IMG/VR virus record: IMGVR_UViG_3300007171_000004
Location: 32,001 to 96,000 of that record
DNA from: a virus
Taxonomy: Duplodnaviria > Caudoviricetes
DNA: 64,000 bases
Direction: 5' to 3' (one strand)
The translations under genes and the position numbers were made by a program. Below, piece after piece: positions 1 through 64,000 of this stretch. How positions within the stretch are numbered: position 1 is the first letter of the stretch; each line of letters opens with the position of its first letter. Under the pieces are notes generated by a model. It had not been told where the DNA came from. It saw only the letters and a program-made list of their open reading frames with translations, and searched no databases.

Positions 1-576
1 CCAAAGTGGCTTAATGTCCCAGGAGAAATGGATTACTTAGGTCGTGGTGTAACTTCATGTGCTACTTGTGATGGTTTTTTCTACAAGGGTAAGCAAGTGG
101 TAGTAGTTGGTGCTGGCGATACTGCTATGGAAGAAGCACTATATTTAAGTAAAATTTGTTCTTCAGTTCAGTTGCTAAATCGTTCTTCATCTTATAAGGC
201 ATCAAAGATTATGGTAGATAAGGTTTTTAAGACAGAAAATATCACTGTGCATGAAAACACTTCTATCAGACAAATTATTGGAGATGATAAAGTTAATGCA
301 GTTATTCTTCATAATAACGTTTCTGATACTGAATCTCTATTATCTACAAGTGGTGTTTTTGTAGCTATTGGAAATACACCTAATAGTAATCTTGTGAAGC
401 ATCTTGGAATTGTAGGAGTAGATGGATATATTGATTCATGCAATACTACTACAGCTTTAAAGGGATTTTTTGCTGCTGGAGATGTTACTGATAGGCATTA
501 TAAGCAAGCTATCACATCGGCAGGATCAGGTTGTATGGCAGCTTTAGAGGCAGAGAGATATATTAATTCTCTTTAA
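1..576 (+). CDS. trxB: Thioredoxin-disulfide reductase, 5'-truncated by the window edge
   Basis: Frame is open from base 1 (PKWLNVPGEMDYLGRG...). CATC redox motif (GVTSCATCDG), NADPH-binding VVVVGAGDTAMEEA, C-terminal FAAGDV...QAITSAGSGCMAA. Confidence 0.95.
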   Translation, partial: PKWLNVPGEMDYLGRGVTSCATCDGFFYKGKQVVVVGAGDTAMEEALYLSKICSSVQLLNRSSSYKASKIMVDKVFKTENITVHENTSIRQIIGDDKVNAVILHNNVSDTESLLSTSGVFVAIGNTPNSNLVKHLGIVGVDGYIDSCNTTTALKGFFAAGDVTDRHYKQAITSAGSGCMAALEAERYINSL

Positions 577-1102
577 ACCATACAACTAGATATTCTTCCT
601 CTAAACATGAGATTGCTAAGTTTTCTAATTGTAAAAGAATTTCCACGACTTCTTGATTAGTGCCAAATAAATCTTCTGTTATTAGGATTGTTGAATTAAG
701 TTTTTGTTCAAACTTTTCTGGGTGCATTTTTCCTTCGAGAGATAACCCCATTTGTTTTAAGATATCTGAAGCTACAAAAGGATCTACTTCAACTTTAAGA
801 TAGTCTGTTAATGGTTTATATTTAGTAAGTGTGATAACTAAAATTTCATAGTCTTCATCATCGTAGAGATGAAATTTTTTAAACTCACCTTGATCCAAAT
901 TTACGTTGAAACCAAAATCTTTTAAAAACATTCCCCAATAACTTAATGGCATAGGAAATGGGAATTCAGATTTTAAAAACTTCATTAAATTTTCAGGAAT
1001 TTTAGCGTTTGAATTTAAAATCTTATATGTCATGATCCAGGTTGTATTTTCAAATTCTTTTTTCTTATCAAATACCTGGGCTTTGAATACTATTTTTGCC
1101 AT
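563..1102 (-). CDS. Hypothetical protein (179 aa)
   Basis: Long ORF converging on trxB; no recognisable motif. Confidence 0.75.
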   Translation of the reverse strand: MAKIVFKAQVFDKKKEFENTTWIMTYKILNSNAKIPENLMKFLKSEFPFPMPLSYWGMFLKDFGFNVNLDQGEFKKFHLYDDEDYEILVITLTKYKPLTDYLKVEVDPFVASDILKQMGLSLEGKMHPEKFEQKLNSTILITEDLFGTNQEVVEILLQLENLAISCLEEEYLVVWFKEN

Positions 1103-1114
1103 GGGATATAGTAA

Positions 1115-1144
1115 ACCCCCCTAAGAAATTAATCCTAGAGGGGT
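1115..1144 (-). terminator. 12-bp hairpin (2 G-U pairs) in the intergenic gap; terminator or RBS-sequestering stem
   Basis: Minus strand reads ACCCCTCTAGGA-TTAATT-TCTTAGGGGGGT, followed only by a short TTACT tail. Confidence 0.45.
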
Positions 1145-1152
1145 GTCTTTCG

Positions 1153-1686
1153 TTAAGGTTTATAAAGCTCTACGAATCTTACAAGGAAAGCTCTCATTGC
1201 AAGAAGATTTGGCTTACTTGACATTGCTTTAAGTTCTGTCATAGCCTTGAAATACAAATCAGACTTAAATGCTTGAAGAACATTGCTAGTAATTTCTTCT
1301 GATGTTGGAGCTTCTACAGGTTTAACTTCTGCAAGAGCTTCATCAATCATTTTTGTAACTTCTGCATCTTCTTCGGTGTCATATTCCTTAATTGCATGTT
1401 GAACATAATCAGATACAAATTCCTTAGTTGCTGCCTCTGTACGAACAACATGAACAATCATATCTAACATTTCTTGTCGCATGTTATCATAAGGTGCTGG
1501 ATCAATAATTGCTGGCTTTTGATCAATCATATCCTTAACTTGCTCATATGAAAGACCCTTAGGAGCTTCAGCAATCATTTGGCTCACTTTTTGCATATGA
1601 GCTTCAAGAATTTTGTTTACATCCTCTTTAGTATAGAATTCAACTTCAGGCTCACTACTACGATTAAATAAATTAAAAAGACCCAT
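1153..1686 (-). CDS. Hypothetical helical protein (177 aa)
   Basis: ORF with TAATG stop/start overlap to the upstream gene. Confidence 0.75.
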   Translation of the reverse strand: MGLFNLFNRSSEPEVEFYTKEDVNKILEAHMQKVSQMIAEAPKGLSYEQVKDMIDQKPAIIDPAPYDNMRQEMLDMIVHVVRTEAATKEFVSDYVQHAIKEYDTEEDAEVTKMIDEALAEVKPVEAPTSEEITSNVLQAFKSDLYFKAMTELKAMSSKPNLLAMRAFLVRFVELYKP

Positions 1687-2159
1687 TAAAATCTTCTCCC
1701 TCCATTCATATTACCTCCAAAACGTGTGCCTTGATTAATAAAAAGAATTTGACCAAGAACAGATTGTAAGTCAAATGGATCAATGTGGTTCAATCTAATA
1801 ATCTGAAATGAATTTGTTTTTGGATTTTCAGGAATAGGATCAGGACCAGCAGTTTGAGGGATAGGTGTGATGATTCTCTGCTTTACAATCCATACATCAT
1901 TTTCTTTAATATAGGTGAGAGGAATTGTAGCAGCTCTCATGACAAGTTTAAGAGAATTTTCAAAAGGCTGATCTTCTAATTTCATTGTTACAAAACCAGC
2001 TACAGTATTTTCGATAACATAATTTTTGATTCCAGCTTGTTTGAACATCATCTCTAAAGTTGTTCTCACTGGTGCATCTTTTAAATCTACAGAAATATTT
2101 TGAGCGAAAGAAGAAGCTGCTAAAAAGAAGAAACAAAAGGATAGGATTAATTTTTTCAT
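1686..2159 (-). CDS. Secreted STN / secretin N0-like domain protein with the start of an N1-like segment and no secretin barrel
   Basis: Signal peptide MKKLILSFCFFFLAASSFA-Q. ISVDLKDAPVRTTLEMMFKQAG...VAGFVTMKLEDQPFENSLKLVM matches the STN/N0 pattern; QIIRLNHIDPFDLQSVLG resembles a secretin N1 start. Confidence 0.7.
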   Translation of the reverse strand: MKKLILSFCFFFLAASSFAQNISVDLKDAPVRTTLEMMFKQAGIKNYVIENTVAGFVTMKLEDQPFENSLKLVMRAATIPLTYIKENDVWIVKQRIITPIPQTAGPDPIPENPKTNSFQIIRLNHIDPFDLQSVLGQILFINQGTRFGGNMNGGRRF

Positions 2160-2488
2160 GGTTTTTTGTCCTTAAGAATTACTGTTACAAAATCTTTCTT
2201 TTCAGTAAATTTAAATTCAACATTATAAAACATAGATAGTAAATTTACAGATTGATCTACTGTCTTATTCTTGAATTGGAAGTTCTTTCTCTCCATCTTT
2301 TCAATCTTTTCGTCAATGTAAAAATCTGTAATATTCGCTTGCTTAAAAAAACCTTCAATGACTCCAGTAGCATTTCTATAATAATTGGAAGAAATTGATA
2401 CTAGGATTTCCTTCTTTGGTTTTTGATCCTGAGAAAACACTGGAGAAGAAACGATTAAAAAGAGAGCAATAATAGATAAAAATTTCAT
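2156..2488 (-). CDS. Secreted STN-like paralog (110 aa)
   Basis: Signal peptide MKFLSIIALFLIVSSPVFS-Q. FKQANITDFYID aligns with FKQAGIKNYVIE of the neighbouring gene; F-KNKTVDQSVNLL fits STN. Confidence 0.55.
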   Translation of the reverse strand: MKFLSIIALFLIVSSPVFSQDQKPKKEILVSISSNYYRNATGVIEGFFKQANITDFYIDEKIEKMERKNFQFKNKTVDQSVNLLSMFYNVEFKFTEKKDFVTVILKDKKP

Positions 2489-2567
2489 AATTTTTCCTTA
2501 AACCTATAACTAGATAATAGGCTTGTACAAGAGGATTAGACCGTTTAAAATAAAAAGGCTTCATAAA

Positions 2568-2915
2568 ATGCATGTGTCAGATTTAGATTCAAAAATATAT
2601 GGCGAGAAATTAGTGAAGAAGATTTTGAGTAGTGAAATTGATATAAATAATTTGATTATCGAACCTAAATCTTTAGCATTATTTGAAAAAACACAATCTG
2701 GAATATTAAAGTTCCATGGCTGTTCTTTATGTTTCAATTCACAGGTTACATTAAACTCTTTGGGAAAACCTATGATAGATGATGAAGAATTGTTAGGTTC
2801 TGAAAATGTACCTGAAACAGAAATTTTGTCAGATCAGATAAGAATTAATATGTGGTTCTGTCCTAAATGCAACAATCTTATAGAATCTTTAATGCCAGAA
2901 AGCTTGAGGAAATAA
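2568..2915 (+). CDS. Hypothetical protein with two CxxC pairs (putative Zn ribbon)
   Basis: GCSLC and WFCPKC. ATG at 2568 preferred over the track's TTG at 2523. Confidence 0.65.
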   Translation: MHVSDLDSKIYGEKLVKKILSSEIDINNLIIEPKSLALFEKTQSGILKFHGCSLCFNSQVTLNSLGKPMIDDEELLGSENVPETEILSDQIRINMWFCPKCNNLIESLMPESLRK

Positions 2916-3344
2916 ATGTCAGCTTACAAAAAAATAGAATGTGAATTTAAAGATCGTGAAACTCTTTTAGAAGCTTTAGATTTTTTAGAATTAGATTATA
3001 GACAATATGATAATCCAGAGAATCTTAAAGGCTGGAAAAATGATATTAGAAATGAAAAAGCTCATATCATTGTGCCTAAAGAAACATTAAATAAATTTCT
3101 CACAGGAGCTTCTAATGATCTTGGATTTTTATGGAACGAAGAAGAGAAAAGATTTGAGATGATTTGTTCTCAATATGATCAATCCAAGAATGTTGACAAG
3201 AAAATTATTCAATCATATGCGAAATCGGCTATGGAAAAAGTGCTTAAAGAAAATGGATTTAAGACAAAAGTTTCAATTCGCAAAGAAGATTTATTGAGCA
3301 AGAAAATGCAAGAATTAAAAATGACTGTGAGAAAAATTGTATGA
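2916..3344 (+). CDS. DUF1257 (Ycf35-like) protein
   Basis: MSAY..IECEFKDRETLLEAL..L...AHIIVP...SNDLGFLWN...FEMI pattern; adjacent to a DUF2997-like gene as is usual for this family. Confidence 0.75.
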   Translation: MSAYKKIECEFKDRETLLEALDFLELDYRQYDNPENLKGWKNDIRNEKAHIIVPKETLNKFLTGASNDLGFLWNEEEKRFEMICSQYDQSKNVDKKIIQSYAKSAMEKVLKENGFKTKVSIRKEDLLSKKMQELKMTVRKIV

Positions 3345-3547
3345 AAGAGGTAGACTTAGAAATAACAATCCTTGAAAATGGAGAAATCAAAATTGTTCCT
3401 AAGGGTACAGCTGGCAAGGAATGTTTAGATATCATGGCTTTTTTAGATAAAGTGCCTGGATTAACTGTCAAGGAAACCACCCCTAATAAAGACATGAATA
3501 AGATTAACCCACAAACAGCTGTACAAATTCAAAATAGGAGAAAATAG
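3341..3547 (+). CDS. DUF2997-like small protein
   Basis: ITILENGEIKIVPKGTAGKECL matches the DUF2997 pattern (I..DG.V.i.v.G..G..C); ATGA overlap with the DUF1257 gene. Confidence 0.7.
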   Translation: MKEVDLEITILENGEIKIVPKGTAGKECLDIMAFLDKVPGLTVKETTPNKDMNKINPQTAVQIQNRRK

Positions 3548-4162
3548 ATGAATAAAGTTAAAGAATTTGCATGGAAATTATTGTCTACAGATAAGTTCAA
3601 TGATTTCTCTGCTTTAGCTGTAAAATCCCCTGGTCCTGTTGCAAGAAGAGCTGCTGAAGATTGTCAAAGAGATGATGTTTTAGCTGTTCGTGAAGAAGGT
3701 AACAATAGAGGCAGATGGGTTTTGGAATATCTTAAATCTGTATTCCTTGGACCGGGAAATCCTTGGTGTCAAGCTTTTGTTGTTTATAGATTAATTAAGG
3801 CTGCACATGCATTAATCATTAACATTCCCAAAGAATTTCCTCGCACTGGATCTTGCACCGTATCTGTAAAATGGGCTCAATCTGCTGGACATTTTATTCC
3901 AAGAGCTGATATTGAATTAAAAAGAACTAAGGTGCAGGTGGGAGATATTGCTTATTTCTGGTTCCCTAATCTTGGTCGTTGGGGTCACACTGGAATTGTT
4001 GTAGAAGTTAAACCTGATGGATCTTTTGTAACTGTCGAAGGAAACACTGGCCCATCTCCGTCCTCTGAAGATGTTGTTAGAGAAGGACAAGGCGTTTATT
4101 TGAAGTCTCGTACTCTTAAAAGCCTTGGAGTTCTTGGTGGTTTCATGCGTCTTCCATATTAA
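3548..4162 (+). CDS. CHAP-domain peptidoglycan hydrolase (endolysin-like)
   Basis: NPWCQAFV (catalytic Cys), WGHTGIVVEV (catalytic His), TVEGNT. Confidence 0.85.
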   Translation: MNKVKEFAWKLLSTDKFNDFSALAVKSPGPVARRAAEDCQRDDVLAVREEGNNRGRWVLEYLKSVFLGPGNPWCQAFVVYRLIKAAHALIINIPKEFPRTGSCTVSVKWAQSAGHFIPRADIELKRTKVQVGDIAYFWFPNLGRWGHTGIVVEVKPDGSFVTVEGNTGPSPSSEDVVREGQGVYLKSRTLKSLGVLGGFMRLPY

Positions 4163-4973
4163 AATACAAGATTTCTTCCTTATTCTTATCTAAAGGCTTG
4201 GCTAAAACCAGGCCTTTTTTATTTACTATTTCAGAAGAACCCCTAAAATATAATCCTGGAAATAACCATCCACAACAATAAGGTCTTAAAATTGGAACAT
4301 TATTTTCTTTAGCTCTGTCTCTATGTGGGGTTTCTTTAGATTCGTCAAAAGGATACCAAGGAAATAATCTAAATCCATTACTAGGAACAAGAATAACTTC
4401 AGCCCCATTCTCAACAAGATCTTTAATATATTGAGGATCATTTACATCAAAACAAATAGCTAATCCGACTTTTGTATCATCAATTAAAACAGGTACAGGA
4501 TTATAAACACCCTTAACACCCCAAGCTTTTTCTATACCAACAAGCTTATATTTAAATCGCTTTTCAACTAAATTTCCATCTCTATCATAAAAAGAACAAA
4601 CATTATATAATTTATTGTCAATCTTTTCATAATAAGATCCTGAACAGATATTAATATTATATTCTTTAGATAATTTAGAAAATGCTGATTCTATAATATC
4701 TTTTTGATTCTTTGTAGCAATTAAAGATGTCATCCAAGAAAGATTAAATTTTGTTATTAAGAATTCAAATGCATGTTCTAAGACAGGTTTGATACTTTTT
4801 ATCCCAAATTTATCATATTTTGTCCATAAAACACATAAGTTAATATCTTCTGGAAATACAATAAGATCAGATTGCTTTTCTTTTGCTTGTTCCACTAGAT
4901 TTTCCATGTGTTTATAAAAATCAGAATAATTGATATATTGATTTAAATTTAATTGAACGATAGCTATTTTCAT
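4143..4973 (-). CDS. Carbon-nitrogen hydrolase (nitrilase superfamily)
   Basis: MKIAIVQ start and Glu-Lys-Cys triad motifs LIVFPE, KYKL, GLAICFD. Confidence 0.9.
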   Translation of the reverse strand: MKIAIVQLNLNQYINYSDFYKHMENLVEQAKEKQSDLIVFPEDINLCVLWTKYDKFGIKSIKPVLEHAFEFLITKFNLSWMTSLIATKNQKDIIESAFSKLSKEYNINICSGSYYEKIDNKLYNVCSFYDRDGNLVEKRFKYKLVGIEKAWGVKGVYNPVPVLIDDTKVGLAICFDVNDPQYIKDLVENGAEVILVPSNGFRLFPWYPFDESKETPHRDRAKENNVPILRPYCCGWLFPGLYFRGSSEIVNKKGLVLAKPLDKNKEEILYFNMEDA

Positions 4974-5041
4974 ATAGATTTAATTCAAAGAAGATGTTAG
5001 ACAAACTTTGTAGAAATATTAATATTACAGGAGATTTTATT

Positions 5042-5899
5042 ATGGATCCAGATGCTATTAATTTTACGATTGAAGTACCCATTAGAATAGATGATGCAAA
5101 TGATGTTATGAATGCTTTCGCTACATCTTATGGGTATTCAGAAACAGTGGAAGTGGGACAAGGAATTACACAACCTAACCCTATTTCTAAAGAGGTTTTT
5201 GTTTCTCAGTGTGTAGAGAACTTTGTTATGAATGTTCTTAAAGCTCACATGGTAAAGAAAGAATTTGAATTAGCTAAAAACGAAGCTGAACAATTAGCTG
5301 CACAAAGACAATTAGATGCAGCTCAGTGGTTTGATGCTAGAAGAATTGAAGCTATTAGACCAAGTATTAATAGTGGAGATATTATTATTGATGAAGATAC
5401 TAGTGGAGATTTTGTAGCTGTTAGTGTAGATCCTAATGGCAAATCTTTAACTTATTCTGTTAGTGTGCAACCTCTACATGGATCTGTAAGTGTTGTTGAT
5501 TCTACTTTTACTTACACCCCTAATACTAACTACTTTGGAACAGATACATTTTCGATAGTAGCTTCTAATGATATCTGCTCTTCTGAAAATGGTATGGTTA
5601 ATGTTGTTGTGAATGCTGTTCCTGATGTTCTTACAGTTGATAGTTTCTCTGGTAATTTAGATAAAAACACTTCTATTGATTTAGAGCTTACTGGTGTCGA
5701 TCTTGATGGTGAAGTATTTGATTATGTAGTCGTAGATAATCCTACTCATGGTGTTTTATCGGGAACTGCTCCTTTATTAACATACACTCCTGAAGCTGAT
5801 TATGTTGGAGTTGATTCCTTTACTTATAAAATCACAAATGCTACTGAAGAATCTGCTCTCGGTACAGTTACTTTGAATGTAAATGAGGTCGTATTATGA
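5042..5899 (+). CDS. Virion-type protein with two C-terminal cadherin-like / Big_9 Ig repeats
   Basis: Repeats QPLHGSV...FTYTPNTNYFGTDTFSI and NPTHGVL...LTYTPEADYVGVDSFTY. AGGAG RBS precedes ATG 5042. Confidence 0.8.
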   Translation: MDPDAINFTIEVPIRIDDANDVMNAFATSYGYSETVEVGQGITQPNPISKEVFVSQCVENFVMNVLKAHMVKKEFELAKNEAEQLAAQRQLDAAQWFDARRIEAIRPSINSGDIIIDEDTSGDFVAVSVDPNGKSLTYSVSVQPLHGSVSVVDSTFTYTPNTNYFGTDTFSIVASNDICSSENGMVNVVVNAVPDVLTVDSFSGNLDKNTSIDLELTGVDLDGEVFDYVVVDNPTHGVLSGTAPLLTYTPEADYVGVDSFTYKITNATEESALGTVTLNVNEVVL

Positions 5900-6195
5900 A
5901 TCCAACTATAGCTTTTACAGTTACAATTCCAATTAAAAATTCTGATGCTGCAAATATCAAAGAAGCGTTTGCAACACAATATAATTTTAAGCCTCAGGTA
6001 ACAGATTCTTTGGGAAATGTTTTATATATCACTGAAGAATTGTTTATTGAAGATACTGTAGCTTATTTTATTATGAATGTTACAAAAGATTATTTAGTTA
6101 AGATGGCTGCTGAAGGTGCTGCTGACACTGCAAGATCTTCTGCTGAATTATATGCTAATAATCTTAAAGCATGGTTTGAAAGCCAAAGAAGCTAA
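5896..6195 (+). CDS. Stand-alone paralog of the N-terminal domain of the upstream Ig protein
   Basis: FTVTIPI..D...EAFATQY...FI...V..FIMNV aligns with FTIEVPI..D...NAFATSY...FV...V..FVMNV. Confidence 0.7.
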   Translation: MNPTIAFTVTIPIKNSDAANIKEAFATQYNFKPQVTDSLGNVLYITEELFIEDTVAYFIMNVTKDYLVKMAAEGAADTARSSAELYANNLKAWFESQRS

Positions 6196-7736
6196 GATAT
6201 TGTAGGTATTCTTCTTCTAGGGGTTGGATCTTTGAAGCCGAGGATCCATCCCCTTCTTGCTGTTGCATTGGCTACATCAAGATTTACATTATATCCTGGT
6301 CTACTTCCAAAATTAGATATTGTCCCTGAAATTAAATCTTCAATCGATCCTGCATTATTTCTACCAATTGTAATACCATTCGTAGATATTTTATTAAATA
6401 CATTTGTGGGAGTCACATTGTCTGCTTCTCCAAATGTAAGACATAATTGTCTAGGATAGTAATAATTATATCCAGCAGCAGACACGGCTGTTGTAGCGTT
6501 TCCTGTTAATGTCAAAGAAGTATCATTTGTAACACTGCTTACTGTACCAATTACTGAATTACTTAATGAATATAAAATATCACCATAATTAAACTGTTTA
6601 AATGTTGTACTTGTACCAGTAACTGTTGTAGAATTTGTAGCAGAAGTAATAGTGCCTGTTCCAACATTATAAGGAGCTGTATTAGCTTCAGAGACAAATA
6701 AGTTCACTGACTCACAATCTGGAGATGTTTGGCTAGAAGTTGCTGGTGCATCAGATGTGGTTCCAGTCAAAGCTCCCATTACAAATTGTGGAACTGAGCC
6801 ACTAGATCCAAAATAATTAAATTGATCTCCTGTTGATGTTCCCGAAGCATAATCTGTCAACATAAAATCGTTTCCACTTGAGCCTTTGAGAGCAAACCAT
6901 AATAAATTATTACTTGTACCTGTTGCAGATATTAAAGTACTTGTTATAGTGAACCCATTGGCATCCCAAGATGTTACCGCATATGTATTTAAGGCACCTG
7001 CAGCAGTCGATACAGATGCAGCACAAGATGTGGAAGATGCATAAGTATGGGTTTGAGTTGATAAACCTGTGCCACGATCTGTGCATCTATATGCTATTGT
7101 TGATTGTTTCGTTGATGGTAATCTTACTGCTGCTCCGAGACTAAACCTAGTTTGAGTAGTTTGGCTTGCGTTAGCTGCAACTTCAACAAAATTAGTTATT
7201 ATGCAATCTGGAGTGAAATTTAATGTTGATATGCTAGCGGTATTATTTGTAGCAGTCCCTAAAGCTAAGTTCCCAACACCTACTGTCAAATCACTACCTG
7301 TAAAAAATATACATATTAGATCTAAATTAATATTTGCTTGAGGTGTTGTGGTTGTAAAAGTAAGACCTGCAGAGCCATTGCTGAATGAAACAGCAGTGCA
7401 TTGATAGTAATTTGTACCAGCATTGTTTGTAGCTCTAATAAATCTAGTATTATCATTTCTTCTGGCATATGAAGTTGGTGTAATTCCATCTAAAGTTGTC
7501 ATCCACTGGGATCTGACTAAAATCGTAGAAGTTCCATCACCTGCAGGACCGGCTATTCCTACACCTAAATTTCTAACAGATGTAGAAGTGTCATATGATC
7601 CAGTATTAGCATTACATTCCGTATAATAACAGATCATAGCTTTAGGAGTGCCAAAACCTGGTTCTGTATATATAGTGACAGTTCCATTTACCGCTTCTGA
7701 TGTAAGAACTCTTCTTCTAACTGTACAAACTTTCAA
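6192..7736 (-). CDS. Thr/Ser/Gly-rich virion structural (tail fibre-associated) protein
   Basis: Beta-rich composition; GTITSATNSTTVTGTSTTF module; TTG start after a GAGG RBS. Confidence 0.65.
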   Translation of the reverse strand: MKVCTVRRRVLTSEAVNGTVTIYTEPGFGTPKAMICYYTECNANTGSYDTSTSVRNLGVGIAGPAGDGTSTILVRSQWMTTLDGITPTSYARRNDNTRFIRATNNAGTNYYQCTAVSFSNGSAGLTFTTTTPQANINLDLICIFFTGSDLTVGVGNLALGTATNNTASISTLNFTPDCIITNFVEVAANASQTTQTRFSLGAAVRLPSTKQSTIAYRCTDRGTGLSTQTHTYASSTSCAASVSTAAGALNTYAVTSWDANGFTITSTLISATGTSNNLLWFALKGSSGNDFMLTDYASGTSTGDQFNYFGSSGSVPQFVMGALTGTTSDAPATSSQTSPDCESVNLFVSEANTAPYNVGTGTITSATNSTTVTGTSTTFKQFNYGDILYSLSNSVIGTVSSVTNDTSLTLTGNATTAVSAAGYNYYYPRQLCLTFGEADNVTPTNVFNKISTNGITIGRNNAGSIEDLISGTISNFGSRPGYNVNLDVANATARRGWILGFKDPTPRRRIPTIS

Positions 7737-7737
7737 A

Positions 7738-10581
7738 TTATGCCTCTTCTAATAATAATTGTACGAAGAAATTCGCATGAGTTGAATTCAATGCTGTAAA
7801 GTTTAATCTAACTTTATTACCCGAAGCTAATGTTGTTTGTGAAAAAGTTGTAGTAAAAGCTTCATATGTAGAAGCTCCAGTAATACTCAAAGCAGAAGCC
7901 ATCATATTACCTGTAGCAGAAAATGCTGATGTACCGGTGTAGTATTCCACTTGTATTGATGTCGTGCCAGAAGATGGGGTTTCTACTCTTACAAATAATT
8001 CTCTTACATTATATGACACAGATGTTGATCCATCTGCAGGACTATCAGGTATTCTCAACACAACAGAATCTGCACCTGATGCAACAGGGGTAAATCCAGA
8101 ACAGAATGTCAGATACAGAGGTCTTTTTTGTCTAATAGCAATAGAACCATTCCCATTAGTGATAGCAACACCAGAACCAGCAGTTAGAGTTGCTTTAGTA
8201 AGAGTGTTACCTGAAGTATTTCCTATTAATAATTGACCATCAGTATAAGTTGTTTGACCTGTTCCGCCATATGAGACTCCAATAGTTGAAGCATTCCATG
8301 TACCTGTTGAAATATTACCAGAATTATTAATCACAAATACATCAGTTGTATTTAAAATAGCCTTAAATATAGCAGCTGTTTGAGAAGTAATTCCTGTGAC
8401 AGCTAATGGTATTACACCTGTGCCTGAAGCTGTTATTGTTAAGTTAGTTCCTGTTGTTGCGTAATCTAAAGCAGACGCATCATCAACAGTAGTACCAGCT
8501 GATGGATAATATGCAATTTTGCCAGAAGCACCTGAGTTTACTGTTCCTGATCCCGTGCCCGTACCAGATAAAAGATTTGTTCCAGCTCCATTGGCACATG
8601 CAGTTAGATCAATGTAAGCTCCTCTTGCATTGCCACCTGTCTCAAAAAATCTTAATTTATTTTGATATACGTCGATAGTTACTGAAGTTGTTAAAGTTGA
8701 CCCTGAAGAAGGAAGAGCTAAAGTAATTTCTCCACCTTCATTGGCAATAGATTGTGTAGAACTTAATAATGTTGCAGAAAATACTCCTGTAGATGTATTT
8801 AGAGTTACAGAAGGAGGAAAAGATAGTGTTCCAGATCCGTTTGTTGCTAAAAATGTAGTTGTGCTAGCAGTTCCATCAGCACTAGGCAATGTCCATATGA
8901 GATTTGATGTGATTGCGTCTGGAGCCTTAAATCCAACATAATTAAGACCATTCGCAACTAACTCCATAAATCTTAATTCAGATGTGCCAGGAGTTGTATT
9001 ACCATAAGCACCTAAGCTAAAATAAAATGCTTCACTTTGAGGAGATAATCGAATTCCACTTTCAGAATCTACAAAAAAGTTTACATATTTACTTGTATTA
9101 AGACCAATTCTAAGAGGAATATTAAGAGATGTTCCAGTGCCAGCCCCAGCATATGATGCTATTCCAAAATTTGCTGAACTTGTTGAAGCACTTTGATTAT
9201 CTACAATAATACCAAATGTAGATATACCATTAGTCGCATGTGTTCCTGTAGATGATATATATAAACCAGTCCTACCTGTAGCTCCTGCTGTACCTGTCAT
9301 GGCTACATTGATCATCCTACCAGATGTTATTGAGTTGGAAGAAAGATGTAATCCATAACCTGTAGTGAGAGAGTTTGTAACCAATGACAAAGCAGAAGAT
9401 GTAGTTTGGCCTGTAGAATTTCCAGATGTGAAAGCATTTGAGGTAGCTGTAAGGGTTGGAACTACTGAAGTGTCAATAGCAATAGTTCCAGAGGTTGTAA
9501 TTGTTCCACCAGTAAGACCAGTTCCAGCTGTAATACTAGTTACCGTTCCTGTACCTGCTGCTGGTGTGTCCCAAGATAATACTCCTGATGCACCAACTTT
9601 TAAAAATTGCCCACTTGTTCCCACGGTAGATGGTAAGGTCCACATTACACTTGAGGAAATAGTGTCAGGAGCCTTAAATCCTACATAATTTGCACCAGTA
9701 AGAGCATTAAATCTAAGTTCATATGTACCGGAACCAGCATCATAAGGAGATAAAAGAATATTATTATAAGAGATTCTAACTTTTTCTGTTAATACTTCAG
9801 TACCAGATCCATTAGTTTTAAATACAAATGCACCACGATATGAAGCTGCTGTTACGGATGCTAATATTCCTTCAAATGCAAGATTTCGTACTAAAGTCCC
9901 ACCATCATTTTCAGTTTTAAAAATAATACTAGATCCTAAACCATTAGCAGCAGTAGCGGAAGTTGTTCTCTCTAAAGATATCGTTTCTTTGACAGTATCT
10001 GTACTAGCATCTTCTATAAATTTTACTGATAATGGATATCCGCTACTACTGCTGTTTAACTGCAATCCATAGCCCGTAGTGCCATCAGCAGAAATATTAA
10101 ATATTGTATGACTTCCTCCTGAATTACCAATACTTAAAATATTTTGATCTACTGTTTGATTGCCAGCTCCACGAAGAGTTAATCTGATTCCTCTTTGCCC
10201 AGAAACATTACCTTCAACCTTGATCGTACCACCATTTGTAATAGAAAGTAAATCGTTAGTATTAGTTGCACCACCAGTAATTGTAACTGTTCCAGAAGCA
10301 CTTATAGAGGTAGCGGAAACGGCCCACCTATAAGCATCCGAACCTAATTCATGACCATTTGTGCCTGGAATTAACGTACCAGAGGCTGAATCATTAATAG
10401 TTACTCTGGTTACCGGGTCATTAGGAGCAGTTCCAGCAGTTCCACCAAAGGCTCCTGAATAACCAATGAAATTAATTTTATCTGAAGCATTGCCAGATAT
10501 TGCTATTGATTGGGCTGTAGCTTGATTATCATTCCAATAAATTTGTCCATTAGAAGGATCTATAATAACATCAACAGCCAC
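7738..10581 (-). CDS. Tail fibre-like protein (947 aa)
   Basis: GTVTSITAGTGLTGGTITTSGTIA fibre motif; two ELRF...GFKAPD...WTLP modules; GTG start with GAGGT RBS. Confidence 0.75.
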   Translation of the reverse strand: MAVDVIIDPSNGQIYWNDNQATAQSIAISGNASDKINFIGYSGAFGGTAGTAPNDPVTRVTINDSASGTLIPGTNGHELGSDAYRWAVSATSISASGTVTITGGATNTNDLLSITNGGTIKVEGNVSGQRGIRLTLRGAGNQTVDQNILSIGNSGGSHTIFNISADGTTGYGLQLNSSSSGYPLSVKFIEDASTDTVKETISLERTTSATAANGLGSSIIFKTENDGGTLVRNLAFEGILASVTAASYRGAFVFKTNGSGTEVLTEKVRISYNNILLSPYDAGSGTYELRFNALTGANYVGFKAPDTISSSVMWTLPSTVGTSGQFLKVGASGVLSWDTPAAGTGTVTSITAGTGLTGGTITTSGTIAIDTSVVPTLTATSNAFTSGNSTGQTTSSALSLVTNSLTTGYGLHLSSNSITSGRMINVAMTGTAGATGRTGLYISSTGTHATNGISTFGIIVDNQSASTSSANFGIASYAGAGTGTSLNIPLRIGLNTSKYVNFFVDSESGIRLSPQSEAFYFSLGAYGNTTPGTSELRFMELVANGLNYVGFKAPDAITSNLIWTLPSADGTASTTTFLATNGSGTLSFPPSVTLNTSTGVFSATLLSSTQSIANEGGEITLALPSSGSTLTTSVTIDVYQNKLRFFETGGNARGAYIDLTACANGAGTNLLSGTGTGSGTVNSGASGKIAYYPSAGTTVDDASALDYATTGTNLTITASGTGVIPLAVTGITSQTAAIFKAILNTTDVFVINNSGNISTGTWNASTIGVSYGGTGQTTYTDGQLLIGNTSGNTLTKATLTAGSGVAITNGNGSIAIRQKRPLYLTFCSGFTPVASGADSVVLRIPDSPADGSTSVSYNVRELFVRVETPSSGTTSIQVEYYTGTSAFSATGNMMASALSITGASTYEAFTTTFSQTTLASGNKVRLNFTALNSTHANFFVQLLLEEA

Positions 10582-10590
10582 TTAATACCT

Positions 10591-10851
10591 CTACTCTTTT
10601 ACGATGATGCAATTGGTATATTCTAATAACTTAGCAATGATAGCAAGACTTAATTCTGTATTGCTTTTACCAAGATCATTGTATTCATCACCTTGAATTA
10701 CAAATAAATTTTTAGATATAACTTGTTGTTCTAGGTTTAAAAATGAAAATACCATTCTTATACCTGATTCAAGATCTATGTTGCCTGTTTCAATAGAGAT
10801 CCAGGCAACATTCGGGTTATCTTTTTTATATACTCTGAACAAATGCATCAC
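10591..10851 (-). CDS. Hypothetical protein (86 aa)
   Basis: Overlap-coupled ORF within the fibre operon. Confidence 0.65.
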   Translation of the reverse strand: MMHLFRVYKKDNPNVAWISIETGNIDLESGIRMVFSFLNLEQQVISKNLFVIQGDEYNDLGKSNTELSLAIIAKLLEYTNCIIVKE

Positions 10852-13481
10852 TGCTCAATTTCTAGTGGAGCGTCCAATCTAGCACCGTGAACAACATAAT
10901 CCACTTTAATTGTTTTTAATTTTCTCATTACGAAGTTGCTAGATAGTTGTATTATAAAATAATGTTCTGTTTTTTCCACTAAATGAACTGCATATGGTCC
11001 CCAAGATGTAAGTTGAACAGAGTAATTTTCACCGACTAATTTATGCCAATATTCTGGAAGTTCTACCTTAAGTTTGTCTTTACCCTCAACTGTTCCTCTA
11101 TGATATACTCCATGTTCAGGGCCTTCAAGAACACCGTATACAAGTCTCATTCCTTCTTTTGTCGGGTGAGGAATATCAAAGCTCTTAGTTGTTGCTCTTA
11201 AGTTTCCACTAGCATCAACGGAGAATTTAGAGGTTCCTGATGAATTTAATCCTCTTATAAAATAATCTGAAGTAGAATCATTATCTGTAACATGTGTAGT
11301 GATTGTCAAATAAGTTCCAGATGATAATGCAGATGAGGATGTGATTGTTGAGGCTCTTCCTAAAGCAATTGTGGTTGCATCATCAACAATTGCAGAATTT
11401 GCAAATTGGGATGATGCTGTCGTCCAAATTGGCACAGTATTGTTTGATAGTGAGCCAGCATTTTTGAGTGATATTGTATGATCTATTGTCTCACCGGAAG
11501 TGGCTCCAGAAGATGCAATACCCGATCCTGCTGTAATAGATGCAACATAATTACCAGTTGTATCCGTACCAAGAGCAACAGAGTTAGCAGCAATTGAAGC
11601 GACTCCGCCAGATGTAACTGTAATGTCACCAGAAACTTTACCAAATACATAATCTGAAATTCTTGTTGCAGAAGCTTTACGATTAGTACCAGCTCCACCA
11701 TCATCAACAATAAATAAATCTGCATCTGCTAGGGCAGCTCCAATATCAGTACCACCATCGATATCTAATGCTGATAAACTTACCTTGTTAGCAGTGGTAA
11801 TAGTTGCTAATTTAGTGTCTGATATCGCTGCAGATGCATTGATATCTGCATCAACTATTGCTCCTGCTGTTATTGCTGTTGTAAGAGATACATTGCCTCC
11901 AGATGTATATGTAACACCAGTAGCAGTAATATCTCCAGTTAAAGCTACAGTACCAGAAGTAGCTAAAGATGTAGCTGTTGTGGCATTACCGGATAATGCA
12001 CCATAAAATGTAGTAGCTTCAATGTTACCTAAAGTTCCACCAAAAACTTCAGATGTGTTAGTTGCATCTGGAATAAACATGAATCTTTGGTTATCATCAT
12101 TAAATCCAAAGAAGCCAATTTTTGCTGCAGTACCATTATGCCATCTAAATTCAATACCACGATCCTTACTATCGTCTGATGCAGGAGCTGTGTCTCCGCC
12201 TAATGTAAAGACTGGGTCATCAATGGTGACAGTAGTAGCATTGACTGTAGTAGTAGTTCCATTTACTGTTAATGTACCAGCAACAGTAAGGTTGTCATTT
12301 ACAGTAACTGTACCTCCTACTGAATCAAGAGTTAAATTCCCAGATGATGTATCGATCGTTCCTGATGTATTACCTACTCTGACACTGTTAGCAGTAACAG
12401 AAGCAAATGTAACTGCTGAGTTTGTTGCTACCGCTTGTCCAATAGCTACTTGAGTTCCAGTTACAGTAACACCAGTTCCAGCTGTAACAACCGTAATATC
12501 CGAAGAACCGTTAAATGATACTCCTTGAATATTTCTTGCTGTTTGAAGTGTTGTAGCAGTCGAAGCGTTACCAGATAAAGCACCGGTAAATGTTGTCGCT
12601 GCTATAGATGTTAAACCTGAAATGGTTGTAGCTGTAGCACCTAATGATATAGTTGTTGAACCAATTGTCACACTAGAGTTTGTCAAAGAAGAATTTGGAA
12701 TACTTGCAGTTGCAATAGTTAATGTATCTGTAGTAGCATTAATAGTACATGTTATACCTGCTCCTGCAGTAAACGTAAATGTATCAGTAGAAGTATCAGC
12801 AACAGCGGTATTTGTACCGTCTGTCATATTTTGGAAAATATTTTGCGCACCAGCGAGATCAGATGTATATGCAATCGAATTAGCTGTAGTTCCATCACCA
12901 ATAACTAATCTTGTTCCAGTCCAACCTAAATGGCCCCTAGTTGTTGTTGTTTGAGAAACTCCAGTGCTAGTACCAAATTGTATTGATGCGGTATTTGTAG
13001 TTTGTTCTAATACTAATTTTGCGGCATCAATTGTACCCGAAAATGGGTGCATCCAAATTCTTGCAATTGTTTGTCCTGTAGGTCCTCCATATGTTGCTGA
13101 AGGAGAATAATATGTACCGTTATATCCACCAATTGCTAAAACAGGTTCTTCGTTAGGAGATGCATTTTCTACATAGTTAAAGATAGTAGTTCTGAAGTTT
13201 GTATCAGTGTTTGTAGAACCTTGTGTTGTGGGTTTACTCCAATAAAAGTTAATCTGAGATGTAGAATCAGCAGAAGTGCCACCACCAGGAATAACAACAA
13301 TATCTTTCCCATTAGCACTCGCACCAGGAGTACCAGAGTTAGCAGCCATTGTTTGGAAATCTTGACTTTGTGCAGTAACTTCTTCTGGAGCTGCTTCTAC
13401 AACAACATCTTCTGTCAGATCTACCGCTAAATTCTGCTTTTGAAGTTTCTTTACAACTTTATCTGAAAAATTATCAGCCAT
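10848..13481 (-). CDS. Tail fibre-like protein with conserved KSF.I.HP...LEGPE C-terminal domain
   Basis: FTGALSGNASTATTLQTARNI fibre repeats; C-terminal ATTKSFDIPHP...GVLEGPEHGVYHRG. Confidence 0.8.
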   Translation of the reverse strand: MADNFSDKVVKKLQKQNLAVDLTEDVVVEAAPEEVTAQSQDFQTMAANSGTPGASANGKDIVVIPGGGTSADSTSQINFYWSKPTTQGSTNTDTNFRTTIFNYVENASPNEEPVLAIGGYNGTYYSPSATYGGPTGQTIARIWMHPFSGTIDAAKLVLEQTTNTASIQFGTSTGVSQTTTTRGHLGWTGTRLVIGDGTTANSIAYTSDLAGAQNIFQNMTDGTNTAVADTSTDTFTFTAGAGITCTINATTDTLTIATASIPNSSLTNSSVTIGSTTISLGATATTISGLTSIAATTFTGALSGNASTATTLQTARNIQGVSFNGSSDITVVTAGTGVTVTGTQVAIGQAVATNSAVTFASVTANSVRVGNTSGTIDTSSGNLTLDSVGGTVTVNDNLTVAGTLTVNGTTTTVNATTVTIDDPVFTLGGDTAPASDDSKDRGIEFRWHNGTAAKIGFFGFNDDNQRFMFIPDATNTSEVFGGTLGNIEATTFYGALSGNATTATSLATSGTVALTGDITATGVTYTSGGNVSLTTAITAGAIVDADINASAAISDTKLATITTANKVSLSALDIDGGTDIGAALADADLFIVDDGGAGTNRKASATRISDYVFGKVSGDITVTSGGVASIAANSVALGTDTTGNYVASITAGSGIASSGATSGETIDHTISLKNAGSLSNNTVPIWTTASSQFANSAIVDDATTIALGRASTITSSSALSSGTYLTITTHVTDNDSTSDYFIRGLNSSGTSKFSVDASGNLRATTKSFDIPHPTKEGMRLVYGVLEGPEHGVYHRGTVEGKDKLKVELPEYWHKLVGENYSVQLTSWGPYAVHLVEKTEHYFIIQLSSNFVMRKLKTIKVDYVVHGARLDAPLEIEQ

Positions 13482-13485
13482 ATTA

Positions 13486-15660
13486 TTATCCCTTATCTTG
13501 CTCCAAAATTAGTTTTTGATCTTTACGATCACCTACGCAAAAATAATCAAATTCAATTTTAATTTTTCTCAAGAATAGTAATCCTGTCCTTGAGATTTTA
13601 AATGAATTTTGTGACTGAGAGACTACAAAAAGAGAAGAATTACATCTTGAAGTGATATAAATGCTATAATTTTCTTCTACAAGGTCTTTCCAGTAATCAG
13701 GTAGTTGAATAGTGACATAATTTATTCCACTTGCCCTACCTCTAACATATGCTCCGTGTTCTGGTCCTTCAAGAGATCCATGTTCTAAAAGCTTGTCTGG
13801 ATATGAAGGATGATCAATTAAGAAGCTTTTGGTTGTTGCTCTAAAATTGCCAGCTACTGTTATTTGAGTAGCTCCTGCATTTTGTGATATTATAGAATCC
13901 CCTAATGAACTGGTATTTGTCCACATTGGGATTGCATATTGAGTACCGCCTCCAGAAATAGTTCCAGATGATGCTGCCCCCCAAGAAAGAGTAACATTTC
14001 CTCCTGATACTGAAGCTGCAGTTAATACTTGGTTTAAAGCTGGGGCAACTGCTGGTAATGTATATGTAATAGATTGAGCATGAATATCTGGAGCCTTAAA
14101 TGCTGTATAATCTGCTCCATTTGCTGCTAATTCATAAAATCTTAATTCTGTTGTTGATGCTGTTGGAGATAAAGATACAGTGTTATTAAAATCTCCACTA
14201 GTAGCATATAAATTCCATCTATTACTACTTCCACCTAATGCTAATCCTGATGTTGTTGGCAAGAAAGAACCTGAAGGATTAATAAAAGATAAAATCGCTG
14301 AAGAACTATTTTGTATTTCTAAAAGATTTGCAGTTTGAGATGTAGCGCCCTTAATCTTGAGACCAACAGCAGAAGCAGAACTTAAGAATATGCTTGTATC
14401 TGCATTAGGACCAACTATAAATCTATCTACACTGGAAACTGCAAATTGAGCTAAATTACCTGTATATGTGCCAAAATTATTTATATTAGCATAGAGAAGA
14501 TTTGTAGCATCCCAACCATTAGAAGAATTGTATCCAGTAATGTTAATTACTAAGTTACCATAACCACCAAAATAACTTCTTTCTCCACCACCAGGACTAC
14601 TAATTCCTAAAGTTCTTGTATTATCGGACCATGAAGAAGCTTGAACAGAAATTCCAGAAATCGAAGTAGTGCCATTAGAAGCGAAAAAAGATTTATTAGT
14701 TGTTTGATATAAATAAGCGCCAGAGGTGGAAAAATATATAGTATTCCCAGTCCATATTTGTCCAGTTACATTTAATCTATTACCAGCAAAATCTATACCA
14801 GTATTTTGAGAAAGGTTTTGAATCGCATTACCAGCTATATATCCACCTTTAGAAACAAAGAAAGTTTCATTTCCATCGCCGTAGAGAGAAATAGATCTTA
14901 CTGTTAGTGTATTTCCAGCGGTTGTGATAGCATTATAAATAGCACCATCAGAAGCAACTCTATATTTAATTGCACCTGTACTATCTTGAAGTTCTAAGAG
15001 ATTACCTGTTTGAGAAGCGAAACCTTTGACAACAATACCAACTTGAGATGCAGCATTAGTTTCTAGGAATAATTTGGATGATACTGTCCCTGCTGCTGTT
15101 AATCCTAAATTTCCTGCTGAAGTTAATCTAGCTTTTTGTGTCCCGCCGAAGTACCATACAAAATCATCTGTACTTCTGGCAATAGATTCTAATTGATTAT
15201 TACTGTATCCGAATCCTGAAGAGTTTGTTCCATCGTAATATAATCTTAATTTAGGATTCGCTCCAGCTGTTGAAGAATATGTACCGCCTAAAGATATTGT
15301 TAATGGGGTGGCGGTGGATGCAGCTGTATTTGTTCCTGCTGTGATTTTAAAAGGTGGTGTAGCTCCAGCAGTGCCAATTCCAATGTTTCCTGAATATTCT
15401 GCTAATCCTATTGTTCCATCTGCATTAACTCTAAAAGATGGAATACCTGATATATCTGAAACAGCAAAAATCCAGCCTGAAGATAGGTTATTATTGATAG
15501 AAAGTAATTGGCCAGCTGTTCCTTCAAAAGATAGAGTATTATCATCCAAAACTCTCAATAAAATAGGGTTATTACTTTGACCTGTAAACCTAATAAATGG
15601 AGTGTCAGTGGAGGAATTTCTGTTGGGGATTATGCGAATATTTTTATCTGAATTAGCCAT
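13486..15660 (-). CDS. Tail fibre-like protein with the same C-terminal domain
   Basis: GNIGIGT fibre motif; ELRFYELAANG..Y.AFKAPD module; ATTKSFLIDHP...GSLEGPEHGAYVRG. Confidence 0.8.
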   Translation of the reverse strand: MANSDKNIRIIPNRNSSTDTPFIRFTGQSNNPILLRVLDDNTLSFEGTAGQLLSINNNLSSGWIFAVSDISGIPSFRVNADGTIGLAEYSGNIGIGTAGATPPFKITAGTNTAASTATPLTISLGGTYSSTAGANPKLRLYYDGTNSSGFGYSNNQLESIARSTDDFVWYFGGTQKARLTSAGNLGLTAAGTVSSKLFLETNAASQVGIVVKGFASQTGNLLELQDSTGAIKYRVASDGAIYNAITTAGNTLTVRSISLYGDGNETFFVSKGGYIAGNAIQNLSQNTGIDFAGNRLNVTGQIWTGNTIYFSTSGAYLYQTTNKSFFASNGTTSISGISVQASSWSDNTRTLGISSPGGGERSYFGGYGNLVINITGYNSSNGWDATNLLYANINNFGTYTGNLAQFAVSSVDRFIVGPNADTSIFLSSASAVGLKIKGATSQTANLLEIQNSSSAILSFINPSGSFLPTTSGLALGGSSNRWNLYATSGDFNNTVSLSPTASTTELRFYELAANGADYTAFKAPDIHAQSITYTLPAVAPALNQVLTAASVSGGNVTLSWGAASSGTISGGGTQYAIPMWTNTSSLGDSIISQNAGATQITVAGNFRATTKSFLIDHPSYPDKLLEHGSLEGPEHGAYVRGRASGINYVTIQLPDYWKDLVEENYSIYITSRCNSSLFVVSQSQNSFKISRTGLLFLRKIKIEFDYFCVGDRKDQKLILEQDKG

Positions 15661-15719
15661 ATCTGATTATTCTTCTACATTAATATTCGCTTTATCTGGA
15701 ATTGATTCTTCTAGAAGGG

Positions 15720-17069
15720 TTAAATGCCATATCTACCCCTTAAAGCATTGAAATTTGATAAGATTTCAGTTGATGTTAAAGCTCTGTTGTAAACTTTAAA
15801 ATGTCCAATTCTAATATTGCTAAAAATAAACGTTCTATAAGATGCTATATATAAACCCGAACTGGAATAAGATGGATTTATATGAGTACCTGCAACATTT
15901 GTTCTATCAATACCATTTACATAAATTCTTACAGAAGATCCATTTCTTACATCTGAAACCATATACCAAACACCTGTAGTAAAAGTTCCTGCAGCTGTAG
16001 TAGTAGCTTGCATAGCACCAGATTGATTCGTACCAAAAAAATAACTACCATCAGAACTTAACTGCGTATAATATCCATTACTCTGATAATCACCTTTGTA
16101 ATATGGAATTGGACCTTGGGTAGGCTGATTCGTTGTAAAGCTATTGATATAAATCCAATAAGAATATGTAAAGCTTTCTGAGGTAAATCCAAAAGGACTA
16201 TTGTAAACTAAAATATGATCATTAGTACCGTCAAAATTTAAATATCCACCATTATTAGAGCTAAAAGTTGGACCATTAACAAGTAATCCAGGATAGTTAT
16301 TAATTGTACTTTGAATGTAAGTAGTTGGATTTCTATACGACAATGCTGTAGATATATCATAATTTAAAAGAAGACCGTTTTTAACAATATCTGCTTTGTA
16401 AGAATACCTATCTTTTGTAGCATTATATAATTGTGCTACTTCTGCTGCGGATAAAGCTTTGTTATAGATTTGGACACTTGATATAAAACCTCCAAAATAT
16501 CTGTTGTATCCAGTTCCAATTCCAACATTTACAAAAGAAGTAGGCCAAAGAGTCCAAGAAGAGCTAGAAACATTTAAAGAACCGTTCAAATATCCAATAA
16601 AAGAATTAGTAGATTGATTCCAAGTAACTAAAACATGATACCAAGTGTTTACATTAATTGTTGAAAAAGTTAATGAAGCCAATCCACCAGAACCAATCCA
16701 TACTTTTAAAGATCCAGCAGATTCTCCAATTTCAAATCTTAAAACATTAGTATTGAATCCATTATAATTAGTTGAAAAAGGATTTGTAATAACTAATTGG
16801 ACCTCTAAACAATTCATCCAAAAGCTAATTGTTCCTTGAGTTGTAAATGTGCCTAAACTTCCAACATTAATAAAGTCATCTACACCATCAAAAGAAAAAT
16901 ATCCAGATAAATTTGAGGAATATCCCGTGCCGTTTGTTAAAGTTTCTACTGCACCTGTAACAATATCATTTACATTTGTACCAGATCCAGAATAGCTTTT
17001 TGCATTTCCAGCATCTATTGAAAAAACAAGCCCGTCTAAAGGAATACTAGGAGAAGAAAAAACACCCAT
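15720..17069 (-). CDS. Tandem LamG / ConA-like lectin domain protein (2 domains)
   Basis: Two units of GLV..DA....SYSG...FDG.DD/DH...W...YN.YNKALS/RALT..E....YNA. Confidence 0.85.
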   Translation of the reverse strand: MGVFSSPSIPLDGLVFSIDAGNAKSYSGSGTNVNDIVTGAVETLTNGTGYSSNLSGYFSFDGVDDFINVGSLGTFTTQGTISFWMNCLEVQLVITNPFSTNYNGFNTNVLRFEIGESAGSLKVWIGSGGLASLTFSTINVNTWYHVLVTWNQSTNSFIGYLNGSLNVSSSSWTLWPTSFVNVGIGTGYNRYFGGFISSVQIYNKALSAAEVAQLYNATKDRYSYKADIVKNGLLLNYDISTALSYRNPTTYIQSTINNYPGLLVNGPTFSSNNGGYLNFDGTNDHILVYNSPFGFTSESFTYSYWIYINSFTTNQPTQGPIPYYKGDYQSNGYYTQLSSDGSYFFGTNQSGAMQATTTAAGTFTTGVWYMVSDVRNGSSVRIYVNGIDRTNVAGTHINPSYSSSGLYIASYRTFIFSNIRIGHFKVYNRALTSTEILSNFNALRGRYGI

Positions 17070-17734
17070 TATAAATATCTTCCTTTTGTGGCATTGTAAT
17101 TTTGTAAGATTTCTTGTCGTGAAAGGGCACGATTATATATCTGCACAATTGAAATATTTCCATTGTAATAATAAGAACCTGCATTTTGGCCAATACTTAA
17201 AGTTCTTCCTGATATCTGCAAAACACCAGAAGCAGTAAAAGTAGTATCTACAACTCCATTTATATATTGAGTACATAAACCAGAATTTCTAGTCAAACCA
17301 ACTAAATTCCAAAGACCAGTGCAGATATCAATAGTTCCATTTTTTGGCACTCCAGCAACCCAATTTCTTAAAACACCAGAATTTATTGCGGTATATATCA
17401 AATAACCCGTGCCATTTCCATCATCTAAACTCATAATTGTAGAATAATTTGACTTAAAAGAAGTTTTATGCCAAGCTAATATTGTAAAGTCACCTGTTCC
17501 TATATTAAAAATATCATTAGGAAGAAATGATATAAAGTCATTAGAGCCATCAAATGTAAACAAACCATTATTATTTGAACTAAATCCAACACCATTATTC
17601 AAAACACCAATATAATTTGAATTACTTATATTTGTTACATTTGTTCCACTACCGCTATAACTTTTAAGATTAGCAGCATCAAGATATAAAACTAACCCAT
17701 CTGTGATAATAGATGGGTTATAAGCAACAGCCAT
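17069..17734 (-). CDS. Single LamG / ConA-like domain protein
   Basis: GLVLYLDAANLKSYSGSG...FDGSND...IYNRALSRQEILQNYNATKGRY. Confidence 0.85.
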   Translation of the reverse strand: MAVAYNPSIITDGLVLYLDAANLKSYSGSGTNVTNISNSNYIGVLNNGVGFSSNNNGLFTFDGSNDFISFLPNDIFNIGTGDFTILAWHKTSFKSNYSTIMSLDDGNGTGYLIYTAINSGVLRNWVAGVPKNGTIDICTGLWNLVGLTRNSGLCTQYINGVVDTTFTASGVLQISGRTLSIGQNAGSYYYNGNISIVQIYNRALSRQEILQNYNATKGRYL

Positions 17735-17744
17735 GAGAATTTAC

Positions 17745-19373
17745 CTATACTCTTTGTGATGGAGATGTTTCAGAATCTAATGTAAATGTACGAACAACTG
17801 TAGTACCATCAGGAGCATATAATCTTAAAGTAGTGCCAGTTACAGCCCACTTACCAAATCCCTGAGCACGAGCAGCATTTAAACAGTCTCCAATTGTATT
17901 TGCTGTATTTGATGTCGGAACAGCTTGAGTGAGATCTAATTGACTAGAAATTAACTGACAATCTACAACAGCTCCATTCGTTCCAGAAGCTCCTCTTACT
18001 GTAATTGTTACTCTATCGACACCAGAGACAAAAGCTGCATTTGGTACATCTAATCTATATAACCCAGGCTGATTAATCGCATCAATCTCAGCAAAACCAC
18101 CTGAAACCCATGCGCCATTAGATGTTTGACTCACTAATGAGATTGCAACTGAATTTGAACCTGATCTTGTATATCTTGCCGACAAACCAGATGTATTAAA
18201 TAATAATCCTGTAGCTCCTAAATAAAGATGAAGGGTTTTAGATGTAGCATTAGGAGAAATTGTTACAGAAGATGTGTTGCGCTCTGTTGGGTAGTAGTAA
18301 CTTGTCCCTGATGCTTGCACTGCTGTCGCACATCCAATATCTGGCAACGATGCACCAGCCGACCAAGTTTGTCCATACAAATCGGTAGTGCTTGCATATG
18401 TTGATAGACCTGCACCGACGTTTACAGAGCCTGTTATGGAACTGAATGGTTTTTGAATTGCTAAACCAAACAAAGAAGAATGACCAAAATCAAATTGTGG
18501 TGCGCCGTCTGTTACTGTTGATGCACCATTAGGAACAGTGACATTTCCTCCTGAGCCAACTCGCCTATTATAATTTTCGATAATATTTGTTGACGAACCG
18601 CCATTCAAGGTGCTTGTACATTGATAGATAATACTGTTTGTGAAATAACACAATGATGTGCTATTTCCTGTTCCTTGGATATAGACTGCACTGCCAGATG
18701 TGCCAGATATAACTGTATTGGTAATTTTAATACCTCCACCAGTACTATTATTTATCCAAATTGCAGTATTACCATTATTGACAAAACAATTTCGGATTAA
18801 TATGTTTGTATCAGTATCAGTAGTAGTTGCTAAGTACATACCAACATATGACCGCATAATAATACAGTTTTCTATTGTAATATTTTTTATAGATGTTAAT
18901 CTGATTGCTGGACTGCCCAAACCACCACCAGCGGCTCCATTTCCTGAAAAAATACAATTCTTTATACTTGAATTTGTCCCAGTACCTGTGTAATAAATCC
19001 CGCCTTGTATTGACGAATGATCAAAATAAATATTACTAATATTGATATAATCAAATGTAGTACCACCCCATAAAAGTTGACTTGTCGCAGCACTGTTGTC
19101 ATTTACTAAGAAATTAGTAATTCTCACAATGCCTGGTGTTACTCCAGGAAATTGTGAAGCAGTCGGGTCGCCAGTGAAGTATGTCGGTGATGTATATACA
19201 GATGTATATAATGACTGACGATATGTGCCAGGGGCGATAAATACTGTGTCTCCTGAGGTAAATGCAGTGCCTCCTTGAGTAATTCTTGCTAAAGTTTGCC
19301 ACGCTTGATTAGCAGCTGGGCCTGTGCCTGTATTGCTGTTATTGCCATCTGGGCGAACATAATAAATTGCCAT
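17745..19373 (-). CDS. Right-handed beta-helix (pectin lyase-like) tailspike / depolymerase candidate
   Basis: YYVRPDGNNSNTG...AWQTL...GDTVFIAPGTY start; repeated I.NC.F / ITIENCII / ILIRNCFV rungs. Confidence 0.75.
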   Translation of the reverse strand: MAIYYVRPDGNNSNTGTGPAANQAWQTLARITQGGTAFTSGDTVFIAPGTYRQSLYTSVYTSPTYFTGDPTASQFPGVTPGIVRITNFLVNDNSAATSQLLWGGTTFDYINISNIYFDHSSIQGGIYYTGTGTNSSIKNCIFSGNGAAGGGLGSPAIRLTSIKNITIENCIIMRSYVGMYLATTTDTDTNILIRNCFVNNGNTAIWINNSTGGGIKITNTVISGTSGSAVYIQGTGNSTSLCYFTNSIIYQCTSTLNGGSSTNIIENYNRRVGSGGNVTVPNGASTVTDGAPQFDFGHSSLFGLAIQKPFSSITGSVNVGAGLSTYASTTDLYGQTWSAGASLPDIGCATAVQASGTSYYYPTERNTSSVTISPNATSKTLHLYLGATGLLFNTSGLSARYTRSGSNSVAISLVSQTSNGAWVSGGFAEIDAINQPGLYRLDVPNAAFVSGVDRVTITVRGASGTNGAVVDCQLISSQLDLTQAVPTSNTANTIGDCLNAARAQGFGKWAVTGTTLRLYAPDGTTVVRTFTLDSETSPSQRV

Positions 19374-19600
19374 TATTCCGCTGTCCCATCTACTATTTCT
19401 CTAGCCATAAGCCAAACAAATTGATTTACGATTGATAATTGCCATTCTGAGTCTTGTCTAGCCCACCATTCAAACATACTTGTACCATTGGGACCAAAAT
19501 TGGCAATTTCTTCATTTAAATTATTTGTAATCACGCCTTTAACAATCCAATCTGCTGGATTCTGAGGATTTTGTGTAATTTCTAATGTCGAGAAGTTCAT
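19373..19600 (-). CDS. 75 aa protein, single copy of a W-rich unit
   Basis: DWIVKG...FGPNGT...WW.RQD..WQLSIV. Confidence 0.7.
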   Translation of the reverse strand: MNFSTLEITQNPQNPADWIVKGVITNNLNEEIANFGPNGTSMFEWWARQDSEWQLSIVNQFVWLMAREIVDGTAE

Positions 19601-19643
19601 TTTCTTACCTTTAAAATTTTAATATGATGAAAAAATGCTAACA

Positions 19644-20093
19644 TTATTCAGCGCTTCCTTGAATAATCTCTTGAGCCATATAAATAGCGAATCTTCCAAC
19701 ATAAGAAGCTTGATATTCTTGAGATTGAGATAGCCACCAAGCGTTAACTAAAGTTCCATCTTCTCCAAATGTAGCTAAAATATTTCCATGATCATCTTCA
19801 ATATTTCCCAAAATCTTCCAATCATTTGTTTCTGCAACCTTAATGATAGAAAATTCTTGAAAATTCATGCTGCCAGAATAATTACCTAAAAGATTCCTAG
19901 CAATTTCTACAGCATATTGTTGAACGATTGATAATTGAAATCCATCATCTTGTCTCATCCACCAAGGTCCGACGAGAGTTCCAGATTCGCCAAATGTTCC
20001 TAAAATTGTATTAGAATCGTCCTCAATATCGCCAAAAACTTTCCAATCATTCAATGTTTCATCATATTCAATATAATAATTTTGCAGATTCAT
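19644..20093 (-). CDS. 149 aa protein with two fused copies of the same 75 aa unit
   Basis: NDWKVFGDIEDD...TFGESGTLV..WW and NDWKILGNIEDD...TFGEDGTLV..WW. Confidence 0.8.
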   Translation of the reverse strand: MNLQNYYIEYDETLNDWKVFGDIEDDSNTILGTFGESGTLVGPWWMRQDDGFQLSIVQQYAVEIARNLLGNYSGSMNFQEFSIIKVAETNDWKILGNIEDDHGNILATFGEDGTLVNAWWLSQSQEYQASYVGRFAIYMAQEIIQGSAE

Positions 20094-20094
20094 A

Positions 20095-21420
20095 TTAAAA
20101 CTCCACTTTCAATTTTGCTACGTCTTTTCTCTCAGCAAAAACAGTGTAAAAACAGCTTATTTTTGACCACCAATAACTTTTTACAAATACTGTGTTGTTT
20201 TCTATTTTTTCGACCCTTAAACCATAAGAATTGCCTAAAGGTGTTAAATTTACAGTGATTGTATTTTCATCAACTAATCCTACCCAATAGTCTGGAAGAT
20301 AGATAATATTATCCTTTAAAATTCCCCTAACATATACACCATTTTCTGGACCTTCAAGAGAGCCATATCTTAGTTTCATGTCAGGCTTTGTGGGGTGATT
20401 AATTACAAAGCTTTTATTTGTTGCTGAAATTTCTCCATTAACTTCAAGATCATATGATGGAGAGGATGTACCAATTCCAATTCTATTATTTACTGTATCT
20501 ACTGTTAAAATATTTGTGCCAGCAGAATTTTGAAAAGATAGAGAATTTGTAGCATTAGTCGTGGGTTTAATTGCTAAAGTTGTTGAAGGAGCTAAAATTG
20601 TCGCAGAAGATAATATTGTAGAGCTTAACGTCCCAGTAGATGGATTGTAAGTAAGCTTAGTAGAAGAAACATTAAAAGTAGCAGCGCCAGATGTAACAGA
20701 TGTGAAAGAAATATACCGAGGAGAATTAGTTGTTGTATCATCTGTAACATTTAAAGTACTCGCTGAAGAAACTGCTGCTGTTAATACTACCCCTGAAACA
20801 TCTGCAGAACCATCTATCGTAAATGAACCAGTAACGTTGCCTCCAGAAAAAGTTACTGTTCTAGGAGTAGGCCAATATACATTTTTTCTACCAATATATC
20901 TGTATCCTGTAACTTTATATGGTGCTCTTGAAATTACAGTGCCAGAATCAGTGTTGGCATTCTTAAAAACTAAAATTCCAGTCTGATAATCAAAAAACCA
21001 ACTCGATGCATCTGCTTTTGGTACTAGAATATTATCTTTATCATATACCTTAATTTCATATCCAGTACCAGCGATAGTTCCAGGAGCATCATATTTATCA
21101 GGAATCCAATCTTTTAACCTAGATGATTCCGAAAGAGAAGATCCATTATTAGCAGTTACAGTGTCAGTAATGCTTGTTGCGAACCATGCTTGTTTATTAG
21201 GTACAGAAAGATCTTCGACTAACGTAAGAAGAGTATTGACCTGTACGATTGATGTTGAAGAACCTGGCGGAGTAGATGGAATATTATCAAGTTTAATATC
21301 TGTATAGTGAAGTTCAAGAGTAGATGCACCCTTTTCTTCATTAATACCTTTTCCAGTACTTGTGGTAATTCGTTTATTATTTAGCTTCTTAAAGCTTACA
21401 TCATTATCTGTCCAAGGCAT
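20095..21420 (-). CDS. Tail fibre-like protein with the KSF.I.HP...LEGPE C-terminal domain
   Basis: NNRIGIGTSSPSYDLEVNG; ATNKSFVINHP...GSLEGPENGVYVRG. Confidence 0.8.
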   Translation of the reverse strand: MPWTDNDVSFKKLNNKRITTSTGKGINEEKGASTLELHYTDIKLDNIPSTPPGSSTSIVQVNTLLTLVEDLSVPNKQAWFATSITDTVTANNGSSLSESSRLKDWIPDKYDAPGTIAGTGYEIKVYDKDNILVPKADASSWFFDYQTGILVFKNANTDSGTVISRAPYKVTGYRYIGRKNVYWPTPRTVTFSGGNVTGSFTIDGSADVSGVVLTAAVSSASTLNVTDDTTTNSPRYISFTSVTSGAATFNVSSTKLTYNPSTGTLSSTILSSATILAPSTTLAIKPTTNATNSLSFQNSAGTNILTVDTVNNRIGIGTSSPSYDLEVNGEISATNKSFVINHPTKPDMKLRYGSLEGPENGVYVRGILKDNIIYLPDYWVGLVDENTITVNLTPLGNSYGLRVEKIENNTVFVKSYWWSKISCFYTVFAERKDVAKLKVEF

Positions 21421-21421
21421 T

Positions 21422-23875
21422 TTAGCTGCTTACTATAGATGTGATTACTGGACTTGTGTTTTTAATAATAATCACTAATCTATACCTTCCTAAGTTTCCT
21501 GAAGTTGTTGGACCTGTTGTATATAAATTTCCTAAAGACCATCCCACTGCCCCACCAGAACCAGATGTTTTAGCGGATATAGCAGCTGCACGGGAAGATC
21601 CATCATTACTATTTGATCCCTGAGGTACGCCAAGATCAAACCATTTATTGTCAGCATCTAGATAAATTAATACATTTAAATTTCCAGTGCCATAAGGAGA
21701 AATATCTGTGTGAGCAATATTAGTAAATGTCAAAGTTCCAGTAGATGCAGATGTCTTATAGAAGAATCTTTGATATTCTTGATCTCCTGAAAAACCTGGA
21801 TATTCTGTTGCGTTAGGAAATTGTAAACAACCTGTATTAGCAGTTGAATGGTTTCTAACTTGAGCATTTCCATTAGCCAGAGTGTTAGTTGAAGTCCATG
21901 CAGTTGTGGTGTTTAATATTAATCTTTGAGCTTCATCTTGGAAATAATCCGCTGTGGTTGTAGATGTAGTTCCAAAAGTATTAATATAATAATTTAAATT
22001 TGCATTACCAGAAGTTGAAGCCCCAGAAGGTTTATTTAATGCAACAGTTAGATATTTATTTAATGAACTTCTTCCTGATACATTAATTGTGGCGATAGCA
22101 AAATTTCCACCAGATTTATCAAATGTGTCTGTATATACTGGAGTTGAGACAGGATTGACAGCAGTTTCATTCATTCCTGTTCCTGTGATTGCTGCTACTT
22201 TAGTCGGGTGGTAGCATCTGTTAAAAATACCAGAAGCTGCAATAAATCTAATTTGAAATGTAGATGTTGCTGTGTAATATGCTATACCAGATAAATATTT
22301 AAAGTTTACAGTGGCTTCAGTGGCTGTTGGAGATGTACTAAAAGATGGATTAGGGTTAGCTGCTGAATATGAATCGTAATAAGAATTAAAGATGTTAGTT
22401 TCACCAGCATCAGTATGTACGATTGAGTGACCTTCCCATCCATCAGTATTGTGCAAATAAGAAATAGTTGCATTAGCTTTTTTCCAGATACTGTTATAGG
22501 TAATGAAAGATGAAATTGTAAGAGAACCTGAAGTTAATGGAGTGCTTACAATACTGGACATTAGAATAGGATCAATACTAGTTCCAGAAGGCGCTAATGG
22601 TGTGTACTTCTTATGTGCAGTGGTTCCATATGTGGCTGTATCATTTGCTTTACCAGATTTATATGTCGTTGCTGTATTGGCTGTGGCTCCAGAAATAGTT
22701 CCAGATACAAAATACGTTGAGATTGTAGAACCCGCAGAAGCTCCACCATAATACCAATCAGGAATTCCAGAAGATACAATTGCGTTATAGAAAGTAACTC
22801 CAGAAGTAGATAAAGATGTTCCAGAAAGAGGATTGGCTTGAGCAGGAGCAATTGCATTTAAAAGCTCATTTACATCATCAAAAGCATCAGAAATCAAAGT
22901 AGAAGAAGTCCATGTACTAAAAAACCCATCTGTAAAAGTTCCATCAATAGTAGGAGTACCAAGAGTATTTGAACCTGTACCTGATACTGTACCCCAAGTA
23001 GGAACTCCAGATACAACCTTAAGCACTTCTCCTTCATTGCCAATTGCTCTTCTTGTCCATCCTCCAGCAGATCTATAAATTAGGTCTCCTGTAGCTTGAG
23101 AGGCAATTGTAAGTCCAGTAATATTAAATGTTTGTGAAGCTGAAAATGAAATAGCTTGTGTATGTGTATGAGCACCAGTCCAGTTAAAATTATATGCTTC
23201 ATCAACTGCTATCGTTCCAGCTGTTGTAATTGGATTAGGAGTAAGAGTAATTCCATTGCCAGGATTTAATGTTGTAGAACCGCCTCCTGCACCAATGACA
23301 GCCCAAGCAGATCCATTATAGTATTTTAGGATATTTGAAGCTGAATTATAATAAATTTGACCTGAAAAGCCTGTTAATGGGTCAGCAGTCTTATTTCCAA
23401 CTCTTAATACTGTAGTGCCAAGATCTAAATCACCAGTTATAGGGTCGTTTGAAGCATCTAATTTAAGATATCTTCCATCTCCTGTTGTTATATCTAATGC
23501 TCCAGATTGTGCTAAAGGCAACCATGCACCATCTGAATACACCTTTAATTGATTTAGGTTAGTATTGAAATATAGGGCTCCTTCTGCATTTTCTGTTGGA
23601 TCTGCAGTGGAAGCTAAGACTTTTAATCCATATTTACCAGCTGTGGGATAAAAATCTAAGTTGCCTAAAAATGAATCTCCAGCTTTCTTAACATAAAAAT
23701 CAGGAGTAATTGAAAGATTTAAGGTTTTGTTCGTGATACTAAGAGATAGGCCAGACAGAGTATTAGCGGAAACAAACAAATCGCCTTTAAGGCCATTTAA
23801 GCTTGTGACTACTTGATATGAGGTTGGGAGACTCCCTGGAATTAATCGAGGGGGAACAATATAAAAATCTGGCAT
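21422..23875 (-). CDS. Virion structural / fibre-base protein (817 aa)
   Basis: Repeated GALYFNT / GQIYYNS...LKVY..G.W motifs typical of phage fibre proteins; first gene of the minus-strand fibre operon. Confidence 0.65.
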   Translation of the reverse strand: MPDFYIVPPRLIPGSLPTSYQVVTSLNGLKGDLFVSANTLSGLSLSITNKTLNLSITPDFYVKKAGDSFLGNLDFYPTAGKYGLKVLASTADPTENAEGALYFNTNLNQLKVYSDGAWLPLAQSGALDITTGDGRYLKLDASNDPITGDLDLGTTVLRVGNKTADPLTGFSGQIYYNSASNILKYYNGSAWAVIGAGGGSTTLNPGNGITLTPNPITTAGTIAVDEAYNFNWTGAHTHTQAISFSASQTFNITGLTIASQATGDLIYRSAGGWTRRAIGNEGEVLKVVSGVPTWGTVSGTGSNTLGTPTIDGTFTDGFFSTWTSSTLISDAFDDVNELLNAIAPAQANPLSGTSLSTSGVTFYNAIVSSGIPDWYYGGASAGSTISTYFVSGTISGATANTATTYKSGKANDTATYGTTAHKKYTPLAPSGTSIDPILMSSIVSTPLTSGSLTISSFITYNSIWKKANATISYLHNTDGWEGHSIVHTDAGETNIFNSYYDSYSAANPNPSFSTSPTATEATVNFKYLSGIAYYTATSTFQIRFIAASGIFNRCYHPTKVAAITGTGMNETAVNPVSTPVYTDTFDKSGGNFAIATINVSGRSSLNKYLTVALNKPSGASTSGNANLNYYINTFGTTSTTTADYFQDEAQRLILNTTTAWTSTNTLANGNAQVRNHSTANTGCLQFPNATEYPGFSGDQEYQRFFYKTSASTGTLTFTNIAHTDISPYGTGNLNVLIYLDADNKWFDLGVPQGSNSNDGSSRAAAISAKTSGSGGAVGWSLGNLYTTGPTTSGNLGRYRLVIIIKNTSPVITSIVSS

Positions 23876-24068
23876 AAGTTATCTTTGTACCTTTTGTTTT
23901 TTGTACAATCTGCTTGTTTTTTTCTATTGGTTAAAGGGAAAATCCTATGAACCCAGAAAAAGGTATTTAAATTCCTCATTAAGAATAAAATTGAGGAAAA
24001 CAATAAAAAAATTTATTAAAGGTTTTCGATCCGTTTTTTTCTTCGAAGAGAAACAAGGAGTAAAATAT

Positions 24069-24890
24069 ATGCCAAATTATCCATCATCTTTCATCAATGG
24101 TGCTGCACCTGGTGTAAGAGCTGTAAATAACGTAACAGATGCGAGAGAATTGAAGTTCACACAGGCTCTTTCGGTAGCGTTCGTCGCTGCTGGAACTGTT
24201 GGAACCCCAGCTACAATCCATGCTGCTACAACCACAAACATCACATTGTCCAACTCCCAAACCGTTGACGGTGTTTCGCTTACCGCTGCAGGTAACAACA
24301 CTGTTCTCGTTAAGGACCAAACCAACCCAGCACAAAATGGTATCTATACCGTTGTAGACGCTGGTGCTTGGACAAGAGTTGCTGCATTTGATACCTCTGC
24401 TGAGTTCATCTCTGCTAATAACTTTAAACTTCCTGCTGTATCTAACGGTACTGTCAATGCAGGTAGAGTTTATGTTGTCAGAAATGTTGTTTCTGGTTTC
24501 ACACTTGGAACTGATCCACTCAGATTTGAGCTTCTTCCTGCAGTTAACGTATTCAATTCTGCTGCTAAGTACCCAACTGACTCGGTCGTTGGTACTGCAA
24601 CAAGAATCAATCCTTCCAACGTTTGGGAAGATTTTGTTAACATCGCTGGTCAACTTGATGCTGCACTCCTCGCATTTGAGGCTGAATATGCATCTACCCT
24701 TTCTGCTAACTCTGATGAATTAGCAGCAAACGCAGCTATCCTTTCTATTGAGAATCTCCAAAGAAAGTTCGAAATGAACCTCTTTGAACTTAACAGATTG
24801 ACTGCTGACTTGACCAGAATCAGAACTGCATCTGGTACTCTCCGTGGTGCTACATCCAGATACCCAAGTGGACAATACAGAGGCTATTAA
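24069..24890 (+). CDS. Probably abundant virion decoration / fibre protein (273 aa) with one VLVK.Q...QNGIY unit and a C-terminal helical region
   Basis: AAGGAG RBS 8 nt before ATG 24069, so the track start at 23901 is over-extended. Visibly more AAC/TTC/ATC codons than neighbours; own terminator; AATTTNITLS..QTVDGV...VLVKDQTNPAQNGIY...WTR. Confidence 0.75.
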   Translation: MPNYPSSFINGAAPGVRAVNNVTDARELKFTQALSVAFVAAGTVGTPATIHAATTTNITLSNSQTVDGVSLTAAGNNTVLVKDQTNPAQNGIYTVVDAGAWTRVAAFDTSAEFISANNFKLPAVSNGTVNAGRVYVVRNVVSGFTLGTDPLRFELLPAVNVFNSAAKYPTDSVVGTATRINPSNVWEDFVNIAGQLDAALLAFEAEYASTLSANSDELAANAAILSIENLQRKFEMNLFELNRLTADLTRIRTASGTLRGATSRYPSGQYRGY

Positions 24891-24911
24891 TCTTAATAGT
24901 TTCTATACTAA

Positions 24912-24946
24912 AAAAGAGGGAAGAAATTCTTCCCTCTTTTCTTTTT
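24912..24946. terminator. Bidirectional intrinsic terminator
   Basis: AAAAGAGGGAAGAA-A-TTCTTCCCTCTTTT near-perfect inverted repeat, flanked by A and T runs, between convergent genes. Confidence 0.85.
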
Positions 24947-25547
24947 ATCTCCAAATCGGCCCTTTTTTCAATTTAGCCTTTAAAGATGCTATTGATAATG
25001 TTTTCAATCTAGTCTGCACAAGCATTGTCTTAACTGAATATCTATTTTTAAGATAAGACCCATTATAAGATCTATACATATTCCTATAAGCTGTTCGACT
25101 AGGCAATCCACCTCTTGAATATTTCTTTAAATGAGCTGCTAACTCTAAACTTCCAATAGCAATATTTCCATAAATTGTATAGGGATTATATACTCTTTTT
25201 GGGTCATAATACCTAATTGATGATCTAACAAGTTGCATCATTCCAATACAAGGTCTGCTAGTCATTCTAAATTCACTTTCAACATATGCAGTAGAAGCTA
25301 TAACATACGGATCAAGTTTAAATTTCTTAGCTGATACAAATATAGCACCAGTAATAATATCTACTTTCGATTGAGAATATTTTGGCTGAACTGTTTTAAT
25401 AAACGCCTTAATTTTCTCTTTATCTTTATTTATTGAAGCTGATTGTGTAACTTTGGGTTTGTTCACAACTTCAATTTTTTTATTTGGTTGCATTGGGCCT
25501 TGAAGCAATGTCCAGAGCAATACAATCGGTGTTAGAATTAAATGCAT
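24945..25547 (-). CDS. Lytic transglycosylase (SLT domain) with N-terminal hydrophobic segment
   Basis: DPYVIASTAYVESEF (catalytic Glu), IGMMQL, NIAIG, YNG. Confidence 0.85.
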   Translation of the reverse strand: MHLILTPIVLLWTLLQGPMQPNKKIEVVNKPKVTQSASINKDKEKIKAFIKTVQPKYSQSKVDIITGAIFVSAKKFKLDPYVIASTAYVESEFRMTSRPCIGMMQLVRSSIRYYDPKRVYNPYTIYGNIAIGSLELAAHLKKYSRGGLPSRTAYRNMYRSYNGSYLKNRYSVKTMLVQTRLKTLSIASLKAKLKKGPIWR

Positions 25548-25590
25548 ATTAATTCTCCTTTCCTATGTTCTCTTAGCGAAGGAAGTCTTT

Positions 25591-25618
25591 TTGACAACCA
25601 CACAATAATCTATAGTAT
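25591..25618 (+). promoter_or_regulatory. Sigma70-type promoter for the PHD-finger gene
   Basis: Perfect TTGACA at 25591-25596, 16-bp spacer, TAGTAT at 25613-25618. Confidence 0.6.
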
Positions 25619-25645
25619 AACATTAACTATACAAATTGTAAAGCA

Positions 25646-25921
25646 ATGAATAACTATATCCCTGAAACTAACAAAAATATACCATGCTGTGTTTGCAATC
25701 AGCCTATTCTTCATCCAGTTGCCAAAAGTTCCTGTACTAAATGTGGAGCTTTAGCGCATCCTAATTGTAGAGGAATTCTTCTCGCATCTAATCAACCTTG
25801 GAGATGCCCTAAATGTACTGAAGAATTAACTGGCTTCATGAACAATATGCGGGTATCATCTGTTGTCGATAGTGATATAGACTACCTTTTTGAAAAGATA
25901 TATGACAATGGAAAAAAATAA
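25646..25921 (+). CDS. PHD-finger (C4HC3) protein
   Basis: C14-x2-C17-x12-C30-x2-C33-x4-H38-x2-C41-x10-W52-x-C54-x2-C57. Confidence 0.75.
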   Translation: MNNYIPETNKNIPCCVCNQPILHPVAKSSCTKCGALAHPNCRGILLASNQPWRCPKCTEELTGFMNNMRVSSVVDSDIDYLFEKIYDNGKK

Positions 25922-26144
25922 GAAGACTGCTCAAGTATTTAATTTAGCTGATAATCCTCCTGCAATTGTTCAACCTGCCCCTGAAAAAGCTGACATTAGT
26001 TCTATTACTGAAGATGTAGCTATGAGTGCAGTAGCTAATCTATTTTCAGAAGGCCGAATTGAAATGGATGATAATGGTGATTTGACATCTGAGTCTAAAC
26101 AAATTCTTATGAAATATGTTATGGGTATGATTAACGGAGCCTAG
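25902..26144 (+). CDS. Hypothetical protein with N-terminal KKTAQ motif
   Basis: ATG at 25902 or 25908 overlapping the PHD gene end; MEKNKKTAQVF. Confidence 0.6.
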   Translation: MTMEKNKKTAQVFNLADNPPAIVQPAPEKADISSITEDVAMSAVANLFSEGRIEMDDNGDLTSESKQILMKYVMGMINGA

Positions 26145-26367
26145 CTGTATATCGAGCTAGGTCGTTCAAACAACTTTCAGGAACTTTGTTTAGTCTACAT
26201 TTTGGGCAGTGAGTGGTATAATGTTGTATCCAATCTGCCCAAGTCACAGGATCAGTATTATTTTTTGATAGCCTGTTCATATTACTGGGGATTAAGAGTT
26301 CTTCAGAATTAATGAAGAATCTATCTAAACACTCATAACATATTGCTGAAGAAATACCTCTACTCAT
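26131..26367 (-). CDS. Small Zn-finger-like protein
   Basis: CYEC...HCPKC; last gene of the minus-strand operon. Confidence 0.6.
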   Translation of the reverse strand: MSRGISSAICYECLDRFFINSEELLIPSNMNRLSKNNTDPVTWADWIQHYTTHCPKCRLNKVPESCLNDLARYTARLR

Positions 26368-26735
26368 AATTCTTCTATGCTACCCAGTAAATCTATAAGT
26401 GCCAAGTTAAGTTCACTCTCATTTGAAAAGTGCTTAATTCGATTACCATAAAAAATTATATGGTTCTTAATTGGCCCTAAAACTTCTACATTTTTCACTA
26501 CTAAATATCTGTAGTTATATTGTTTCCTAATTTTGGAATAATGCTCAATATAATTAACTTTTGAGCCTGTTTTCTGTGTATACCAAACGTCAACATCTTC
26601 TTTTGGTTGATCTGACACTAAAACATTAATTGAATCATTAGACATAGCTTTAAAATCATCATATGTTTCAAATGACTTTAATATATCTTTAAGCTTCTTG
26701 GAATCTTTACAATCACCAATAATATTTATGTTCAT
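26364..26735 (-). CDS. Hypothetical alpha/beta protein, possibly a degenerate receiver-like fold
   Basis: MNINIIGD-helix-...-INVLVSD spacing recalls REC beta1 and beta3; resemblance is weak. Confidence 0.5.
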   Translation of the reverse strand: MNINIIGDCKDSKKLKDILKSFETYDDFKAMSNDSINVLVSDQPKEDVDVWYTQKTGSKVNYIEHYSKIRKQYNYRYLVVKNVEVLGPIKNHIIFYGNRIKHFSNESELNLALIDLLGSIEEL

Positions 26736-27349
26736 TTTCCAAAGTGAATCATGCCGACTGAAGACAAGATTTGATATAAAACAAATGCTCCACCAAATCC
26801 AGCTAAAATTAGATTAATCCTAAAGAAGAATTTATCTTGTGATTTGCTAATTTCATCCAACTTATTTTCTGTAGCTTCTCTGAAATTCTTAACATGCGTA
26901 GATTGTTCGCTCTTGAGATTAGCAATTTCCGATTTAATTGTGGTGGTTTCATTTCTAACGGATGAATTAACTTCGCCTAATTTTCTCATGAATTTATCTA
27001 TTTCAGAGTTTAGAGCTTGTGCATTGATTATAGCTTGTAAATCATTCTTAAATTCGTTAAGTTCTCCGCCAAAATTAGAGAGAACTGCATTGTATTCATC
27101 GAGTTCTTGCCCAATGCCATTTTTATTTTTAGTATATACATCGAGAAGAGTTGAAATTACTAAAACTTTTTCAAAAATGCTTCTAATCTCAGCCACTTCT
27201 AGGTTGGAATTATTTAGTAAATCTGTTTTAAGTTGATTTTGTAACTCTAGGATTTTAACTAAAGCATTATTAAATTCGACATAAGCTTCTGTTTGAGCTT
27301 CTAATTTATGTTTAAGCTCTTCTATACTTTTGTTGCTTTCTTGATCCAT
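26732..27349 (-). CDS. Long coiled-coil protein with C-terminal transmembrane anchor
   Basis: Heptad-rich body; FFFRINLILAGFGGAFVLYQILSSV hydrophobic tail. Confidence 0.75.
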   Translation of the reverse strand: MDQESNKSIEELKHKLEAQTEAYVEFNNALVKILELQNQLKTDLLNNSNLEVAEIRSIFEKVLVISTLLDVYTKNKNGIGQELDEYNAVLSNFGGELNEFKNDLQAIINAQALNSEIDKFMRKLGEVNSSVRNETTTIKSEIANLKSEQSTHVKNFREATENKLDEISKSQDKFFFRINLILAGFGGAFVLYQILSSVGMIHFGK

Positions 27350-27685
27350 TTAAACACTACTCAGAACTTTCTTTAGTCGTGATGTTGATTCTTTAAGTGC
27401 TGCGAGAGAATTTTCTTGTTCTTCTAATGAAACTACAAAACAATTAGTTCCATGATTGATATCTTTAGATTCTATTAAATATTTCTTTCCTGAAAAATTT
27501 ACAAACTTTAAGTGCTCACATTTAGTTGGATTAAATCTTGATAAAATATTGAAGCCTTTATTAGCATATTGTTTTGCTGCATCGTTCATCATGAGCAACT
27601 TACCACTAATATCAATAATCCACATAGGCTGACTAAAACTATCTAAGAAAGCTTCGAGTATATTTGTTTGTAATTGTTGACTCAT
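27350..27685 (-). CDS. Stand-alone PAS-domain protein
   Basis: ILEAFLDSFSQPMWIIDISGKLLMMNDAA matches the PAS N-terminal consensus; short C-terminal amphipathic helix. Confidence 0.7.
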   Translation of the reverse strand: MSQQLQTNILEAFLDSFSQPMWIIDISGKLLMMNDAAKQYANKGFNILSRFNPTKCEHLKFVNFSGKKYLIESKDINHGTNCFVVSLEEQENSLAALKESTSRLKKVLSSV

Positions 27686-27694
27686 TTTTTATCC

Positions 27695-28453
27695 CTAAGA
27701 AAGAAATATGCGATTATAATATTCTTGGAATGTCTTATATGATTCCTCGTCTTCCATTACAAAGTAGACATTTTTTAAACTTACAATGTCATTAGATTGT
27801 AAGAATGTTTTAACAGCAGACAATTGAACTCTAGCTGTATCGTAAATATCATGAGTGCCACAATCTGCTGGAATCATAACAATACTTTGAGCGCCATTTA
27901 AAGATGCATGTAAAAGAGCTTTTCTTGTACTAGATCTAATATCTTCCTCATTTACAAGTCTAGATTCTCCTGCTACAACTCCATGAATGATTTGTTTTGC
28001 CTTGACTAAAGAATTTTCACCGCCATTGGAAGTAATATAAATATCTCCCATCTTATAAGGCTTTTTCAACTTATCGCATTCTTCTTGGACTTTATTTTTA
28101 GAAAGATTATTTAAAAGTTGATCGTCAATTGTAAGAATAGAATTAGCTGGATAATAAATAAAATCAGACTTTACAGCATAAGGATTAGCATGCTTATGAA
28201 TGGATACTTTTGTGCCTGTAGTTTGTTTTGGTTCTACTTTTGGAGTTTCTTGCGCCTTAACTTCTGGCTTTTCTTCGATCTTTTCTTCGATCTTTTCTTT
28301 GAATGAACATGAATTTAAATCTCCATTACATTCATTTGACCAGTTTTCTTTAAGCATAGGTAATGACTTCTGCAATAAAGATGATGTAATAAATTCATTA
28401 GATGTTAATTTAACAAAACAAATTTTCTTATCTTGAATATATAAAGGACACAT
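27695..28453 (-). CDS. Macrodomain protein with degenerate ADP-ribose-binding loops
   Basis: VQEEC..L...GDIYIT..G...AKQIIHGV...RKAL..A...SIVMIP scaffold is conserved; NAAN, GGGV and GIFG-type loops read YPAN, IDDQ and CGTH. Confidence 0.8.
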   Translation of the reverse strand: MCPLYIQDKKICFVKLTSNEFITSSLLQKSLPMLKENWSNECNGDLNSCSFKEKIEEKIEEKPEVKAQETPKVEPKQTTGTKVSIHKHANPYAVKSDFIYYPANSILTIDDQLLNNLSKNKVQEECDKLKKPYKMGDIYITSNGGENSLVKAKQIIHGVVAGESRLVNEEDIRSSTRKALLHASLNGAQSIVMIPADCGTHDIYDTARVQLSAVKTFLQSNDIVSLKNVYFVMEDEESYKTFQEYYNRIFLS

Positions 28454-28490
28454 AAAAAAATCTCCCAAAACGATTAGCTTTAGGAGATTT
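28454..28490 (-). promoter_or_regulatory. Hairpin plus U7 tract whose 3' arm contains the Shine-Dalgarno of the macrodomain gene
   Basis: Minus strand AAATCTCCT-N15-GGGAGATTT-TTTT-ATG. Confidence 0.55.
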
Positions 28491-28509
28491 GTACAATTTA
28501 AGATCTTTT

Positions 28510-29094
28510 TTAAGGTATTTTAGCAAGTTCTGTAGAAATTTGACCCATTTGAGTTGGACTAATTCCTAAAGCTGGTAAAATTGTTGCAATGTTTGTACCT
28601 GAAGTTTTAATTAATGTAGCTAATTCATTGTAGAATTCTTGCATTTTTGTTGGATCACTAGACCTTACAGCTAAATCATATAAACTCTTAGCTTTTCTAA
28701 ATTCAGGAAAACCAGCTAATGTTCTTGTACCTTGCTCAAGAATTTTTCTATTTTGTTGATCGATTAAATTCTGTTGTTGGTCAGGAGTTAAAGTTGAGAC
28801 AGTTCTTGGATCTTGCATGGTATAGAAAAATTCGTCTGGAGTTTTAGGAGTATTGCCAGTAGGATCAATATAAGAACCTTGATAAGGATTCAGACCATAA
28901 TTACCTCTACCTGCTTGTCCACCTAGATATGTATTTAAAGATCCACCAATATTATTAGGATCCATAATATATCCACCAATACCATAATTTTGAGCAGTTT
29001 TAATTAATTGGCTGTCAATCTTATCAGCTGCATAGAATTGGCCTTTTTGATCTAATTGTTTAGCCTTTTTGATATTATTTGAGGGGGATTCCAT
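28510..29094 (-). CDS. Hypothetical (putative head-internal) protein with LD..G.F..AD.ID...KTAQ motif
   Basis: KKAKQLDQKGQFYAADKIDSQLIKTAQ followed by a Gly/Tyr-rich stretch. Confidence 0.75.
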   Translation of the reverse strand: MESPSNNIKKAKQLDQKGQFYAADKIDSQLIKTAQNYGIGGYIMDPNNIGGSLNTYLGGQAGRGNYGLNPYQGSYIDPTGNTPKTPDEFFYTMQDPRTVSTLTPDQQQNLIDQQNRKILEQGTRTLAGFPEFRKAKSLYDLAVRSSDPTKMQEFYNELATLIKTSGTNIATILPALGISPTQMGQISTELAKIP

Positions 29095-29839
29095 ATTTAC
29101 TAGCTGTCTCCTGTAATTTTTGGGTCAAGACTGATGCTTTTTGTTGATCTGTGTAATCTTTACTATTAATTGTGTTATAAATCATTTCCCAAATAGGCTT
29201 GAAATCTGGGACTTGAACTTCTGCTTGAGCAGTTTTGATATTATCTTCGGTTGCATCATTAAGTTTTTTAAGGCCTCCAGAATGTCCATAACCTGTATAC
29301 TTTGGGACATATTGAGACATAGGAATATCACCAAAATTAGGGCCTTTTGTTAATCCACCAAATGTAGGGGCTGTTCCTGTAAATGTAACATCAGCATTAC
29401 CACCATAAATTGGGTCGCCCTTCATTTTCTTTTGGATTTGTTTAGGAGTAGGAGTATTCATCTTTTGAGCAGCATTAACGGCAACCCCAGCTCTAGCAGC
29501 AAAATCTGCAATCCAGCCTATATTCTGCAAACCTTGAATTTTAGGCAAAAGTTTACCAATAAGATCAGGAATATGAGTGGCTTCATAGATTTTTTCTAAT
29601 TGAGAAACAACAGTCTTTTGCTTTTCTGTTAATGTATTTGGAATTTCAATTTTATTAATTTCAACTAATAATGCTTGCAAAACAGCTGGATCAAATTTAA
29701 ATAATTCTGTTTTTAAGGCTGTTGGATCTTTGATTTGTAATACTCTTTGAAGATCTGCTGCAGTTTGATTTTGAGCAATTTTCATTTCCAATTCATGCAA
29801 CATATTATCAATTTTAATTAATTCAGCTGTTTTATCCAT
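29075..29839 (-). CDS. Hypothetical protein with DKTAE / KIAQ / KTAQ motifs
   Basis: ORF overlapping both neighbours in the operon. Confidence 0.75.
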   Translation of the reverse strand: MDKTAELIKIDNMLHELEMKIAQNQTAADLQRVLQIKDPTALKTELFKFDPAVLQALLVEINKIEIPNTLTEKQKTVVSQLEKIYEATHIPDLIGKLLPKIQGLQNIGWIADFAARAGVAVNAAQKMNTPTPKQIQKKMKGDPIYGGNADVTFTGTAPTFGGLTKGPNFGDIPMSQYVPKYTGYGHSGGLKKLNDATEDNIKTAQAEVQVPDFKPIWEMIYNTINSKDYTDQQKASVLTQKLQETASKYGIPLK

Positions 29840-31110
29840 TATTTTTTGCCTCTAGCATTTTCATAAATTTCTTTGAGTCTTTTGTTTTTTTCCATTTTCC
29901 CGAGAGTATTTAATGTGTTATTTAAAATTTTGATTAATTGAGACTCGAGCTTGCAAAAGACACCATTAAGTTGAGAACCATCATATATAAAATATCTTGA
30001 TAGTTCTGTAAGCTTATAAAATTCTTTAAAAGGTACAACTTCTACTTCAGGTCTTTTATTTTTCATGGAATCGTTAATTTTATCTATTTCTTCATTTATA
30101 TCTTTAAGGATTTTTTCATATTCTTCATTGTCTTTACTAGTCAAAGTTCCAGCTGTAAATTTATCATCTCTTTGTTTGATAAACATATTTCTTTCGGTTT
30201 CAAGTTTATGTCTTTGTCTAATCAATAATTCTGGATTAGCTTTAACCTGAAGCAAAGGATATCTTAGAATATTAGTAATTTCTTTAGCACCATATTTCTG
30301 CAATTCTGGCATTTGAGCAATTTTTTCTAAGGAACTCATGATTGATTGAACATCTGCGGTATTCCAAACTACAACTTTATCCTTAACTGGCATTACAGCT
30401 GTAGGGTTACCAAAAGGGTCCGTGATAGTACCTCTATCACGCTTAAAATCACCCAATGGACTTCCTGTGGCAGATGCAGGATCATACACTTGAGTATTAG
30501 GATCTGTAGGACCCAATCTATCAGGAGGTGTTAAACCTACTAATCTCTGTAAAGGAGCTAAAGGACTCCTATTTCCTCTATATGTATCTTGAGAAATTGT
30601 AAATATTTTCTTCTTGAAGTAAATTTGAGCATATCCTGTCAAGTTAGTCAATAGATTTTGGATAAATACTTCTTCCTCAATAATACAACCGTCTTTTTTA
30701 GGTTTATCTGGATCTTCATCTTCTTCTGTCGGCTTATATAAATCTAATTCACCCCCTGGAGGTCTTACAATTAAATCGGAAGGACCTTCATTAGGATCTC
30801 TTCTTTCTAATTGATCTAGTGGTATCAAATCTTTATCTGTTGTGTTTGGCGTTGGTGTAGAAGGAGGTTTAGGAGTTGAATTAGGTTTAGGGCTTGGTGT
30901 AGGCGATGTTGGATTACTGCCAGATTGATCATTTGTAGTTTTAAATGCTTCCTGTAGAGCTTCACGGTCAGGATGCATTTCACCCATTGAACCCCATAAT
31001 TCACGAAATTTTAATCGTGGATTCGGTGCAGCTTGTAAAATGGTTAAAAATTCATTATATTTAGCCATATCAAGACTAATTCTAATAGATGCTGCTAATT
31101 TGTACCACAT
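29839..31110 (-). CDS. Hypothetical protein with MWYKLA N-terminus and Pro/Thr linker
   Basis: MWYKLAAS start; SNPTSPTPSPKPNSTPKPPSTPTP linker. Confidence 0.8.
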   Translation of the reverse strand: MWYKLAASIRISLDMAKYNEFLTILQAAPNPRLKFRELWGSMGEMHPDREALQEAFKTTNDQSGSNPTSPTPSPKPNSTPKPPSTPTPNTTDKDLIPLDQLERRDPNEGPSDLIVRPPGGELDLYKPTEEDEDPDKPKKDGCIIEEEVFIQNLLTNLTGYAQIYFKKKIFTISQDTYRGNRSPLAPLQRLVGLTPPDRLGPTDPNTQVYDPASATGSPLGDFKRDRGTITDPFGNPTAVMPVKDKVVVWNTADVQSIMSSLEKIAQMPELQKYGAKEITNILRYPLLQVKANPELLIRQRHKLETERNMFIKQRDDKFTAGTLTSKDNEEYEKILKDINEEIDKINDSMKNKRPEVEVVPFKEFYKLTELSRYFIYDGSQLNGVFCKLESQLIKILNNTLNTLGKMEKNKRLKEIYENARGKK

Positions 31111-31122
31111 AGATTTTCTTCC

Positions 31123-32475
31123 TTACCAATCAACTGTAGAATATTTCTCTGGATGGTCTGCACAATCCTTTGTAATAATAATCTTCTTTGGCTTGGCAGA
31201 ATGTGGTCCAATATGTTCAAAAGCTGCAAAACTTACAGATCTTTTCACCATATTATTTAAAGCTCTTGTACCTGTCCCCATGGCTTCAACTTTGCTTACA
31301 ATATCTTCAATGAACTCTTCGTCAAATTCTAATTCAATTCCATGTTCAGCAAAAAGAATCTGTTGTTTATTAATAGGAGAATTATCAAGGTCTAACAAAC
31401 ATTGAGTCAATTCTTCTTTTGTAAGTGGAGCAAGAATGACAACTGTTTGAATTCTTCCTACAAATTCAGCAGCCAAACCATAATCAATTAAAGATTCGTT
31501 TAAGATTTCGTGTGTAGCAAGACCAAGAATTTCATGAGGCTTTAAATCATTTTTTGACTTCTCATCATTCTTTGTGAAACCAATATTTTTGTTATGAATC
31601 TTAAGTTTTTCAGCTACAATATCAGATAATCCGTTAAATGCTCCTCCAAAACAAAATAGCATCCTAGCAGTGTCAACAAATGTAGCTGGACCACCCTGAT
31701 CACCTAAAATAGAGGATGGAATTTTAACTTTCTTACCTTCAATTAATTTAAGCATAGAGAACTGAGTATTGGTGTTTAAAGATTCAATTTTAGATTTACT
31801 AGAATTTCCAGCAAGTTTATCAATTTCATCAATAAAAACTATTCCTCTTTCAGCACTATCAATATCGCCTTGGGTTTTTAGAAACAGCTCATGAATAACA
31901 GAATCTGCATCTGCTCCTTGAAAACCTGTTGGAGAATAAGCTGTAGCATCTCCAATTACAAATGGCACTTCAAGATCATTGGCAATTGATGTGGTGATTA
32001 AAGTTTTACCAGAACCACTTGGGCCTAATAATAAGATATTATATTTATCATTATAGTTAGTTTGATATGTAGCTCTAATATGTTCGTATACAGTCAGGCT
32101 AATTCTCTTTTTAGCTTCATCTTGTCCAATTACTTTTTTATTTAAAGAATCATAAAAATATTTTGGACTTAAATGATTATAAGAACGTTTCCCTTTCATG
32201 GCATTATATTGTTGTCTTGCCATAGGAATAAGATCGAAAATGTTATTCTTAAGATCTTCGCCTGATTTTTCGTCGTGGATATTTAGGAGTACTGATAAGA
32301 GTTTGCCGTTAAGCTCCATCTGACCAAGAGTACTACCTACTTGAAAACAAGAATAATGATCATCGCAGAATTTAATGGCATCGCTCTCTTGAAATAGATT
32401 GAAATTATCTATAATAGTATGAGCTGCCTTCTTATTACAGAACGAACATCTATTCTGTACTGTTATTTCTCTCAT
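31123..32475 (-). CDS. clpX: ClpX-like AAA+ unfoldase
   Basis: N-terminal CSFC Zn domain, VIGQDEAKK, Walker A GPSGSGKT, Walker B IVFIDEIDK, LKLIEG, IGF loop (NIGF), PEFIGR-like AEFVGR. Confidence 0.9.
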   Translation of the reverse strand: MREITVQNRCSFCNKKAAHTIIDNFNLFQESDAIKFCDDHYSCFQVGSTLGQMELNGKLLSVLLNIHDEKSGEDLKNNIFDLIPMARQQYNAMKGKRSYNHLSPKYFYDSLNKKVIGQDEAKKRISLTVYEHIRATYQTNYNDKYNILLLGPSGSGKTLITTSIANDLEVPFVIGDATAYSPTGFQGADADSVIHELFLKTQGDIDSAERGIVFIDEIDKLAGNSSKSKIESLNTNTQFSMLKLIEGKKVKIPSSILGDQGGPATFVDTARMLFCFGGAFNGLSDIVAEKLKIHNKNIGFTKNDEKSKNDLKPHEILGLATHEILNESLIDYGLAAEFVGRIQTVVILAPLTKEELTQCLLDLDNSPINKQQILFAEHGIELEFDEEFIEDIVSKVEAMGTGTRALNNMVKRSVSFAAFEHIGPHSAKPKKIIITKDCADHPEKYSTVDW

Positions 32476-32481
32476 TAGTGA

Positions 32482-33366
32482 TTATTGTACAGAATGTTTC
32501 TTGTAATAATCCATAATAAGCTTTTGAACGTCTCTTTCTGGATACCAATTTCCCGGAGTTTGTACTAACTTCATTGTATGTATTTTCTCCAAATCATATT
32601 TTCTTTCAAACCCTGCTAAAAATTGTATTGAAATAGCTTTAATATTAGATAAAACATCTTCAAGAGATAAATGCTCGCACAAAGTATCTAAGAATTGTTT
32701 CTTTGATATAATAAAAGCTTTTTGTTCTGCATTAAAATCATTTTCTTTTTCAGCATAAAAATCATCATCAAGAACAGCTCTCATGAGAACTAAATCCCAG
32801 AAGAATTTTTGATCTTCTCTTGGAGTCAATTGTTTAGCAACAGTTGACACTTCTTTCGATGGATGTTCTCTCAATTCATCAGAACTTTCAGAAAGAAATC
32901 TATCAAACTTTGGAACTAAAGCATTTTCTCTTCTCTCATATGAACTTTTGCCAGATCCAGAAGAATATTGCACTTCAGTTGTTGCGGATTTAGCATATGG
33001 AGTATGAGAAAGAGTATAGCCCTGCATAGCTTTTAATGCATTTTCTCTATTTTGCATCAATTGTTCAGGTGTATGAAAAAATTCTTTAACAACATCAGCA
33101 TCTTTAATTTTACCAAGTAATTTAGCTTCAAATTGATATTTAGGAATTCTAAGCTCTTTGTGTCCGTAAGGAATAGAAAGATATCCTGGTAATGGTAAAT
33201 AATCTTTTGAATGTTCTTGTAAAATAGCGCCTAAAGTAGGGTTAATAAAGGCAATTTCGTTAATTGTTTTGCCAGATAGATCAACTACATCATCTTCATG
33301 AGAGAATTGTCGTCTATATACGGTGTTTCTATTTTTTTCTGATCTACTTAAGTTAAATGGTTCCAT
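32482..33366 (-). CDS. Hypothetical protein (294 aa)
   Basis: Long ORF heading the clpX operon; no motif recognised. Confidence 0.75.
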   Translation of the reverse strand: MEPFNLSRSEKNRNTVYRRQFSHEDDVVDLSGKTINEIAFINPTLGAILQEHSKDYLPLPGYLSIPYGHKELRIPKYQFEAKLLGKIKDADVVKEFFHTPEQLMQNRENALKAMQGYTLSHTPYAKSATTEVQYSSGSGKSSYERRENALVPKFDRFLSESSDELREHPSKEVSTVAKQLTPREDQKFFWDLVLMRAVLDDDFYAEKENDFNAEQKAFIISKKQFLDTLCEHLSLEDVLSNIKAISIQFLAGFERKYDLEKIHTMKLVQTPGNWYPERDVQKLIMDYYKKHSVQ

Positions 33367-33472
33367 ATCTTTTATTTACAAATTCCTTAGAAAATTATCC
33401 TTGAATCACAGGTTATAATATTTATTTTTCAAGAATATTAGGATGTATTCTTGTATTTGAGAGGAAATTAAA

Positions 33473-33679
33473 ATGGCATTACCCGACAACAACCAAAACA
33501 GAGGCAAAGGAAATTGGCAGATCCACTTGTACAATCCTAGTGAGAAGATCGGCCCTATTTCCGGTAATCTAGTAGTTGGTAAAGACTTTCATGTAATTTA
33601 TGCTGACGATAGACTTACAGTTTGTTTAGCTAATGTACCAAGTCAAAATGTAGCTTATGTTTTAAATTTGAAGGACTAA
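33473..33679 (+). CDS. Small hypothetical protein (68 aa)
   Basis: GAGG RBS before ATG. Confidence 0.6.
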   Translation: MALPDNNQNRGKGNWQIHLYNPSEKIGPISGNLVVGKDFHVIYADDRLTVCLANVPSQNVAYVLNLKD

Positions 33680-33683
33680 TATT

Positions 33684-33956
33684 ATGTGGATTAAACTTGC
33701 TAAGAACAAAGATGAAATTGGAGATGTTAAGTTAATAAAGAAGTTAGCTGAAACTGCCATTCGTAGTTTATTGTTCAAGCAAGGCCACTATAATCCTTCA
33801 GAGCATGACGTTAATTGGAGAGTTAAGCGAGTTCTTGAAGAAATTATGGAGGAATATGGCAATTTAGAAGATGTAAGAGCTAAGGGGACAATTTACCTTA
33901 AACCTTATGTGGAAAAAATTGCCTATAAAATTTTTAAGAACAGAAAGAAAGATTAA
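33684..33956 (+). CDS. Small hypothetical protein with MWIKLA N-terminus
   Basis: Same N-terminal pattern as 29839..31110. Confidence 0.65.
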   Translation: MWIKLAKNKDEIGDVKLIKKLAETAIRSLLFKQGHYNPSEHDVNWRVKRVLEEIMEEYGNLEDVRAKGTIYLKPYVEKIAYKIFKNRKKD

Positions 33957-34568
33957 TTGCATACGTTTGAAGATGAGATAATTAGTAAGATAAAAGAAAT
34001 TAAAGAGAGCAAGAATTCTGAAAACATTTTAATAGCTTTACATTCTTTTTTATCTGACAATTTAGATTCACCCTCAGTTATAGTAGAAAATATCAAAACA
34101 TTTGAAGAATTACACCACGAACTTTATTTTAAGTCTTTAGATGAAATTAGATTAGATAGATTAAAATTACTAAATAAATATATCGACTCTCAATATCTAT
34201 ATTCACTTCCTATAAATAAAATCAATAAAGCTCTTGATATCTTAAATTCATTTCTAGGTTTTACTATTTTTTATGATACTAGAAGGGCTGATTTTTTTGC
34301 AGAATGTTCATTAATCGATACATTCTCTAGCTTAAATCTGCCTGAAAAATTTAAAGAAATAATAAAAGAAAGAGAAGAGTTTGCTATCAGTACAAGAGAA
34401 AAAATCTTGAATGTCACCAGAAATACAAATAAGTACAACTGGAATACAATCTTTTATGAAACTGTAATCACAAAATCTCTTAAAAACTGGCAAAAAACTT
34501 ACGGCCATTCTATAAATTACATCTTAAATGATACCGAAAAGAGAATGAGCTCCCTAATATTGAAATGA
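33957..34568 (+). CDS. Hypothetical protein (203 aa)
   Basis: TTG start directly after the upstream TAA. Confidence 0.65.
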   Translation: MHTFEDEIISKIKEIKESKNSENILIALHSFLSDNLDSPSVIVENIKTFEELHHELYFKSLDEIRLDRLKLLNKYIDSQYLYSLPINKINKALDILNSFLGFTIFYDTRRADFFAECSLIDTFSSLNLPEKFKEIIKEREEFAISTREKILNVTRNTNKYNWNTIFYETVITKSLKNWQKTYGHSINYILNDTEKRMSSLILK

Positions 34569-35116
34569 AAGCCTACCTAACGTTCTATAAAAAATCATCT
34601 CAATTTCTTGGTGTTTCTTTTCCCTTAGAATCTGAAATAGAAGAAATCCCATCAGGTTGCCCAGTCATTGTCGTAGTAGATCATGACTTTATTAAATGTG
34701 TCTATAGAGTCGGCACTAATGGGGAAATCAATCAAATTTATGGGTTTCAAGATTATCTGATTCAAATAGAAGAAATACTTGATCTTTCTTACAAATATTT
34801 AAAAATCTATCATTACATCAGATTTACTCTAGAACATTTATTTAGAGAATTACTTTTAGATGAATTAATAAAGAATAAAATATCCTTATTATTAATGGAA
34901 AAATCTATCAATGATAATTACTTCAATAATTCTTTAATTTGGGATGTTTTTAAATCAATTGTGTCTAAAGAAATAAGATCTTCTAAAATCGAAAATAAAT
35001 TGAAAACAAAATTGTCCAGCAAACTTAATAAACTAAGAGAACCTACAGCTTATGTAACATCTAAAAAAATTGATGTAAATATGGTGGGATACGATCTTAA
35101 ATTCACAAAACCCTAA
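34565..35116 (+). CDS. Hypothetical protein (183 aa)
   Basis: ATGA-coupled ORF. Confidence 0.65.
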   Translation: MKAYLTFYKKSSQFLGVSFPLESEIEEIPSGCPVIVVVDHDFIKCVYRVGTNGEINQIYGFQDYLIQIEEILDLSYKYLKIYHYIRFTLEHLFRELLLDELIKNKISLLLMEKSINDNYFNNSLIWDVFKSIVSKEIRSSKIENKLKTKLSSKLNKLREPTAYVTSKKIDVNMVGYDLKFTKP

Positions 35117-35514
35117 ACACCATATAGTTTGTTTTGGATAATATTAAAAATTCTAGCTTTATTGGCGCAAACTTCACAACAAGACTCTGATTTTTCCCAG
35201 ATTTTTCTTCCACCAGGCATTGTTCTAATTACACATCTACAATTATCATGAACTGTAGGAGGTAACCAAGAAGCTGGCCAATTTGCTGTCGGATCTTGTT
35301 TTGGTGGGACAATCTCATTTTGAACACCTGCGGGAGGATCTGGAGTAATTACAGGTTCTTCTGCCTCCTGTTCCTCTTCAACATTAGGCATTTCTTCAAC
35401 AATATCTTCCTCTGATTGATCTTCATCTGCAAAAAATCTTGTTGGTTTAGTTCTAATAGGATGACCATACAGATTATATTTTGTCGCAATGATATGTTTG
35501 TAGAGATTGAACAT
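35113..35514 (-). CDS. Protein with a Mu gpF / SPP1 gp7-like PP..H.NCRC metal-binding motif
   Basis: PPTVHDNCRC followed by W...CCEVC; acidic N-terminal half; ATG 35514 preferred. Confidence 0.6.
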   Translation of the reverse strand: MFNLYKHIIATKYNLYGHPIRTKPTRFFADEDQSEEDIVEEMPNVEEEQEAEEPVITPDPPAGVQNEIVPPKQDPTANWPASWLPPTVHDNCRCVIRTMPGGRKIWEKSESCCEVCANKARIFNIIQNKLYGV

Positions 35515-35549
35515 AATTCTTATATTAATATATCTGTACAAAAAACCCT

Positions 35550-36500
35550 ATGGATAGCTTCGACCCTAATAAAATTATTGACTTTTCTAAAAATTATTAT
35601 GAGATTTTAGGAATTAATTCTGAGGATCTACCTAATGGGAAAAATAGAGCTGCTAAAGTTGAATGTAGTAATATTTTAGACAAAGCATTTAGAAATAAAG
35701 CTAGAACTTGTCATCCTGATTTTGGTGGGACTAAGGAAGCTTTTTTAGATATTGTTAGAGCCAGAAGAATTTTAGAAGATCCCTATTTACGAGATATTTA
35801 TGATGGCAAAGAACAAAAGCCAGAATTTTCAAACAATAGCGAATTTACTGTAGACTGGTCAAAAATTGGTAACTATAGAAAAGGCACACCAGAAGATACA
35901 GTAGGTTTTAGTTTATTCTTTGAAATTGTAGAAATCAAAGAAAATCTTAATATTGTTCCAGCTTTTATTCCTAAGTCTGCGGATCACAATTATGAATGGG
36001 ATTTTGCATTAGCTGAACAAAAGGTCAAACTTTCCCTATCTATTGTTAACGATGAGGATGAAGTATTAAGATTAACAGATTCATCAAAAATGGAAGAATC
36101 TTTACCATTTAAAATTTATATCTGTATTCCAAGAGCTAGTTTATCAATCTCTCGCAATGATGGATCTATTCAGGCAGCTTACAATGACTTCAATCTTTTA
36201 GAAACTACTTCTTTAAATGTTGCCAAAGAATATATTAGTTGTGGATTAAGTAAAGATTTAGAGCTTTTTAGGTCAGGCGAATTACAAGCTAAAAAAAGAG
36301 AAGAAGATAAGAAAAATAATCAAAGTAATTGGATAAGTGGAGATAAAATGAAAACTATCGACAAAAGCCAGCTTGATTATATCTTAAAATTAAAATCTTT
36401 CAATGTTACACCAGACGAAAATGCTGCTGATTTCTTGGAAAAATTACCCACAGAATCAAGGAACACATCACAAGAAGACACTCCTGAACTGCCATTTTGA
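35550..36500 (+). CDS. J-domain (DnaJ-like) co-chaperone protein
   Basis: NYYEILGI...AFRNKARTCHPDFGG...AF..I..A..IL.DP..R..YD with an intact HPD motif. Confidence 0.85.
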   Translation: MDSFDPNKIIDFSKNYYEILGINSEDLPNGKNRAAKVECSNILDKAFRNKARTCHPDFGGTKEAFLDIVRARRILEDPYLRDIYDGKEQKPEFSNNSEFTVDWSKIGNYRKGTPEDTVGFSLFFEIVEIKENLNIVPAFIPKSADHNYEWDFALAEQKVKLSLSIVNDEDEVLRLTDSSKMEESLPFKIYICIPRASLSISRNDGSIQAAYNDFNLLETTSLNVAKEYISCGLSKDLELFRSGELQAKKREEDKKNNQSNWISGDKMKTIDKSQLDYILKLKSFNVTPDENAADFLEKLPTESRNTSQEDTPELPF

Positions 36501-36575
36501 TAGGTCTAATTTGCCGTTTAAAAGAAATAAGATGTAGGGAAATAATTCCTTAAACCACTCCTTTGGAGGAACAAA

Positions 36576-37937
36576 TTGGCGAAACATATTTACATTATCG
36601 ACACCTGCGTTTTACTGCATGATCCGTTCGCCCTATATAAATTCAAAGAAAATGATATTTATATTCCTTTGGCCGTAATTGATGATCTAGACGACATTAA
36701 AACAAAAAGAGACAATATCGGCTTTGCTGCGAGAGAAGTATTTAGACAACTAGAAAATTACACTCTTCAAGATTTAATTAAAGGTGTCAAAATTAATGAC
36801 GAAAACGGAAAATTATTCGTTTATAACACCGAATCTCCGTTACAAAAAAATGAAAGACCAAACATTGTTAAAGTTCATTCTGATAACGCAATTATAGAAT
36901 GTTGTTTGGCTCTCAAAGCTGTTAATCCACGAAAAAAAGTTTGCATTGTTACCAAAGATACAGGACTCAGAATCAGAGCTATAACCTGGGGCTGTAACGG
37001 TGAAAATTATAGAGCTGATCTATTAGATGTTCAAGATTACACTGGAGTTAGACAAATTGAATGTACTAACGACGCTGATTGGAAGGGGCTCTGGGCATCT
37101 GAAACTGTTGAAATTTCTAAACTATCTCCAGAATTACAAGAATCTTTAGGGGAATGTTATCCTAACGAATTTTTGATTTTCAATTATGGCGAAGCAAAGT
37201 GTCCTACATATAATAAGAATGGCGTTTTGAAGATTCTAAAAGAAAAATCCAATGCTGAAAGAAAAGCTTACATGGGCATTGAAGGCAAGAATCTTGAACA
37301 AAAATGTGCCTTGGAAGCTTTATATGATAAGACAGTTCCTCTTGTAACCTTAACCGGAAAAGCTGGATGTGGTAAATCATTCTTGGCTATTGCATCTGCA
37401 CTTCAGCAAATCAACGAAGGCACATATGAGAAGATTATTGTCATGAAGCCTTTAATTCCAGTTGGCGGTAAAGATATCGGAGCATTGCCAGGAGATAAAT
37501 TTGAAAAGATCTCTGCATGGCTTGGACCTATCAAAGATAATATTGATCAAATTTTAGGCTCAAAGTCTCTTTCTTCTAATAACATGTTTGAAGAAATGGT
37601 TAGAGAAGGCATTATTGAAGTAGAAGCTATGGCATATATTCAAGGTAGAAGTATTCCTAGATCTATTATCTTACTGGACGAATGCCAAAATATCACAAAT
37701 AGAGAGGCCAGAATGGTTGTTGAAAGATGTGGAAAGGATTCTAAGGTAATTCTTTTAGGAGATTTATCACAGGTTGAAAATCCATATCTTGATGCCCAAT
37801 CCAATGGTCTTGCTCACGCAGTTAATGGCGGTATGAAGAGCCAATTAGTTGCATCTATCTTACTGAGAAAAGTTGAAAGATCTGAACTTGCATCTGTTGC
37901 TAGTGAAATTTTCAATCGCCCAGAACGCAGAAGATAG
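36576..37937 (+). CDS. phoH: PIN-PhoH fusion (PhoH2 / PhoL type)
   Basis: PIN N-terminus IIDTCVLLHDP...SDNAII...IVTKD; PhoH ATPase GKAGCGKS, AYIQGRS, LDECQN, LLGDLSQ. TTG start with GGAGGA RBS. Confidence 0.9.
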   Translation: MAKHIYIIDTCVLLHDPFALYKFKENDIYIPLAVIDDLDDIKTKRDNIGFAAREVFRQLENYTLQDLIKGVKINDENGKLFVYNTESPLQKNERPNIVKVHSDNAIIECCLALKAVNPRKKVCIVTKDTGLRIRAITWGCNGENYRADLLDVQDYTGVRQIECTNDADWKGLWASETVEISKLSPELQESLGECYPNEFLIFNYGEAKCPTYNKNGVLKILKEKSNAERKAYMGIEGKNLEQKCALEALYDKTVPLVTLTGKAGCGKSFLAIASALQQINEGTYEKIIVMKPLIPVGGKDIGALPGDKFEKISAWLGPIKDNIDQILGSKSLSSNNMFEEMVREGIIEVEAMAYIQGRSIPRSIILLDECQNITNREARMVVERCGKDSKVILLGDLSQVENPYLDAQSNGLAHAVNGGMKSQLVASILLRKVERSELASVASEIFNRPERRR

Positions 37938-37951
37938 GATAGAAACATCAT

Positions 37952-37985
37952 AGGGGAGAAAAAAATAATCAATTCTCCCCTTTTT
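37952..37985 (+). terminator. Intrinsic terminator after phoH
   Basis: AGGGGAGAA-N12-TTCTCCCCT followed by a T-run. Confidence 0.7.
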
Positions 37986-38013
37986 GTATAATTCCCAAGA
38001 GGTTTTTTATTTT

Positions 38014-41000
38014 ATGTCACAAGCTTTTATCTGGACTGAACTTGACAATGTTAATGGAACTACAGTAATTAATCCAGAAATTCCTTATGTAGATTTTGGC
38101 AATTTTCAAGCATCCCTATATTCAGATAAAAAGATCGTTCAATTAAAATGGATCAATTCTAATGTTGAAGATATTAAACTTTGGATTGACACATATATTG
38201 CTGATGTTTATAGGGACGCAAATACTAAAAAACCTGAACTAAGACAAAATATATACAATCTTGGCTATAGAATCAAATATTGTTTATTAGATTCAATTGA
38301 GCCTATTACATTACCCGCTGCAAGAGCAATCTCATTAACAAATCTTCCAAACTTCTCATCTAATGTGATTGATCAAGTTAAAGATACTCATGATGGAGTT
38401 ACTTTAAATGTAGGAGATAATATTCTTGTAGCTTCTCAAACAACAAAGACTGAGAATGGTTTATATACTGTTGATTTAGCTTACCCAAATTCAACTTTCA
38501 AATACAATCTTATAGAAGAACCAATCCAAAGAGGCAGAATTGTTAATGTTGTAAATGCTTCTGCTACTGATAATGGAAAGTCTTATTTCATGTATGCTAA
38601 TGACACTGCTACGGAAAAAGGACCAGGATCCACATCTAATTATGTAGCTGGACTATCTGTAAAATGGATTGAAAGAACCACAAGAAGAACTTTAACAAAC
38701 TGTGTAGCTACAACAACTTTAATCAACAAAACAACAAATAGCATTACAGATTTTAATAACGCCCCAACTAGTTTAGATGGACAAACTTTAGCACTCAATA
38801 ATAGAATTTTAGTTAAAGATCAATGGGTAAATCCAAGTCAAAATGGAATCTATTCTGTCACTCAACTCTATGCCCCTAATACAAATAAAGTAACCATTGA
38901 CAGTAGAACAAACTTTATAAATAGTGCCATTGATAGCCAGAAAAGAGTGGGAATCAATATCTTAAAAGGAACAACTTATGGCGGAAAAACTTTTAGATAT
39001 TATTCCTCAGGTGCTCAATCTTCCACAACTTTAAATTGGACAGATGCAACAGCCTATTTTAGCAGCACAATTACAGTAAAAATTAGCATATCTTCAGGTT
39101 TTGGTACATGGTCCCCAACAAGTATCACAAGCGCTCCTAATGTCATATCTGGTGTATCTTTAATAAATGGAGATGTAATTTTAGTAAGATCAACAACTAA
39201 CGAATGGCAAAATGGTATCTACACAGTTCAAACAGCAGGTACAGGTTCTGATGGCATTTGGGTTAGGCATACAAGCTTTGATACGACAGCTGAAATAGTC
39301 CCAACAATTGTATATCTCACCAACGGAACTAACTCTTTTGGTGGCAATTTCTATTATATGACAAGAAAGAATGAGAGCTTTAGTTTCTTATTAAATTCTT
39401 TCAATACCAAGGGAGAAATTGCAGTATATGATAGATTGTTGTACCCTTTTAGATATCAAGATTGTTCAAACAGAATCATCGAAAATGTAAATCTTGCCGG
39501 GGCTGTGTCTGAAAAGAAATTTGAATTTAGTAACATTCAAAATGGACAAAGAGTTATTGTAAATTCCCAAACAACTAAGGGACAAAATGGAATATATACA
39601 ACTACCTTCGCATCTTCAGCTAACGAATTAGTTTATAGTAATGAATATACTATCAAAAGAGGCATGTACGCAACAATCACCTCTGGGTCACAAGCAACAA
39701 AGAAATATTTACTTTATGCTCCTGGTACATCTGAAGTCCCTGGATCTGCAAATATTACTTGGATTGATTATTCTACACCAACAGCATTAACAGGAAGAAT
39801 TGCATCTATTGACAATTTAACTGGTTACACTTCTGGAAATTTTAATAATGTAACAACTTCGATAGGTGGTATTGCAGTTAAAGATTTCTTAAATAATGAT
39901 AAAATTCTATTAAGATCACAAACTAATAAAAATGAAAATGGTCTTTATAGAGTTAATGGCGCACCAACTCCAGGAAGCAGTGTATTAACCAGAAATGCAG
40001 CTTGGGAAAATTTAGGAACAGCTGGTGGATTTTCTAGAATCGCTGTGGAACAAATGAAAGGTACAAATCATGGAAGAGTTTACCTTAAATACACCTCACA
40101 ATATAACAACCAATCTATTACACCGTTTTCTTCTAATGGTTTAATTACATCTCTTCCTTATTTAAGCGCAACAGTTGGTTATTATTATATTGGTGCTGCA
40201 TTTTCTTCAGGTGGTACTTCTTTTACTGATGGATTTGGAATTCTTAGGAGTATTTCTAATCTTGATACAATTCTCGTAAAAAATACTACAAATCCTCATC
40301 TTTCAGGAATTTATGTAAATAATGCTGGGGTTTGGACAAGAAATGTTCCTTATGATACAGCTTTTACATTCCAGATACCAACAAAAGTAAATATTACAAA
40401 TGCTCCTACTTTAACCCATAAATACATGACTGCTAAAAAGGGCGTTGGAACTAGTAACACAAGTTTTACTTTAAATAACGCCACAACAGGAATCATTAAT
40501 ATTTATGATGACATTCTTGGAGCTGGAGAAAATATTGTATCCGTAAATGGAACAAACAGAAATTTTGGATATATAAGCATTGATAGACTTCAAGATTGTA
40601 AATACACAGTTATATTAGAAATCAATGAGCAATTTGATTATGATGTCAATAATGTGAATGTCCAATTACCAATAAGCAAATTAATTGGATCAGGTACACC
40701 AAACTATGGAGATAGAGTTCTTGTAGTTTTTGCTTATGGTGGTGACATTAATGCTACAACCCCTCTTGCTGGCAATGTGGCTGGTGTTTATGTCTTTACA
40801 GGAACAGAAGTCATAAATGGTGTAGGTGGTTTTGCATCTCTTGAAAAATTACCAAATACAAATGCTAATGATGAAAATATATTCAGAATTGGAACATCAT
40901 TAAAAGCTCCATATTCTGATGCTCTTTATGGTGGTATTGATTTTACATACACCAATTATAACCCAGAAATTGAATGGTACTGTGTAAGTTCTTCAGGAAA

Positions 41001-42972
41001 TATTCATATCATTCCAAATATAGGTAAAAGTGCTACATATAAAACTGTCATTATTCATACCAGTAATGTTTCAAATGAATCTTCCTGTCCTTCAACAATT
41101 GATGGATACTCAGTTCTTGAAAACGATACAGTATTTTTAGCAGCTCAAGCTTTAGGTCCAACAATCCCACTTTCAGGCGTTTACAATTATGGATTTGGCC
41201 CTTATGTGATGAATTTGGTGAGAGATTCAAGTTACACAGCAATAGCCCCAATAGAAGTTACTGTAGGTGGTTCAACAGTTTACAGATCTTACTATGATCC
41301 TGCAAGTACTGTTTTAGGCACGAGCAATATTGAATTTCTAGCTTCTGCATCATTAACAGACAAAACAGTAAGAGTTGGCTCCACTACTAATATCACACCC
41401 TCAACACCACCTTCTGTAATTGATACTGTAACATTAGCAGTTGGAGATTTAGTACTTCTCAAAAATCAATCTACTGCTACACAAAACGGAATTTATTTAT
41501 ATGACCAAATTGATAGCTATAATTTAACAAGAGCTACAGATTTAGACAATGCTTCTGAAATTTATCCATTTTCGACTGTTAATATGAACAATAATGGATT
41601 TATCAGAAAATATGAACTTTGTGTACCTAATGGATATGGATCTTATGTTTTAGGAACAACTGCTATTGATTTAAAAGATATTACAACAGAAACTCTTTAT
41701 TCTAATCATGCTAATGTTCTTTCAGCTTCTAATATAGCATCTTTAACTGCCGGGGTTTCAGATACTATTGACAGCATAGATTTAACTTTAGAAACAAATC
41801 CATATATTCTTTTATCTGGACAAACAACATCATCTGAACGCTCTGTAAGATTATTTGAGAGAGGCGCAAAGCAAGTAGTATTATCTAGGGTTACAACTGG
41901 AAATGTTACACCTGATCAATTCTCTATAGAACCTTCTCAAGTTACTGTAACATCTTCTGCATCAGGACAAAATGTTTCTTGGGAATTATATTTTGATTCT
42001 GCAGCAACGACCGTGGGAACATCTAATAACTACTGGATGAGATCTAATACATGGGCTAGTAATTTTGCAAATGTAGATACAACCTCTTCTACAAACATCG
42101 ATTTAACTTTAGCAGCTTCTGGGACTTTAAATGGAGTGGCTATAACTGAAAATTTAAGAATATTAATTAAAGCACAGACAACAGGATCTGAAAACGGTAT
42201 TTATAAAGTTGGATATCAAAGAACTTTAAAATTAATTAGACATGAAAGAATGAATGAAACTTCTGATCTAAATGCCCTTCTTAGAGTACAAGTTTTAGAA
42301 GGCTCATTAAATGCTAATAAATATTTTGGAATTTGGATGCCGACAAGTTCTCCAGTTCTTAATTCTACAAGCATTTATTGGGTAGAACAAGGGAGTAATT
42401 TAAGGCTAAACAATTGTAAAGTAGCTACAACAACTGCAGTATCTAATCTTACTACAGCTGCTCCTTTAAGTGTTGATGGTGTTTCTTTAGCCTATGGTGA
42501 CAGAGTACTAGTAAAAAATCAAGCTTCAGCAATTCAAAATGGTGTATATTTTGTTGATAATCCAGGCACAGGAAGTAATGGTAGATGGCTAAGAGTTACA
42601 GAAATGGATTCTAACTCTGAAATATATCCTGGAATTGTGGTAGGAATTGATTTAGGTACTGTTAATGCTGGCAAAGAATTTATGATTTCATTACCTCAGC
42701 CAGCTGAAAGTCAACCATATTACACAATTGGCTCATCAAATATCAACTGGACTGAAGGGAATGGATTTGGTTCTTATAACACACATCCTAGTTTATGGAA
42801 CGATTTCCCAACATCTCTTAGTACAGCTATTCCTCTTGGTAAAGCTATCTTAAATAAAGCAAACGAAGCGAAAGCTACAAGAATCGGAATTGCAGCATAT
42901 ATTCCTAATGGACAATCTGCTGGACTAGTTAGAAACATAAAATTTATTACACAATACAAGCCTTCTCTTTAA
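38014..42972 (+). CDS. Large repetitive virion fibre protein (about 1650 aa, about 11-12 copies of the ILVK.Q....NGIY unit)
   Basis: Repeats such as GDNILVASQTTKTENGLY, NRILVKDQWVNPSQNGIY, GDLVLLKNQSTATQNGIY and GDRVLVKNQASAIQNGVY. ATG 38014 after AAGAGG. Confidence 0.85.
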   Translation: MSQAFIWTELDNVNGTTVINPEIPYVDFGNFQASLYSDKKIVQLKWINSNVEDIKLWIDTYIADVYRDANTKKPELRQNIYNLGYRIKYCLLDSIEPITLPAARAISLTNLPNFSSNVIDQVKDTHDGVTLNVGDNILVASQTTKTENGLYTVDLAYPNSTFKYNLIEEPIQRGRIVNVVNASATDNGKSYFMYANDTATEKGPGSTSNYVAGLSVKWIERTTRRTLTNCVATTTLINKTTNSITDFNNAPTSLDGQTLALNNRILVKDQWVNPSQNGIYSVTQLYAPNTNKVTIDSRTNFINSAIDSQKRVGINILKGTTYGGKTFRYYSSGAQSSTTLNWTDATAYFSSTITVKISISSGFGTWSPTSITSAPNVISGVSLINGDVILVRSTTNEWQNGIYTVQTAGTGSDGIWVRHTSFDTTAEIVPTIVYLTNGTNSFGGNFYYMTRKNESFSFLLNSFNTKGEIAVYDRLLYPFRYQDCSNRIIENVNLAGAVSEKKFEFSNIQNGQRVIVNSQTTKGQNGIYTTTFASSANELVYSNEYTIKRGMYATITSGSQATKKYLLYAPGTSEVPGSANITWIDYSTPTALTGRIASIDNLTGYTSGNFNNVTTSIGGIAVKDFLNNDKILLRSQTNKNENGLYRVNGAPTPGSSVLTRNAAWENLGTAGGFSRIAVEQMKGTNHGRVYLKYTSQYNNQSITPFSSNGLITSLPYLSATVGYYYIGAAFSSGGTSFTDGFGILRSISNLDTILVKNTTNPHLSGIYVNNAGVWTRNVPYDTAFTFQIPTKVNITNAPTLTHKYMTAKKGVGTSNTSFTLNNATTGIINIYDDILGAGENIVSVNGTNRNFGYISIDRLQDCKYTVILEINEQFDYDVNNVNVQLPISKLIGSGTPNYGDRVLVVFAYGGDINATTPLAGNVAGVYVFTGTEVINGVGGFASLEKLPNTNANDENIFRIGTSLKAPYSDALYGGIDFTYTNYNPEIEWYCVSSSGNIHIIPNIGKSATYKTVIIHTSNVSNESSCPSTIDGYSVLENDTVFLAAQALGPTIPLSGVYNYGFGPYVMNLVRDSSYTAIAPIEVTVGGSTVYRSYYDPASTVLGTSNIEFLASASLTDKTVRVGSTTNITPSTPPSVIDTVTLAVGDLVLLKNQSTATQNGIYLYDQIDSYNLTRATDLDNASEIYPFSTVNMNNNGFIRKYELCVPNGYGSYVLGTTAIDLKDITTETLYSNHANVLSASNIASLTAGVSDTIDSIDLTLETNPYILLSGQTTSSERSVRLFERGAKQVVLSRVTTGNVTPDQFSIEPSQVTVTSSASGQNVSWELYFDSAATTVGTSNNYWMRSNTWASNFANVDTTSSTNIDLTLAASGTLNGVAITENLRILIKAQTTGSENGIYKVGYQRTLKLIRHERMNETSDLNALLRVQVLEGSLNANKYFGIWMPTSSPVLNSTSIYWVEQGSNLRLNNCKVATTTAVSNLTTAAPLSVDGVSLAYGDRVLVKNQASAIQNGVYFVDNPGTGSNGRWLRVTEMDSNSEIYPGIVVGIDLGTVNAGKEFMISLPQPAESQPYYTIGSSNINWTEGNGFGSYNTHPSLWNDFPTSLSTAIPLGKAILNKANEAKATRIGIAAYIPNGQSAGLVRNIKFITQYKPSL

Positions 42973-43040
42973 AGGAGAAGGAAACATCAAACTGACAAAT
43001 GTATAATTAATTCAAGGAACATTTTGCTGGGAGTTTTTAT

Positions 43041-43499
43041 ATGCACTCTATTGAATCAGAACTACACAAATTATTAGACGACATTGCACCTGATGCACAT
43101 GATATTAATGAGAAAGCGATTATTGTTGCAGAAGCTTCAGCAATGTTCAATAAGTCTCTTTCAAAAATGACAAAGACAGCTACAAAGAATATTAGATTAG
43201 TAGAATCAAAAATGACAGATGCAATTTTATGCGCAATGTCTTTGGTTAATAATCATGATGAATTTTCTGATGATATCGTTCTTGCTGCAAATCTTTCACC
43301 TGAGCAAATTATCCGCAAGGCTTCACAAACTAAAAGCTCATTCGAGGGTATGCATATTATCAACCCAGATCTTTTAGAAAATTTATTATCTGAAGAAGAA
43401 GAACCAGTTGTTTTATTAGACGATACACATCATGAAACATCTGGTTTTCATACTCCTGGACGTGGTAAAGTTTGGTCTGATTCACTCTCAAGAAACTAA
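43041..43499 (+). CDS. Hypothetical protein (152 aa)
   Basis: GGGAG RBS; KTAT and RKASQ motifs. Confidence 0.7.
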   Translation: MHSIESELHKLLDDIAPDAHDINEKAIIVAEASAMFNKSLSKMTKTATKNIRLVESKMTDAILCAMSLVNNHDEFSDDIVLAANLSPEQIIRKASQTKSSFEGMHIINPDLLENLLSEEEEPVVLLDDTHHETSGFHTPGRGKVWSDSLSRN

Positions 43500-43500
43500 C

Positions 43501-44097
43501 ATGAAATTCAATAAGCTTGCTCAATTGCCTGGAATGGATATGGGGATGCCTCCTATGGGTGGTCCTCCAACTGCCCCTATGGCTGCACCTGGTGGTGCTC
43601 CAGCAGCTACTACAAGAGAAGAAATTGGTTCCCCTCTTAGAGAACTTGGACAGATTTTATATGATGTTGATATTGAAACTCTACTTTCTCAAAAAATAGG
43701 TTCAGATTCATCTAAGGTTGCTCAAGATATTTGGGTTATGTATGGTGGTAATATTTTAGGTGGTATCGACGAAGATAAAGTTGGTAAAAGAACTGATCGT
43801 CAAAATGTATCCCCTGAAGATGAAGAATCAGAACAAGAAAAAACTGAAGACTCCAGATGGGAAAGATTACCTGAAGGAGAATCAATTGCTGATATCACTT
43901 CCCTTGATGAGTTAGAAGCTACAGTCAAAGGAATTGCTTCAGATATTGCTGCCAAGAAGAAAAAAGAACAAGCTGGTGGTGGAGCTGGAGGCGGTATGCC
44001 AATGGCTTCTGTAAAACTTCAATTAATCAAATTAGCAGAAAGATATGATCAGGCAGGAAGATATTCATTCGCAGACATATTAGAAAAGCCGTTTTAA
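43501..44097 (+). CDS. Hypothetical protein with KLAQ N-terminus, Met/Pro/Gly low-complexity stretches and a C-terminal YD..G.Y..AD helix motif
   Basis: ATG 43501 follows the upstream TAA: MKFNKLAQLPGMDMGMPPMGG...KLAERYDQAGRYSFADILE. Confidence 0.75.
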   Translation: MKFNKLAQLPGMDMGMPPMGGPPTAPMAAPGGAPAATTREEIGSPLRELGQILYDVDIETLLSQKIGSDSSKVAQDIWVMYGGNILGGIDEDKVGKRTDRQNVSPEDEESEQEKTEDSRWERLPEGESIADITSLDELEATVKGIASDIAAKKKKEQAGGGAGGGMPMASVKLQLIKLAERYDQAGRYSFADILEKPF

Positions 44098-44130
44098 GCT
44101 AAAAGTTATCAATTTTTCCCACTTTTAGGG

Positions 44131-44165
44131 TATAATGCTGTGGTATTACATCACAGCATTTTTTT
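44131..44165 (+). promoter_or_regulatory. TATAAT box overlapping a 9-bp inverted repeat and T7 tract upstream of gyrB
   Basis: TATAAT at 44131-44136; AATGCTGTG (44134-44142) and CACAGCATT (44152-44160); T-run to 44165. Confidence 0.6.
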
Positions 44166-44184
44166 ATGCCAAAAGGAAAGATTT

Positions 44185-46311
44185 ATGGCCAATCAATATA
44201 ATGAAGATTCGATTCAGATTCTTGAAAGTCAAGAAGCTGTTCGTACTCGCCCTGCCATGTACATTGGTGACACTGGTAAAAAGGGTCTGCACCATCTTGT
44301 ATGGGAAATTTTAGACAATTCAGTTGACGAGCATATGGCTGGTCATTGTTCAAAAATTGATGTTATTGTATCTAAAGATAATAGATCTGTCACAATTATT
44401 GATAATGGACGTGGAATTCCTGTAGCAATTAAGCAAGAAGATCCAAAGAAGCGTTCTACTCTTGAGATTGTATTAACAGAGCTTCATGCAGGTGGAAAGT
44501 TTGGTGATGATGGTTCTGGATATGAAGCATCTGGTGGTCTACATGGTGTCGGTGCTTCCTGTGTAAACTTTCTTTCCTTAAGACTTGATGCAGAAGTATC
44601 CCGTGACAAGAAGAAGTATTCGCTTAGTTTTGATCGTGGAATTCCTGCATCTGGAGTAACTGAAACTGGTACTTCAACTTCAACAGGAACTAAAATTACT
44701 TTCACTCCAGACTATAACATTTTTGGTCAATTTGCAGTGGAAGATGCATTCCGTGAGCATTTGATTGATGATTTCGAGATTGATGAAGTTTTTGCTGAAT
44801 GTTCTGGTAAATGGCGCAAAGCTTTAATTAATGGTGAAGTTAACGGTGCTATTTTCTATGATATTTTTAAGCCAACAAATACTAGTGAACAATCTTTAGA
44901 TATTATTTACAAAATTTGGAATAAGCGGTCGAATGATAATATTCAATTTGATGAGCATGTTCTATTACGCCGTCTTCGTGAAACTGCATATCTTAATGGT
45001 GGATTGAAGATTGTTTATGAGAATAAGCACACTGGAACTAAAGAAGAATTTTACTTTGAAGGTGGGATTGCTGATTATGTCTCTTATCTAGCGTCTTCCC
45101 GTTCAAACTTATATCCTTCTAAGCCATTTTTCTTTGATAATAAGAGTGGAAAGATTAATGTTCAGGTTGCATTTCAATATGGTGATGAAGATGAAGAAAC
45201 AATCTATACCTATGCAAATAATATTTATACCCTTGACGGTGGCACTCATCTTAGTGGCTTCAAAACATCTATCACAAGAGTAGTAAATCAATTTGCTCGT
45301 AGCTCTGGTGTTCTTAAAGAAAAGGATGCTAATCTCACAGGCGAAGATATACGAGATGGAATTATTGCAATTATTTCTGTCAGACTTCCACAACCTCAAT
45401 TTGAAGGACAGACAAAGGGTAAACTCGGCTCTCAAGAAGTTGAAGGTGTTGTAAATAGACTCTTTTCTGAAGCTGTCGTTGAGTATTTTGAGAAGAATCC
45501 AAATATTGTTAAGCTTATTGCAGAAAGAGCTTTACGTTCAGCTAAGGCAAGAGCAGCTGCAAAGAAAGCATCTGAGAATATTAAGAGACAGAGCTTTTTG
45601 GGTCGTTCAGGTTCTTTGCCCGGAAAATTGTCTGATTGTAATTCTGAAGACAATGTAAATACTGAACTATTTATCGTGGAAGGCGATAGCGCAGCGGGTT
45701 CGAGCAAATTTGGAAGAGACCCAGAATTTCAAGCTGTCATGCCTATTCGTGGAAAAATCATCAATCCTGAGAAGAATGATTATGCTAGATTAATGCAAAA
45801 TGAAGAAGTTTCATCTATCATTTCTGCCCTTGGAACTGGAATTAGAGAAGATTTTAAGATTGAAGATTTAAGATATGGCAAGATTGTTATTATGACTGAT
45901 GCTGATGATGATGGAGCTCATATTGCAGCGCTTCTCATGACATTCTTCTATCGTTTTATGCGTCCTCTTGTTCTTGCTGGTAAACTATACATTGCAAAAC
46001 CACCCCTCTATCGTGTTAATGTAAAATCGCAAAAATATTACATACATTCCGATGAAGAACTTGATTCGTATCGTAAGAAGTATGGTGATAAAATTGAGGT
46101 AACTCGTTTTAAGGGTCTAGGTGAAATGGATGGAGATGAATTAGGTCATACTACAATGGAAATTGGCACAAGACAAATTATTCAAGTAGCTGTGGAAGAT
46201 GCAGAAGAAGCATCTAAGTTGTTATCGGTATTGATGGGTAGTGAAGTTGCTCCACGTAAAGAGCACATTATTAAGAAGTCCCAAGAAAGGGCTTTAGCTG
46301 AGGAAGTATGA
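44185..46311 (+). CDS. gyrB: DNA gyrase subunit B with a roughly 70 aa insertion in the ATPase domain
   Basis: EAVRTRPAMYIG, EILDNSVDE, DNGRGIP, GGLHGVG, EGDSA, PIRGKI, IMTDADDDG, RFKGLGEM. ATG 44185 after AAGGAAAG. Confidence 0.95.
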   Translation: MANQYNEDSIQILESQEAVRTRPAMYIGDTGKKGLHHLVWEILDNSVDEHMAGHCSKIDVIVSKDNRSVTIIDNGRGIPVAIKQEDPKKRSTLEIVLTELHAGGKFGDDGSGYEASGGLHGVGASCVNFLSLRLDAEVSRDKKKYSLSFDRGIPASGVTETGTSTSTGTKITFTPDYNIFGQFAVEDAFREHLIDDFEIDEVFAECSGKWRKALINGEVNGAIFYDIFKPTNTSEQSLDIIYKIWNKRSNDNIQFDEHVLLRRLRETAYLNGGLKIVYENKHTGTKEEFYFEGGIADYVSYLASSRSNLYPSKPFFFDNKSGKINVQVAFQYGDEDEETIYTYANNIYTLDGGTHLSGFKTSITRVVNQFARSSGVLKEKDANLTGEDIRDGIIAIISVRLPQPQFEGQTKGKLGSQEVEGVVNRLFSEAVVEYFEKNPNIVKLIAERALRSAKARAAAKKASENIKRQSFLGRSGSLPGKLSDCNSEDNVNTELFIVEGDSAAGSSKFGRDPEFQAVMPIRGKIINPEKNDYARLMQNEEVSSIISALGTGIREDFKIEDLRYGKIVIMTDADDDGAHIAALLMTFFYRFMRPLVLAGKLYIAKPPLYRVNVKSQKYYIHSDEELDSYRKKYGDKIEVTRFKGLGEMDGDELGHTTMEIGTRQIIQVAVEDAEEASKLLSVLMGSEVAPRKEHIIKKSQERALAEEV

Positions 46312-48833
46312 GAAAAAGTAAAAACAATACAGTAGAAATTAGTAGCGCTGTAGATAATGTTCTTGTGAAAGAATTTACAGAACTTATCGACGAGCGGTTT
46401 ACTAATTACGCTTTCGCTGTCATGGAAGATCGTGCATTGCCAGACGGAAGGGATGGTCTTAAGCCATCCCAACGCCGTACTCTTGTTGCTATGGATGATT
46501 TGAGTCTTCGTTCATCTGGTAAAACTAAGAAATGTGCTAAGATTTGCGGTGATGTTTCTGGTAATTATCACCCTCATGGAGAAGCAGTAATTTACCCTAC
46601 TCTTGTTCGCATGGCTCAAGAGTGGTCGTTACGCTATCCATTAATTCATCCTCAAGGAAACTTTGGATCTCCCGCACCAGAAGATAAATCGGCTCAGATG
46701 CGTTATACGGAGGCTAAACTCTCTACATTTGGTGATTACATGGTTTCGGAACTTTCGAATCAAGTTGTAGATTATATTCCTAACTACAATGATGAAATGA
46801 TGGAACCTAATGTCCTTCCTTCTCTTCTTCCAAACCTTATCGTCAATGGTTGTTCTGGTATTGCAGTTGGTTGGGCAACTAATATGGCTCCTCATAACCT
46901 TAGAGAAACAGCTAATCTAATTGCAGCATATATCAAGAATCAAAATCTTACTATCGATGAAATGCTTGAAATTATGCCTGGACCAGATTTTCCATTAAAG
47001 TGTAAGATTCTTGGGTCTGATGGAATTAGAAATTATTACACTAATGGTAGAGGTTCATTTCTTCTTGAGGGCTATCACACAATTGAGCAAGAGAAGAATG
47101 GTCAATGCTATATCAAAATTGTAAATCTTCCTTATGGTGGTTCTGCAGAGGGTTTTTGTCGTGAGATTAAAGAACTTGTTGAATCCCGAAAAATCGAGGG
47201 CATCACTAACCTTAAAAATCTGACAAATAAGAAGGGTATGGATGTAAGAGTTTGGGTTCATAAGTCTGCTAATGTAAATGTAGTCTTAAATTTAATCTTG
47301 AAGCATACGTGTCTTAGAACTAACTTTTCTGTAAATACCACTGTCCTATTAGATGGCAAAAAAGTAGTTGAAAATGTACCTATGCTTAAACTCGTAGAAA
47401 CATTTGTAAATCACCGAAAAGATGTCATAACACGTAAGTTTAATGCTGAATTATTTAAGAACAACAAGCGTATTCATATCTTAGAGGGTCTTATTGGAAT
47501 CACTTCTAAGATTGATGCTGTTATTAAGTTGATTCGTAATGCTGATAACAAGGAAGTTGCACAATCTGAACTTGTTTCTCAGGGATTTGTTTCTACTAAT
47601 GATCAAGCAGAAGCAGTATTGAGAATTACATTAGGTAATCTTACAAAGCTTGACACAGACTCTATGAATGATGAATTTGATAAGCTTGTGAAGAGAAATA
47701 CTTATCTTAATGAAATTCTTGGATCTGAGCGAAGACTTTTGAATTTGATTTCTAAGGAACAATTAGATTTAGCAGAAAAGATTGGAGATGATAGACGCTG
47801 TGAAATTATCTCTACTGTATTTGCCATGTCTAACGAAGAGCTTATTAAGGAAGAATCTATTGTAGTTTCTCTTACTAAGGATGGTTATATCAAGAGAGTT
47901 CCTTTAAATACTTATCGTGCTCAAAATCGTGGTGGCAAGGGTGTAATTGGTGTAAAGTCTCGTGAAGAGGATGAAGCTTCTAGTTTGTTCTTTGGCTCAA
48001 CTCATGATTACTTTATGTTCTTCACGAAGCAGGGAAACCTTTATAAGAAGAAGGGCTATGATTTACCTTTGGGATCAAGAACATCTAAGGGAATTCATAT
48101 CAACAATCTTTTGGAGCTTTCTGAGGGTGATGATCTTGCCTGTACCATGACCTTAAAGAGTCTTGATGTAGATGGGTATTTCTTGATGTCTACTAAGAAT
48201 GGATTAGTTAAGAAGAGTGAGATTCGTGATTATAATATTAATTTGCGAAAGAAGGGCACTAAAGCTATTGGAATTGTCGAAGGAGATGAATTAGCATTTA
48301 TTTCGATGACTGATGGAAACTCTGATATCATGTTTATCACTTCTAATGGTCTAGCTGCGAGATATTCAGAAGATGTTATCAAGGTATCTGGTAAAAACTC
48401 TCAGGGTTGCAAGGCTATGGTTCTTAAGGATGGCGATTGCTTATCTTCTATGATTTCGTTTGATAAGAATCATGACCCATCTGTTTTGGTGATATCTTCT
48501 ACTGGATATGGCAAGAGAACTGATGCTTCTGAATATCGAAGTGGGTCTGGAAGAAATATTCGTGGATTAAAGACCATTGATACAAATTCCCCTAAGGTTG
48601 GCAAGATTGTTAGTGCTTTAGCTGTTGCAGAAGATGATGAATTCTTGATTCTCACTGGCAAGGGATTGATTCAAAGAGTCCGTGTTAGTGATTTAAGATT
48701 GAAGGGCAGAGCTGGTTCTGGTATAAAAATTATATCTCTTAATGATGGTGATAATATCCAATCTGTTATAAAGGTTGATAAATCAGAGGAAATTGAGGAT
48801 ATGAATGAAGAAAATAGAGAGGTAAATGTATGA
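46308..48833 (+). CDS. gyrA: DNA gyrase subunit A
   Basis: DGLKPSQRR, YHPHG, catalytic MRYTEA, GyrA-box QNRGGKG, six C-terminal beta-pinwheel blades. Confidence 0.95.
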   Translation: MRKSKNNTVEISSAVDNVLVKEFTELIDERFTNYAFAVMEDRALPDGRDGLKPSQRRTLVAMDDLSLRSSGKTKKCAKICGDVSGNYHPHGEAVIYPTLVRMAQEWSLRYPLIHPQGNFGSPAPEDKSAQMRYTEAKLSTFGDYMVSELSNQVVDYIPNYNDEMMEPNVLPSLLPNLIVNGCSGIAVGWATNMAPHNLRETANLIAAYIKNQNLTIDEMLEIMPGPDFPLKCKILGSDGIRNYYTNGRGSFLLEGYHTIEQEKNGQCYIKIVNLPYGGSAEGFCREIKELVESRKIEGITNLKNLTNKKGMDVRVWVHKSANVNVVLNLILKHTCLRTNFSVNTTVLLDGKKVVENVPMLKLVETFVNHRKDVITRKFNAELFKNNKRIHILEGLIGITSKIDAVIKLIRNADNKEVAQSELVSQGFVSTNDQAEAVLRITLGNLTKLDTDSMNDEFDKLVKRNTYLNEILGSERRLLNLISKEQLDLAEKIGDDRRCEIISTVFAMSNEELIKEESIVVSLTKDGYIKRVPLNTYRAQNRGGKGVIGVKSREEDEASSLFFGSTHDYFMFFTKQGNLYKKKGYDLPLGSRTSKGIHINNLLELSEGDDLACTMTLKSLDVDGYFLMSTKNGLVKKSEIRDYNINLRKKGTKAIGIVEGDELAFISMTDGNSDIMFITSNGLAARYSEDVIKVSGKNSQGCKAMVLKDGDCLSSMISFDKNHDPSVLVISSTGYGKRTDASEYRSGSGRNIRGLKTIDTNSPKVGKIVSALAVAEDDEFLILTGKGLIQRVRVSDLRLKGRAGSGIKIISLNDGDNIQSVIKVDKSEEIEDMNEENREVNV

Positions 48834-49066
48834 GTGAAGATGTAAAACCTGAAGATGTAATTTACCATCTTGAGGCTGACACACCAGTGTTGACACAAAC
48901 TGAATATTGTGTAAAATATACTGGCGATTACAAAGCTTTAGATTTGGTAGAGGTATATCTTCAAAGAGATAATACACAATTTCCTATAGCTGCTTTTCCT
49001 GCATTTTTTGTAGCTACTGGAAAACATACACTGGAAGAGATGGATGGCAACAACACAAGCGTTTGA
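48830..49066 (+). CDS. Small hypothetical protein (78 aa)
   Basis: GAGGT RBS; ATGA overlap with gyrA. Confidence 0.65.
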   Translation: MSEDVKPEDVIYHLEADTPVLTQTEYCVKYTGDYKALDLVEVYLQRDNTQFPIAAFPAFFVATGKHTLEEMDGNNTSV

Positions 49067-51539
49067 ATATAACTTTGATTCAAGCTGCACAATCACACCA
49101 CTAAATTCCGTTCCGAAGCCTGTAATTTCATTACAGGCTTTTGGAGCTTCAGGGTCTACAATTTATTCGTACAGAGTAAGTGCTATAAATTCCTATGGTG
49201 AAACATTAGCAAGTGATCCTGTTGTCATCACTGGAAATGCGATATTAAGTAATAGTAATTTTATTAGAATATCTTGGACATCAAGTAGTTATGCTACAAG
49301 CTATAAAGTGTATGGTAGGACCGTCAATTCAGAGCAACTTTTAGCTACTGTTAATAATAATTATTTTGATGACATAGGTATTAATACACCTAATGGAACT
49401 TTACCAGCGAAAGATACTACTGGCTATGATCCAAGTAAATTAAATATTGGCAGATTTCAAAAATTATTCACGAGCACAACTACTCCAGAAAATAATTATA
49501 TCTCAAATCAACCTCATGAAATGTTTCATTTTTTTGATGAAATGAGAGTGATATACAATTCCACTTCACCTCCATTGTTATATATGTATTATGCTAATGA
49601 TGTTATTAGCTATACCGAAAGATATGATTTATTAATATTTCAAAGAAACGAAGCAAGTGGAAGTCAAATACGAAAATATCACTTGGTTATTTTTGATAGA
49701 TTTACATGGACATTCACACATAAAGGTTTTATAAATATAACATTTGCATCATCGGGTCAATCAGCTTGGGATTTTGATCTTGTTGCAATAATGGATAAAA
49801 CTACAGATGGTCTAGTCAATTTATCCACATCAACTGCTGAAGTTTCAGGAATAAATACTACATTTTTTGATAAGAAAATTTCTGTTGGGGCTAGAATTGG
49901 TTTTGGTTCTACAGATCCAGAAAAAATTACTACCTGGTATTATGTAAATAGGATTAACAGTAACACAAGTTTAACAATTGATAGATTGCCATCTGTTAAT
50001 CAAACTAACGTCCCATATATAATCGAGGAAATTAGACTTATAATATTACCCAATCCTGGGTTTGGACTATATTTTATAAAAGGCTTAAATATTGATGATT
50101 TTACAATAAATGGTACTGTAACAATACCATTTGCAAATAGAACAGATAGACAAAAAGCCTCGTATAATATCAGAGAATCATTTGTACCTACATCTACAAA
50201 TACTTATTATGGTATGTGTGTAACTCCTATCAAAGATAATAATACACAATATTTGTATATCAAGCAAGTAGATAATAATAATGTAAACAATAGGACAAGA
50301 ATATTAAGATATAACATTCGCAAAGATTTATCATTAGATGCGGGTACAGATTATAGTTGTTTTGATTTTACAACTGGCCAATTATTAGTTAACTCTTGGG
50401 GAAATGCTTATGGGGGATTGTTTCATGTTGTTATGAAATCTGGACCATATGCAAATAAACCTTCATTAATTTATAGAGGTGTTGATTTTTTTATAAGAAC
50501 GGAAGAAAGTTATATTGTCAGGAATGCATTGAATATACCTGGTGAAACTTTTTTTATACCTGCAATAAACTATGGCAATAGAATTCAAGATTTTAGAAAC
50601 TCCTATAGATATGTTTATGATGATTACACTGATTTTTTTTATAACAGCTATAGCGGGTATGGATTTTCGGCATTTAAATTTCAATTTGCAAATGAATTAC
50701 AAGGATATTATGCTATAGGTGGGCAAAATTTATACACTCCAGGTAAATGGAATCCTAAAAATACATTTAATTATCCTTTTAATGGTTACAACAAAACATA
50801 TAACGCTAAAAATGGAATAATATATACTTTTAACATAAATACATCTGTCCAAGATCTAATACATAGTAATATATTCGCAATGCCTGTAGGTGGAGATAAT
50901 GAAACACCTATGGAATATGAAAACAGAGTAATTTGTCCTGAAATTGACACCCATTCAGTAAGTAAATTTAATAAATTATTAGTCAATTATGCTGAAGAAG
51001 TAGCCTCTGAAGATTTCCCAGTGCAACCTGATCCATTTAGAGTATTTTATAGAACAACTGGAATAAAAGATAATTCAGGTACATGGACTAGATTATATTT
51101 GCCTTATGATTTATCTACTGTTAGAGTTCAAGATTCTATACAATTCATGTTCAATTTCAAAATATTTGGATTATCAATGTGTCCTGCAAGAATTCATTCA
51201 TATACATTATTGGCAGAAAAAGAAGAATTGCTTCCTAAATATTTTAAATTCAACAATAATATTACAAATCTTTCTCAAAATATATATGGATTTGAGCAAA
51301 TTAAAGTATATCCAAATAATCTTACTTTAAAAATATCTTATATTAGAAAAAAAGATAATAAATTAGTATTTACTCAAACTTCTTCTGAAACTACTTTTGG
51401 TAATTTTCAATATTTAGCTCAAGGAAATATTTGGACAAATGGTATAGGCACAAATGTAGTAGGAACACTCAGAAGATTTGTATTAACTGCCAGTGTGTTA
51501 ATATCTGATGAAATTAAAATAAAGATAGAAATAGTATAG
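49044..51539 (+). CDS. Paralog 1 of the large virion-protein array (core only: FN3-like, GARIGFGS and GI.DN.G.W modules)
   Basis: Shares YSYRVSA.N..GE.L, GARIGFGS.DP...WY, PYIIEE, DNNTQY and RT.GI.DN.G.W with paralogs 2-4. Confidence 0.8.
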   Translation: MATTQAFEYNFDSSCTITPLNSVPKPVISLQAFGASGSTIYSYRVSAINSYGETLASDPVVITGNAILSNSNFIRISWTSSSYATSYKVYGRTVNSEQLLATVNNNYFDDIGINTPNGTLPAKDTTGYDPSKLNIGRFQKLFTSTTTPENNYISNQPHEMFHFFDEMRVIYNSTSPPLLYMYYANDVISYTERYDLLIFQRNEASGSQIRKYHLVIFDRFTWTFTHKGFINITFASSGQSAWDFDLVAIMDKTTDGLVNLSTSTAEVSGINTTFFDKKISVGARIGFGSTDPEKITTWYYVNRINSNTSLTIDRLPSVNQTNVPYIIEEIRLIILPNPGFGLYFIKGLNIDDFTINGTVTIPFANRTDRQKASYNIRESFVPTSTNTYYGMCVTPIKDNNTQYLYIKQVDNNNVNNRTRILRYNIRKDLSLDAGTDYSCFDFTTGQLLVNSWGNAYGGLFHVVMKSGPYANKPSLIYRGVDFFIRTEESYIVRNALNIPGETFFIPAINYGNRIQDFRNSYRYVYDDYTDFFYNSYSGYGFSAFKFQFANELQGYYAIGGQNLYTPGKWNPKNTFNYPFNGYNKTYNAKNGIIYTFNINTSVQDLIHSNIFAMPVGGDNETPMEYENRVICPEIDTHSVSKFNKLLVNYAEEVASEDFPVQPDPFRVFYRTTGIKDNSGTWTRLYLPYDLSTVRVQDSIQFMFNFKIFGLSMCPARIHSYTLLAEKEELLPKYFKFNNNITNLSQNIYGFEQIKVYPNNLTLKISYIRKKDNKLVFTQTSSETTFGNFQYLAQGNIWTNGIGTNVVGTLRRFVLTASVLISDEIKIKIEIV

Positions 51540-51547
51540 GTGAAACA

Positions 51548-52012
51548 ATGATCAATTATGGCGAATTAAGTAATGAAATTAATTTAGATCCTGAAAATTT
51601 AGGTTATTCTACTTTACTAGAGTTGGGCAATCATGTTGGTATTGCAGAAATATTAAACAACAAATATGTAGCTGGTGAAACAGTAATTAGCATAGATAAA
51701 TTAGAAGATTATATGTTAACCACTGGAAAAATATTATTAATTGAATCTGTTTCAAAGACAGATAATCCAGCTCAAAATGCAGCTCTTTTAATATTAAGAT
51801 TATTATCTTCTAGATTACAAACATTTAAATTTGAAGAACCAGCTGTACAAAATGTTTTAGATACGCTCATAGAAAACGAAGTAATTTCTGAACAGGATAA
51901 AATTGATATTTCAAACTTAGCCCCTAAAGAAATGTTATCGAGAGCTGAAATTTTATTTGGAAAAAATACCAGCATTACACACATAGATATTGGTAATGCT
52001 TTTAGGAGATAG
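51548..52012 (+). CDS. Hypothetical helical protein (154 aa)
   Basis: ORF with GGTG RBS within the array. Confidence 0.7.
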   Translation: MINYGELSNEINLDPENLGYSTLLELGNHVGIAEILNNKYVAGETVISIDKLEDYMLTTGKILLIESVSKTDNPAQNAALLILRLLSSRLQTFKFEEPAVQNVLDTLIENEVISEQDKIDISNLAPKEMLSRAEILFGKNTSITHIDIGNAFRR

Positions 52013-52014
52013 AT

Positions 52015-52434
52015 ATGAGTGCTTTAGGACCTGATTTTAGATTTTCTGTATATAATGGAACTGGACAAACAATTGCCTCTGGTGGAATTGTTGTTAAGTA
52101 TCGTGGATGGAAATATGCTAACGATGCATCAGTTGTTTTTGACGGATCTGCAACTGTACCTCTTAACTTAGGCGCAATTCCAGCATCCCCTACAACTTTA
52201 GTAAACACTGCTTATCTCAACTCAGCAGCTATTGATAATGGTGTGACTAAGTTAATTGGAGCTACGATTGAATTTACGGTTACAGCTCCAGCATCATCAA
52301 ATGGTGATGTTATTCTTTATATTGAAAGATCGCTTGACGATGGAACAACTTTTCCTGATAATGGTTTAGGCCAAGTTATTGCTATATTAAACTTCACAAC
52401 CTCTGGTACAAAGAGAAGAATCGTACATCTATAA
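52015..52434 (+). CDS. Small beta-rich partner protein A (139 aa)
   Basis: Paralog of 61631..62056 (LGP, GQTI, TVTAPASSNG, LY.ERS, GLGQ, GTKR, VHL-stop). Confidence 0.8.
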   Translation: MSALGPDFRFSVYNGTGQTIASGGIVVKYRGWKYANDASVVFDGSATVPLNLGAIPASPTTLVNTAYLNSAAIDNGVTKLIGATIEFTVTAPASSNGDVILYIERSLDDGTTFPDNGLGQVIAILNFTTSGTKRRIVHL

Positions 52435-55400
52435 ATGTTTCCAGGAAGTTCAGAATATAATTACAAACCTGCTCACGGCTCTTCTATTAATTGGAATCAT
52501 CCTTTAACAAATGGCCTTGTGCATTGTTTTTTATTTAATGAAAGATCTGGACTTCAAATTTTTGATCTTTGTGAAAAGCCTACTGTAGGAACATTAATTA
52601 ATGGTCCCATATTTTTTCCAAAAGATTATGGTTCTATATTTTTCGATGGAGTAAACGATTATATTGAACTTATTAATGATAATTATACTTTGCCGACTAC
52701 TGGATTATCTGTATTAGCTTGGTTTAGGACCTCTGTTACAGACAAATGGTTAATAGATAAATCAGGTGGAACATACGGACCTAATGGTTTTAATTTGTCA
52801 TGCGGTTCCGTTGGTGGAGTTGGTTTTACTGTTAATTCCGCACAATCCTATAGTACTGTCAATGTATGTGATGGTAACCTAAATTTTGCTTGTGGAACAT
52901 GGAGCCCTGGTAATTTTGTAAGAACATATGTAAATGCAAATTTAGCAATGGAAGTTACAGCATCTGTACCAACTGTTATAAATTCGCCGGGACATAATCT
53001 TAGAATTGGCAGAAGGGGCGGTGGAATTGACAATTTTTCAGGTCATATCTATCAAATTTATATATATAATCGACCTTTATCTGACGAAGAAATTAGATTT
53101 TTAGACGAGAATCCATTTGCATTTATCAACCCACCTGCTGCTTTAAAATACTATTCATATAGACAGCAAGGAATTTTATACGCACCTTCTATTGCATCAG
53201 CAGAATCTATGGGTTCTGCTATCATGCCTGGTCCTGTAACATTGGGCCTGAGTTCTATTTTATCTTCAGAATCATTTGGAAAACCTACTAATTCTTTAGA
53301 TACACCTGAAAGTGGATTATTAATAGAAAGTATTAGATTTGATAGTAAATTACCTGTAACAGATCTCAATGCTTTACTATCACCATCTATATCATCTGTA
53401 GTTCCTTTTGGCTCCACAGGATCAACAGAATATACTTATCAAATCAGTGCATACAATAAATTTGGAGAAACGTTACCATCATCAGTAGTTAAAATATCAA
53501 ATGGGAACAGTACTTTAGATTCCACAAATTACAACAGAGTTAAATGGACTAAAGTGCCAAAAGCAACAGGATATAGATTGTATGGTCGAACAGGAAATAA
53601 TATGAAATTATTAACTGACCTCTACAACAATTACTATGATGATATTGGGGTTACTTTACAAAATACAACTCCTCTATCAAAGAACACGTTAGGATACGAT
53701 CATAAAAAATTAAATGTATCAGAAGAACATTTTTTATTTACGGGTCCAAAATATTTAGATAATTATGTATCTATCAAACATAGATATGATTATAATCATG
53801 GAATAGTGCAGTTATATCCAGGTCTAGGAGAAGCTATTGCTTGGTCAGATGATATAACATGGATTCTTACAGATGAATCTAGAAACTGGACAGTATCCAG
53901 ATTACACTTACATATTTATGATAAAAGAACAAACACTATAGATTATGCTGGGAATGCATATGTAAATTACCCGACTACCCAAAACTTACAACCATATGAT
54001 AAACCATATGCAAGCTATACTGTAATAAATAATGGAACCGTATCTGTTTCTGGAACTACTGTAACTGGAACAAACACCACATGGAATGATCAAAAACTAT
54101 GTGTTGGATATAGAATAGGTTTTGGATCAGACACTCCACAATTTGTTACTGATTGGTATGAAATTGCTGCAATCAATTCTAATACGTCTATCACATTAAC
54201 AAATACAGCAAATTCTTATCCTGCAAACACACCTTATGTAATCGAAGAATTAATAATTGTCACAGCTAGACATAACAGTTCTGACTTCACTAAAGCTGGA
54301 TTATTTGTAGTAAAAGGTCTAAGCTATTTTGATTTCAATAATGAGAAGCAAACAAATATTCCAGCAGCAACCACTGTAGACAGAATTAAAGCAGCATATT
54401 ATTTAGACGATACTTTAAATCATTCTTATTGGTTTCCTAATTTTGTTTGTGGTCCTAAAGTTGATAATAATACACAATATGTCTATGTGGCTAGTTTAGC
54501 GAACAATAGTGGTTCAAATAATCATATATTAGTATTTAATTTAAGAGCTGATTTGACATCACTCAGTGCTGGAGTGTCTACTGCAGCTTTTATTGCTAGA
54601 AGTAATCCTTTTGTTACTTTACAATCCCCACCTTCTAATTCGGGTAAATTAACCTTAGCTACTACTTTATCTGGCGCTGGTAAAGATATAGAGTGTTTAT
54701 ATCTAGCTATCTATGGAAGAAATTATAGAATTCCTACAAAACCACTTTTAGTGCCAAATAATAACATAATAATATATGAATTTTCTGGTGTATTTGGTAA
54801 TGGAGGCTATACCGTGAGTGGTGGATGGTATAGTATGAGACACCAAAAATACCTACCTGAAGAAGATATGTTTTATGGTATGGAATATAGTTATGGACAA
54901 TTCTGTTTCTATAGATATAAGCCAGGTTTAAGAGATGCGATTAAACTCAAAAGAAAATATTATTCTGCTCATTATTCCTATCCACACAATAAGCTAGTTT
55001 ATGATGTAGGATATGATCATAACTGGTCATTAAACCCTGTCACACATATCGCAAACGGATCAATTTTTATCACTCGTGAAGGAACTGATCAATGGAATCC
55101 AGTGCAAGTTATCAGTTATAAAGCAGATGAATTATTCGCTAAAAAATATAATGCTTTTGTCATAACCCCAGCTATTAGTACCTATAATGCAAGAAAATTA
55201 TCTAAAATAATACTGTCTGATAATTTTTGCGAAGGCGATGATAGATTTACTAAATTACCTGCTGAGTATAATTTATATATTAGAACCGAAGGTATAGAAG
55301 ATAATACTGGTGTTTGGATACCCTTAAATCGAATGCATGATTTATCTGATATCAAAGCAACAGACAAATGCCAATTTAGATTTGAATTTGTTATGATGGC

Positions 55401-57861
55401 GCATTCTGCTATACCTCGTAAAATATTTAATTTAGATTTATTTTATGAAACAAAAAATATTATTTCACCAGAATTTAAATGGAATTTATCAGATTCTAGT
55501 ACTTTATATAATGTAGTAGGCTTTAAGCAAAAAGAACTATATAAAAAAGATTATGTATTATATGAATCTGAGCCATTAGTAGTAATCGAAGCCAAAGATG
55601 CAATAACTGGTAATATCATCTATACACAACGAAGCGATGATAACACATATGGACAATTCCAATACTATAATAATTCATGGATAAATGGCATTGGTCCTCA
55701 AGCTATAGAAAAAAGAATGAGATATGTCAATACTTATTCTTTCAATTCAACAGCAAAAATTATCTACAGCATTTACACCGCAAAATGGGATTTACTAAGA
55801 TTAGATAAAAGTAATAATAAAGATTTATCTGATTATAATAATACATTTATTTTAGATAATGTAGTAAGAAATACAGAAATAGATACTCCCTGGGTTTTCA
55901 ATGGTAATTCATCGATTACATTAAACTCACCAATATTTAATAAACTTTATAGCAATGGTTTATGTATGAGTATTACTTTTATAGTTAATGAAAACATTAG
56001 CTTTAGTAATATGAGTCTAATATCAAGAAATAATGGATCAACAGGTAATAATTTTTATCATTTATATATATCAAGTGATTATAAAATTAACTTCTGGATT
56101 GGAAATTCCAGCATTGTAGTTTCAGATGGAAATATTAAACCAGGATATATTTATAATGTTATTATTAACTTCACAGGTTCTAATTATTCACTATATATAA
56201 ACGGAAAATTAAACAAAACACAAAGTATTTCACCTACATTATCTTTGCTGTCTAGTAATTTGAAGATTGGTAATTCTGATTACTCAAATTCTGGTTTTAA
56301 TGGAAAAATCTATGAAGTTAGAATAATTGGTAAATCTGTAACAACTAACGAAATTTCAAGAATTTATTATGATGTAAATTTAAAACTTGACAATGAAATT
56401 ACCGGGCTCATAAGAAAAACATTACCTTCATCTATATATTACAGTGAAGGAACTATAACTATTGACTCTGGCACTTCGAATATTAATGTTCCAGGGCTTA
56501 GAGAAAGATTCTATCGTTTTTATGACCAGAATAGAGATTTTGATCATAATAATGGGGAGCTCATGAAAGATTATGAACATGTACATAATTTTGATTTAGC
56601 TTTTCATCAATCTATAACCGGTTACACGATTGATTATTATGGAAAATTTTTAGCTCCTTCAACTGGCTCATATACATTTAGTTATCAAGCCTGGGATATA
56701 GGTTACTTATGGTTAGGTCCATTAGCAGATAGCGGATTTACTAAAGCTAATAGAAATATATACACTAATACTGGCCTAAATACATATACTGTTAGCTTAA
56801 ATGCAGGAGAATATTATAGTATCAGAATTATGAATTCTGTATCAAGTACGAGAAGAATGCTTGTAACAATATCTGGCCCTGGTATCACAACAACATCTGA
56901 TTTTTATAACTATTTCTCTACTCCATATAGCAACAGAAAAACCCTGACAGGCACAGGCACTTCATTCATCAATAATGTTCCTTTTTCAAGAAACACAATT
57001 TTCTTAGGTTCCAGATCTATTTATGATAATGTAGAGGCTGTAGAAGTAACAAAAGCATTATCTAATACTAAATTAGCATTTAATACTTTACCAAATAAAA
57101 TTTATGGTTCAAATATCGAATATGCTGTTCTAAAAAATGTAGTGCTATATTTAGATGCTTCCGAAAAGAAATCTTATCCTGAATCTGGAAATATTTGGTA
57201 TGACTTAAGTGGATTTGGAAATCACTTTCAATGTAATGGGCATGTCGAATGGAATAAAGCTGGTTATTTTACATCATTTTCAATTAATGATTATTTTACT
57301 CCAGTAGCTGCTAATACTCTTGCTAAATCTTATCCATTTTATAATCAAGATTTCACTGTGTTTTTTGTAATAAGAAACCAGACTACACCTAACAGTTATG
57401 CCATATCAGATGTCTTTATGTACTTATTGCAAGGATCTTATAATCCTGTATATGGATATTATGGAAGAGGAACAGAATTTTTTTATAATGGCAACAGTAG
57501 GTATTACACAACTAGTGATAACTATCAACAAACTTATTCAGCTCCAAGATTTTATGTAGAAAATTATGATGAAAACACAGTAATGACTTTTTCTTACAGC
57601 AATACATCTAACTCTAATAATATATATGGTTATGAAAGATTTAGAATGTACAAAGACGGGCAGAAATTTTTATTGACTTATAGACCTAATACAACATTGG
57701 AAACATTATTTGGATTTTTCTCTATAGGTAATTCTTCTGCTTATCCTTATTATCCAATTAATGATGCGAAGATATATGCTGTAATGGTTGTAAATAGAAC
57801 AATGTCAGATGCAGAAGTGTTGGAAATGTCAAACTATTTTAGAGATAAATTTAATTTTTAG
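52435..57861 (+). CDS. Paralog 2 (1808 aa): LamG, core, LamG, PA14/GLEYA-like, LamG
   Basis: N-terminal LamG (FDGVNDY...YIYNRPLSDEEI); core motifs; YGKFLAPSTGSYTF PA14-like domain; C-terminal VVLYLDASEKKSYP...LamG. Confidence 0.85.
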   Translation: MFPGSSEYNYKPAHGSSINWNHPLTNGLVHCFLFNERSGLQIFDLCEKPTVGTLINGPIFFPKDYGSIFFDGVNDYIELINDNYTLPTTGLSVLAWFRTSVTDKWLIDKSGGTYGPNGFNLSCGSVGGVGFTVNSAQSYSTVNVCDGNLNFACGTWSPGNFVRTYVNANLAMEVTASVPTVINSPGHNLRIGRRGGGIDNFSGHIYQIYIYNRPLSDEEIRFLDENPFAFINPPAALKYYSYRQQGILYAPSIASAESMGSAIMPGPVTLGLSSILSSESFGKPTNSLDTPESGLLIESIRFDSKLPVTDLNALLSPSISSVVPFGSTGSTEYTYQISAYNKFGETLPSSVVKISNGNSTLDSTNYNRVKWTKVPKATGYRLYGRTGNNMKLLTDLYNNYYDDIGVTLQNTTPLSKNTLGYDHKKLNVSEEHFLFTGPKYLDNYVSIKHRYDYNHGIVQLYPGLGEAIAWSDDITWILTDESRNWTVSRLHLHIYDKRTNTIDYAGNAYVNYPTTQNLQPYDKPYASYTVINNGTVSVSGTTVTGTNTTWNDQKLCVGYRIGFGSDTPQFVTDWYEIAAINSNTSITLTNTANSYPANTPYVIEELIIVTARHNSSDFTKAGLFVVKGLSYFDFNNEKQTNIPAATTVDRIKAAYYLDDTLNHSYWFPNFVCGPKVDNNTQYVYVASLANNSGSNNHILVFNLRADLTSLSAGVSTAAFIARSNPFVTLQSPPSNSGKLTLATTLSGAGKDIECLYLAIYGRNYRIPTKPLLVPNNNIIIYEFSGVFGNGGYTVSGGWYSMRHQKYLPEEDMFYGMEYSYGQFCFYRYKPGLRDAIKLKRKYYSAHYSYPHNKLVYDVGYDHNWSLNPVTHIANGSIFITREGTDQWNPVQVISYKADELFAKKYNAFVITPAISTYNARKLSKIILSDNFCEGDDRFTKLPAEYNLYIRTEGIEDNTGVWIPLNRMHDLSDIKATDKCQFRFEFVMMAHSAIPRKIFNLDLFYETKNIISPEFKWNLSDSSTLYNVVGFKQKELYKKDYVLYESEPLVVIEAKDAITGNIIYTQRSDDNTYGQFQYYNNSWINGIGPQAIEKRMRYVNTYSFNSTAKIIYSIYTAKWDLLRLDKSNNKDLSDYNNTFILDNVVRNTEIDTPWVFNGNSSITLNSPIFNKLYSNGLCMSITFIVNENISFSNMSLISRNNGSTGNNFYHLYISSDYKINFWIGNSSIVVSDGNIKPGYIYNVIINFTGSNYSLYINGKLNKTQSISPTLSLLSSNLKIGNSDYSNSGFNGKIYEVRIIGKSVTTNEISRIYYDVNLKLDNEITGLIRKTLPSSIYYSEGTITIDSGTSNINVPGLRERFYRFYDQNRDFDHNNGELMKDYEHVHNFDLAFHQSITGYTIDYYGKFLAPSTGSYTFSYQAWDIGYLWLGPLADSGFTKANRNIYTNTGLNTYTVSLNAGEYYSIRIMNSVSSTRRMLVTISGPGITTTSDFYNYFSTPYSNRKTLTGTGTSFINNVPFSRNTIFLGSRSIYDNVEAVEVTKALSNTKLAFNTLPNKIYGSNIEYAVLKNVVLYLDASEKKSYPESGNIWYDLSGFGNHFQCNGHVEWNKAGYFTSFSINDYFTPVAANTLAKSYPFYNQDFTVFFVIRNQTTPNSYAISDVFMYLLQGSYNPVYGYYGRGTEFFYNGNSRYYTTSDNYQQTYSAPRFYVENYDENTVMTFSYSNTSNSNNIYGYERFRMYKDGQKFLLTYRPNTTLETLFGFFSIGNSSAYPYYPINDAKIYAVMVVNRTMSDAEVLEMSNYFRDKFNF

Positions 57862-57863
57862 TT

Positions 57864-60800
57864 ATGTTTAATAATAAATCAAAAATCAAACCTTCTTTAG
57901 GATCAACAATAGATTTCAATCATCCTCTTTCTCAAGGACTGATGGGATGCTGGCTATTTAATGAACAAACTGGAAATAAGATTTATGATTTGGCAAATAA
58001 ACATGATGGTACAGCTTATAATGGACCTACTAGAAATAATTCATATGATGGTTTTTATTCTTTTGATGGAACTAATGATTATATACAACATACACCTAGA
58101 AGCAAAAATCTAGAATTTCAATACAATACACCGTTCACTATTCATGTTTTTGCTAGAGTCAGGACTGCTGTTTCAGGAACAGGGTACATTATAACAAATC
58201 GTGGGGTTGATGGTAGTGGCATCCCTTATTCAGGCTGGGGCATAGCTAGAACTGGCAATACGATCATGACTTTGATTGGTGGATATACAGGGACAACATG
58301 GCAGATAAACACAATTTCAGAATCTGTATTTTCAAATTATATAGAAAATAAATGGGCTTCCATCACTTATGTAAATACAGGTATTACAGGACAGCAAAAA
58401 ACATATGTAAATGGTATCAATAAATCAGCTGGAGTAGCTTCAAACGATGCATATATAATCAATTATGAAAATAGCAATAATCCATTAAATTTTGCAAGAT
58501 CTGAAGCTGATGGGCCTGGTCATTATTTAAACTGTGATATATCTTATGCCTATATATACAATAGAGCTTTATCTGCTGAAGAAGTATTGTCGCTTTATGA
58601 ACAACCTTATCAATTCATAAATCCTCCAGCAGCTTTAAATTATTATTCTTATTCACAACATAGATCTTTAGCAGCCCCAAGTATCAAGACAGAAGAAAAG
58701 TTGCCAGTATTAAATACATTCAATCCAATAACTTATAAAAATGTATCAAGTATAGTCAAAAATGTTAAGGATTTTGAATTTAACCAATCTACACAATATA
58801 CAAGATATTCTGTTATAGATAAACCATCAAATGTGTCTATAACCAATTTTGGAACTGCTGGATCTACATCATATTCATATAGAATTAAAGCTATAGATGA
58901 ATTTAGTGAATCGATAGCAACAGACTCAATAATTACTACTACTGGCAATTCTACTTTATCAACAAATAATTTCAATAGAATCAAATGGAATTGGGTTGAT
59001 GGTGCTACTAGTTATAAAATATATGGAAGAATAAATGGTAGCGAACAATTACTAACAACTACAATTTATAACCATTTTGATGACACGGGATCTATAACTC
59101 CTAATGGAACTCTTATAACAAGCGCTTCGGGTGGATATGATTACAAAAAGTTAACATTAGGAACTTATTATTCTTTATTTACTGGAACAAATAAAGAAGA
59201 TAATTATGTCAAGCTTAAAGATTTTGATATAGCTAGACCTAAATATGACAGTGTTTATCAAGCTCAAGATGTTTATTGCTATATCATGGATGTAGCTGCT
59301 TGGTCTGATGATATTAATTATATTGTACTAGATAGACCTTCTACAGGTAATCCAAGAAGATTTGCATTATATAAACATTTTAAGTCAACAGGTAGAATGT
59401 CATACGTAGGAGATATTGGCTTAACAGGATCCTATGGTATTACAAATTTAAAAATAGCTATAACGAGATATTCCACTGGTACTGTTTCTGCTTCAGGAAC
59501 TACTGTAGCGGGAGTGAATACAGCTTGGAGAACTGCTAATTTTTCTAAAAATTCAAGAATAGGTTTTGGTACTACAGAACCTCATTTAGTTGATAAATGG
59601 TATTACATTACAGATTTGCCTTCGGATACATCTCTTACTGTATCTGTTACTATCTCAGAAAATATACCTGCTAATACACCTTATGTTATTGAAGAAATGC
59701 GAATCGTGTTTCATACAACAACTAATCTATATTTAATCAAAGGTGTTACAGAAAATGACTTTTATATTGGTAAATCATATGCACCAACCTTAACAGAATC
59801 TATTGGAGCTAATATTTACAATTTATCTAACCCTTCTATACTTGGCACTATATTTGCGATGCCTTTAAAGCCCATGGATGATTATAATACACAATATGTA
59901 TATTGTGTATACTATATTGGAACTTCTAATGTCATAGGTATTAAAAAATATAACATAAGACAAACTATGACTATATCATCACAAACATTACCTGGTTTCG
60001 CTAAATATGAATTTTCAGGTTATTTTGCTGATAATATAAATTTTATTAATAGTAATATTCCAATTTATGGTGGAAATTTTAATACAATTAATTTAGGACT
60101 TAACTTACCAGCTTGGACATATCACTATTATGGATATATAAACATCACTACACCAGGTTCATACACATTTTATTTAAGATCTGATGATGCAAGTTATTTT
60201 TGGATTGGAGCAAATGCTGAAAGTGGTTTTACGACTGCTAATGCTTTTTTATCAGAACCTGGCAGTCATGGAGTATATGAAGTAAGTGCAAGTATTACTT
60301 TATCCGCTGGGCCAATATTTTTAAGATTAATTTGTGGTGATGTTGGGGGTGGTGGAGGAATTTATTTAGAATATGCTGGACCAGGAATTTCAAGGACATT
60401 TGACTTTTCTTTACTGGGTGCATATTCTACAGTATCAACATTTGCGGACTCTTTAGTGCTAACTTGTGGAGGAACTATTCCTATTGCAAACCGTGATAGG
60501 TCTTTAATGAATGGTGAATTTTGCACTCCTAGACATGGAATTTATAAAGACACCCCTGTAATTATATTTACATCAACAAATGGCATTACTGTTATCAAAG
60601 ATTCTGATATTTATGCTAATAATATAGAATTATTTACGCATAGTTATCCTTTAGTATTTATGATTCCAAATATAGATCCATTATTATTTCAAAGTAGAAA
60701 TTATCAAGATAATATTGGATATGATTCATTATTAGACAGAGTGATTTATCCTCCTTACAGTTATTATCTCTTAAAAGGTTATATTTCAACATTAGGTAAT

Positions 60801-61631
60801 ATTGATAAATTTATTGACACAAATATGTTTAGTTTTTCAGGAATGAGCAATCCATTAGCAAAAACTGATGATTTTGTAGATTCAATACAAACTGCAGAAA
60901 ACTTTATTAGATCGATAAATGGATGGTCATACTTATTAAGATCCAGCAGTGCAAGAAATGCCAATACAATTTTTGCTTTTCCTCATGTCGCTCACTGGAC
61001 ATTTGCAGATAAATTTAAAAATTATTGCATATCTCCAATCATTTACTTAGATAGAAATACCCTTTTGAGAAGAATTCATTTAAATACTAATGTTTTATAT
61101 GGTGATAACGCAAATTCATTTTCTCCTGAACCAATAAGATTATATGTAAGAAATTATGGTATAGAAGATGATTCTGGCAAGTGGACTTTGATAGATTCTC
61201 TAGGAAATATTAGTGGAATACAAAATACTGGTAAGCTACAAGTAAGAATTGAGTCATCATTATTTTTGCACTATTGTAAAACAAAAAAGATTTATGGTTT
61301 TAGTATAGAATATGATAATAAGGAAACTATATCTAAAGGATTTTCCTGGAATTTATCTGACAGTGATACATCCTCTGCAATTGTAGGTTTTGTACAAAAT
61401 GAATTATATAAAACCATTCCAACTTTTACTATTAAATATTACAACAAAAATAACAATAAATTATATTTAATACAAAATTCTGATAGATCATCTACGGGAG
61501 ATTTTGAATATTACTCAGCTGGATGGCAAAAAGGTTATGGTCCAAATCAAATTGGACTGAGAAGAAGATTTGTTCCTTCAACTTCTTTACAAAAAAATAT
61601 AGAATATGATGTTGAATTAGAGGTTAAATAA
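57864..61631 (+). CDS. Paralog 3 (1255 aa): LamG and core with an internal PA14 domain
   Basis: FDGTNDY...YIYNRALSAEEV; YYGYINITTPGSYTFYLRSDDASYFWIG (PA14 Asp-Asp motif). Confidence 0.85.
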   Translation: MFNNKSKIKPSLGSTIDFNHPLSQGLMGCWLFNEQTGNKIYDLANKHDGTAYNGPTRNNSYDGFYSFDGTNDYIQHTPRSKNLEFQYNTPFTIHVFARVRTAVSGTGYIITNRGVDGSGIPYSGWGIARTGNTIMTLIGGYTGTTWQINTISESVFSNYIENKWASITYVNTGITGQQKTYVNGINKSAGVASNDAYIINYENSNNPLNFARSEADGPGHYLNCDISYAYIYNRALSAEEVLSLYEQPYQFINPPAALNYYSYSQHRSLAAPSIKTEEKLPVLNTFNPITYKNVSSIVKNVKDFEFNQSTQYTRYSVIDKPSNVSITNFGTAGSTSYSYRIKAIDEFSESIATDSIITTTGNSTLSTNNFNRIKWNWVDGATSYKIYGRINGSEQLLTTTIYNHFDDTGSITPNGTLITSASGGYDYKKLTLGTYYSLFTGTNKEDNYVKLKDFDIARPKYDSVYQAQDVYCYIMDVAAWSDDINYIVLDRPSTGNPRRFALYKHFKSTGRMSYVGDIGLTGSYGITNLKIAITRYSTGTVSASGTTVAGVNTAWRTANFSKNSRIGFGTTEPHLVDKWYYITDLPSDTSLTVSVTISENIPANTPYVIEEMRIVFHTTTNLYLIKGVTENDFYIGKSYAPTLTESIGANIYNLSNPSILGTIFAMPLKPMDDYNTQYVYCVYYIGTSNVIGIKKYNIRQTMTISSQTLPGFAKYEFSGYFADNINFINSNIPIYGGNFNTINLGLNLPAWTYHYYGYINITTPGSYTFYLRSDDASYFWIGANAESGFTTANAFLSEPGSHGVYEVSASITLSAGPIFLRLICGDVGGGGGIYLEYAGPGISRTFDFSLLGAYSTVSTFADSLVLTCGGTIPIANRDRSLMNGEFCTPRHGIYKDTPVIIFTSTNGITVIKDSDIYANNIELFTHSYPLVFMIPNIDPLLFQSRNYQDNIGYDSLLDRVIYPPYSYYLLKGYISTLGNIDKFIDTNMFSFSGMSNPLAKTDDFVDSIQTAENFIRSINGWSYLLRSSSARNANTIFAFPHVAHWTFADKFKNYCISPIIYLDRNTLLRRIHLNTNVLYGDNANSFSPEPIRLYVRNYGIEDDSGKWTLIDSLGNISGIQNTGKLQVRIESSLFLHYCKTKKIYGFSIEYDNKETISKGFSWNLSDSDTSSAIVGFVQNELYKTIPTFTIKYYNKNNNKLYLIQNSDRSSTGDFEYYSAGWQKGYGPNQIGLRRRFVPSTSLQKNIEYDVELEVK

Positions 61632-62056
61632 TGAGTATTTTAGGACCTACATATAGATTTGCAGTCGAAAATAGAACTGGTCAAACAATTAGTACTGCTG
61701 GTGCTGTAGTACTTAGAATTAGGCCTTGGAAAATAAGTACAGCTGGTGAAATAGTTTTTGATTCCTCTTTTTCAACAATTTTAAACCTGTCATTTGTTCC
61801 TTTAGGCGGTGCGACATCTGTAGCTAACCTTGGATATTTATATTCTAATATTATTGATAATTTGGCAAATGCATATATTGGCGCTGAAGTTGAACTAACA
61901 GTCACTGCTCCAGCTTCATCAAACGGAAATGTAATTTTGTATTTGGAAAGATCAGTAGATGGTGGAGCTACATGGACTGATGCTGGATTAGGACAAATTT
62001 TAGGCGATATTTTATTTACCGCAGCAGGAACTAAGAGACTAGTTGTTCACCTATAA
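61631..62056 (+). CDS. Small beta-rich partner protein B (141 aa)
   Basis: Paralog of 52015..52434. Confidence 0.8.
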   Translation: MSILGPTYRFAVENRTGQTISTAGAVVLRIRPWKISTAGEIVFDSSFSTILNLSFVPLGGATSVANLGYLYSNIIDNLANAYIGAEVELTVTAPASSNGNVILYLERSVDGGATWTDAGLGQILGDILFTAAGTKRLVVHL

Positions 62057-64000
62057 TGTTAGATTACTCACAATATAATTATAAGCCACCTCTCGGCTCA
62101 ACATTAAATACAAATCATCCATTATCAACTCATTTAATGGCTGGATATTTATTTAATGAAAACGGCGGAAATATTGCTTATGATTTTAGTGGGAATGGCA
62201 ATCATGGAGTTTTAAAAAATGGAGCTTCATTTCTAAACAACTCATTATTTCTTGATGGCCTTAATGATTATGTAGAAGTTCCAGATGCAAATTCTTTAAG
62301 TTCTCCAAGTGCTATATCTATTTTTTTTAGAGTAAATTCATCAGACGTTCAAACAAGATGGAATGATGTTCTAGGAAAAGGCGTTAGTGACACAGATGAA
62401 GAACTAGGTTTTTGGTTTATAAATACACAATCTTACTTTGATTTAGGATATCCATATGCAGCTACAAACATTGGATATAATAATAATACATGGTATACAT
62501 TTGCCAATACATTCCAAAAAACAGCGTCCAGTGCTATTATCCAAATGGCCTACAATGGAATTATAAGATCATTATGGCAAAGTGGCAATTTCAATTATAG
62601 TATTACACCTAATGCATATCCATTAACTATTGGAAAAAGATGGTACAATTCTGATCCTAATTCAAGAACTTTTAAAGGTTATATTGATTATGTAATGATA
62701 TTTAATAAAGCTTTAACTGATTCTGAAATAAGATCTTTGCATGAAAATCCTTATCAATTAGTAGATACTCCCTCATCATATAAATATTACGCTCCTTTAA
62801 ATAATCAATTAAAAACAGCAAGTATCCCTTCTGCTGAAAAATTAGGAAATCATATATTCCCAGGTAAGATTACTATTTCATCGCCTTCAATTTCATCGTC
62901 AGAAAATTTTGGTAACAGTAAAATGAATTTGAATAATTTATTAGAACCAAAATTATCCTCAAGAATTGACTTTGACTTAAATATTAAAACAACAAACTAT
63001 CTACCTATTTTGTCTCCTAATAATATTACTAGTGAGGTATTTGGAACAACAGGGAGTACTCAATATTTATATAAAATATCTTCTTGTAATGATGATGGAG
63101 AGTCACTACCTTCGAATATAATAACTATAAATAATGGTAATTCAACTCTTTCAACAAGTAATTTTATTCGATTAACTTGGGATTTATATGATTTTGCAAC
63201 TTATTATAAAATTTACAAATTAGTAGATAATAAATATCAACTACTATATGTATCAAGAGATGCTAATCATTTTGATGATGTTGGACAAACAACATTATCT
63301 GAAGAACCAAAAAGCATCAATACAACAGGTTATCATCCTAACAAGCTTAATCTAGGAAAATATATAAAACTCTATACTGATAAAATAAATAAATCAAAAA
63401 ATTATTTATCTACAATTAGTAATCAAGCTTTTTATAGTGGATATTACTATGCTACTTCAAGTGCATTTATGATTGATGCATTTAAATACAGTAATGATAT
63501 AACCTGGCTATTTACAAATCAAAATAACAACAGCAACTATAATACTATTGGATTATACGAACATAATACAAAAACGGATGATAAGTATTTCAAAGGAAGG
63601 GTTTATCTACCAAGGCCCAACAATTATTATGATGATTTTTTCAAAGTATCCGTAGATAGACATACTACTGGAACTATATCTGCTACAGGATCTACTGTCA
63701 CAGGGACAAATACTCTTTGGGTGACTAATCGAATTGCAATAGGAGCCAGAATTGGTTTTGGCTCTAAAGATGCAAGCCTAATCAAAACATGGTATCAAAT
63801 TACAGCAATTTCGTCTGATACAAGTATAACAATAGCAGAAGTATTACAGAATAACATTCCTGCCAATACACCTTATATAATTGAAGAAATAAGGTTTATT
63901 CAAAATCTTACCCAAACAAATCTTGTTGCTGCAAATAATGGTATTTTTATAACAAAGGGTGTAAATTATAATTTCTTTGATTTGAATAACTTTAGCGTAC
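62056..64000 (+). CDS. Paralog 4, 3'-truncated (at least 648 aa): LamG and core; absent from the ORF track
   Basis: ATG overlaps the upstream TAA (TAATG at 62054-62058). I translated it to the window end without a stop: MLDYSQYNYKPPLGS...FLDGLNDY...FNKALTDSEI...YKISSCNDDGESL...GARIGFGS...WY...NTPYIIEE. Confidence 0.9.
   Translation, partial: MLDYSQYNYKPPLGSTLNTNHPLSTHLMAGYLFNENGGNIAYDFSGNGNHGVLKNGASFLNNSLFLDGLNDYVEVPDANSLSSPSAISIFFRVNSSDVQTRWNDVLGKGVSDTDEELGFWFINTQSYFDLGYPYAATNIGYNNNTWYTFANTFQKTASSAIIQMAYNGIIRSLWQSGNFNYSITPNAYPLTIGKRWYNSDPNSRTFKGYIDYVMIFNKALTDSEIRSLHENPYQLVDTPSSYKYYAPLNNQLKTASIPSAEKLGNHIFPGKITISSPSISSSENFGNSKMNLNNLLEPKLSSRIDFDLNIKTTNYLPILSPNNITSEVFGTTGSTQYLYKISSCNDDGESLPSNIITINNGNSTLSTSNFIRLTWDLYDFATYYKIYKLVDNKYQLLYVSRDANHFDDVGQTTLSEEPKSINTTGYHPNKLNLGKYIKLYTDKINKSKNYLSTISNQAFYSGYYYATSSAFMIDAFKYSNDITWLFTNQNNNSNYNTIGLYEHNTKTDDKYFKGRVYLPRPNNYYDDFFKVSVDRHTTGTISATGSTVTGTNTLWVTNRIAIGARIGFGSKDASLIKTWYQITAISSDTSITIAEVLQNNIPANTPYIIEEIRFIQNLTQTNLVAANNGIFITKGVNYNFFDLNNFSV

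Follow-up and report, generated by a model that had tools for sequence, protein, structure and literature searches.

PHD fingers are regarded as essentially eukaryotic chromatin-reading modules. In the methyl-lysine-binding subclass, represented by ING, BPTF and TAF3, the aromatic cage consists of a Tyr before ligand 1 and a Trp two residues before the ligand His. Canonical RING fingers (C3HC4 or C3H2C3) carry a His at ligand 4, and in RING-H2 also at ligand 5, with a second knuckle of the form C-x-H or C-x2-H. Among the proteins that are targeted to a capsid are the internal proteins IPI-III and Alt of phage T4, and the T4 address tag is N-terminal. Scaffolding proteins with C-terminal capsid-binding tails include gp8 of P22 and the herpesvirus protein pre-VP22a, the latter with a maturational cleavage site. 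To our knowledge, zinc fingers are not known as cargo of T4-type capsid-targeting or scaffold systems. Hydrophobic-acidic C-terminal tails also occur on T4 gp43, gp33 and gp55, where they bind gp45.

The gene described here encodes a stand-alone protein of 91 amino acids (P0001) in a tailed phage; in the literature searched, no PHD finger was described for a bacteriophage. P0001 resembles the PHD fingers of ING3, JADE1, TAF3 and BPTF in its C4HC3 order, its canonical spacing and the Trp before ligand 7. It differs from them in scoring under the Pfam cut-offs, in having neither an aromatic cage nor an acidic peptide-binding surface, in being phage-encoded with a candidate docking tail, and in that the signature varies among its homologues. 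With the C4HC3 finger of NSE1 (NSMCE1) and with prokaryotic RING fingers (Pfam Prok-RING_1; Burroughs, Iyer and Aravind 2011, cited in PMC4506424) it has in common the layout C-x2-C...C-x2-C-x4-H-x2-C...C-x2-C and a predicted cross-brace treble clef. NSE1 lacks the Trp, unlike P0001, and Prok-RING_1 domains are tied to ubiquitin-like systems or membranes, neither of which is present at the P0001 locus, where the corresponding HMM scores lie far under threshold.

Like the T4 internal proteins and the P22 and herpesvirus scaffolding proteins, the finger protein is a small basic product with a candidate protease motif before the terminal segment. Further likenesses to capsid-targeted systems are a tail shared with an acidic head-module protein and a partner with a short K-T-A-Q leader. 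In contrast to T4, the conserved candidate docking element of the finger family is C-terminal and not N-terminal. New here are the phage family, the plasticity of its ligands and its tail, in a fold of a known class.

The finger gene and its resemblance to PHD fingers

The stretch analysed, referred to as the window, comprises 64,000 nucleotides (bases 32001-96000) of a 300,536-bp IMG/VR record that is linear and 84% complete. Tail-fibre, virion-structural, PhoH and topoisomerase II genes are located within the window, and genes for the portal, the major head protein, a DnaN-like clamp and a clamp loader lie outside it in the same genome. The source is an uncultured jumbo tailed phage and not a eukaryotic virus. 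Near-identical DNA was found in estuary, reservoir, aquatic and sediment metagenomes, the rows holding the whole or part of the stretch coming from 13 studies. Metatranscriptome contigs held only fragments (25447-25677 in X16 and 25820-25978 in X18), which cannot give strand, start or timing of transcription and may represent DNA carry-over. The features of the locus are collected in Table 1.

Table 1. Features of the finger locus and the related head-module gene. Positions refer to the window unless another record is named.
Feature	Position	Strand	Basis
Gene of the 91-aa zinc-finger protein (P0001)	25646..25921	+	ORF translation, pN/pS, 58-member cluster, synteny
C4HC3 finger, C14 to C57, predicted binuclear	25685..25816	+	Residue spacing; Pfam; hhalign; sister-clade ligands
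R69-V-S-S72, candidate head-protease site	25850..25861	+	Family motif x-[TVIN]-[AS]-S
C-terminal amphipathic tail D77-I-D-Y-L-F-E-K-I-Y86 (candidate docking motif)	25874..25903	+	Family conservation, predicted helix
Promoter-like site TTGACA, 16 nt, TAGTAT	25591..25618	+	10/12 consensus match
80-aa acidic protein, starting M-T-M-E-K-N-K-K-T-A-Q; partner of the finger	25902..26144	+	20-nt overlap, synteny, fusion
SLT-type transglycosylase with hydrophobic N-terminus, divergent neighbour	24945..25547	-	Pfam SLT at cut-off 21.3 bits; PHROG transglycosylase
78-aa CxxC...HCxxC protein, convergent neighbour	26131..26367	-	Beside the finger/partner pair in every relative examined
302-aa strongly acidic head-module protein	G000 199586-200494 = L029 3587-4495	-	Tail match

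The first-pass annotation of the window had reported a C4HC3 finger with a Trp two residues before the last Cys pair, and both the spacing and the Trp were confirmed exactly. Residues 14-57 read C14-x2-C17-x12-C30-x2-C33-x4-H38-x2-C41-x10-W52-x-C54-x2-C57, with C15 as an additional Cys, and fall within the PHD spacing C-x2-C-x(9-21)-C-x(2-4)-C-x(4-5)-H-x2-C-x(12-46)-C-x2-C. As in PHD fingers, the H-x2-C is followed by x-G-[IL] after the second knuckle. The arrangement is not that of a canonical RING, ligand 4 being C33 and ligand 5 H38. Applied to all six reading frames of the 300,536-bp genome, the PHD regular expression gave a single match, against none in 60 shuffled genomes, and we therefore concluded that the motif is not due to chance. 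At 90% identity, P0001 belongs to a cluster of 58 members from JGI, ENA and Logan assemblies, and the gene order around it is kept on many metagenome contigs. The pN/pS ratio of the gene was approximately 0.15 (window against the six loci L002-L007), and the eight ligands, W52 and the C-terminal D-I-D-Y-L-F-E-K-I-Y were invariant among 15 aligned clade members. The finger gene is real, conserved and under purifying selection. N-terminally over-extended versions of 124 aa (P0014-P0016, P0002 cluster) carry the name 'ribosomal protein L37AE/L43A' in JGI records, a mis-annotation due to the resemblance of the Cys pattern to a zinc ribbon.

Among 24,736 Pfam families the best two for P0001 were PHD (PF00628; E 0.0012, 19.2 bits against a cut-off of 24, full model 1-47/47) and PHD_2 (PF13831; 17.5 bits against a cut-off of 28). 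Within the window clade, PHD_2 matched all 15 members and PHD eight of them (best E 0.00041), and none of the 15 members scored reached the Pfam PHD gathering cut-off. The comparison with PHD HMMs proposed in the first-pass annotation was thus favourable in rank, PHD and PHD_2 being the top two families, but not in score, since both stayed under the Pfam threshold. Apart from Prok-RING_1 (PF14446; E 0.89, 10 bits against a cut-off of 29.1), no RING family appeared in the Pfam list at E <= 10. When 1.84 billion representative proteins were searched exhaustively with phmmer, the only hits beyond the cluster of P0001 itself were two PHD proteins (E 1.6e-4 and 5.5e-4). The closer of the two, P0004, has a JADE/BRPF-like PHD_2 finger of eukaryotic type and is 41% identical over 51 residues (35% over 71 residues in the BLASTP alignment). 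Comparison of the P0001 clade with 32 eukaryotic PHD fingers by hhalign gave a probability of 92.7% (E 4.3e-7). Most of the phmmer and hhalign score comes from the eight ligands and the Trp, so that these values repeat, for the most part, what the spacing shows.

Structure prediction with AF2 on the clade's own shallow alignment was poor (pLDDT 47.8); when PHD fingers were added to the alignment, pLDDT rose to 61, with 63-78 in the finger. The nearest solved chains to the PHD-aided model were almost all PHD fingers, both by Foldseek and in an independent search against all of 48,161 chains, a result that is partly circular because the alignment was dominated by ING-type PHD fingers. The model matched PHD structures with an rmsd of 2.0-3.3 A over 50-56 residues, Z up to 4.6 and TM by target of about 0.6, modest Z and TM values being expected for a domain of 50 residues. 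The best PDB match of the clade profile was the RING-like domain of NSE1 (E 0.003), and the matches of the family-wide profile were mixed, comprising NSE1 RING-like, RNF125, BRCA1, Slp4, TAF3 and ribosomal zinc ribbons. Nearest neighbours in a protein language model were small bacterial proteins, some of them Prok-RING_1, with PHD also present in some of those clusters; the scores were 0.84-0.91, and the shared-feature counts of 140-149 were under the level typical of true family members. The best AlphaFold-cluster match was an unnamed 62-aa protein (33% identity, prob 0.93). No meaningful match was obtained in the BFVD viral structure library, and PHROGs has no family for either the finger protein or its partner. 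Because of the mixed PDB matches and the bacterial neighbours of Prok-RING_1 type, P0001 was classed as a PHD-like finger with a binuclear treble clef, belonging to a family native to phages, and not as a member of the PHD family.

The suggestion that the finger reads methylated lysines or histone-like tails found no support. In the HMMER alignment to ING3, the aromatic-cage positions are occupied by C14 and L36 of P0001, and residues 8-58 contain six Lys/Arg and not a single Asp or Glu. Based on these residues, a reader of methyl-lysine or of a basic tail appears unlikely.

Relatives and their ligand states

Relatives of the locus were located via the divergent transglycosylase gene, which served as a synteny anchor; its orthologues were found in L009-L012, L019 and L020. 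The loci L017 and L018 were rejected as not orthologous, the gene there being a paralogous transglycosylase elsewhere in the genome. On these two IMG/VR contigs (94,455 and 261,424 bp) it is a second SLT-type transglycosylase, 46-47% identical.

At the same position, L009-L012 encode proteins of 92-104 aa with one CxxC...CxxC pair, followed by the same small gene and by a convergent gene for a 76-78-aa CxxC protein. This single-site (C4) clade keeps ligands 3, 4, 7 and 8, which align to C30, C33, C54 and C57 of P0001, and is without ligands 1, 2, 5 and 6. Its proteins end in Y-I-D-N-L-F-A-E-I-F-K or a similar tail. A profile search found 37 clusters of C4-clade proteins at E <= 0.01, one of them with 319 members; the clade comprises hundreds of sequences. 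The window clade and the C4 clade were aligned by hhalign with an E of 4.9e-5 over residues 28-89; profile comparison of the single-site clade with PHD fingers gave no signal.

In two further homologues, from L019 and L020, the eight ligands include a Cys in the fifth and a His in the eighth position. A full-length BLASTP match to P0001 (3e-15) was obtained for the L020 protein, which reads C-x2-C-x11-C-x4-C-x4-C-x2-C-x8-W-x-C-x2-H, the Trp two residues before ligand 7 being present here too. The L019 protein (BLASTP 8e-11) reads C-x2-C-x9-C-x2-C-x4-C-x3-C-...-C-x2-H and retains a long loop, W...[IV]-G-K-x-[VL]-C, that is also seen in the single-site clade. Neither of the corresponding proteins, P0122 and P0123, had a PHD hit at E <= 1. 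The PHD signature is not conserved among the homologues of P0001, given the variant ligands of L019 and L020 and the one site of the C4 clade.

Since the sister clade keeps only the ligands aligned to C30, C33, C54 and C57, we propose these four residues as site II and C14, C17, H38 and C41 as site I. The lost ligands thus make up one interleaved site and the kept ligands the other, which provides evidence for a cross-brace that is independent of HMMs and AlphaFold. Two sequential ribbons would leave two broken halves. Two independent zinc ribbons were the fold by which the first-pass annotation would have seen its PHD assignment overturned; a sister clade with only ligands 3, 4, 7 and 8 appears to favour the cross-brace instead. 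From this pattern we infer that P0001 probably binds two zinc ions in a cross-brace.

In a tree of the neighbouring SLT gene, the window clade formed a clade with L009, L010 and L012 (support 100/100), with L019 and L020 outside; within this clade the window phages nest weakly among the C4 phages. The tree was midpoint-rooted only, L020 was flagged as a long branch, and the fork joining the outer lineages was unsupported. The simplest history would be an eight-ligand ancestor with Cys-5 and His-8, from which site I was lost in the C4 clade and the window clade switched to His-5 and Cys-8. The polarity of this scheme, with site I lost and not gained, rests on two single outgroup lineages and the midpoint-rooted tree of the neighbour gene.

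The distribution of the family was determined by several searches. Megablast with window positions 20000-32000 detected no related DNA among 50,697 deposited phage genomes, and tblastn with P0001, a C4-clade member and the SLT neighbour detected no homologues in the same genomes. A pattern scan with the C4-clade profile found no homologue in 185,579 prokaryotic species genomes, one per species. A pattern scan of IMG/VR yielded nothing new with P0001 alone and only L020's own contig with the binuclear alignment, and a metagenome scan added only copies of the window clade and of L020. As far as sampled, the family appears to be confined to uncultured aquatic jumbo tailed phages.

A 'textbook' PHD finger acquired from eukaryotes, one of two origins first offered, finds no support in such a phage-only family, whose deeper members have Cys-5 and His-8 without a PHD hit, or a single site; the other origin, by which the protein would be a prokaryotic relative of the fold, comes closer. 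Because the ligand sets vary among relatives, we regard the PHD look of P0001 as one state of a fast-evolving phage finger and not as a recent import of a chromatin reader. A PHD-patterned finger in a tailed phage means that the signature can arise or persist outside chromatin biology, and its occurrence within a variable family makes the spacing alone a weak guide to function. The family further represents a natural experiment on how a cross-brace fold gains or loses one of its metal sites.

Neighbouring genes and the upstream region

The genes flanking the finger gene encode tail-fibre and virion-structural proteins and the transglycosylase. The finger gene overlaps the gene of the 80-aa acidic protein by 20 nt, and the latter gene is present at this place in all relatives, whose versions of the protein begin with M-N-x-S-K-L-A-Q (K-L-A-Q leader). 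In L020 (2233-2709, minus strand) and in a second assembly, L022 (1501-1977, plus strand), finger and partner are fused in frame via I-F-R-T-A-Q. A gene for a 123-aa protein (26364-26735, minus strand) occurs in the window clade and L020 and is absent from L009-L012 and L019; by this distribution, the cassette content is mosaic and does not follow the neighbour-gene tree. Between a virion-protein gene (24069-24890, plus strand) and the transglycosylase gene, a hairpin with a 13-bp stem followed by a T-run (24912-24940) is likely to act as a two-way terminator, judging from its sequence.

Upstream of the finger gene a consensus sigma70 promoter had been annotated, of which the -35 element stood. 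TTGACA at 25591-25596 is a perfect -35 hexamer, but TAGTAT at 16-nt spacing is a 4/6 match to the -10 (10/12 in total), no exact TTGACA-N16-18-TATAAT occurs within the window, and promoter-like sites are not enriched in the region (9 versus 8.2 +/- 2.7 in shuffles). The block kept across relatives is TATAGT at 25611-25616. Its distance from TTGACA is 14 nt in the window and 9 nt in 92%-identical relatives, owing to a 5-bp indel (TAATC) in the spacer that alters the promoter geometry (window 25597-25610 versus L003, L002 and L007, which are otherwise nearly identical). In L009, which is more distant, the elements are TTGAAA-16-TATAGT. Of the 33 TTGACA-N16-18-TANNNT sites in the genome, five, including the one upstream of the finger gene, fall between genes, although non-coding DNA makes up only 5.8% of the sequence; it is therefore plausible that this phage has host-type promoters. 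Inspection by eye of the region upstream of the finger gene showed no SigH-type late promoter AGG-N19-GAA. Early expression of the finger from a consensus promoter, as first proposed, is not supported, the spacing being variable and the gene lying among virion genes.

The C-terminal tail and alternative explanations

Within the family, conservation is highest in the tail and not in the finger. The family consensus of the tail is [IV]-D-x-L-F-x-x-[IL]-[FY], with D79, L81, F82 and I85 invariant across the family, and a helix is predicted at residues 75-87/90. Five to nine residues before the tail, the family has the motif x-[TVIN]-[AS]-S. In relatives it takes the forms KTAS, KIAS, RVAS, RTAS, KVAS, VTAS, VNAS and TTAS; the window clade and L020 have RVSS or RTSS, and the candidate cleavage site of the window clade accordingly has Ser and not Ala at P1.

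The only other ORF of the genome with the finger-family tail encodes the 302-aa protein, which ends in W-I-D-E-L-F-T-K-K-Y-D. Its gene is located approximately 4 kb from the portal gene, among genes for proteins with K-I-A-Q-type leaders. The orthologues in G001 and G004 keep W-I-D-A-L-F-T-K-K-Y-D, the remainder of the protein being about 50% identical, and the 302-aa protein and its orthologues have K-[VT]-A-T about 36 residues before the tail (K-V-A-T in G000). The tails of the finger protein and the 302-aa protein match at 7 of 10 positions, for which the chance is on the order of 1e-3 by a rough, post hoc estimate. No family was found for the 302-aa protein in PHROGs or Pfam; in appearance it is scaffold-like. 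The prohead-protease families PF03420 and PF04586 had no match in the genome, a result that says little for PF03420, which was run without a positive control.

Taken together, the shared tail, the x-[TVIN]-[AS]-S motif, the K-T-A-Q partner and the overlap or fusion of the two genes suggest that finger and partner are head-associated and possibly trimmed. The reading we favour, to which we give somewhat less than an even chance, is that of a phage-native, PHD-like cross-brace finger which is loaded into the capsid or works there. The protein is composed of four parts, namely a short N-terminal M-x-N-Y-x-P motif, the basic zinc module, a linker with x-[TVI]-[AS]-S and the acidic amphipathic C-terminal helix. 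This helix would dock the finger protein on a head-assembly partner that is also bound by the tail of the 302-aa protein. The finger protein may act together with the overlapping or fused small acidic protein of the K-T-A-Q leader, and the two may enter the procapsid, where the head protease would trim them. The basic finger may bind an acidic protein surface or nucleic acid and not a basic histone-like tail. We infer docking, packaging and cleavage; the idea of capsid docking rests on the 7/10 match of the two tails, on motif logic and on gene position. The constant tail, common to a head-module protein, offers a concrete starting point for testing how jumbo phages may direct accessory proteins to the capsid.

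In another reading, P0001 may be a true two-zinc PHD-type finger, evolved or anciently kept, that is loaded into the procapsid through mimicry of a scaffold-like tail, freed by the head protease and brought into the host with the DNA as a pre-made effector. We consider this unlikely; if true, the sister phages would constitute a natural series for the gain and loss of the metal site. The exact C4HC3 and Trp signature, the eukaryote-type P0004 as best outside match, the hhalign probability and the perfect -35 hexamer would also fit a genuine PHD finger of eukaryotic origin that a host-type promoter drives early in infection and that recognises the N-terminal tail of a host protein or one of its methylated lysines. 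We regard such a capture as quite improbable. Full-length homologues at the same locus in deeper phages have other ligand states and no PHD hit, the cage positions are Cys and Leu in a basic finger without acidic residues, the promoter spacing is not conserved in a gene among virion genes, and the best hit out of 1.84e9 proteins is about what the ligand pattern alone yields.

A generic protein- or nucleic-acid-binding regulator acting in the cell and not associated with the virion would be expected if the finger were a prokaryotic RING-like finger (Prok-RING_1 and similar) or an offshoot thereof. The language-model neighbours, the 62-aa AlphaFold-cluster match and the mixed NSE1, RNF125, BRCA1, Slp4 and TAF3 fingers hit by the family-wide profile point in this direction, but the Prok-RING_1 HMM scored far under its cut-off, the shared-feature counts stayed under the true-member level, and the pattern scan of the prokaryotic species genomes found no homologue, which leaves this reading doubtful. 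Since the phage has a DnaN-like clamp, it was also considered that [IV]-D-x-L-F is a sliding-clamp-binding peptide by which the finger protein rides that clamp. The genome does encode a 372-aa DNA polymerase processivity factor and a clamp loader, and the finger protein ends in a short tail, acidic and hydrophobic, whose core is L-F. However, the same tail is found on an acidic head-module protein near leader-tagged proteins and the portal, the bacterial consensus Q-L-[SD]-L-F is not fitted, with Asp where Leu is expected, and no replication protein of the genome ends with the tail; clamp binding is highly unlikely on these grounds.

A generic regular expression found a second eight-ligand, cross-brace-like pattern, C-x-C-C...C-x2-C...C-x2-C...C-x2-C, in a 551-aa ORF (G000 187409-189064, minus strand) that lies between the portal and major head genes.
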